From an uncultured Chryseobacterium sp. (GTDB lineage: Bacteria > Bacteroidota > Bacteroidia > Flavobacteriales > Weeksellaceae), in the NCBI RefSeq assembly GCF_913778085.1, contig NZ_CAJYXJ010000008.1: a DNA stretch of 64,000 nucleotides. One strand, given 5' to 3'. The position numbers were made by a program, and so were the translations under genes. Shown one piece after another: positions 1 through 64,000 of the stretch. Positions within the stretch are counted from its first letter, which is position 1; every line of letters starts with the position of its first letter. The notes under the pieces were generated by a model, which did no database searches, was not told the origin of the DNA, and worked only from the letters and a program-made list of their open reading frames with translations.

Positions 1-20975: not shown

Positions 20976-21298
20976 CTTCTTTGTGAAAATTTGAGCCTGT
21001 AATGGTTATTAGTTTTAGAAAACTTTAATGCTTAAATTTTCCTTTTGTTCTAATGCTGACGTAAAGGTGAGAATTAATCTGCAGAAATACATCCGTACAA
21101 ATACTGAAAATAGATTTACGTATTTCTACGGAGTACCCCATTTAGATAAAATTTTTAGTTTAAATCTTTTATTCAATGGATGAGGATAAATAATTGGAAC
21201 AACGAATATCATTTATAAATACGAAGTAAATACATCGGGTAAAAAACAAAAAATCCGAAGAATAGATCCCCGGATTTTTCGTGTATAAGTAAATTTTC

Positions 21299-21715
21299 TT
21301 AGAAAATCTCTCTTCCTGAAAAATGGAATTGTGCTTCGATAAGCGCATTCTCATCAGAATCGGAACCGTGAACGGCATTTTCTCCGATGCTTCTTGCAAA
21401 CATTTTTCTGATGGTACCTTCTGCTGCTTCAGCAGGATTTGTAGAACCGATTAATGTTCTGAACGCTTCAACCGCATTTTCTTTTTCAAGAACAGCAGCC
21501 ACAATCGGCCCTGAGCTCATAAATTCAACCAATTCCCCGTAGAACGGTCTTTCAGAATGTACTTCGTAGAATTTTTTTGCATCAGCTACTGTAAGCTGTG
21601 TAAGCTTCATCGCTTTGATTTTAAAACCTCCTTCTGAAATTTTCCCTAATATAGCACCGATATGTCCGTCCGCAACTGCATCAGGCTTAATCATAGTGAA
21701 TGTAATGTTAGACAT
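21299..21715 (-). CDS. ndk: Nucleoside diphosphate kinase
   Basis: [25 protein letters not shown]. Confidence 0.97.
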
Positions 21716-21825
21716 AAATGGATATTTTTTTAATGGCGCAAAAATACAAAAAATTCTTGTCTTTTTAATTTTAAAATATTTTTAACATAAAAATAACATT
21801 TGTTAAGAAATTGCAGGTAAAACTT

Positions 21826-21840
21826 TGGCACAGGATTTGT
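21826..21840 (+). promoter_or_regulatory. Sigma54-like -24/-12 promoter
   Basis: TGGCACAGGATTTGT (GG-N10-GT); predicted +1 near 21852, next to the start of the repeated element. Confidence 0.65.
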
Positions 21841-21851
21841 TTCTACTATTA

Positions 21852-21920
21852 CGATTCTCATGTTTAATTTGAGTTTTCATGGTTATTAGTTTTTACCCAG
21901 CCTCGGCTGGGTTTTTTATT
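21852..21920 (+). ncRNA. Candidate sRNA, copy 1 (anti-translation-start sequence)
   Basis: 41 bp (21855-21895) identical to 60469-60509; terminator acccagcc-tc-ggctgggt followed by a T run. Confidence 0.7.
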
Positions 21921-22175
21921 GGACTAATTCCCCAAATTCCTTACTCAGCATTAAAATTTTTGAATATTTAAACAATCGTTTAACAAAATCATTCCGTCAG
22001 TCTAAGCTTTATTCATATAGCATGTCAAAGACTTCATGTATTATCAATGGATACGATCTGAATGATGAAAATTAAATGCAGGACAAATTATTGTGCTTAG
22101 TATGGCAATCGTTATTTTTATTGAAATACAAAACTAAAATCTATACTGGGAAATCCTTAAGAGGCTGGATTAGAA

Positions 22176-23102
22176 TTATTTTTGAGAAGCTTCTTCCGCT
22201 TCTTCCATCAGTTTAATATAGGTAGCATATCGGGAATGCTGTATTTCTCCTGTTTCCAGTGCTTCAACGACGGCACATTTCGGCTCATTGATATGAAGGC
22301 AGTTGTGGTATTTGCATTCTTCCCTTTTTCTGAAGATTTCCGGAAAATAATGCTGTACTTCTTCCTTTTCAATGTCGATCATGGCAAATTCGCGTACGCC
22401 GGGCGTATCGATTACATTACCGCCGAAATCCCAGAAATGCATCTGTGCAAAAGTAGTGGTATGCTTGCCTTTCAGATGCGTGTCGGAAATTTCAGAAGTT
22501 TTCAGATTAAGCCCGGGCTGCAAAGCATTGACCAATGTGGATTTTCCGCAGCCGGAATGTCCGAAAAACACAGACGTTTTATCCTGAAGCAATTCTTTCA
22601 GATGATCAAGATGTAATCCTGAATAGGATGAAATTTCCAACGAGCTGTAACCGATTTCGCTGTACAGGAATTCTATATCCTTTACAATTTCTGCTTCTTC
22701 TTCGCTTAGCACGTCCATTTTATTGAACAAAATCAGAGGAGAGATATTATAGGCTTCACAGCAGGCAAGGAACCGGTCCAGAAAACCCAGTGAAGTTTCG
22801 GGATGTTTTAAAGTAAAGATAAAGCAGGCCAGATCAATATTGGATGCAATAATATGGGCTTCTTTAGAAAGGTTAACGGATTTTCGGATCAGGTAGTTCG
22901 TGCGCGGCTCAATTTTCGTGATCCAGGCAATATCGTCCTGCTCAAGCTGAAATTCTACAAAATCACCCACAGCAAGAGGATTGGTAAGACGGGTCTTGAT
23001 CAGTTTAAACTTTCCGCGGATTCTCGCCTCGAAAATTTTTTCGGTTTCCAATTCCAGTACCTGATACCAGCTTCCTGTAGATTTAATGATTTTTCCTTTC
23101 AT
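22176..23102 (-). CDS. rsgA: Ribosome small subunit-dependent GTPase A
   Basis: NKMD, GHSGCGKSTLVN, GKHTTT, DTPG, CKYHNCLHINEPKC. Confidence 0.97.
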   Translation of the reverse strand: MKGKIIKSTGSWYQVLELETEKIFEARIRGKFKLIKTRLTNPLAVGDFVEFQLEQDDIAWITKIEPRTNYLIRKSVNLSKEAHIIASNIDLACFIFTLKHPETSLGFLDRFLACCEAYNISPLILFNKMDVLSEEEAEIVKDIEFLYSEIGYSSLEISSYSGLHLDHLKELLQDKTSVFFGHSGCGKSTLVNALQPGLNLKTSEISDTHLKGKHTTTFAQMHFWDFGGNVIDTPGVREFAMIDIEKEEVQHYFPEIFRKREECKYHNCLHINEPKCAVVEALETGEIQHSRYATYIKLMEEAEEASQK

Positions 23103-23242
23103 ATAATAAGATGGTGCAAATATAAGGAATTAGGTTCAGGTTTGGGAATATGGGTGTCTGAGAGTTGGAGAATATTCATTTTGTATATACTTTCAGAGCA
23201 TTCAACCTGAATATTCCCAAACTCTCCTACCCTCAGACCTTT

Positions 23243-24322
23243 CTACCTATTGATCATAATGCTGTTCTGCACTTCAATGGATTCTTCATGAATGGCTTTG
23301 AATACCTTTTCGATAAACTCCTGTGACATGCCTGTCTCTACCGCTTTCTGGTTGGAATATTCGGTAATTACCTTCCAGCGATCGGGCTGGAAAATCGCAA
23401 TATCATTTTCTTTTTTAAGTTTTCCGATTTTTTCCGAGATCTTCATCCTTTGGGACAGCAGTTCGATCAGCTGAAAATCAATATCAGAAATCAGGGTCCT
23501 GTGTCTTCCCATATCACCTTCGAAGCCTGCAAGGCCGGAATTTCTCATTTTTAAATTTCCGATCAGCCCTGCCAGGACTTCCGGTGTAATCTGCTGAGCG
23601 GCATCACTCCATGCTGCATCAGGATTACAGTGTGTCTCAATAATGGCCCCCTGATAACCGACATTCAGTGCTTCCTGAGTAATGTCTGCCAGGCCGGTCC
23701 TGTTTCCACAGATGTGTGAAGGGTCAATCAGCATTGGGATATTGGGGAACTGACTTTTGAAATCCAGGGCTATCTGCCAATTGGGATTATTCCGGTATTT
23801 TGTTTTCTGATAGGTGGAGAAACCTCTGTGGATCACCCCTAAATTTTTAATGTCCTGTCCTAATAAACGTTCAAGCGCACCGATCCACAAAGCAAGATCC
23901 GGGTTTACGGGATTTTTTACCAGAACGGGCTTATCTGTTCCTCTCAATGCCATAGCAATTTCCTGTACCGTAAACGGATTTACGGTAGAACGCGCTCCGA
24001 TCCACAGAATATCCACGTCCGCTTCCAGTGCGGCAAAAACATGATGGGCATTGGCCACTTCCGTTGCTGTTTTAAAACCATATTCCTCCTTCACTTTTTT
24101 GAGCCAGTTAAGCCCGATAACGCCAACCCCTTCAAAACCGTTGGGTTTTGTACGTGGCTTCCAGATTCCTGCACGGAAAATCGGAACGTTGGCATTTGTT
24201 TCCCGTATTCTTTTCGCAGTTTCCAGCATCTGGGCTTCACTTTCGGCGCTGCATGGCCCCGCAATCATGATAGGTTGTGAGAACTCATCTGTCCAGCAGC
24301 CTTTTAATTCTTTTAAATCCAT
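23243..24322 (-). CDS. Bifunctional DAHP synthase / chorismate mutase
   Basis: IAGPCSAES, WKPRT, WIGAR, DPSH; C-terminal CM domain (RTLISDIDFQLIELLSQRM...IHEESI). Confidence 0.93.
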   Translation of the reverse strand: MDLKELKGCWTDEFSQPIMIAGPCSAESEAQMLETAKRIRETNANVPIFRAGIWKPRTKPNGFEGVGVIGLNWLKKVKEEYGFKTATEVANAHHVFAALEADVDILWIGARSTVNPFTVQEIAMALRGTDKPVLVKNPVNPDLALWIGALERLLGQDIKNLGVIHRGFSTYQKTKYRNNPNWQIALDFKSQFPNIPMLIDPSHICGNRTGLADITQEALNVGYQGAIIETHCNPDAAWSDAAQQITPEVLAGLIGNLKMRNSGLAGFEGDMGRHRTLISDIDFQLIELLSQRMKISEKIGKLKKENDIAIFQPDRWKVITEYSNQKAVETGMSQEFIEKVFKAIHEESIEVQNSIMINR

Positions 24323-24480
24323 TATTCTTACTTATTTTTTGTTTTATATTGAGTATACAGCAAAAAAGCATCATAAAATTACTTTATAATTCTTTTCAAA
24401 AAACTGCCGTTAAAATTTTAATTAAAGGAAATAGGGATTGAAGAAATCAATATCCCGTTATTTTTTGGAAAGAAATTCAG

Positions 24481-24615
24481 TTAACAATACCAATAATAAA
24501 ATCGATAATAAGTTCTGAAATTTCTAAAATAAGCAAACCAAAAGCCGAAATTACCGCTAAAAATTTGATTAGCGGGTACGAAAAAAGACTGATATGGATG
24601 GGTTGATTTTTCCAT
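24481..24615 (-). CDS. Putative aromatic-amino-acid leader peptide (44 aa)
   Basis: Manual translation MEKSTHPYQSFFVPANQIFSGNFGFWFAYFRNFRTYYRFYYWYC: 9 F, 7 Y, 2 W; lies between a promoter and the DAHP synthase gene. Confidence 0.7.
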   Translation of the reverse strand: MEKSTHPYQSFFVPANQIFSGNFGFWFAYFRNFRTYYRFYYWYC

Positions 24616-24690
24616 GGTGAACGTCTGTTCCGGGCTTTTGTTTATTATTTGTTTCCGTCCGGAAAATTATTTTCCAGATCAAATACCTGA

Positions 24691-24719
24691 CAAATATATA
24701 AAATTTATTTAAATATCAA
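24691..24719 (-). promoter_or_regulatory. Sigma70-type promoter for leader plus DAHP/CM gene
   Basis: Minus strand TTG-N18-TATATTTG. Confidence 0.65.
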
Positions 24720-24805
24720 TTTTTGACTTCATCTTTTTTCATGAAACCTGTAAAAAATCAATCTGCTTCCGGTAAGAATTGGTTCATTCTCAACGAATGG
24801 TTGAT

Positions 24806-25444
24806 TTATGTAAGATCAAACCTCATCAAATCATCAAGATCTTTCAGCAGTGGATTTTTTTCAGCGAATTTCTCAAAGATTTTTCTTTTGGTCATTACTT
24901 CGATCTTCAGGTTTTCCGTGTCTCTTTTATAAATCAGCTCAATCGAAAAATTATGGACTTTAGTTTTAAAGTGATTGAAGAATTCCCGGCTCACTTTGTC
25001 AAATTCCACTTTTGCAGAATCCGAAGGATATAACACCGTAATCTGATTTTCACCGGATTTAATAAGTTTGAACGTCTTAATAGCATTAAAGACGAAAGTA
25101 TCTTTCCGCTGAAGCTGTCTCAGCAGCAGGTTCCATTCTGCCTGCAGATCCGTTTCGGTAAAATGATTCTGGGGAAGATTTTCCGTTTTGACGGCAACGG
25201 TTTCCTCTTCAACAACGGTATCTTCCTTATTTAAAAATGCCGTAATGCTGAAGCCTGAAGAGACGACCTGTTTTGTAAGAGGTTTTGTTGTTTTCCTGAT
25301 CTCTGCTTCCTGAGGTTTTGCAATTTCTGAAGATTTTACAGATGCCGGTGCAGCTTCCTGCTTTACTTCTGCTGTTTCCCGGCTTTCAGGAGCTTTCGCC
25401 TGTGTATTTTCTTTTTTAGGAAACGGAGGAAGTATTAAGAACTT
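24806..25444 (-). CDS. dnaX: DnaX tau C-terminal extension in the -1 frame (no own start)
   Basis: Open frame of 212 aa, KFLILPPFPKKENTQAK...LYPSDSAKV...NPLLKDLDDLMRFDLT, beginning inside the A10 run; no ATG near its 5' end. Confidence 0.75.
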   Translation of the reverse strand, partial: KFLILPPFPKKENTQAKAPESRETAEVKQEAAPASVKSSEIAKPQEAEIRKTTKPLTKQVVSSGFSITAFLNKEDTVVEEETVAVKTENLPQNHFTETDLQAEWNLLLRQLQRKDTFVFNAIKTFKLIKSGENQITVLYPSDSAKVEFDKVSREFFNHFKTKVHNFSIELIYKRDTENLKIEVMTKRKIFEKFAEKNPLLKDLDDLMRFDLT

Positions 25445-26520
25445 TTTTTTTTAGCAACGCCTGAATCAGCCGTTAAAGAAGCCAATTGCATCAAAGCAAT
25501 TTCTACGGTAAGCCTCGGATTTTTAGAATTTTTATAATTAATATCTGCATGGTTGCAGATTTCAATCGCATCGATCAGCTGCTGGGGATTCCACTTCTGC
25601 GCCTGTTCCACAAACTTCGCTTTAGTCTGTTCGCCGACTTCAATAAGCTCGATGGTAGAGGTATTCTGCGCCATCATCAGATCTCTGAAATGATTTCCGA
25701 GCCCTGCAATAAAAATATGCGGATCGAACCCTCTCTTAACAATTTCATTAAATGCAAAAAGAACTTCCGGAATTTTATTTTCTTTGGCTAAATCTACTAT
25801 TTTTAAATATTGATCGTAATCCAGGATATTTAAAACTTCGGCAGCTTTGGCTAATGTAATGTTTTTTTGGGAAAAGGTGGAAAGCCTGTCAAAAATGGAA
25901 AGAGCATCTCTTAATGCGCCGTCCGCTTTCTGGGCGATCAGATATAAGGCATCATCTTCGTATTGAATCGCCTCTTTTCGGGCGATGTTTCTAAGGTGCC
26001 CCTGAATATCTTCAATTACGATTCTTTTGAAATCGTAGATCTGACATCTCGATAAGATGGTTGGAATGATTTTGTGCTTCTCGGTGGTCGCCAGAATAAA
26101 GATGGCATGTGCAGGCGGTTCCTCAAGGGTCTTAAGGAAAGCGTTGAATGCTGCAGAAGACAGCATGTGTACCTCATCGATAATATAGACCTTATACTTA
26201 CCAGTCTGGGGTGCGTAACGTACCTGATCGATCAACTCCCTGATATCGTCTACAGAGTTATTGGAAGCTGCATCCAGTTCATAAATATTGTAGGCAAATC
26301 CGTCTTCCGAAACAGAACCGTCCTTTTCATTGATTTTCCGGGCCAGAATCCGTGCGCAGGTGGTTTTCCCTACTCCTCTCGGTCCGCAGAAAAGTAAAGC
26401 CTGAGCAAGCTGGTTTTCCCCGATGGCGTGCTCCAAAGTATCCGTAATGTGAGATTGCCCGACAACGGCGTCAAACTCCTGTGGGCGATATTTCCTTGCA
26501 GATACGATAAAATTTTCCAT
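25435..26520 (-). CDS. dnaX: DNA polymerase III gamma/tau, zero-frame gamma-sized product
   Basis: ARKYRPQ, GPRGVGKTT, DAAS, DEVHMLS, SRC; ends GCT-A10-GT-TCT-TAA. Confidence 0.97.
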   Translation of the reverse strand: MENFIVSARKYRPQEFDAVVGQSHITDTLEHAIGENQLAQALLFCGPRGVGKTTCARILARKINEKDGSVSEDGFAYNIYELDAASNNSVDDIRELIDQVRYAPQTGKYKVYIIDEVHMLSSAAFNAFLKTLEEPPAHAIFILATTEKHKIIPTILSRCQIYDFKRIVIEDIQGHLRNIARKEAIQYEDDALYLIAQKADGALRDALSIFDRLSTFSQKNITLAKAAEVLNILDYDQYLKIVDLAKENKIPEVLFAFNEIVKRGFDPHIFIAGLGNHFRDLMMAQNTSTIELIEVGEQTKAKFVEQAQKWNPQQLIDAIEICNHADINYKNSKNPRLTVEIALMQLASLTADSGVAKKKSS

Positions 26521-26615
26521 TGGCCAAAAATAAGAAATATAGTTCTAATTCAAAAATGAAAACCTTTCAAATTCCTATAAACTTACTCTGGTCAATGGGA
26601 AATTTTCTCTCATCA

Positions 26616-27245
26616 TTATTTTGATTCGTAGGCAAAGTCTATGATCTCGGCAATCGCTTTTTCAATTTCCTTTCTTCCTTCTTCGGATTTCAGATCGATT
26701 CCACAGAACATTTGTGCATTATAAGCTGTATAGAGATTAAGATAATAAGCTCCGGATACCAATAAGGCAGCAATGGCACGATATCTTACCGACTGGTCTC
26801 CGAAATGAGGGTCTACAATATTCTTGAACAGCATTTCTCCCATCTCTTCCCTATCGTCGGCAACTTTCTTAAGGATCGGTTTATTTTCGGAAAGTCCCCA
26901 AAGAATAATTTTCTGAAGCTCTTTGTTTTTCTTAATGTGCTCGAACTGATTGAGAATGGCAACCTTGGACAATTCTTTTCCACCGTCAGAAATATCAACG
27001 TGCAGATTATCCTGGTTCATCCGGCTCCAGTAATCCTGCGACCGGATATATTCATCGATCAGTTTTTCGGTGCTTCCGAAGTACTCATAGATCAGTTTCT
27101 TGTCGAATCCGGCTACAGCAGCAATCTTGCTAACTTTCAATCCGGAATATCCTTTGGTTCTTAAAATCTTCCCAACTGCAGCCAGCAGTTTCTGTTTAGT
27201 TTTTTCTTTATCCCTGATAGGGCCCTGTACCACTTTTCTAGGCAT
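26616..27245 (-). CDS. TetR/AcrR family regulator
   Basis: MPRKVVQGPIRDKEKTKQKLL...IYEYFGS HTH; start moved to 27245, 7 nt after the upstream stop. Confidence 0.9.
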   Translation of the reverse strand: MPRKVVQGPIRDKEKTKQKLLAAVGKILRTKGYSGLKVSKIAAVAGFDKKLIYEYFGSTEKLIDEYIRSQDYWSRMNQDNLHVDISDGGKELSKVAILNQFEHIKKNKELQKIILWGLSENKPILKKVADDREEMGEMLFKNIVDPHFGDQSVRYRAIAALLVSGAYYLNLYTAYNAQMFCGIDLKSEEGRKEIEKAIAEIIDFAYESK

Positions 27246-27252
27246 GTTATTA

Positions 27253-28509
27253 TTATTTTTTTGCAATATGCAATTTTTTATTGATATCTTCAAATGCATC
27301 AAGCGTTTTATCAAGATGTTCTTTTCTATGGGTAGCCGTCATACTCATCCTGATCCTGGCATCTTTACGGGCTACGGCAGGGTACATGATAGGGTTTGTA
27401 TATACTCCGCGGTCCAGCAGCATCTTTCCTACATCCATTGTAGTGCGGGGATCCCCTATTTTTACCGGAATTACGGCAGAACATGTGGTCCCTGTTTCCA
27501 GGCCCAGATCATCCAACCCCTTTTTAAAGTAATTGATGTTCTCCCATAATTGGGTTCTCAGTTCGGGCTCTTCATCAATGAGATCAATCGCTTTAACAAT
27601 TCCCGCCGCCGTTCCCGGTGGCGTAGTGGCCGAAAATATCTGCTGCCTGGATTGAAACCTGATGAAATTTGTTAGTTTATCATTCGCAATCACATATCCG
27701 CCAATATTCCCGAAGGTCTTGCTGAATGTTCCTGTAATGATGTCGATTTTATCCAGCAGTCCCGTATTCTCGATGGTTCCCCTTCCGGTCTTCCCTAAAA
27801 TGCCTACCCCGTGCACATCATCAATCATCAGGTAAGCATTATATTTTTTTACTAATTTATAAATTTCTTCAACGGGTGCAGTGTCTCCATCCTGAGAATA
27901 GACCCCATCTATTACAACAAGCTTTGTACGGAACTGATTCTCGGAGGTTTTAAGAATATGTTCAAGAGCATCAAGATTATTGTGCGGAAATGTTTTCCTG
28001 TTTGTAAGGATACATCCTTCATAGACACTGGCATGGACAGCCATATCAATAATCGCAATATCCTCTTTCTGCAGCAGAATCTGTAAAGTGGCACTGTTTG
28101 CAGTATATCCTGTCGTAAAGGTTACGGCTTCTTCCTGTCTTCGTCCAAAAAATCCCGCGATTTTGGTTTCCAGCTCGTTATGATACGAATAATATCCGCC
28201 AATAAGAGGTGTAGCCGCAGAACCTGTCCCAAATTCATCAATTCCCCTTATGGCGGCTTCCTTTACTTTGGGATGTTGGGTAAGGCCTAAATAATCACTG
28301 GTTACAAAGCTTATAATTTCTCTTGTAATATTATTTTCTCCGATGTTCATGACAGAGCTGCATCCTGTATTATTCTGCAGTCTGTAACGATGTCCATTAG
28401 TTTTCATATATTCCAGGAAGTCATAATAGATATCTGCACGCTGCATCATATCGAATCCAGGAATATTTTCAAAATCCTTAAAGGTCGCTGTTGTAAAGTC
28501 AATATTCAT
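27253..28509 (-). CDS. PLP-dependent alpha-oxoamine synthase family enzyme
   Basis: SDYLGL, TTGYTAN, VHAS, DGVYSQDG, DDVHG, GTFSKTFG. Confidence 0.92.
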   Translation of the reverse strand: MNIDFTTATFKDFENIPGFDMMQRADIYYDFLEYMKTNGHRYRLQNNTGCSSVMNIGENNITREIISFVTSDYLGLTQHPKVKEAAIRGIDEFGTGSAATPLIGGYYSYHNELETKIAGFFGRRQEEAVTFTTGYTANSATLQILLQKEDIAIIDMAVHASVYEGCILTNRKTFPHNNLDALEHILKTSENQFRTKLVVIDGVYSQDGDTAPVEEIYKLVKKYNAYLMIDDVHGVGILGKTGRGTIENTGLLDKIDIITGTFSKTFGNIGGYVIANDKLTNFIRFQSRQQIFSATTPPGTAAGIVKAIDLIDEEPELRTQLWENINYFKKGLDDLGLETGTTCSAVIPVKIGDPRTTMDVGKMLLDRGVYTNPIMYPAVARKDARIRMSMTATHRKEHLDKTLDAFEDINKKLHIAKK

Positions 28510-28741
28510 CCTTATTATATATTTTGTTAGCTGTTAGTGTAACAAATATAAAAATATTTTCAAACAGAATTCGATGATTTATCTAATAAAATTTAATATG
28601 TATAGAATATTTTTATTAAAAAATCATAAATACCATTCACATTCACAATACATAGGAAAAATTAACAGTAAAAACCAAAATTTAAAATCTGTATAAAACA
28701 TTAATAATTAAACGATTAATTATTAGATTTGAGACAATAAT

Positions 28742-29497
28742 TCACTTCTCGAAGCTATTACGAACTGCTTTTACCGAATTTTTAACTTTGAGCTTTTCCA
28801 GAATATTCTGCCGGTGGCGGCTTACCGTATTGATGCTTATCGAAAGCATCTGTGCTATTTCCTTGCTGGTAAGGCCTTCACCAACAAGTTTGAGGATTTG
28901 CAATTCTCTTGCAGAAAGTACATTCTTGTACGTTAACTTATCTTCGGCAACGATCTCTCCTTTAACGGCATTGATAATTAAAAATTCTGAAGACAAATGC
29001 GCAGACTGATTCAGAGCGATATTATACAAGCATAAAGCAAACCTTAATTTTAGGTTATCCGGAGAGTAGAAATAAAACATCCGGTGCCGGATAAAACGAT
29101 AGCGGCCTTCCTTATCTTTCATTTTTAATACTGACGATACACTGAACTTTGCCTTGTCTCTGAAATCTATTTCTTTAAGCATGTTAAAAAATCTCAGCTC
29201 ATGAATATACTTTTTCAATTTATCTTCCGGATGTATTTTTTTCAGAATATCCTCTTCCCAGATCGAATCGATTATTTTCGGGTTTTTACCTGAATCCAGA
29301 CCCAGCTCATCGGCTGTTTCAGAAAAGTATACAAAACTTTTATCTGCCTGCATATCACTCAGCACAGCAACGGAATTTTCAATCTGAGAATAATATGCTG
29401 CTATATTCTTATACGATTCAATATCCAGTGTGCAACCTTTATTCTTTTCACACTTCCCGATCAGGAGTGTTTTGTTAAGCGTCTCGACGATTTCCAT
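28742..29497 (-). CDS. LuxR-type HTH regulator with N-terminal sensor region
   Basis: C-terminal LSARELQILKLVGEGLTSKEIA...TVSRHRQNILEKL. Confidence 0.9.
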   Translation of the reverse strand: MEIVETLNKTLLIGKCEKNKGCTLDIESYKNIAAYYSQIENSVAVLSDMQADKSFVYFSETADELGLDSGKNPKIIDSIWEEDILKKIHPEDKLKKYIHELRFFNMLKEIDFRDKAKFSVSSVLKMKDKEGRYRFIRHRMFYFYSPDNLKLRFALCLYNIALNQSAHLSSEFLIINAVKGEIVAEDKLTYKNVLSARELQILKLVGEGLTSKEIAQMLSISINTVSRHRQNILEKLKVKNSVKAVRNSFEK

Positions 29498-29583
29498 AAA
29501 AAATGGTTATTTATAAGTATTGACAGGGAATCCCCTTCGTTTTATCTTTGCTAAAGTAATCATTATTTATACGATAAAGTTTA

Positions 29584-52157: not shown

Positions 52158-52172
52158 ACAAATTTTTTGCCG
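52158..52172 (-). promoter_or_regulatory. Sigma54-like promoter for the GSDH gene
   Basis: Minus strand CGGCAAAAAATTTGT (GG-N10-GT). Confidence 0.55.
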
Positions 52173-52435
52173 TAAATCATTTTTGGACAACTTTTTGCTA
52201 AGTATAACCAATCGGTTACACAAAATCAATATATTAAAGCGGTGTATGAATAATATTTAACATAATGCACATCTAAATTATATTTATTCTAAAAAAAACT
52301 GAAATTCTGAAAACACCTACAGGAAAAGACGTACAGGAGATTTTATTGAAAAAAATATGAGAGTATCCAGAATATCAGATGGAATTAAATGACAATGGCA
52401 TGAATATTATTGTAATACATGAAAAAACCTTAGAG

Positions 52436-52738
52436 ATGGAAAACTTATCAGAAAATAAAGAATTAATTAACAACTATTTAAATTTTATCATTCAGCAGCA
52501 ATTTAATTTACAGATTGATCTTACTGATGAATATACTTTCATAGACAATTTGGTTTCAAGAAAACCTATTATTGCAACGACTTTTTCAGATAAAATTTTA
52601 TCTGATCCTGAAATTAAAATGTTTCTTACATCATTAATAACGGAGATCAATACAGGAAACTGCACGATCAAGTTTATGAAGACGAAAATGAAAAATTACC
52701 CTCAATCCAACTGGAGTTCATTCAGAAGAATTGTTTAA
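52436..52738 (+). CDS. Hypothetical protein
   Basis: MENLSENKEL...; start moved to 52436; terminator aaaagtccctgca...tgcagggactttt follows. Confidence 0.75.
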   Translation: MENLSENKELINNYLNFIIQQQFNLQIDLTDEYTFIDNLVSRKPIIATTFSDKILSDPEIKMFLTSLITEINTGNCTIKFMKTKMKNYPQSNWSSFRRIV

Positions 52739-52814
52739 CGTAAAATCCGGAAAATTTATAAAATAAAAGTCCCTGCATCATCTGCAGGGACTTTTATCTT
52801 TGAGATTACCTTCT

Positions 52815-53177
52815 TCATTGCAGGTATTGCGCTACTTTATCTTCAAGGTCTTCCAGGTTGAACGGCTTCGCTACATAATCATCGGCCTGTGCCTGTTTGG
52901 CCAAAGCCACAATATCATTATTGGCCGTAACATAGATCACCGGGATGTTTTTAAATTCCTCATGATTCTTCAGGAGCCTGGTAGCCTCCACTCCGCCTAT
53001 TTTAGGGATCCAGTTGTCCATAAGGATCACATCAGGCTGATAACGGGCGACCTTCTCCAGGATATCATGGGAGGTTTCTGAAATTTCCACATGATAGCCG
53101 TTTTCTTCAAAGATGATCGTAATCACCTCAAGAATGGTTTTATCATCATCGAAGATCAGGATTTTCTTCTTACTCAT
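52815..53177 (-). CDS. Single-domain response regulator
   Basis: ILIFDDD, ILMD, VAKPF. Confidence 0.95.
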   Translation of the reverse strand: MSKKKILIFDDDKTILEVITIIFEENGYHVEISETSHDILEKVARYQPDVILMDNWIPKIGGVEATRLLKNHEEFKNIPVIYVTANNDIVALAKQAQADDYVAKPFNLEDLEDKVAQYLQ

Positions 53178-53215
53178 ACTAATTTTATATTTTTACGTAG
53201 TTAGGGATTTTATTC

Positions 53216-53788
53216 TTATAGCTGATTAATATAATTCGCTAAGTTACCTGAATTAATAATTAAATCATAATCAATTTCTTCCACCGCATGTTTCGGCATA
53301 TAATCCACTTCTGCGGTTTCCGGATCCTGGATCCAGACTTTTCCTCTGTTTTTTTTGATGTATGAAAGGCCTTCCACTCCATCTGCATTAGCCCCCGACA
53401 ATAATATTCCAATCATGTTTTCGCCAAAAATCTCGGCAGCAGACCGGAAAGTTACGTCGATCGAGGGGCGTGAATAGTTCATTTTTTCCGAGCTGTCCAG
53501 GGACATTGTCTTTTTATCTTCAAAAAGCAGATGATAGTCGGCTGGCGCAATGTATATTTTATTGTTCCGGATATCCGTCTTGTCTTCAATTTCGATTACT
53601 TCCACGGCAGAAAACTGCTGAAGCAAGGTCTGTAAAATATTTGTGGTCTGAGCCTTCCTGTGCACGACAAGCAAAATCGGAAAGCGAAGATCTTCGTCCA
53701 GCTTCTTTATCATTTCAATAATAACCTGCAAGCTTCCCGCAGAGCCGCCAATAACAATTAATTCGGTTTTTGTACTGTTCATTTGCAT
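53216..53788 (-). CDS. cheB: CheB methylesterase, catalytic domain only
   Basis: GGSAG (Ser), VVH (His), GANADG (Asp); RPSIDV; no REC domain. Confidence 0.93.
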   Translation of the reverse strand: MQMNSTKTELIVIGGSAGSLQVIIEMIKKLDEDLRFPILLVVHRKAQTTNILQTLLQQFSAVEVIEIEDKTDIRNNKIYIAPADYHLLFEDKKTMSLDSSEKMNYSRPSIDVTFRSAAEIFGENMIGILLSGANADGVEGLSYIKKNRGKVWIQDPETAEVDYMPKHAVEEIDYDLIINSGNLANYINQL

Positions 53789-53800
53789 GGTTTAAAAGCT

Positions 53801-54631
53801 TTAGTGATGATCTATTTTTTTCCAGATTTTCTGATCGCCAACCTGATGATAATTTTTATCTAATTTAGAAAATCTTATTGTTTCTTTTGCCCCCAATGCC
53901 AAAAAGCCTAAATTTTCCAGGCTGTTATCGAACAACCGGAATACCCTTTCCTGCAGACTGCGGTCGAAATAGATCAGCACATTCCGGCAAATAATCAGTT
54001 GAAAGCTGTTGAAAGAGCTGTCCGAAACAAGGTTATGGGTCGACAGAATCAGCTTCTCCTGAAGGCTTTTATCGAATTTCACACTGTCGTAATTGGCTGT
54101 GTAATAATCTGAAAAATCTTTCTTTCCACCGGATTGGATATAGTTCTCGGAGTAAAGTTTCATTTGCTGCAGCGGAAAAACCCCGGCCCTGGCGGTTTCC
54201 AAAACCGATGGGTTAAGATCAGTCCCATAGATCAGAGATTTGTGGTAGAGATTGGCTTCCTTAAGCAAAATCGCCATGGAATAGGCTTCTTCCCCTGTTG
54301 AGCATCCGGCCACCCAGATCCTGATCAGCGGATAAGTACCCAGCTGCGGCAAAATTTTTTCCCGTATGGCTTTAAAAAACTGCGGATCCCGGAACATTTC
54401 GGTAACATTCACCGTTATTTCTTCAATAAACCGTTTCAGGTATTCAGGATCGTTGAGAATGGTATATCGCAATTCTGCGAAGCTGGTAAACCGGTCAATC
54501 AGGCATATACGGTTCACGCGACGCTTGAATGAAGCGCGGCTGTATTCCGAAAAATCGTACCCGTACATATCGTAGACATCCTTGATCAGAAACTCTACTT
54601 CTGCATCTTTTATAATACTTGGTTCCAGCAT
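53801..54631 (-). CDS. cheR: CheR protein-glutamate O-methyltransferase
   Basis: TEMFRD, IWVAGCSTGEEAYS, HNL, CRNVLIYF. Confidence 0.95.
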   Translation of the reverse strand: MLEPSIIKDAEVEFLIKDVYDMYGYDFSEYSRASFKRRVNRICLIDRFTSFAELRYTILNDPEYLKRFIEEITVNVTEMFRDPQFFKAIREKILPQLGTYPLIRIWVAGCSTGEEAYSMAILLKEANLYHKSLIYGTDLNPSVLETARAGVFPLQQMKLYSENYIQSGGKKDFSDYYTANYDSVKFDKSLQEKLILSTHNLVSDSSFNSFQLIICRNVLIYFDRSLQERVFRLFDNSLENLGFLALGAKETIRFSKLDKNYHQVGDQKIWKKIDHH

Positions 54632-54997
54632 TTATGTAAGCTTTTCAATAGCTGTTATCAGTTTATCCACATCAATCGGCTTGGATATATAATCATGTGC
54701 TCCGGCATCCAGACATTTTTGTCGGTCTTCCGGCATGGCCTGGGCCGTAACCGCAATAATAGGAATATGCTTTACAGATGGTATTTCTTTAATGATTTTT
54801 ATAGCCTGGTATCCATCCATTTCGGGCATCATCATATCCATCAGCACTGCCTGGAAATTGTTGTCATTCTCTAAAACCGATATGGCCTCCTGAGCCATGG
54901 TGCAGCTTTCAGTCTGATAGCCCCGAGCTTTCAGCGTGAGTTTGAGGGCAAATATGTTACGCGGATCATCGTCCACAATGAGAATTTTCTTATTCAT
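54632..54997 (-). CDS. Single-domain response regulator
   Basis: ILIVDDD, LMDMMMP, TA, YISKP. Confidence 0.95.
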   Translation of the reverse strand: MNKKILIVDDDPRNIFALKLTLKARGYQTESCTMAQEAISVLENDNNFQAVLMDMMMPEMDGYQAIKIIKEIPSVKHIPIIAVTAQAMPEDRQKCLDAGAHDYISKPIDVDKLITAIEKLT

Positions 54998-55012
54998 CAG
55001 AATTCTGGCTGT

Positions 55013-58000
55013 TTAACTTTCATATAACCAAACACGAAGCAGGGAGAGAAGCTGATCGATGTCCACCGGTTTCGATATATAATCCGAAGCTCCCGCGGTG
55101 ATACATTTTTCGCGCTCCCCGATCATTGATTTTGCAGTAATGGCAATAATAGGAAGCCGTGCAAATTTCGGCATTTTTCTAATCTCTTTTATGGTTTCGT
55201 ATCCGTCCAGCTCAGGCATCATCATGTCCATCAGGATCACATCGACGTCCGGATTTTCTTTAATCTGCTGTAGGGCATGCTTCCCATCCATTGCGACCAC
55301 AGCTTCTACTTTGTATTTCTCCAAAGCTTTCGTTAAAGAGAAAATGTTTCGTACATCATCATCGGTAATCAGGATCTTTTTGCCGCTCAGCACTTCTGTT
55401 AAGGAACCTAAAGCCTTGTTTCTTACCGTCTCTATGGAATTGTTCTTTTCCTCCACCAGATGTAAGAACAGGCCTACCTCATCCAGGATTCTTTGATAAG
55501 AATGTGCTGTTTTCACCACAATAGAATCGGCATACTGCTTTATTTTCAGTTCTTCAGATTTGGACAGATTCCTTTCGGTGAAAATAATAATCGGCAGATT
55601 TTCCAGTCCGTCGTAGCTTTTGATGGATTCTACAATCTGGTATTCATTTCCTTTTGATGATCCGATATCTAAGATGACACAGTCTACACGATCGGAAGTA
55701 AGAGCTTTTACACTGTCTTCCACGTTATTTTCCACAGAGAGCGAAATATTGAAATTGCTCAAGAAATAAGACAACGCACTGGCATGTTTGGCGTTTTCTT
55801 CAACGATTAAAACTTTCTGCGGTCCTTTTTTCAGGGCTTCTTCAATTTTTTTGAACACTTCGGTCATCTGATCCAAAGCTACCGGCTTGCTGATAAAATC
55901 AATAGCCCCCTTCATTAAGCTTTCTTTTTTTACATGCAATGAAGACATCATATGAACGGGTATATTCCTGGTATCTGCATTTGATTTTAAATCATCCATC
56001 ACCTGCCATCCGTCTTTTACGGGAAGCTGAATATCCAGAAGGATTGCATGAGGCTTATACTGCAGAGCTGCGGCAAGACCACGGTCTCCTCTTACTTCAA
56101 TAACCGCTTTGTAATTCTGCAAACGGGCATATTTCAGCAGGGCTTTGGCAAAATTCGTATCATCTTCAATGATGAGGATTACTTTATCGTCTTTTTTTAT
56201 CCCATTACGGTCATCATCTACATTTTCCGGAATGGCCAGGGTATTGACTTCTTTTTTTACTTCTTCTTCCCCCTCATCCAGAATGTGCTGAATTTCCTCT
56301 ACATCTTCCCGGATGGTTTTTACCAGGCTCTGTTCATTTTCAGCCGGTTTTATTTCTGCAGCTTCTTTTACAGGGATGATCAGGCTGAATTCACTTCCTT
56401 CATCTACCTTACTCTTCAATACCAATTCTCCTCCAAGCAATCTCGCGATTTCACGGCTGATGGATAATCCGAGGCCTGTTCCTCCAAATTTTCTTTTGGT
56501 AGATCCGTCTGCCTGCTGAAAGGCTTCAAAAATAATTTTCTGCTTATCTTCCGCGATACCGATTCCCGTATCTTTTACGGAAAAAACAATAAAGTCTTTC
56601 TTTACGGGATCTTTTTTAATATTCAAATCGATGCTTCCTATTTTGGTAAATTTAAGGGCATTCGACAATAAGTTTCTTAAAACCTGATCTACTCTTAAAC
56701 GATCGGTCTGAATATTTTTCTGAACATCCGCTTCAATATCGATATTAAACTGAAGTTTTTTCTCCTGAAATACCGGATTGAATAGGTTTTTCAGGTCTTT
56801 CACCACATCATCAATAACAACATCCTGATATTCGAGGGTCATTTTTCCGGATTCGATTTTGGCAAGATCAAGAATTTCATCAATCAGGGTTAAAAGGCTA
56901 CTTCCGGAGCTCTGGATTACTTTTGCCGATTCGATCTGGTCTTCATTCAGATTTTCGTCCGGGTTTTCTGCCATCAGCCTTGAAAGGAGAAGAATAGAGT
57001 TTAGTGGCGTTCTCAACTCATGGGACATATTGGCCAGAAATTCCGATTTGTATTTGGTGCTTAAGGCCAGTTCCTCTACTTTTTTCTGAATTTCGTTATT
57101 GCGTTCGGCAATCAGGTGGTTTTTTTCCTCCAGCAGCCTGGATCGCTCTTCAAGCTCGGCATTGGCCTGCATCAGCTCTTCCTGCTGTACTTTCAGCTCT
57201 TCTTCGGATGCCTGCAGTTTCTGCGTCTGTGCTTCGAGCTCCGTATTTAAGTTTTCGAGCTCGGAATGCTGTACCTGCAGCTCTTCGGATTGCGCCTGGG
57301 TCTCTTCCAGCAACTGCTGTTCTTTCTCACGGCCTTTGGCTGCGCTCAGTGCAATTCCGATATTCCTGCTGCATTCCACAAAATAATCGATTCTGTCCTG
57401 TTCATAATTTGAAGTTGAACCAAGTTCCATAATTCCGATCACACTGCCGTCGGCAACAATCGGGATCAGCATAATCCCGTAAATCTGGATTGTACTGCTG
57501 GCAAATGTTACTACAAAATCATCTTCATGCAGGTTGTTGTAAACCTGTGTTTTTTCACTGACAAAAGTCTGGCCCACCATTCCTTCTCCGGGTTCAAAAA
57601 CTTTTTTCATATTATTCTCGAGTCCGAATGCCGTGATCAGCCTCAACAGGCCGTCATCATACATGTAAATGGAACCGTTGATGCATTTTCCATATTCGAT
57701 CAGCTGGTGCAACGCGGAGGTTGCCACTTCTTTTACTGTTTTATTTCCTACGAGCGATTCATTTAAAATCGCAAGCCCCTTCTGACGCCAGTCACTTTTA
57801 TTAATGGTATCAAAAGAAAGCTTCAGTGATTCCGTCATATGGTTTAAGGATTCCACAAGATCCCCCAGGTCATCTTCTGCCGTATCTACCACTTTCTGGC
57901 TGTAATCCCCATTGGCTACGCGGTTGGCAATCTTTTGGATGGCACTTACCCTCCTGGATATTTCCAGGTCTTTAGCCCTCAGCATTTTTTCCAGTTTTTC

Positions 58001-58624
58001 CCTTCGGATAAGGTCAGACCTCAGTTTAAGGTAGAATACGGTGGTTACAATAATGGCGGCAATGGCAGAAAATATAATGAACATCACCGTAGTATTCGAT
58101 GAACGGTTAAGATCTCTGTTTTTAATGGCCAGCTGATTTTCTTCATATTGTGAAAATTCCTTCACGATTTGTCTGCTTCTGTCCATATAGGCCTTACTTT
58201 CCTGGATCTGCTGCTTCGTCATCAACATTCCTTTCCTTCGGTTTTGCACAAACAGTTTAAGACTGGCCAGGTTATGCTTTACATTCTGCTCCAGCTCGTC
58301 CAGAAGTTTTTTCTGATGCGGATCCGTAATTTCCAGGCTTCTGGCATACTGAAAGGTTTTGGAATAGTCCGCAAGGCTGCGGTTGAAGGGTTCGAGGAAA
58401 CTTTCCTGACCCGTAAGCTGATAACCTCTGTTACCGGTTTCGGCATCCAGAAGGGATAGCATTACATCTTTTACAGCAGTTACCGCCCTTCGGCTTTTCC
58501 CCACACTTTCACGGTGGTTCATCTGGTTCTGAATGCTGAAATAAGAAGCTACCGAACTCGCCATTAAAATAATAAGGGAAAACCCTACTCCAAACTGAAG
58601 ATTTCGTATAATTTTTTTTGGCAT
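55013..58624 (-). CDS. Hybrid histidine kinase: CHASE3-HAMP-GAF-coiled coil-HisKA-HATPase-3xREC
   Basis: DAETGNRGY, FLANMSHELRTPLN, NLLSNALKF, GGTGLGL, three REC domains. Confidence 0.93.
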   Translation of the reverse strand: MPKKIIRNLQFGVGFSLIILMASSVASYFSIQNQMNHRESVGKSRRAVTAVKDVMLSLLDAETGNRGYQLTGQESFLEPFNRSLADYSKTFQYARSLEITDPHQKKLLDELEQNVKHNLASLKLFVQNRRKGMLMTKQQIQESKAYMDRSRQIVKEFSQYEENQLAIKNRDLNRSSNTTVMFIIFSAIAAIIVTTVFYLKLRSDLIRREKLEKMLRAKDLEISRRVSAIQKIANRVANGDYSQKVVDTAEDDLGDLVESLNHMTESLKLSFDTINKSDWRQKGLAILNESLVGNKTVKEVATSALHQLIEYGKCINGSIYMYDDGLLRLITAFGLENNMKKVFEPGEGMVGQTFVSEKTQVYNNLHEDDFVVTFASSTIQIYGIMLIPIVADGSVIGIMELGSTSNYEQDRIDYFVECSRNIGIALSAAKGREKEQQLLEETQAQSEELQVQHSELENLNTELEAQTQKLQASEEELKVQQEELMQANAELEERSRLLEEKNHLIAERNNEIQKKVEELALSTKYKSEFLANMSHELRTPLNSILLLSRLMAENPDENLNEDQIESAKVIQSSGSSLLTLIDEILDLAKIESGKMTLEYQDVVIDDVVKDLKNLFNPVFQEKKLQFNIDIEADVQKNIQTDRLRVDQVLRNLLSNALKFTKIGSIDLNIKKDPVKKDFIVFSVKDTGIGIAEDKQKIIFEAFQQADGSTKRKFGGTGLGLSISREIARLLGGELVLKSKVDEGSEFSLIIPVKEAAEIKPAENEQSLVKTIREDVEEIQHILDEGEEEVKKEVNTLAIPENVDDDRNGIKKDDKVILIIEDDTNFAKALLKYARLQNYKAVIEVRGDRGLAAALQYKPHAILLDIQLPVKDGWQVMDDLKSNADTRNIPVHMMSSLHVKKESLMKGAIDFISKPVALDQMTEVFKKIEEALKKGPQKVLIVEENAKHASALSYFLSNFNISLSVENNVEDSVKALTSDRVDCVILDIGSSKGNEYQIVESIKSYDGLENLPIIIFTERNLSKSEELKIKQYADSIVVKTAHSYQRILDEVGLFLHLVEEKNNSIETVRNKALGSLTEVLSGKKILITDDDVRNIFSLTKALEKYKVEAVVAMDGKHALQQIKENPDVDVILMDMMMPELDGYETIKEIRKMPKFARLPIIAITAKSMIGEREKCITAGASDYISKPVDIDQLLSLLRVWLYES

Positions 58625-58629
58625 GAAAA

Positions 58630-60120
58630 CTAATTTAATGGTAAAGTAAAATAGAATGTGGAACCTTCATCAACTTTGCTGGAAACTCCGATGTTGCCAT
58701 GGTGCTGCTTGATGATCTCGGAGCAGATGAAAAGCCCGATACCCATTCCCTGGAACTGGAGCGAAGATTCTTCGACACGGTAAAATTTATGAAAAACAGC
58801 TTCCTGCTTATAATCCGGAATCCCGATTCCGAAATCGGTAACGTTTACTTTTACTTCCTGTTCTTCTTCATCCAGAAAGGTTGTGACAATTACCTGGTTG
58901 TTATTCGGAGAATATTTTATGGCGTTGGTAAGGAAATTAATTAAAACCTGCTCAATGCGGATCGCATCAATAGGGATTAAAATATCCGGCAGAATGCCGT
59001 CGCGTTTTATTTTTACTCTGTTTTCATCATGGGTCTGAAGAATCGTATCGATGGCATTGTTGATAACACTCGCAAGATTGGTAGGTTTCCTGGTGATTTT
59101 CAGCTTACCGTTCTCAATTTTGGAAACATCAAGAAGATCGGTGATCAGGGTATTAAGCTTTTCGATCTGGTCCTGGACTTTAGCAACAAATCCGGCCTCG
59201 GTACTTTCTTTATTCAATTTCAGTTTTCTTTCGAGAAGCTGAACATAAGCTTTAATGCTCGTTAAAGGCGTTTTAAGTTCATGGCTGGCGATACTCAGGA
59301 ACTCATCTTTTTCCTTTTCCACTTTTTTCTGATCATCAATATCAGTAAAGGTTCCCACCCAGTTTTTGATGTTGTTTTCCTCATGCACAGGCGTGACGCG
59401 AAGAAGATGATACCGGTAATTTCCTGTCTCTCTGTTCTTAATCCTGACTTCCATTTCTAAGGCTTTGCCTTTTTTCCTGCACCGTTCCAGCTCTTCGCGA
59501 ATTTTGAAATCATCAGGATGTGTTTCAGGGAAATGTTTATCAGACTCCGAGTATTCATACCACTTTACGTTGACGAAATCGACAATTCCATTTTCATTCA
59601 GCGTAAAGGCAATCTGCGGTAGAGATTCCAGCATCAGGTGAAAGTGGTCAATCTGTGATTTCATGGTCACCTGCGATTCCCTTCTACCTTTTACTTCAAG
59701 CTCCAGGCTCTGCTGCGTCTTTTTCATCGCAATGTTCTGTTCCTGCAGATTATAAAAGGTTTTTACTTTAAGGAGAAGAATCTCAGGATCCACCGGCTTG
59801 GTTACATAATCTTTTCCACCAGAGGCATAACCTCTGGTGATAAATTTTTTTTCAGTATTTACTGCCGACAGGAATATAATCGGCACTTCTTTTGTTTTGC
59901 TGTATCCGGCCAGCGTTTCGGCAACTTCAAAACCATCCATGTCAGGCATCTGTACATCCAGGATGATCAGGGCATAATCATTTTTAAGGGCTTTGCCCAG
60001 AGCCTGCTCACCTGAATCCGCTGTGTCTACCTGAAAATCTTTGGACTCAAGCAATTTTTTAAGTGAATAAAGATTACTTTGGTTGTCATCAACAATTAAG
60101 ATCATAGAAACTAAAATCAA
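58630..60120 (-). CDS. REC-PAS histidine kinase
   Basis: LIVDD...DVQMP; PAS-like segment; SHELKTPL, GMGIGL; start may be 60105. Confidence 0.93.
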   Translation of the reverse strand: MILVSMILIVDDNQSNLYSLKKLLESKDFQVDTADSGEQALGKALKNDYALIILDVQMPDMDGFEVAETLAGYSKTKEVPIIFLSAVNTEKKFITRGYASGGKDYVTKPVDPEILLLKVKTFYNLQEQNIAMKKTQQSLELEVKGRRESQVTMKSQIDHFHLMLESLPQIAFTLNENGIVDFVNVKWYEYSESDKHFPETHPDDFKIREELERCRKKGKALEMEVRIKNRETGNYRYHLLRVTPVHEENNIKNWVGTFTDIDDQKKVEKEKDEFLSIASHELKTPLTSIKAYVQLLERKLKLNKESTEAGFVAKVQDQIEKLNTLITDLLDVSKIENGKLKITRKPTNLASVINNAIDTILQTHDENRVKIKRDGILPDILIPIDAIRIEQVLINFLTNAIKYSPNNNQVIVTTFLDEEEQEVKVNVTDFGIGIPDYKQEAVFHKFYRVEESSLQFQGMGIGLFICSEIIKQHHGNIGVSSKVDEGSTFYFTLPLN

Positions 60121-60191
60121 TAATTAATTATTTTTAGAAGAGTTTCAAAAATACCCGTGATATTTGAGAAAAAGTCATTCTGTATCTTGCA

Positions 60192-60206
60192 TCAATACAT
60201 GTACCA
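60192..60206 (-). promoter_or_regulatory. Sigma54-like promoter for the kinase/CheR/CheB cluster
   Basis: Minus strand TGGTACATGTATTGA (GG-N10-GA). Confidence 0.5.
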
Positions 60207-60355
60207 GAGTGTTAATATTTATAAAGTTTTATTAAAAAAAAGTCGTTAAAAAAAGTGGAGATATTTCTAATTACAGTATTTCAGCACATTAAGTTTAAAA
60301 AATTAACCTAACATTGTATTTTTAATTAAAATTTTTCTTTTTAAAAAATTATTCA

Positions 60356-60370
60356 CGGCACAGTGTTTGA
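60356..60370 (+). promoter_or_regulatory. Sigma54-like promoter
   Basis: CGGCACAGTGTTTGA (GG-N10-GA). Confidence 0.6.
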
Positions 60371-60381
60371 ATACAAATGGA

Positions 60382-60447
60382 TAACACTTTTTCACTTAAA
60401 TATATTTTTCAAATTTAACCCCTGTTTATGCAGGGGTTTACTTTTTT
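60382..60447 (+). ncRNA. Candidate U-rich sRNA
   Basis: Between the sigma54-like motif and terminator aacccctg-tttatg-caggggtt-tactttttt; no ORF. Confidence 0.5.
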
Positions 60448-60466
60448 GTTTATATATTTGCAGCGA

Positions 60467-60540
60467 ATTTCTCATGTTTAATTTGAGTTTTCATGGTTAT
60501 TAGTTTTTAATCCCCGTCGCAAGCCGGGGATTTTTTTATT
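60467..60540 (+). ncRNA. Candidate sRNA, copy 2 (anti-translation-start sequence)
   Basis: TATATTTG at 60453-60460; 41 bp identical to 21855-21895; terminator aatccccg-tcgcaagc-cggggatt followed by a T run. Confidence 0.7.
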
Positions 60541-60690
60541 TTATGAATGAAGAATTTTCTAAATTTCCTGATATTTCTGTATTGCTTCCAGGTGAATTTT
60601 ATTCATTAAAATATAAATTTCATTTAAAATCATACCGGGTATGGCACAACTTGTGATATAGCAGAGGTACACCATTAATATCATAACACT

Positions 60691-61122
60691 ATGTCGATAA
60701 AAATACAAGTCGCTGTCTGCACAAAATGCAAAGGCTATTTTTCAGCTGCACCTCTAGAACAAAAAAATGCAAATCATCCGGATATTATCGATCATTTTTT
60801 CTATCATGGTGAACCTTGGTTTACTTTAGAATGCAAAACTTTCGAGAAATCAAGAAATATGGAAGATACGAAGGTTGTTATTACTGATCTCGAAGAACAT
60901 ACTAAGAACGATCATAATTACTGTCATTGTAAAAAGAAAGAGGTTTCCGCCCGATTACAGTACTCTTATGAATCTTCTCAACTTGAGAAATATGTCCCTT
61001 ATCTGGAAAAGAATGAGATGGAAACGGAAATTTATTTCAAAGATCTTTACTATACCTATAATAATTTTCATGGTATCGCTGCATCGGGCCACCAGAGGAG
61101 TTCAGGTACGAAATTCCGCTGA
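60691..61122 (+). CDS. Hypothetical Cys/His-containing protein
   Basis: 143 aa; CTKC and HNYCHC; 12 nt before xth. Confidence 0.7.
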   Translation: MSIKIQVAVCTKCKGYFSAAPLEQKNANHPDIIDHFFYHGEPWFTLECKTFEKSRNMEDTKVVITDLEEHTKNDHNYCHCKKKEVSARLQYSYESSQLEKYVPYLEKNEMETEIYFKDLYYTYNNFHGIAASGHQRSSGTKFR

Positions 61123-61134
61123 AATTAAGATGCT

Positions 61135-61914
61135 ATGAAAATTGCTACATACAACGTCAATGGCGTAAACGGTCGGCTTCCTGTCCTCATAAGATGGTTA
61201 CAGGAAGCCGATCCTCATATTGTATGTCTGCAGGAACTTAAAGCACCACAGGAAAAATTTCCCGAAGAGGCTATTCTTGATGTCGGGTATCATGCTATCT
61301 GGAAAGGGCAGAAAAGCTGGAACGGTGTAGCAATCCTTGCTAAAAAGAATCTCGAAATTACAGAAGTCCAAAGGGAATTACCTGGCGATGAAGATGATAT
61401 TCAAAGCCGATACATTGAGGCGATCATCGGCCAAATGGTTATATGCTGCTTCTATGTACCGAATGGCAATCCTTATCCAGGACTTAAATTCGAATATAGA
61501 TTGGAATGGCTCAAACGCCTTAAAAAACTTACGGACGACCTTATAAAAATGGAACTTCCGGCCGTGTTGATTGGAGATTTCAATATTATCCCTACTCCAT
61601 TTGATGTCCACAAACCTGAACGCTGGGAAGATGACGCTTTGTTCCGACCTGAAGTCCGGAAAGCTTTTGCGAACCTAATCAAAAAAGGCTGGACCGACTC
61701 CATCCGCACTTTATTTCCCGAAGAGAAAATATATACCTTCTGGGATTACCTATACAAAGCGTATGACCGTGATGCGGGGATCCGGCTGGATCATATTCTG
61801 TTGAGTCCTTATCTGAAACCAAGACTGCAGTCAGGCGGTGTGGACAAGCATGTCCGCGGCTGGGAAAAAAGCAGCGATCACGCTCCTGTATGGATTGAGA
61901 TTAAAGATCAATAA
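61135..61914 (+). CDS. xth: Exodeoxyribonuclease III
   Basis: ATYNVNG, LQELK, NGVAIL, YVPNG, GDFN, RLDH, SDHAPV. Confidence 0.95.
   Translation: MKIATYNVNGVNGRLPVLIRWLQEADPHIVCLQELKAPQEKFPEEAILDVGYHAIWKGQKSWNGVAILAKKNLEITEVQRELPGDEDDIQSRYIEAIIGQMVICCFYVPNGNPYPGLKFEYRLEWLKRLKKLTDDLIKMELPAVLIGDFNIIPTPFDVHKPERWEDDALFRPEVRKAFANLIKKGWTDSIRTLFPEEKIYTFWDYLYKAYDRDAGIRLDHILLSPYLKPRLQSGGVDKHVRGWEKSSDHAPVWIEIKDQ

Positions 61915-64000: not shown

What the first reader, a model, noticed from the sequence alone, without database searches (positions are those of the whole stretch)
21852..21920. Duplicated candidate sRNA that is the exact reverse complement of a Bacteroidota translation-start region
Seen: ttctcatgtttaatttgagttttcatggttattagttttta (41 bp) is identical at 21855-21895 and 60469-60509. 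Each copy starts just after a promoter motif (sigma54-like TGGCAC-N5-TTGT here, sigma70 TATATTTG in copy 2). Each ends in a different GC hairpin plus U-tract, and identity stops at these boundaries. Its reverse complement, AAAAACUAAUAACC-AUG-AAAAC, looks like an A-rich SD-less start site. Two genes in this window have 12-nt complements spanning their AUG: the FG-GAP gene (13811) and the TNT gene (36010). Known: Bacteroidota mostly initiate without SD pairing and lack Hfq. Inference: a multicopy, differentially promoted sRNA family that occludes start codons. ACC-AUG-AAA is a common context, so the target calls are weak.
Basis: partly seen in the sequence, partly recalled or inferred. Interest (0 to 1): 0.82.

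Follow-up and report, generated by a model that had tools for sequence, protein, structure and literature searches.

The report
Multicopy small RNA family in Chryseobacterium
The two identical 41-base stretches are two genes of a previously undescribed, multi-copy small regulatory RNA family of Chryseobacterium and its relatives. The family is built like the FopS/GibS small RNAs of gut Bacteroides and is also carried by their phages.

Summary
The 41-mer is exact at 21855-21895 and 60469-60509, and each copy ends in its own intrinsic terminator on the + strand.

The 22-nt centre recurs in at least 119 genome stretches from Chryseobacterium, Kaistella, Epilithonimonas, Cloacibacterium, Riemerella and Bergeyella, and in 31 phage or prophage contigs. 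All 146 evaluable copies are followed by a hairpin plus U-tract, with 70 different hairpins.

Chromosomal copies sit at a fixed distance behind either a sigma54-type motif (like copy 1) or a Bacteroidota sigmaA box TAnnTTTG (like copy 2). Phage copies follow tRNAs or the 3' ends of genes. So the + strand RNA reading is well supported, and both small-ORF readings are not.

Two conserved complementary partners do exist: the start region of an RDD-family gene (12-16 nt in 21 of 28 orthologues, linked to a nearby sRNA copy) and a conserved noncoding block beside ndk (15 nt, the best non-self duplex in the window).

The seed resembles the GibS/FopS R1 seed (17/20). Profile searches do not link the families, and Rfam has no match. 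No expression data were available. It is a new member of a known kind.

The parts
21826..21840 (+). sigma54-type -24/-12 promoter motif TGGCAC-AGGAT-TTGT of copy 1
   Evidence: This is the only exact TGGCAC-N5-TTG in the window. In orthologous copies of other genera the GG and TTG(C/T) are kept while the 5-nt spacer varies. The motif ends 12-17 nt before CTCATG in 92 copies.
21851..21918 (+). sRNA copy 1 (class a, ndk/rsgA-linked). The predicted transcript is about 68 nt: the 41-nt unstructured core 21855-21895, the terminator stem-loop 21895-21912 and a U-tract to 21918.
   Evidence: The core is unpaired apart from a 4-bp CUCA/UGAG hairpin, and the whole RNA folds with z = -3.2. The 5' end is inferred from promoter spacing, not mapped.
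21873..21894 (+). Seed block UUUUCAUGGUUAUUAGUUUUU of copy 1, the part kept in every variant
   Evidence: Degenerate chromosomal copies and 9 phage copies keep only (U)CAUGGUUAUUAGUUUU plus a terminator. It is complementary to the RDD start region and to the ndk-proximal block. It matches the GibS/FopS R1 seed at 17 of 20 positions.
60453..60460 (+). Bacteroidota sigmaA-type -7 box TATATTTG of copy 2
   Evidence: It is invariant in the three syntenic loci L041, L050 and L056. A TAnnTTTG box ends 5-9 nt before the core in 17 copies.
60466..60539 (+). sRNA copy 2 (class c): core 60469-60509, terminator 60509-60532, U-tract to 60539
60354..60447 (+). A separate small gene just upstream of copy 2: an invariant CACGGCACAGTGTTTGAATA motif, about 45 nt of sequence, and a terminator at 60417-60438. 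It is a neighbour, not a family member.
   Evidence: It is conserved in L041, L050 and L056, and the terminator scan finds its hairpin.
20945..21135 (-). Conserved noncoding block between rpe and ndk. It is a candidate partner or sponge RNA carrying the anti-seed.
   Evidence: It is conserved in 14 Chryseobacterium loci, with a covarying 5' hairpin, an invariant AAACTAATAACCA and a bidirectional terminator. It folds with z = -5.4 and has no Rfam match. The strand is inferred from the U-tract.
20988..21016 (-). Anti-seed site AAAACUAAUAACCAU (21016-21002) plus CUCAAAUU (20995-20988)
   Evidence: The 15-nt perfect complement is the longest in the window outside the sRNA genes, with 0.05 expected. 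It gives the best non-self duplex of about 16,000 windows, -22.9 kcal/mol, z about -6.
13805..13816 (-). 12-nt complement at the FG-GAP/T9SS gene start.
36004..36015 (-). 12-nt complement at the TNT-domain gene start.

Best explanation
Each copy is an independent gene for a roughly 65-75-nt trans-acting small RNA read from the + strand. The RNA has a 5' end a few bases before CUCAUG, a 41-nt U-rich and essentially unstructured body, and an intrinsic terminator that differs from copy to copy.

The 3' half of the body (UUUUCAUGGUUAUUAGUUUUU) is the seed. It pairs with A-rich, Shine-Dalgarno-less translation initiation regions of the form AAAAACUAAUAACC...AUG and so keeps the 30S subunit off. This mechanism has been shown experimentally for the similarly built GibS and FopS sRNAs of Bacteroides.

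The paralogues carry the same seed behind different promoters: a sigma54-type -24/-12 motif for copy 1 and a sigmaA TAnnTTTG box for copy 2. Different signals therefore converge on one regulon. Temperate phages carry the same seed-plus-terminator cassette behind tRNAs and genes, presumably to act on the same targets.

Shown here: the family, its strand, its boundaries, the promoter classes, the terminators and the conserved complementary partners. Inferred: transcription itself, pairing in vivo, the repressive outcome and the role of the phage copies.
For:
- **Strand and 3' end.** All 146 evaluable copies have a hairpin plus U-tract directly after ...UUAGUUUUU. There are 70 distinct hairpins, and U-tracts occur only on this strand.
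- **5' end.** 92 copies lie 12-17 nt behind TGGCAY-N5-TTG(Y)-type motifs, with GG and TTG conserved and the spacer free. 17 copies lie 5-9 nt behind TAnnTTTG. 11 copies lie right after tRNA 3' ends.
- **Synteny.** The class a copy is syntenic across genera, with the rsgA 3' end after its terminator.
- **Accessibility.** The body is unpaired in the MFE and centroid folds.
- **Not coding.** The minus-strand ORFs are MKTQIKHE plus unrelated tails of 14 and 25 aa. Indels of 1 and 2 nt occur, and the + strand AUG is lost in several copies.
- **RDD partner.** The RDD gene (PF06271, in a DUF4403-RDD-Rce1-like operon) has a 12-16-nt perfect complement ending 4-6 nt before the AUG in 21 of 28 orthologues. 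19 of those 21 have an sRNA copy within 3 kb. None of the 7 orthologues without the complement has one.
- **ndk-side partner.** The ndk-proximal block carries a 15-nt complement that is invariant across 14 species, and its two substitutions would keep G-U pairs.
- **Precedent.** GibS has an unstructured 30-50-nt seed that binds start-codon regions, and Bacteroides lacks Hfq and ProQ (PMC7366714). FopS has 12-15 copies per genome, a single-stranded stretch plus terminator, a 3'UTR-derived member, a phage copy and blocks translation in vitro (PMC11697453). The seeds are 17/20 identical.
Against: - No transcriptome data were available, so there is no direct proof of the RNA or of its ends.
- No start region in the window itself scores above chance, and no RDD orthologue was detected in the 64-kb window.
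- The RDD/sRNA co-occurrence could reflect shared ancestry of one Chryseobacterium clade rather than co-evolution.
- A pairing seed of 15-20 nt does not explain why all 39-41 nt are invariant across genera. Protein binding, as with RbpB on a 41-nt FopS motif, or a second function may be involved.
- The class b -12 element (TTTCA/TTTTA) is a poor sigma54 match.
- The strand of the ndk-proximal block is not established.
Confidence: 0.72

Rival explanations
1. The RNA acts mainly as a protein-binding decoy or ligand. One candidate protein is an RRM protein like RbpB, which binds a 41-nt motif in FopS. Another is the 30S subunit, attracted by an unstructured U-rich RNA with two AUGs. On this reading base pairing is secondary.
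For: The whole 39-41 nt is invariant across genera and paralogues, more than a seed needs. RbpB binds FopS and GibS sequence-specifically, and its top CLIP motif is 41 nt long (PMC11697453).
Against: Phage and degenerate copies keep only the 17-nt seed plus terminator. Conserved complementary partners exist. No RRM-type (RNP1) motif was found in the window, although such a gene could lie elsewhere in the genome.
Confidence: 0.12
2. The element encodes a peptide. This would be either the minus-strand MKTQIKHE... ORF or the + strand mini-ORF AUG UUU AAU UUG AGU UUU CAU GGU UAU UAG (MFNLSFHGY).
For: Both frames are open in the canonical core. The + strand ORF spans almost exactly the conserved block.
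Against: - The minus-strand ORF keeps only 8 shared codons, followed by unrelated tails.
- There is no promoter or U-tract on the minus strand.
- There is no third-position variation in 150 copies.
- Indels of 1-2 nt occur (L074, L113).
- The + strand AUG is changed to AUA, AAG or AUC, or deleted, in L043, L050, L072, L110 and L021, and in the phage ...CAUUAA... copies.
- The minimal phage copies lack the ORF altogether.
Confidence: 0.04
3. It is a mobile or structural DNA repeat (a MITE/REP-like element or a phage attachment core) or a special cis-acting terminator, not a regulator.
For: It is multicopy, occurs in prophages and next to tRNAs, and is always fused to a terminator.
Against: - No inverted ends or target duplications were noted when reading the flanks of the listed copies (inspection only, no repeat search was run).
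- The flanks are dedicated promoters at fixed spacing.
- Copy 1 has no downstream co-oriented gene to terminate for or attenuate, since rsgA is convergent.
- In prophages the element lies 0.5-4 kb inside from the integrase, not at the contig boundary. The two copies in one prophage are arranged the wrong way round for attL/attR of an insertion into an sRNA gene.
Confidence: 0.07

Closest known systems
FopS (family of paralogous sRNAs) and GibS of Bacteroides thetaiotaomicron / Bacteroidales (PMC11697453, PMC7366714)
   Same: - A conserved single-stranded stretch of about 40 nt followed by a variable Rho-independent terminator.
- Many copies per genome.
- TAnnTTTG promoters on some members.
- A 3'UTR-derived member and a phage-borne copy.
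- A U-rich seed containing CAU that is complementary to an A-rich start region.
- Seed UUUUCAUAG-UAUUAGAUUU versus UUUUCAUGGUUAUUAGUUUU here, 17/20 identical.
   Different: - A different order (Flavobacteriales, Weeksellaceae).
- Here the seed lies directly before the terminator, preceded by CUCAUGUUUAAUUUGAG. In FopS it is the very 5' end, followed by AUUUAAGGUUAACAAAGGUUGG.
- nhmmer profiles do not find each other, and the seed similarity has only p about 0.03.
- Most copies here have sigma54-type rather than sigmaA promoters.
- Candidate targets here are an RDD-family operon and a noncoding RNA, not susC genes.
- RbpB binding is untested.
Qrr1-5 of Vibrio (sigma54/LuxO-dependent sibling sRNAs)
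   Same: Several paralogues share an invariant pairing region, are transcribed from sigma54 -24/-12 promoters and act on start regions.
   Different: Qrr RNAs are Hfq-dependent, have four stem-loops and share no sequence. The Rfam Qrr model does not match. Only part of this family has sigma54-type promoters.
csRNAs (CiaR-dependent) of Streptococcus and LhrC1-7 of Listeria
   Same: These are multicopy sRNAs whose conserved single-stranded region is complementary to ribosome-binding and start-codon sequences.
   Different: They belong to Gram-positive lineages, target Shine-Dalgarno sequences and are controlled by a single regulator. There is no sequence relation.
tRNA-trailer and 3'UTR-derived sRNAs (3'ETS-leuZ, CpxQ, SroC), small stable RNAs of the phage T4 tRNA cluster, and prophage-encoded sRNAs (DicF, AgvB/AsxR)
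   Same: The phage copies lie directly behind tRNAs or at the ends of genes and end in a terminator. They would therefore be released by processing, and the phage would supply a host-type regulator.
   Different: Here the same seed also exists as free-standing chromosomal genes. Processing has not been shown. These comparisons rest on my own knowledge, not on a test.

Membership tests
FopS/GibS (Bacteroidales) | Conserved R1/R1' seed GUGUUUUUCAUAGUAUUAG at the 5' end; detectable sequence homology | tested here: not met
   A profile HMM built from 57 distinct FopS 5' regions finds nothing significant in 1.47 Mb of Weeksellaceae loci plus the window, and the reverse search also finds nothing. 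Only a 20-nt block is alike (17/20, p about 0.03), and it is internal rather than 5'-terminal.
FopS/GibS (Bacteroidales) | [quoted passage not shown] | tested here: met
   (146 of 146 copies).
FopS/GibS (Bacteroidales) | Multicopy per genome, with a phage copy and a 3'UTR-derived member | tested here: met
   There are 2 copies in this 64-kb window. Other genomes have at least 3-4, for example C. oncorhynchi L010/L018x2/L070 and C. cheonjiense L007/L074x3. Phage and 3'UTR copies are seen.
FopS/GibS (Bacteroidales) | Binding by the RRM protein RbpB; repression of susC-type start regions | not testable with these tools
   This needs CLIP, EMSA or reporter assays. No susC-type target emerged from the sequence held here.
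Any Rfam 15 family | Covariance-model score at or above the gathering threshold | tested here: not met
   There are no hits at gathering score in the whole window. With E up to 10, only terminator-driven sub-threshold hits appear.
sigma54-dependent sRNA genes (Qrr, GlmY/Z type) | -24 GG / -12 GC promoter at the right distance from the 5' end | tested here: inconclusive
   The motif and its comparative pattern fit for class a: TGGCAY-N5-TTG(C/T) with a free spacer, ending 12-17 nt before the core. The class b -12 element is degenerate. rpoN and activator dependence were not testable.
Small-ORF / type I toxin-like gene | Reading frame conserved across copies, with substitutions concentrated at synonymous sites | tested here: not met
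   The tails are unrelated, frameshifting indels occur and start codons are lost.
MITE/REP-type repeat or phage att core | Terminal inverted repeats or target duplications; location at prophage boundaries next to the integrase | tested here: not met

The most novel reading that the evidence does not exclude
A short anti-start-region seed, shared in near-identical form by FopS/GibS of Bacteroidales and by this Weeksellaceae family, is an ancient Bacteroidota-wide regulatory module. It consists of the seed fused to a terminator. Temperate phages copy it and append it to their tRNA arrays and mRNAs. In this way they spread it and use it to take over a host regulon of membrane-protein genes that is controlled by sigma54 and sigmaA.
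Probability: 0.2. Interest if true: 0.75.

Novelty: new member of a known kind. Interest (0 to 1): 0.58.

Why it matters
I found no described sRNA family for Weeksellaceae, a group that includes Chryseobacterium, Riemerella anatipestifer and Bergeyella. Riboregulation in Hfq-less, Shine-Dalgarno-less Bacteroidota is known almost only from gut Bacteroides.

This family gives a second, independent case of the 'long unstructured seed plus terminator, many copies' design. It comes with clean comparative handles:
- three promoter classes driving one seed;
- phage-borne copies;
- two conserved candidate partners.

It would let one test whether FopS-type regulation is a general feature of the phylum. 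It would also let one test what sigma54 contributes to post-transcriptional control in Flavobacteriales, and why phages carry host-type seeds next to their tRNAs.

Tried and rejected
- **Rfam.** Searches at gathering score and at E up to 10 on the window and three sub-regions gave nothing.
- **Literature.** Searches for sRNAs in Riemerella, Chryseobacterium, Elizabethkingia and Flavobacterium/RpoN, and for the sequence itself, found no description.
- **Duplex screen.** RNAduplex on 96 start regions of the window was no better than shuffled sRNA, so simple energy ranking was dropped in favour of conserved complementarity.
- **ndk lookup.** The lookup of ndk in the encoding-contig index, meant to name the organism or find RNA-seq assemblies, found nothing on record.
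- **PADLOC.** A scan of the DUF4403-RDD-Rce1-like operon found no defence family.
- **attL/attR idea.** Two prophage contigs hold two seed copies 37-39 kb apart, but the order of flanks is wrong and the integrase is not adjacent.
- **Peptide ideas.** The conserved ATG after the hairpin of the ndk-proximal block does not open a conserved ORF. The + and - strand mini-ORFs of the core are not conserved.
- **Palindrome search.** The CCGTA...TACGG palindrome occurs only in that block.
- **RRM motif scan.** An RNP1 motif scan of the window found nothing.
- **Steps skipped.** A covariance model was not built, because the hairpin census already settled the terminator question. The metagenome scan and the large protein searches were not used, because they could not supply the missing expression evidence.

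Full report
**1.

- The 41-mer TTCTCATGTTTAATTTGAGTTTTCATGGTTATTAGTTTTTA is present exactly twice, at 21855-21895 and 60469-60509 on the + strand. Even with three mismatches allowed there is no third copy, and none appears in shuffled sequence.
- Identity stops on both sides.
- Copy 1 lies in the intergenic region between ndk (21299-21715, -) and an RsgA GTPase gene (22176-23102, -).
- Copy 2 lies between a hybrid histidine kinase gene (58630-60120, -) and an ORF of unknown function (60691-61122, +).
- Each copy is followed by a different G+C-rich hairpin with a T-tract on the + strand only.
- TGGCAC-N5-TTGT (21826-21840) is the only exact TGGCAC-N5-TTG in the window. TATATTTG sits at 60453-60460.

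**2. It is a conserved family, not a local duplication**

- The hits with a genus-level name come from Chryseobacterium, Kaistella, Epilithonimonas, Cloacibacterium, Riemerella and Bergeyella; the rest are metagenome bins named only to family or above. Several genomes hold three or four copies.
- With the phage loci there are 150 instances. In all 146 that can be evaluated, the sequence ...TTAGTTTTT runs straight into a hairpin followed by a U-tract. There are 70 different hairpin sequences.
- That is the pattern of a functional intrinsic terminator on the + strand. The reverse strand has no U-tract after the hairpin.

**3. The 5' boundary is defined by four kinds of upstream context that all place the RNA start within a few bases of CUCAUG**

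- Class a (like copy 1): TGGCAY-N5-TTG(C/T). GG and TTG are conserved across genera, the five spacer bases are free, and several genera have the full consensus TTGC. The copy is syntenic, because the rsgA 3' end (…KLMEEAEE) follows the terminator in Kaistella and several Chryseobacterium-group bins, and lies about 260 nt further on in this window.
- Class b: TGGCACGATTTTTCAATATA, which has a good -24 element but a degenerate -12 element.
- Class c (like copy 2): the Bacteroidota sigmaA -7 box TAnnTTTG, ending 5-9 nt before the core. It is invariant in the three loci syntenic with copy 2.
- Phage class: copies directly behind tRNA genes, or behind a covarying spacer hairpin in tRNA arrays, or overlapping the stop codon of a phage gene.
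- In total 92 copies carry the GG-N10 motif ending 12-17 nt before CTCATG. For a sigma54 promoter that puts +1 at about ..GCGAUUCUCAUG.

**4. It is not coding**

- The minus-strand ORFs share only MKTQIKHE and then diverge. In the window they are 25 aa and 14 aa long (and direct reading).
- Across 150 copies there is no third-position variation. There are 1- and 2-nt indels (L074, L113).
- The few substitutions fall in the loop of a weak CUCA-N9-UGAG hairpin.
- The + strand contains a mini-ORF, MFNLSFHGY, that spans the core. Its AUG is changed or deleted in several chromosomal and phage copies.
- Nine phage copies keep only TCATGGTTATTAGTTTT plus a terminator behind unrelated sequence.
- The body is predicted to be unpaired.

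**5. Phages carry it**

- 22 IMG/VR contigs contain the 22-mer, and nine more contain the 17-nt seed plus a terminator.
- These are temperate phages, with integrase, endolysin, tail fibre and small terminase genes.
- The copies lie between tRNA genes, for example tRNA-Phe - copy - tRNA-Cys in L120. Others are the 3' untranslated ends of genes.
- At least four of the tRNA-linked copies found in bacterial genomes show the same sequence around the copy as copies in these phage contigs: L018/L128, L090/L125, L101/L141 and, nearly identical, L077/L123.
- The copies are not attachment sites. They lie 0.5-4 kb inside from the integrase. In two prophages with two copies the flank order does not fit an insertion into an sRNA gene.

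**6. Targets**

- They are no more than chance gives. Two 12-mer matches are seen against 1.6 expected from shuffled cores.
- A duplex screen of 96 start regions is no better than shuffled sRNA.
- Two other partners stand out because they are conserved.

*Partner (i): a noncoding block beside ndk*
- A block of about 190 nt lies between rpe and ndk (20945-21135, read on the - strand).
- It carries AAAACUAAUAACCAU, a 15-nt perfect complement of the seed, followed by CUCAAAUU.
- It is the best non-self duplex among about 16,000 windows: -22.9 kcal/mol, z about -6.
- The block is conserved in 14 Chryseobacterium species. It has a covarying 5' hairpin, and AAACTAATAACCA is its most invariant stretch. 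The two substitutions seen inside that stretch (A to G, C to U) would keep G-U pairs.

*Partner (ii): the start region of an RDD-family gene*
- The gene (PF06271) lies in a DUF4403-RDD-Rce1-like operon.
- 21 of 28 Chryseobacterium orthologues have a 12-16-nt perfect complement, AAAAACUAAUAACC(A), ending 4-6 nt before the AUG.
- 19 of these 21 have a class b sRNA copy convergent within about 1.3 kb. None of the seven orthologues lacking the complement has one.
- Some orthologues also have AACCAUGAAAA over the start codon.
- This association may partly reflect phylogeny. No RDD orthologue was detected in the window.

**7. Comparison with what is known**

- Rfam 15 has no match, and no paper in the library contains the sequence.
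- The closest known system is GibS/FopS of Bacteroides.
  - GibS is a largely unstructured sRNA whose first 30-50 nt pair with start-codon regions. Bacteroides has no Hfq or ProQ (PMC7366714).
  - The FopS sRNAs occur at 12-15 copies per genome and consist of a single-stranded stretch plus a terminator.
  - One FopS member is 3'UTR-derived, and the sequence occurs in a phage.
  - FopS sRNAs block translation of susC mRNAs and bind the RRM protein RbpB, whose top CLIP motif is 41 nt long (PMC11697453).
- From the published primers, the GibS/FopS 5' end is GUGUUUUUCAUAGUAUUAG. This 19-mer is widespread in Bacteroidales. The family consensus is GUGUUUUUCAUAGUAUUAGAUUUAAGGUUAACAAAGGUUGG plus a terminator.
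- The Weeksellaceae seed UUUUCAUGGUUAUUAGUUUU matches UUUUCAUAG-UAUUAGAUUU at 17 of 20 positions, p about 0.03 against shuffles.
- Profile HMMs of the two families do not detect each other. The block also sits at a different place in the RNA.
- I therefore file this as working like FopS/GibS, but not as a demonstrated member of that family. Common descent and convergence on the same A-rich, Shine-Dalgarno-less start context (PMC6847099) both remain open.

**8. Verdict**

- The sequence observation is confirmed.
- The sRNA-family interpretation is well supported by comparative evidence.
- The specific target calls are not supported, and better candidates are proposed.
- The mechanism, occlusion of A-rich start regions by an accessible U-rich seed, rests on analogy and on conserved complementarity.
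- Expression, pairing in vivo and the reason for the invariance of all 41 nt remain untested.

Noticed in passing
window 60354-60447 (+): A second small gene lies immediately upstream of copy 2. It has an invariant CACGGCACAGTGTTTGAATA motif (GG-N10-TG, sigma54-like), about 45 nt of sequence and a terminator at 60417-60438. It is conserved in three other Chryseobacterium genomes and is unrelated in sequence to the family.
   Followed up: partly
window 20945-21135 (-): A conserved noncoding block of about 190 nt lies between rpe and ndk. It has a long covarying 5' hairpin (CCGTAnAAATACG / CGTATTTnTACGG, each half itself palindromic) and a bidirectional terminator. It has no Rfam match. It carries the anti-seed, but its own nature, strand and promoter are unknown.
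   Followed up: partly
window 60642-60655 (+): TGGCACAACTTGTG is a near sigma54 -24/-12 motif. It lies about 35 nt before the ORF 60691-61122 (143 aa, no Pfam family). This makes three GG-N10-type motifs within about 300 bp next to a hybrid histidine kinase gene.
   Followed up: no
L018 7000-7650 (= L128), L101/L141: Prophage tRNA arrays in Chryseobacterium contain tRNA-like genes with matching acceptor strands and T-arms but long internal insertions. ARAGORN does not call them.
   Followed up: partly
L120, L122, L125, L126, L129-L131, L138 (phage spacers before the sRNA copy): A covarying stem encloses a conserved loop, GTTAAACTACAGGAAATTGTG. The loop resembles the class a promoter region (ACAGnAAnTTG) at the same distance from the core but lacks the GG. 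It could be a promoter remnant or a processing hairpin.
   Followed up: no
L182-L301 (genome scan with GTGTTTTTCATAGTATTAG): The GibS/FopS R1 19-mer, with the full FopS-type body and terminator, is present well beyond Bacteroidaceae. It occurs in Prevotella/Segatella, Muribaculaceae, Alloprevotella, Paludibacteraceae and Dysgonomonas bins.
   Followed up: partly
L133 1156-3931, L139 1216-1728: Between the integrase and the phage sRNA cassette lie variable cargo genes. By the look of their sequences (not searched against any family library) these include a UmuC/UmuD-like pair, an SOS-response-associated peptidase-like protein and an HNH-like protein.
   Followed up: no

What the first reader, a model, noticed from the sequence alone, without database searches (positions are those of the whole stretch)
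24322..24719. Phe/Tyr/Trp-rich 44-aa leader peptide upstream of DAHP synthase/chorismate mutase
Seen: promoter TTG-N18-TATATTTG, then ORF 24615-24481 with 18 of 44 aromatic residues (F9 Y7 W2), concentrated in FGFWFAYFRNFRTYYRFYYWYC. In-frame stops lie just upstream of its ATG. An imperfect hairpin (GGGA..UUGA/UCAA UCCC followed by UAUUUCCUUU, about 24425-24460) follows, and the aroF/CM start is 158 nt after the leader stop. Known: pheL/trpL-type attenuation uses regulatory-codon-rich leaders. Inference: one long leader integrates all three aromatic amino acids at the entry step of the shikimate pathway. U-rich DNA inflates F/Y codons by chance, and the terminator is weak.
Basis: partly seen in the sequence, partly recalled or inferred. 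Interest (0 to 1): 0.78.

Follow-up and report, generated by a model that had tools for sequence, protein, structure and literature searches.

The report
Aromatic-rich leader peptide before DAHP synthase
A short translated reading frame packed with Phe, Tyr and Trp codons precedes the first gene of aromatic amino-acid synthesis in Chryseobacterium and relatives; it is most likely a variant of the classic leader-peptide sensor, but how it changes gene output is unresolved.

Summary
The ORF 24615-24481 (- strand) encodes 44 aa with F9 Y7 W2. It follows a Bacteroidota-type promoter and ends 158 nt before a DAHP-synthase/chorismate-mutase gene.

It is not a chance ORF. The same frame occurs in all 80 Chryseobacterium species fetched and in 62 metagenome loci. 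The start is ATG, GTG or TTG at one homologous position, indels stay in frame, Tyr and Cys codons vary synonymously, and the gene is always about 150-180 nt downstream.

Around it lie conserved RNA elements:
- a hairpin inside the ORF, supported by covariation;
- region 1 (codons R-N-F-R), which pairs with region 2 starting one base after the stop;
- region 2, which is also complementary to a distal region 3.

This is the classical 1:2 / 2:3 geometry.

However, it folds whatever the ribosome position, and no canonical terminator exists before the gene. The sensor is therefore well supported and the output stage is not.

Similar leaders are already predicted for the Flavobacterium psychrophilum pheA operon and shown for Corynebacterium aroR-aroF. 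Verdict: a new variant of a known kind, of moderate interest.

The parts
24691..24719 (-). Promoter: TTG, 18 nt, then TATATTTG (Bacteroidota -33 / -7 type)
   Evidence: Sequence read. A TAnnTTTG box lies 366-417 nt upstream of the aro ATG in all 80 species loci and is near-invariant in the alignment.
24661..24675 (-). Small hairpin near the 5' end of the transcript (GGAAAAUAAUUUUCC)
   Evidence: Predicted in the RNAalifold consensus of 81 leaders. The sequence varies while the inverted repeat is kept, for example GAAGUUAGCUUC in L023. Its role is unknown and it was not tested further.
24481..24615 (-). Leader ORF: 44 codons plus TAA, with 18 Phe/Tyr/Trp codons
   Evidence: The frame is conserved in 81 of 81 genomes. 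Start codons are ATG 36, GTG 41 and TTG 4 at one homologous position. Lengths are 41-48 aa, so indels stay in frame. Tyr and Cys codons vary synonymously. The ORF is also present in 62 metagenome loci.
24554..24575 (-). Hairpin A inside the ORF (CCGCUAA / UUAGCGG; dG -10.1 kcal/mol), just upstream of the dense aromatic run
   Evidence: Pairing is 97.8%, and 4 of 6 pairs show compensatory changes. Divergent relatives carry unrelated complementary sequences at the same place: AAUCCGCC/GGUGGAUU, AUCUGUCA/UGACAGAU and CUUGUU/AACAAG.
24515..24525 (-). Region 1, AGAAAUUUCAG (codons R38 N39 F40 R41)
   Evidence: It pairs with region 2 over 10 pairs, 95.5% paired. One pair switches from C-G to U-A in 6 of 38 sequences. 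Third codon positions here are frozen (AGA 73/75, AAU 67/75). A clade with compensating 1-nt indels keeps the pairing but changes the peptide.
24489..24506 (-). Inner hairpin AUCGAU / AUUGGU within the Y-R-F-Y-Y-W-Y codons
   Evidence: RNAalifold consensus. Pairing is 96.9%, with one-sided changes only, so there is no covariation for or against it.
24461..24480 (-). Region 2, CUGAAUUUCUUUCCAAAAAA, which starts one base after the stop codon
   Evidence: Nearly all its columns are invariant or at least 90% conserved in the 38-sequence alignment. It is complementary to region 1 (duplex -7.7 kcal/mol) and to region 3 (-9.7 kcal/mol).
24422..24456 (-). Hairpin T (GGGAUAUUGA..UCAAUCCC) plus tail UAUUUCCUUUAA.
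   Evidence: Five of six outer pairs show compensatory changes. Mean dG is -8.0 kcal/mol across 81 leaders, and about 9.5-9.9 of its pairs form in all five ribosome states modelled. I read it as a spacer, scaffold or possible pause site, not a regulated terminator.
24388..24403 (-). Region 3, UUUUUUGAAAAGAAUU, the distal partner of region 2
   Evidence: Fifteen pairs are 96.0% paired, against 42-61% in slid registers, but both strands are nearly invariant. Predicted 2:3 pairs rise from 1.0 with the ribosome at the stop to 7.8 with the ribosome stalled, in 62 of 63 leaders.
24370..24390 (-). Hairpin H4, AUUAUAAA-GUAAU-UUUAUGAU
   Evidence: Pairing is 98.5% and the stem sequence is invariant. 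The loop length varies and the stem is 2 bp longer in L083, which fits an RNA hairpin rather than a protein operator. H4 forms in both ribosome states.
24357..24410 (-). Window-specific long '3:4' hairpin: ACGGCAG..GAAAAG-H4-CUUUUUU..GCUGU, dG -13.1 kcal/mol, including a U6 run
   Evidence: It shares region 3 with the 2:3 helix and is the best terminator-like candidate in this window. However, a U-rich tract after H4 occurs in only 4 of 145 leaders, and the outer helix (P5) is only 50% paired across the family.
23243..24322 (-). Regulated gene: bifunctional DAHP synthase / chorismate mutase (359 aa)
   Evidence: Pfam DAHP_synth_1 (E 1.5e-36) and CM_2 (E 9.4e-22). It is followed by rsgA, as in F. 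psychrophilum.

Best explanation
This is a ribosome-mediated (leader-peptide) cis-regulator of the DAHP synthase/chorismate mutase gene.

Transcription starts at the TTG-N18-TATATTTG promoter. The 44-codon ORF is translated. Its 18 Phe/Tyr/Trp codons make ribosome progress depend on charged tRNA-Phe, tRNA-Tyr and tRNA-Trp.

Region 2, which starts one base after the stop codon, can pair with either of two partners:
- region 1, which lies inside the aromatic codon cluster;
- region 3, about 60 nt further on, with hairpin T as a structured spacer in between.

Proposed logic (inferred):
- Starved: a ribosome stalled at the conserved Y-[YF]-R-N-F-R-x-Y-Y-R-F-Y-W-Y codons covers region 1, so region 2 pairs with region 3. 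This is the induced state.
- Replete: a ribosome that reaches the stop covers region 2, or region 1 re-pairs with region 2 after release. Region 3 stays free. This is the low-expression state.

Hairpin A, inside the ORF and followed by U-rich codons in most species, probably pauses the polymerase until a ribosome arrives (inferred).

What is shown:
- the ORF is conserved and carries signatures of translation;
- hairpins A and T and helix 1:2 covary;
- regions 2, 3 and H4 are invariant;
- thermodynamic modelling makes the 2:3 helix depend on ribosome position.

What is not resolved is how a free region 3 lowers expression. There is no canonical intrinsic terminator. In this window the best candidate is the 3:4 hairpin with a U6 run (24410-24357). 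Otherwise a factor-dependent step (Rho or an RNase) is needed.
For: Translation and selection on aromatic codons:
- The frame is open in 81 of 81 genomes. The start is ATG (36), GTG (41) or TTG (4), never CTG, at the homologous position. Stops are TAA, TGA or TAG.
- Lengths are 41-48 aa, so all indels are in frame.
- Third-position diversity is 0.26, against 0.20 and 0.18 at positions 1 and 2.
- Y44 is TAT 40 / TAC 35, Y50 is 45 / 30, and C51 is TGT 30 / TGC 29. Positions 24 and 37 switch between Tyr and Phe.
- The non-aromatic codons in region 1 are frozen at the nucleotide level (AGA 73/75, AAU 67/75; also CGA 73/75 at R45).
- In the L033 clade two compensating 1-nt indels turn RNFRT into RSSER but give a perfect 10-bp 1:2 helix and restore the frame.

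Linkage to the gene:
- All 62 true metagenome hits have the gene 150-183 nt downstream.
- The leader was also found by peptide search.

Structure:
- Hairpin A is 97.8% paired, with 4 of 6 pairs compensatory.
- Helix 1:2 is 95.5% paired, with C-G changing to U-A in 6 sequences.
- Hairpin T has 5 of 6 pairs compensatory.
- Helix 2:3 is 96.0% paired, against 42-61% in slid registers.

Switch: with the ribosome footprint masked at the stop or 7 codons earlier, expected 2:3 pairs are 1.0 and 7.8 respectively, rising in 62 of 63 leaders (examples).

Precedent: a predicted F/Y/W leader of the F. psychrophilum pheA-aspC3-DAHPS operon, and C. glutamicum aroR-aroF.
Against: - No canonical terminator. 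The pattern scan finds none on the coding strand.
- Hairpin T forms in all ribosome states.
- The hairpin just before the U-run is very weak, with a mean of -1.3 kcal/mol.
- H4 forms in both states, and only 4 of 145 leaders have a U-rich tract after it.
- Free region 3 has no conserved downstream partner.
- Accessibility of the gene's start region does not change with ribosome position (0.58-0.59).
- Real terminators in the same window are strong GC stems followed by U6-9.
- The 2:3 helix and H4 are invariant, so they carry no covariation.
- In single sequences the 1:2 and 2:3 duplex energies are not clearly better than shuffles of the AU-rich flank (z from +0.6 to -2.6).
- Half the species use GTG, a weaker start.
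- Aromatic codons also lie upstream of region 1, where a stall would leave region 1 free. The opposite logic (1:2 = on) is therefore not excluded.
- Kaistella flava and a related genome lack the leader entirely.
- There are no expression data.
Confidence: 0.6

Rival explanations
1. One reading: a pheL/trpL-type attenuator in which hairpin T (24456-24434) plus UAUUUCCUUU is the regulated intrinsic terminator.
For: The hairpin is conserved and covaries. In most Chryseobacterium species its tail has 5 U in 8 nt (55 of 81 leaders). It lies between the leader and the gene.
Against: It forms with 9.5-9.9 pairs in all five modelled ribosome states, and no upstream segment competes for its 5' arm. The distal partner of region 2 lies downstream of T, so the 2:3 helix cannot prevent termination at T. 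The tail is not U-rich in L085, L089 or L083. At about -8 kcal/mol with an interrupted U tract it is far weaker than the genome's own terminators.
Confidence: 0.1
2. Arrest-peptide sensor. The conserved C-terminal peptide (YYRNFRxYYRFYWYC) stalls the ribosome at or near the stop codon in response to free aromatic amino acids, as TnaC does for Trp or SpeFL for ornithine. This keeps region 2 covered and controls a factor-dependent (Rho) termination step.
For: The last 16 residues are unusually conserved at the amino-acid level, with an invariant W two codons before the stop. There is no intrinsic terminator. Region 2 abuts the stop codon, as the rut site does in tna (tna and SpeFL comparisons are from my own knowledge).
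Against: The conserved non-aromatic residues coincide with RNA helices and have frozen third positions, so RNA pairing explains them. The L033 clade changes RNFRT to RSSER. The last residue varies among C, Y, S and F. The leader RNA is C-poor, which is a poor Rho substrate by E. coli rules. There is no direct evidence.
Confidence: 0.1
3. The ORF encodes a functional small aromatic/arginine-rich protein or peptide precursor. The RNA structures serve mRNA stability or an unrelated purpose.
For: There is clear purifying selection on the frame and on many residues. Gene callers occasionally annotate it.
Against: It has no Pfam or NCBIfam family. It is always glued at 150-180 nt to one biosynthetic gene whose end products match the enriched residues. 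The N-terminal half is poorly conserved. Tyr and Phe interchange freely. Peptide sequence is sacrificed to keep RNA pairing in the L033 clade.
Confidence: 0.07
4. A structured 5' UTR that binds a ligand or protein (riboswitch-like or protein-mediated), in which the ORF is incidental.
For: Regions 2 and 3 and H4 are invariant in sequence beyond what pairing alone needs. Some clades have a covarying loop-to-tail pairing typical of compact RNA folds. No terminator-based logic can be completed.
Against: The start position is restricted to ATG/GTG/TTG in 81 of 81 genomes. The frame is restored by compensating indels, Tyr codons vary synonymously, and the stop is always just before region 2. Rfam gives no match.
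Confidence: 0.08
5. A chance ORF in U-rich intergenic DNA.
For: The intergenic region is 28% G+C. ORFs this aromatic appear in 0.7% of shuffles.
Against: Conservation of frame, start, stop position and aromatic positions in 143 loci whose nucleotide sequences differ (75 distinct ORF sequences among the 81 genomes).
Confidence: 0.01

Closest known systems
Predicted leader-peptide attenuator of the Flavobacterium psychrophilum pheA-aspC3-DAHP synthase operon (Guerin et al. 2021, PMC9723704, SI D9 and Table S7)
   Same: Same bacterial class. It is a short ORF mixing Phe, Tyr and Trp codons (MNTNNTFYSNNSFYFYWNIGRDCYMVI). The operon contains the orthologous 360-aa DAHP synthase gene followed by rsgA, as in this window.
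   Different: It is 27 aa rather than 41-48 aa. It sits before pheA, two genes upstream of the DAHP synthase gene. It has a strong canonical terminator (GC stem plus U9) whose 5' arm pairs with an ORF-internal segment. The Chryseobacterium element lies directly before the DAHP synthase gene, has extra conserved hairpins (A, T, H4) and has no canonical terminator. Homology between the two leaders was not tested.
Corynebacterium glutamicum aroR leader upstream of aroF (Neshat et al. 2014, as summarised in PMC11802643)
   Same: A leader peptide with aromatic codons (Phe-Tyr-Phe) controls a DAHP synthase operon by ribosome stalling.
   Different: Different phylum. There are only three regulatory codons, it is reported to respond to Phe but not Tyr, there is no Trp codon, and the RNA is unrelated.
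E. coli pheL-pheA, pheM-pheST and trpL attenuators (Rfam Phe_leader and Trp_leader)
   Same: The logic is the same: regulatory codons overlap region 1, region 2 follows the stop codon, and 1:2 and 2:3 are alternative helices.
   Different: Those use one amino acid each, 14-15-aa leaders and a compact 3:4 terminator with a U tract. Here there are three amino acids, 44 aa and a 60-nt structured spacer between regions 2 and 3, and no terminator was identified. There was no Rfam hit. NCBI's label 'PheM' for one member is not backed by any NCBIfam model or by context.
Bacteroid-trp leader motif (Weinberg et al. 2010; Rfam)
   Same: A leader-peptide attenuator in Bacteroidota for an aromatic amino-acid pathway. 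It maps to the trpE operon in F. psychrophilum.
   Different: It has Trp codons only, lies upstream of trp genes and has a different RNA. It did not match this region even at E <= 10.
TnaC / SpeFL-type regulatory arrest peptides with Rho-dependent output
   Same: A leader ORF whose stop codon abuts the regulatory RNA segment, with no intrinsic terminator needed (from my own knowledge).
   Different: Those sense a free ligand through the nascent chain and induce catabolic or decarboxylase genes. Nothing here shows ligand-dependent arrest or Rho involvement.

Membership tests
Ribosome-mediated (leader-peptide) transcription attenuator | A short ORF with conserved start and stop in the 5' leader of a biosynthetic gene, showing signs of translation | tested here: met
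   81 of 81 genomes and 62 metagenome loci. The start is ATG, GTG or TTG. Indels are in frame or compensated. Tyr and Cys codons vary synonymously.
Ribosome-mediated (leader-peptide) transcription attenuator | Enrichment of codons for the end-product amino acids of the regulated pathway | tested here: met
   18 of 44 codons are F/Y/W, the highest fraction of 536 ORFs in the window. Aromatic positions are invariant or interchange between Tyr and Phe. The gene is DAHP synthase/chorismate mutase.
Ribosome-mediated (leader-peptide) transcription attenuator | Mutually exclusive helices 1:2 and 2:3, positioned so that a stalled ribosome masks region 1 and a terminating ribosome masks region 2 | tested here: met
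   Helix 1:2 is 95.5% paired with one compensatory pair. Helix 2:3 is 96.0% paired but invariant. Region 2 starts one base after the stop. Modelling gives 1.0 versus 7.8 2:3 pairs. Caveat: energies in single sequences are not above shuffles.
Ribosome-mediated (leader-peptide) transcription attenuator | An intrinsic terminator (3:4 hairpin plus U tract) whose 5' arm is region 3 | tested here: not met
   No conserved hairpin-plus-U-tract was found. The window itself has a 3:4 hairpin with U6, but that feature occurs in only 4 of 145 leaders.
Ribosome-mediated (leader-peptide) transcription attenuator | Expression of the downstream gene rises on starvation for the cognate amino acids and depends on leader translation | not testable with these tools
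   This needs reporter fusions, Northern blots or Term-seq.
Rfam leader families (Phe_leader, Trp_leader, Bacteroid-trp, leu/phe leader and others) | A match to the family covariance model | tested here: not met
   cmscan of the whole window at gathering thresholds gave 0 hits. Positions 23800-25300 at E <= 10 gave only chance matches to unrelated families.
PheM (pheST operon leader peptide), the name NCBI gives to one member | A Phe-rich leader of about 14 aa upstream of pheS-pheT, or a match to a curated PheM model | tested here: not met
   The downstream gene is DAHP synthase/chorismate mutase. There was no NCBIfam hit at E <= 10 for three family members.

The most novel reading that the evidence does not exclude
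The element is a leader-peptide sensor whose output is not intrinsic termination. The ribosome-dependent choice between the 1:2 and 2:3 helices would control a factor-dependent step, such as Rho loading or RNase access on the free U6-GAAAAGAAUU / H4 segment. Alternatively, the conserved C-terminal peptide acts as an arrest sequence that reads free aromatic amino acids. Either would be a kind of attenuation not yet described in Bacteroidota.
Probability: 0.2. Interest if true: 0.7.

Novelty: new variant of a known kind. Interest (0 to 1): 0.45.

Why it matters
DAHP synthase is the entry step of the shikimate pathway. How Bacteroidota control it is largely unknown, because they lack T-boxes and the TyrR/TrpR systems of enterobacteria (from my own knowledge).

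This element would give one cis-acting device that reads all three aromatic aminoacyl-tRNA pools at that step. It is conserved in every Chryseobacterium species fetched and in related uncultured Weeksellaceae. It is absent from Rfam and is mislabelled 'PheM' in at least one genome annotation.

Its very conserved RNA segments, together with the lack of any canonical terminator, make it a convenient test case for how attenuation is executed in a phylum with unusual transcription and translation signals. Practically, it is an annotation fix and a candidate amino-acid-responsive control part for Flavobacteriia.

Tried and rejected
- Rfam, at gathering thresholds and at E <= 10: nothing relevant.
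- Pfam and NCBIfam on the peptide: nothing.
- Hairpin T as a regulated terminator: rejected, because it folds in all ribosome states.
- A weak hairpin (UUCCUUUAAA/UUUGAACGG) before the U6 run as the terminator: rejected, with a mean of only -1.3 kcal/mol.
- Sequestration of the gene's start region by free region 3: rejected. Unpaired probability is 0.58-0.59 in all states, and region 3 has no conserved downstream partner.
- H4 plus U tract as a general terminator: rejected. H4 forms in both states and U-rich tails occur in 4 of 145 leaders.
- The outer helix ACGGCA/UGCUGU (P5): only 50% paired.
- A helix ending in the post-H4 segment followed by a U tract: rejected. Partners are inconsistent and only 2.2 U are found in the next 8 nt.
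- A second promoter, or a protein operator at TTGAAA-N18-TATGAT / ATTATAAA-N5-TTTATAAT: rejected. It does not fit TAnnTTTG, only the distal box is conserved, and the half-site spacing varies from 5 to 9 nt as an RNA loop would.
- Pairing between the 3' arm of hairpin A and the end of the ORF: not conserved in L085.
- Energy significance of 1:2 and 2:3 in single sequences: not significant, so these helices rest on conservation and register controls only.
- Literature searches for a described Bacteroidota aromatic attenuator beyond F. psychrophilum: nothing found.
- Reaching other genera (Elizabethkingia, Riemerella, Flavobacterium) was not possible. The genome scan returned only its 80 best loci, all but two titled Chryseobacterium, and the protein search listed only hits of at least 82% identity.
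Full report
**Observation.** On the minus strand, the window carries these features in order:
- a Bacteroidota-type promoter, TTG-N18-TATATTTG, at 24719-24691;
- a 44-codon ORF at 24615-24481 encoding MEKSTHPYQSFFVPANQIFSGNFGFWFAYFRNFRTYYRFYYWYC (F9, Y7, W2);
- an imperfect hairpin at 24456-24434 followed by UAUUUCCUUUAA;
- 158 nt after the stop codon, the ATG (24322) of a 359-aa DAHP_synth_1 + CM_2 protein.

The only imprecision is that the nearest in-frame stop lies 17 codons upstream of the ATG.

Taken alone, the ORF is only moderately unusual. It is the most aromatic of 536 ORFs of at least 30 aa in the window. An equally aromatic ORF appears in 0.7% of dinucleotide shuffles of the 28%-GC intergenic region.

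**The ORF is real and translated.** The DAHP synthase protein retrieved 80 genome loci from the genome collection, nearly all titled Chryseobacterium, at 91-97% protein identity. All 80 have the same reading frame ending ...Y[YF]RNFRxYYRF(Y)YWY[CYS], 148-177 nt before the gene.

The evidence for translation:
- The homologous start position is ATG in 36 genomes, GTG in 41 and TTG in 4, and never anything else.
- Stops are TAA, TGA or TAG.
- Lengths run from 41 to 48 aa, so every indel is in frame.
- The 81 ORFs comprise 75 distinct nucleotide sequences and 66 distinct peptides.

Variation is concentrated at third codon positions (0.26, against 0.20 and 0.18). In the conserved C-terminal part, Tyr and Cys codons switch freely between synonyms: Y44 is TAT 40 / TAC 35, Y50 is 45 / 30, and C51 is TGT 30 / TGC 29. 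Positions 24 and 37 alternate between Tyr and Phe.

The conserved non-aromatic codons behave differently. They are frozen at the nucleotide level (AGA 73/75, AAU 67/75, CGA 73/75), and two of them lie in a predicted RNA helix.

One clade (L033, L035, L038, L049, L064, L072) is especially informative. It carries two compensating single-base indels that turn RNFRT into RSSE(R/K). The sequence AGAAGUUCAG is kept and now forms ten uninterrupted pairs with region 2, and the frame is restored before YRFYYWY (my reading of the alignment; peptides). So both the reading frame and the RNA pairing are under selection, and the aromatic residues are selected as codons.

**Distribution.** A profile of the peptides found nine called proteins in the large protein collection. 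One of them is named by NCBI 'PheST operon leader peptide PheM'. No NCBIfam model supports that name.

Contigs encoding these peptides, and a relative with 83% identical enzyme, show diverged leaders in front of the same gene.

A DNA pattern spanning F-Y-W plus region 2 hit 109 metagenome stretches. Of these, 62 carry a leader with the gene's ATG identified 150-183 nt downstream (enzyme identity mostly 82-93%). The chance hits show neither the leader peptide nor the gene.

Kaistella flava and one related genome lack the leader. There the upstream gene abuts the enzyme gene. Genera further away could not be reached with the capped searches.

**RNA anatomy.** The most conserved nucleotides of the whole leader are not in the N-terminal coding part. 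They lie in four blocks:
- region 1, AGAAAUUUCAG (codons 38-41; 24525-24515);
- region 2, CUGAAUUUCUUUCCAAAAAA (24480-24461), which starts one base after the stop;
- region 3, UUUUUUGAAAAGAAUU (24403-24388);
- the adjacent hairpin H4, AUUAUAAA/UUUAUGAU (24390-24370).

Region 2 is complementary to both region 1 and region 3.

Pair counts on a 38-sequence alignment:

| Element | Cells paired | Variation |
|---|---|---|
| Hairpin A (in the ORF, 24575-24554) | 97.8% | 4 of 6 pairs compensatory |
| Helix 1:2 | 95.5% | one pair C-G to U-A in six sequences |
| Hairpin T (24456-24434) | 86.7% | 5 of 6 pairs compensatory |
| H4 | 98.5% | invariant |
| Helix 2:3 | 96.0% over 15 pairs | nearly invariant; slid registers 42-61% |

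Hairpin A is replaced by unrelated complementary sequences in divergent leaders.

The C-to-U change in region 1 that accompanies the G-to-A change in region 2 recurs in separate clades, including a metagenome clade.

The H4 loop varies in length and the stem is two pairs longer in L083. That argues for an RNA hairpin rather than a DNA operator.

Two caveats apply. The 2:3 helix and H4 never vary, so they carry no covariation. In single sequences the 1:2 and 2:3 duplex energies are not clearly better than those obtained with shuffled AU-rich flanks.

**How it probably works.** The geometry is that of a classical attenuator. A ribosome with its A site anywhere from about codon 34 to codon 47 covers region 1 and leaves region 2 free. 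This span contains the invariant Y36, Y/F37, F40, Y43, Y44 and F46. A ribosome at the stop codon covers the 5' half of region 2.

I folded 63 distinct leaders with the footprint masked. The expected number of 2:3 pairs was 1.0 with the ribosome at the stop and 7.8 with it stalled seven codons earlier, and it rose in 62 of 63 leaders (examples).

I therefore propose the following:
- Shortage of charged tRNA-Phe, -Tyr or -Trp stalls the ribosome on region 1, the 2:3 helix forms, and expression is high.
- With ample charged tRNA the ribosome reaches the stop, region 2 is masked or re-pairs with region 1, and region 3 stays single-stranded.

Hairpin A lies inside the ORF and is followed by U-rich codons in most species. 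It would fit a polymerase pause that synchronises transcription with the first ribosome. Hairpin T would be a structured spacer or timer. Both of these roles are inference.

**What does not fit.** The output stage is missing.
- Its tail is not U-rich in the divergent leaders.
- Genuine terminators in the same window are strong GC stems followed by 6-9 U.
- The small hairpin before the U6 run is negligible.
- Free region 3 has no conserved partner downstream or in the first 200 nt of the gene.
- The gene's start region is equally accessible in all states.
- H4 forms in both states.
- No helix ending after H4 is followed by a U tract.

In this window and three other leaders H4 is followed by a U-rich tract (GCUUUUUUG in the window). 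The whole 24410-24357 segment can fold into a -13.1 kcal/mol hairpin that shares region 3 with the 2:3 helix. This would be a classical 3:4 terminator, though a weak AU-rich one. It is the best local candidate, but it is not a family feature.

In about a third of the lineages, though not in this window, the loop of T is complementary to the segment after H4, with clear compensatory changes: AGCCCU/AGGGCU, AGUCCU/AGGACU, GCUCU/AGAGC and AACGG..UCUUC/GAAGA..CCGUU. The permutation P is 0.00015. Its role is unexplained.

The inverse logic (1:2 = on) cannot be excluded, because aromatic codons also precede region 1.

**Comparison with what is known.** Leader-peptide attenuation is textbook (pheL, trpL, pheM). 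In the neighbouring family, Guerin et al. (PMC9723704) predicted a 27-aa F/Y/W leader with a canonical terminator before the F. psychrophilum pheA operon. That operon reads pheA-aspC3-DAHP synthase-rsgA, so it shares the enzyme-rsgA pair seen here. In C. glutamicum the aroR leader (F-Y-F) is reported to control aroF.

The present element is therefore not a new principle. It differs in several ways:
- it sits directly before the DAHP synthase/chorismate mutase gene;
- it is long and dense (16-18 aromatic codons of all three kinds);
- it has extra conserved hairpins;
- it lacks a canonical terminator.

It has no Rfam family.

**Verdict.**
- The sensor is well supported by comparative evidence.
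- The switch is supported by conservation and limited covariation.
- The output mechanism is open.
- Novelty: a new variant of a known kind.
- Interest: 0.45.

Noticed in passing
window 25435-25460 (- strand), continuing down to 24806: dnaX (26520-25435) ends in a run of ten A (GCT AAA AAA AAA AGT TCT TAA). The -1 frame is open from that point to 24806. It encodes the DUF8439 protein of relatives (50-68% identity) but has no ATG/GTG/TTG for its first ~120 codons. This looks like a programmed -1 frameshift or transcriptional slippage that makes a long tau form, with frame 0 giving the short form. A homopolymer sequencing error is the alternative.
   Followed up: partly
loci L009, L011, L013, L020, L043, L006/L008, L015, L077/L148 (leader region); not in the window: The loop of hairpin T is complementary to the segment just after hairpin H4, with compensatory changes between clades. 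Duplex energies reach -22 kcal/mol and the permutation P is 0.00015. It is either a pseudoknot or an alternative fold. It is present in about 12 of 35 dissimilar leaders and absent in the window's own clade. Its function is unexplained.
   Followed up: partly
protein P0122 (Chryseobacterium sp. IT-36CA2), homologue of window 24481-24615: NCBI names this leader 'PheST operon leader peptide PheM'. The gene context (DAHP synthase/chorismate mutase) and the lack of any NCBIfam hit indicate a misnomer.
   Followed up: yes
L081 (Kaistella flava CP040442.1) and L082: These relatives, with enzymes about 85% identical, have no leader. The DUF8439 gene ends 24-41 nt before the DAHP synthase ATG. The leader has therefore been lost, or was never gained, in part of the family.
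   Followed up: partly
window 24554-24575 and the 15 nt downstream; consensus of L001-L080: Hairpin A lies inside the leader ORF. In most species it is followed by U-rich codons (UUAUUUUAGUUUUU), so it looks like a terminator or pause signal within a coding region. In the window itself the tail is less U-rich (UAAUUUCGGCUUUU).
   Followed up: no
window 22176-23102 (rsgA) and 23243-24322: The DAHP synthase/CM-rsgA gene pair is syntenic with F. psychrophilum, where pheA and aspC3 precede it in one leader-controlled operon. In Chryseobacterium dnaX and DUF8439 precede it instead. This suggests that the leader moved with, or was rebuilt at, the enzyme gene.
   Followed up: partly

What the first reader, a model, noticed from the sequence alone, without database searches (positions are those of the whole stretch)
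52815..60120. Chemoreceptor-less CheR/CheB module; the hybrid kinase carries an E/Q-rich coiled coil that may be the methylation substrate
Seen: a same-strand cluster of REC-PAS-HK, CHASE3-HAMP-GAF-HK-3xREC, REC, CheR, REC-less CheB with intact Ser/His/Asp, and REC. No MCP, CheA or CheW is in the window. Between GAF and the H-box (about 57100-57330) lies EETQAQSEELQVQHSELENLNTELEAQTQKLQASEEELKVQQEELMQANAELEERS, with heptad-spaced EE/QE pairs. Known: CheR methylates such pairs in MCP helices, and Flavobacteriia lack flagella. Inference: reversible glutamate methylation tunes a histidine kinase directly. The gene arrangement is widespread; I am not aware that the substrate is established.
Basis: partly seen in the sequence, partly recalled or inferred. 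Interest (0 to 1): 0.66.

Follow-up and report, generated by a model that had tools for sequence, protein, structure and literature searches.

The report
Kinase with methyl-accepting coil (MAC2)
A Chryseobacterium operon pairs a sensor kinase that carries a conserved, very acidic helix with the chemotaxis-type enzymes CheR and CheB. This arrangement was named "MAC2" by bioinformaticians in 2010, and no experiment testing it turned up in my searches.

Summary
On the minus strand, 60120..52815 is a six-gene operon: REC-PAS-HK; CHASE3-HAMP-GAF-coil-HK-3xREC; REC; CheR; a REC-less CheB with an intact Ser/His/Asp triad; REC. A strong terminator follows. The window holds no MCP, CheA or CheW.

The E/Q-rich peptide lies at 57307..57143 (aa 440-494). 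It is a conserved sequence family, not a generic coiled coil. Leu is invariant at position d and two Asn at position a. Repeated (S/T/Q)(N/Q)EEL heptads are present. Coil length varies only in steps of seven residues.

In the first, phylogenetically broad set of 80 loci (more than 10 phyla), 44 of the 50 strong matches with enough flank have CheR 2-4 kb downstream, usually followed by a REC-less CheB and a REC-HK partner.

Wuichet and Zhulin (2010) defined "methyl-accepting coiled-coil" proteins. MAC2 is the class with separate CheR and CheB genes, and MiST3 carries models for it. A 2022 preprint says MAC proteins are experimentally uncharacterised, and I found nothing later.

Some evidence weakens the MCP analogy. 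There is no MCP-type methylation consensus. The coil is predicted as one straight helix, not a hairpin. Many relatives lack an adjacent CheR.

Verdict: a new member of a known, predicted class. The kinase as substrate is likely (about 0.6) but unproven.

The parts
58630..60120 (-). Partner kinase with architecture REC-PAS-HisKA-HATPase. The REC has the canonical D/D/D/S/K residues. The start is probably the ATG at 60105.
   Evidence: Pfam, REC alignment, Logan gene call of 491 aa. A REC-HK(-REC) gene lies beside the MAC kinase in most related loci.
55013..58624 (-). MAC2-type membrane hybrid histidine kinase, 1203 aa: TM1, CHASE3, TM2, HAMP, GAF, coil, HisKA, HATPase, three REC domains.
   Evidence: Pfam. 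Hydrophobic segments at about aa 9-31 and 175-202.
58118..58513 (-). CHASE3 extracytoplasmic sensor domain (aa 38-169).
   Evidence: Pfam PF05227, E = 6.6e-22.
57821..57961 (-). HAMP domain (aa 222-268).
   Evidence: Pfam PF00672.
57347..57742 (-). GAF domain (aa 295-426).
   Evidence: Pfam PF13185.
57050..57328 (-). Conserved acidic coiled coil (aa 433-525), the proposed methyl-accepting region. Leu at position d in successive heptads, N460 and N488 at position a, and (S/T/Q)(N/Q)EEL heptads.
   Evidence: Heptad print-out, alignments, family HMM 75 bits, E = 2e-21. AF2 predicts a continuous helix over aa 402-553 with pLDDT about 97.
57143..57307 (-). Candidate sites at position c are E448, E455, E462, E476 and E483. 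Columns that mix E and Q across the family are 441, 474 and 490.
56366..57049 (-). Kinase core: HisKA (aa 526-593, with H535 in the SHELRTPLN box) and HATPase_c (aa 641-753).
   Evidence: Pfam, alignment.
55841..56191 (-). REC-a (aa 812-928), with E/D/D/S/K residues. Plausibly functional.
55502..55825 (-). REC-b (aa 934-1041). Degenerate: EE in the acidic pocket, no MPxxDG motif, KT instead of KP. Probably a pseudo-receiver.
55031..55387 (-). REC-c (aa 1080-1198). Canonical residues. Ends in the conserved LLSLLRVWLY motif.
54632..54997 (-). Stand-alone REC, 121 aa. Canonical residues. 43% identical to REC-c of the kinase.
53801..54631 (-). CheR-family glutamate O-methyltransferase of the MAC2-associated subfamily.
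   Evidence: Pfam, PDB alignment. It is 41-61% identical to CheRs next to MAC kinases in other phyla and 28% identical to E. coli CheR.
53216..53788 (-). CheB methylesterase/deamidase catalytic domain only, without REC. Triad S16/H43/D136.
   Evidence: Pfam, alignment to 3sft. The CheB ORFs detected next to MAC kinases carry no REC label.
52815..53177 (-). Stand-alone REC, 120 aa. Canonical residues. Last gene of the operon.
52760..52800 (-). Intrinsic-terminator-like hairpin with an 18-bp stem and a T-rich tail. Marks the end of the operon.

Best explanation
This is a MAC2-type sensory system: a two-component kinase that carries its own adaptation (methylation) region.

Proposed mechanism, step by step.
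1. The membrane hybrid kinase senses an unknown signal through its extracytoplasmic CHASE3 domain.
2. The signal passes through HAMP and GAF into a helix of about 100 residues. In the dimer this helix would form a marginally stable, highly acidic, parallel coiled coil that runs straight into the DHp helix bearing His535.
3. The operon's CheR methylates surface glutamates in the repeated (S/T/Q)(N/Q)EEL heptads. The most likely sites are the position-c Glu residues 448, 455, 462, 476 and 483, and perhaps 441, 474 and 490.
4. The REC-less CheB removes the methyl groups, and deamidates Gln where Gln is encoded at those positions.
5. Neutralising these charges changes the stability or register of the coil, and so resets kinase output. 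This gives the kinase a memory or adaptation function like that of chemoreceptors.
6. Output runs through the kinase's own receiver domains to the conserved REC-HK partner and the single-domain REC proteins.

Shown here: the anatomy, the conservation of the coil, the gene linkage, and the intact catalytic residues.

Inferred: that the coil is the substrate, which residues are modified, the effect on the kinase, and the phosphorelay route.
For: 1. The coil is a specific family, not a generic coiled coil. Leu at position d, N460 and N488 are invariant or nearly so. Gln at e/g positions and Glu at positions 448, 455 and 483 are nearly invariant from Bacteroidota to Cyanobacteria and Pseudomonadota.
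2. Coil length between LL(E/K) and KYKSEF is 65, 79, 86, 93 or 100 residues in 56 loci. All are 2 mod 7, and all 140 gap runs are 7, 14 or 28 long. The register to the catalytic His is therefore under selection.
3. Gene linkage. Of 53 loci scoring at least 42.9 bits on the coil HMM, 44 have CheR 2-4 kb downstream on the same strand. Three of the nine without it are truncated contigs. 37 loci also have CheB. The recurring gene order is MAC-HK, CheR, CheB, REC-HK.
4. Only 1 of these 80 loci has an MCP within 10 kb, and none has CheW or CheA-P5.
5. Fusion evidence. A Nostoc protein joins CheB and CheR to a ...SNEELQSTNEELETAKEEIQATNEELNTINDELQ... coil, PAS and HK (the MAC1 type). It carries the same xNEEL heptad.
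6. The CheR and CheB next to MAC kinases form their own subfamily: CheR is 41-61% identical across phyla, against 28% to E. coli CheR.
7. Columns 441, 474, 490 and (in the cyanobacterial clade) 483 mix E and Q, as chemoreceptor sites do.
8. A Gemmatimonadales subclade without adjacent CheR/CheB has replaced E448 by G/S/N and E455 by A/V. E455 is present in 65 of 66 CheR-linked coils.
9. The enzymes look active.
10. The prediction has been published as the MAC class.
Against: 1. No experiment exists, either here or in the literature I could search.
2. No protein of the operon matches the MCP methylation consensus. No profile similarity to Tar was found.
3. AF2 predicts a single straight helix, so CheR would have to recognise a two-helix coil rather than a four-helix bundle.
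4. Most candidate Glu residues are invariant rather than E/Q-variable.
5. In the cyanobacteria/Acidobacteria/Gemmatimonadota clade only 23 of 77 MAC coils have CheR within 10 kb, yet the coil remains well conserved. Much of its conservation could therefore reflect signal transmission alone.
6. Gln at the E/Q columns is not depleted in loci that lack CheB (small sample).
7. The Glu-loss argument rests on essentially one lineage, so the Fisher p-values are not phylogenetically independent.
Confidence: 0.6

Rival explanations
1. CheR and CheB modify a different protein of the same system, for example a receiver domain or the REC-HK partner. On this view the acidic coil is only a signal-transmitting helix.
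For: CheR can methylate a response regulator: PhoP in Salmonella, at EE/ED pairs (PMC8546571, listed; abstract only read). REC proteins and a REC-HK partner are conserved beside CheR/CheB. The coil stays conserved in many loci without adjacent CheR. No MCP-type site motif is present in the coil.
Against: MAC1 proteins fuse CheB-CheR directly to a coil with the same xNEEL heptads. The position-c Glu residues are strictly conserved exactly where CheR is linked. The small REC genes are not conserved outside Bacteroidota.
Confidence: 0.15
2. The coil's conservation and the CheR/CheB linkage are functionally unrelated. The true substrate is an unidentified protein encoded elsewhere, or the enzymes have another role.
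For: The linkage is imperfect: 6 of 50 loci in the broad set and 54 of 77 coils in the second clade lack adjacent CheR. No direct evidence exists for any substrate.
Against: The same gene order recurs in more than 10 phyla. A dedicated CheR/CheB subfamily exists. The MAC1 fusion links enzymes and coil in one chain.
Confidence: 0.1
3. Conventional MCPs encoded elsewhere in the genome are the substrates, and the operon position of CheR/CheB is incidental.
For: Only 64 kb of the genome was visible. [quoted passage not shown]
Against: No MCP, CheA or CheW is in the window, and 79 of the first 80 related loci have none within 10 kb. From general knowledge, not tested here, Flavobacteriia are non-flagellated and generally lack MCP, CheA and CheW. 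The preprint notes proteome clusters that have MAC components only. This CheR is only 28% identical to E. coli CheR. By my reading of the alignment it also lacks the glycine-rich pentapeptide-binding loop.
Confidence: 0.05
4. The module is a decaying remnant of a chemotaxis system and has no current function.
For: The preprint raises the possibility that MAC systems are degenerate remnants.
Against: CheR is 91-99% identical across Chryseobacterium species. The catalytic residues are intact. The operon is compact and ends in a terminator. The same architecture occurs in many phyla.
Confidence: 0.03

Closest known systems
MAC2 class of methyl-accepting coiled-coil proteins (Wuichet and Zhulin 2010, Sci Signal 3:ra50; MiST 3.0)
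   Same: A histidine kinase with an internal coiled coil proposed to accept methyl groups. CheR and CheB are encoded as separate neighbouring genes. No CheA, CheW or MCP is in the cluster. This is the definition given.
   Different: Nothing of substance. This is a Chryseobacterium member. The original paper and MiST's MAC2 HMM were not available, so membership was judged from secondary descriptions and from a coil HMM built here.
MAC1 proteins (CheB-CheR-coil-PAS-HK fusions), for example the Nostoc protein in L016 at 13149-17420
   Same: The same (S/T)NEEL heptad coil, a kinase output, and CheB/CheR of the chemotaxis type.
   Different: In MAC1 the enzymes are fused N-terminal to the coil, the sensor part is PAS, and the protein is soluble. 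Here the enzymes are separate genes and the kinase is a membrane CHASE3-HAMP-GAF protein. None of the 144 newly returned representatives with a coil like this one carries fused CheB or CheR.
Methyl-accepting chemotaxis proteins (Tar and Tsr of E. coli) with CheR/CheB adaptation
   Same: Proposed reversible Glu methylation on heptad-periodic helices to reset kinase activity. Some candidate columns mix E and Q. Indels preserve the heptad.
   Different: The coil has no MCP signalling domain and no consensus site motif. No profile similarity was found. It is predicted as a straight helix rather than a hairpin four-helix bundle. The kinase is in the same polypeptide, so no CheW or CheA is needed. 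CheB has no receiver domain.
Signalling-helix coiled coils between sensor and DHp in histidine kinases (for example BvgS, PMC4810494, listed)
   Same: A two-helix coiled coil directly precedes DHp, and its stability or dynamics set kinase activity.
   Different: Those coils are short and are not linked to modifying enzymes. This one is about 13 heptads long, strongly acidic, conserved in sequence, and genetically tied to CheR/CheB.
cheR3 (PP_3760) cluster of Pseudomonas putida (inferred, not verified)
   Same: The CheR next to a Pseudomonas MAC kinase (L020) is 95% identical in P. putida strains. PP_3760 is annotated cheR3 (PMC6410093). If they are the same gene, a model organism has this system.
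   Different: The KT2440 locus itself was not examined. I also recall, from memory only and unverified, that CheR3 failed to methylate chemoreceptors in vitro.

Membership tests
MAC2 (methyl-accepting coiled-coil protein with separate CheR/CheB) | Receptor-like coiled coil and histidine-kinase core in one protein | tested here: met
   The coil (aa 433-525) lies between GAF and HisKA/HATPase. AF2 predicts one continuous helix into DHp.
MAC2 (methyl-accepting coiled-coil protein with separate CheR/CheB) | CheR and CheB homologues associated as separate genes, not fused | tested here: met
   CheR is at 54631..53801 and CheB at 53788..53216, in the same operon.
MAC2 (methyl-accepting coiled-coil protein with separate CheR/CheB) | The coil belongs to the sequence family that travels with CheR/CheB | tested here: met
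   The window scores 75 bits on the coil HMM built here. 44 of the 50 strong matches with adequate flank have CheR downstream. MiST's own MAC2 HMM was not available.
MAC2 (methyl-accepting coiled-coil protein with separate CheR/CheB) | The coil actually accepts methyl groups | not testable with these tools
   This needs biochemistry. The 2022 preprint states that no MAC protein has been characterised.
MAC1 | CheB and CheR domains fused into the kinase polypeptide | tested here: not met
   The kinase contains no CheB or CheR domain.
Methyl-accepting chemotaxis protein (MCP) | MCP signalling domain (hairpin tip that binds CheA/CheW) | tested here: not met
   No Pfam MCPsignal hit. No phmmer hit with the Tar C-terminal region. 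hhalign probability 0.07%.
Methyl-accepting chemotaxis protein (MCP) | Methylation consensus [ASTG][ASTG]xx[EQ][EQ]xx[ASTG][ASTG] | tested here: not met
   The regex recovers Tar sites 295, 302, 309 and 491 but finds nothing in the six operon proteins.
Methyl-accepting chemotaxis protein (MCP) | Antiparallel helical hairpin forming a four-helix bundle in the dimer | tested here: not met
   AF2 gives a single helix over aa 402-553, pLDDT about 97. Single, unpaired 7-residue indels occur. The model is a monomer, so oligomer packing was not tested.
Canonical chemosensory pathway (flagellar F classes, Tfp, ACF) | CheA and CheW present with CheR/CheB | tested here: not met
   Neither is in the 64-kb window, nor within 10 kb in the first 80 related loci. 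The rest of the genome was not searchable.
CheB family | Ser-His-Asp catalytic triad | tested here: met
   S16, H43 and D136 align with the triad motifs of 3sft.
CheB family | N-terminal receiver domain that controls activity | tested here: not met
   The protein is 190 aa and has the CheB_methylest domain only. The CheB ORFs detected in related loci carry no REC label either.
CheR family | CheR_N helical domain plus SAM-binding domain with conserved motifs | tested here: met
   PF03705 and PF01739. The motifs WVAGCSTGEEAYS and CRNVLIYFD align to 5ftw and 1bc5.

The most novel reading that the evidence does not exclude
Glutamate methylation acts directly on a straight, two-stranded signalling helix of a histidine kinase, at position-c Glu residues of (S/T/Q)(N/Q)EEL heptads. 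The recognition code differs from that of chemoreceptors, and the CheB has no receiver domain. Adaptation would then be built into an ordinary two-component sensor in a bacterium that has neither flagella nor chemoreceptor arrays. Chryseobacterium would be a clean host in which to test the untested MAC hypothesis.
Probability: 0.5. Interest if true: 0.7.

Novelty: new member of a known kind. Interest (0 to 1): 0.4.

Why it matters
If the coil is methylated, sensory adaptation by covalent modification is not confined to chemoreceptor arrays. It would also be a general way to tune histidine kinases, present in many phyla. That would change how the outputs of such kinases are modelled. It would also define a second substrate code for CheR/CheB enzymes.

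The class has been predicted since 2010, and I found no report of an experimental test. A compact six-gene operon, in a Flavobacteriia host expected from general knowledge (not checked here) to lack MCPs, is a convenient test case.

As a discovery, however, the finding repeats a published prediction.

Tried and rejected
1. Searching with the coil alone through the search for homologous proteins returned only short fragments of 223 aa or less. These were useful for alignments but gave no domain context.
2. Pfam family PF28019, attached to some of those fragments, is not in the local Pfam copy. Its meaning stayed unknown.
3. I tested whether Gln at the E/Q columns is depleted where CheB is absent. 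No signal appeared, and only 10 loci lacked CheB.
4. hhalign of the coil profile against Tar showed no similarity. This is a weak test, because Tar was a single sequence.
5. I asked whether the conserved C-terminal RVWLY motif could be a CheR tether like NWETF. I rejected it as specific evidence, because non-MAC relatives also end in ...RxWL.
6. The first attempt at a coil-only locus scan failed for lack of a conserved stretch. It was repeated with a narrower alignment.
7. The phmmer search of 1.8 billion representatives with the 65-aa coil gave only 232 hits at E of 0.001 or better. A few were unrelated repeat proteins. It is therefore not a measure of family size.
8. A Pfam scan of the representatives failed because of the residue limit. 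Local phmmer replaced it.
9. Wuichet and Zhulin 2010 and the P. putida CheR paper could not be opened.
10. Ten literature searches found no experimental work on MAC proteins.
11. NCBIfam has no dedicated model. The best hits, HrmK and EpsF, fall far below their cut-offs.
12. A genome-wide MCP search for this organism is not possible with the tools provided.

Full report
**What is there**

The region 60120..52815 carries six tightly packed genes on the minus strand, with gaps of 0-38 nt. Pfam assigns them as follows.
- REC-PAS-HisKA-HATPase (496 aa).
- CHASE3-HAMP-GAF-HisKA-HATPase with three REC domains (1203 aa).
- REC (121 aa).
- CheR_N plus CheR (276 aa).
- CheB_methylest alone (190 aa).
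- REC (120 aa).

An 18-bp-stem terminator at 52800..52760 closes the unit. The same six genes are called on an independent Logan contig.

The CheR is 91-99% identical to CheRs of many Chryseobacterium species. C. takakiae has the same cluster (L002).

A phmmer search with E. coli Tar, CheW and CheA against every six-frame ORF of the window finds no MCP, CheW or CheA-P5. The window has no other two-component genes.

**The enzymes and receivers**

CheB aligns with the T. maritima CheB catalytic domain. It keeps the GxSxG serine (S16), H43 and D136. CheR keeps the SAM-binding motifs, and its closest solved relative is B. subtilis CheR.

Five of the six receiver domains have canonical acid-pocket, Thr/Ser and Lys residues. 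The middle receiver of the hybrid kinase is degenerate. The small REC between the kinase and CheR is 43% identical to the kinase's third receiver.

**The coil**

E plus Q make up 47% of it, against 14% for the whole protein. Its net charge is about -13.

The heptad phase is unbroken from about aa 433 to the H-box. Leu or Ile sits at one position, taken as d, in twelve consecutive heptads. The EE, SE, TE and AE pairs sit at positions b and c.

AlphaFold2 was run on aa 400-620 with a 98-sequence alignment. It predicts one continuous helix from aa 402 to 553 with pLDDT about 97. The helix runs directly into DHp helix 1 with His535. The coil is therefore a long signalling helix, not an MCP-like hairpin.

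**It is a conserved family**

Fragments recovered with the coil and 56 genomic homologues align with few gaps. Across them:
- Leu at position d, N460 and N488 at position a are invariant or nearly so.
- Gln at 443, 452, 466, 480 and 481 is nearly invariant.
- Glu at 448, 455 and 483 is nearly invariant.

The family consensus is a run of (S/T/Q)(N/Q)EEL heptads.

The number of residues between LL(E/K) and KYKSEF is 65, 79, 86, 93 or 100 in all 56 sequences. Every gap run is 7, 14 or 28 long. The register between sensor and catalytic His is thus strictly kept.

Columns 441, 474 and 490 mix E and Q, and 483 does so in the cyanobacterial clade.

**Linkage to CheR/CheB**

A scan of one genome per species with the coil alignment returned 80 loci from more than ten phyla. 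A 58-column coil HMM was built from protein fragments of unknown context and used to score them.
- 53 loci score at least 42.9 bits.
- 44 of these have a CheR 2-4 kb downstream on the same strand.
- Three of the nine without CheR are truncated contigs.
- 37 loci also have CheB. No CheB ORF detected there carries a receiver label.

The recurring order is [CHASE3]-GAF-coil-HK-REC-REC-REC, CheR, CheB, REC-HK(-REC). In Chryseobacterium, Flavobacterium and Chitinophagaceae the REC-HK lies upstream instead, and a small REC is inserted before CheR.

Only one of the 80 loci has an MCP within 10 kb, and none has CheW.

The linked CheRs are 41-61% identical to the window's CheR across phyla, against 28% for E. 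coli CheR.

In Nostoc, a fusion protein of CheB, CheR, coil, PAS, HK and REC carries SNEELQSTNEELETAKEEIQATNEELNTINDELQ. This is the same heptad motif.

**Limits of the linkage**

A second scan centred on the cyanobacterial, acidobacterial and Gemmatimonadota clade gave 80 more loci. Only 23 of 77 usable coils there have CheR within 10 kb. Some loci have two coil kinases in tandem before a single CheR-CheB pair. One enzyme pair may therefore serve several kinases, including ones encoded elsewhere.

A Gemmatimonadales subclade lacks adjacent CheR/CheB. It has E448 replaced by G/S/N and E455 replaced by A/V. E455 is present in 65 of 66 CheR-linked coils, against 44 of 60 unlinked ones. This is suggestive only, because it reflects essentially one lineage.

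**Comparison with chemoreceptors**

The MCP methylation consensus finds exactly the four known Tar sites. It finds nothing in the six operon proteins. A profile comparison of the coil with Tar shows no similarity. The predicted fold is a straight helix. If CheR acts here, it uses a different recognition code.

**What is known**

[quoted passage not shown] It also states that profiles for MAC1 and MAC2 were added (PMC6943060).

[quoted passage not shown] My other searches found no experimental follow-up. The original 2010 paper could not be opened. NCBIfam has no model for the class.

**Mechanism proposed**

1. The CHASE3 domain senses a signal.
2. HAMP and GAF transmit it to the acidic, marginally stable coiled coil, which has polar residues at position a and a single Leu per heptad.
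3. CheR neutralises position-c glutamates, and CheB restores the charge.
4. The resulting change in coil stability or register resets the DHp/CA core.
5. Phosphoryl groups pass to the kinase's own receivers, the REC-HK partner and the small REC proteins.

CheB has no receiver, so feedback must come from the substrate's conformation or from docking on a kinase receiver.

Only the anatomy, conservation, linkage and catalytic residues are shown here. The remaining steps are inference.

**Verdict**

The locus is a new member of a known, still untested class. Confidence that the kinase coil is the methyl acceptor is about 0.6.

Noticed in passing
window 55013-55060 (C-terminus of the hybrid kinase); also L002-L081: The third receiver of these kinases ends in a conserved LLSL(L/M)RVW(L/M)(Y/P), within a few residues of the stop codon, in about 60 loci from many phyla. 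A Trp is also present in non-MAC relatives. It may therefore be a trait of the receiver subfamily rather than a docking site for CheR or CheB.
   Followed up: partly
proteins P0034, P0083, P0101, P0108, P0109, P0120: A precomputed Pfam family, PF28019.1, is attached to several coil-plus-HisKA fragments. It is missing from the local Pfam copy, so its name and extent are unknown. It might be a newly curated model covering this coil.
   Followed up: partly
L016 13149-17420 (-); the same arrangement in L083 and L084 (Nostoc): A MAC1-type fusion (CheB-CheR-coil-PAS-HK-REC) lies convergent to a MAC2-type kinase that has no separate CheR/CheB. One enzyme pair may serve two kinases.
   Followed up: partly
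L111, L112, L113 (Fischerella, Stigonema): Two hybrid kinases of the GAF-coil-HK-3xREC type stand in tandem before a single CheR-CheB-REC-HK set. In L113 the second kinase falls below the coil-HMM label threshold.
   Followed up: no
L127, L130, L131, L134, L138-L140, L143, L145, L148, L151, L160 (Gemmatimonadales): This subclade has the coil kinase and the REC-HK partner but no CheR/CheB within 10 kb. In its coils two otherwise near-invariant glutamates are replaced: E448 by G/S/N and E455 by A/V.
   Followed up: partly
window 55502-55825: The middle receiver domain of the hybrid kinase is degenerate (EE in the acid pocket, no MPxxDG, KT instead of KP). It is probably a pseudo-receiver. The three-receiver layout is conserved across phyla.
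   Followed up: partly
L163-L242 (Pseudomonas putida group): The CheR next to the Pseudomonas coil kinase is 86-100% identical across the P. putida group, including the species' type strain. It is probably the gene annotated cheR3 (PP_3760) in KT2440, which would give the system a model-organism handle. The KT2440 locus was not checked.
   Followed up: partly
window 52379-52738 (+) and 60691-61122 (+): Two small ORFs flank the operon, of 119 aa and 143 aa (the second rich in Cys and His). Neither has a Pfam match. The first is also called as a gene on the Logan contig.
   Followed up: no
window 58630-60120 and 55013-58624: The best NCBIfam matches are the equivalog models EpsF (REC-HK, aligned over its full length) and HrmK (a hybrid kinase). 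Both score far below their cut-offs. They hint at relatives with named functions, but membership is not supported.
   Followed up: no
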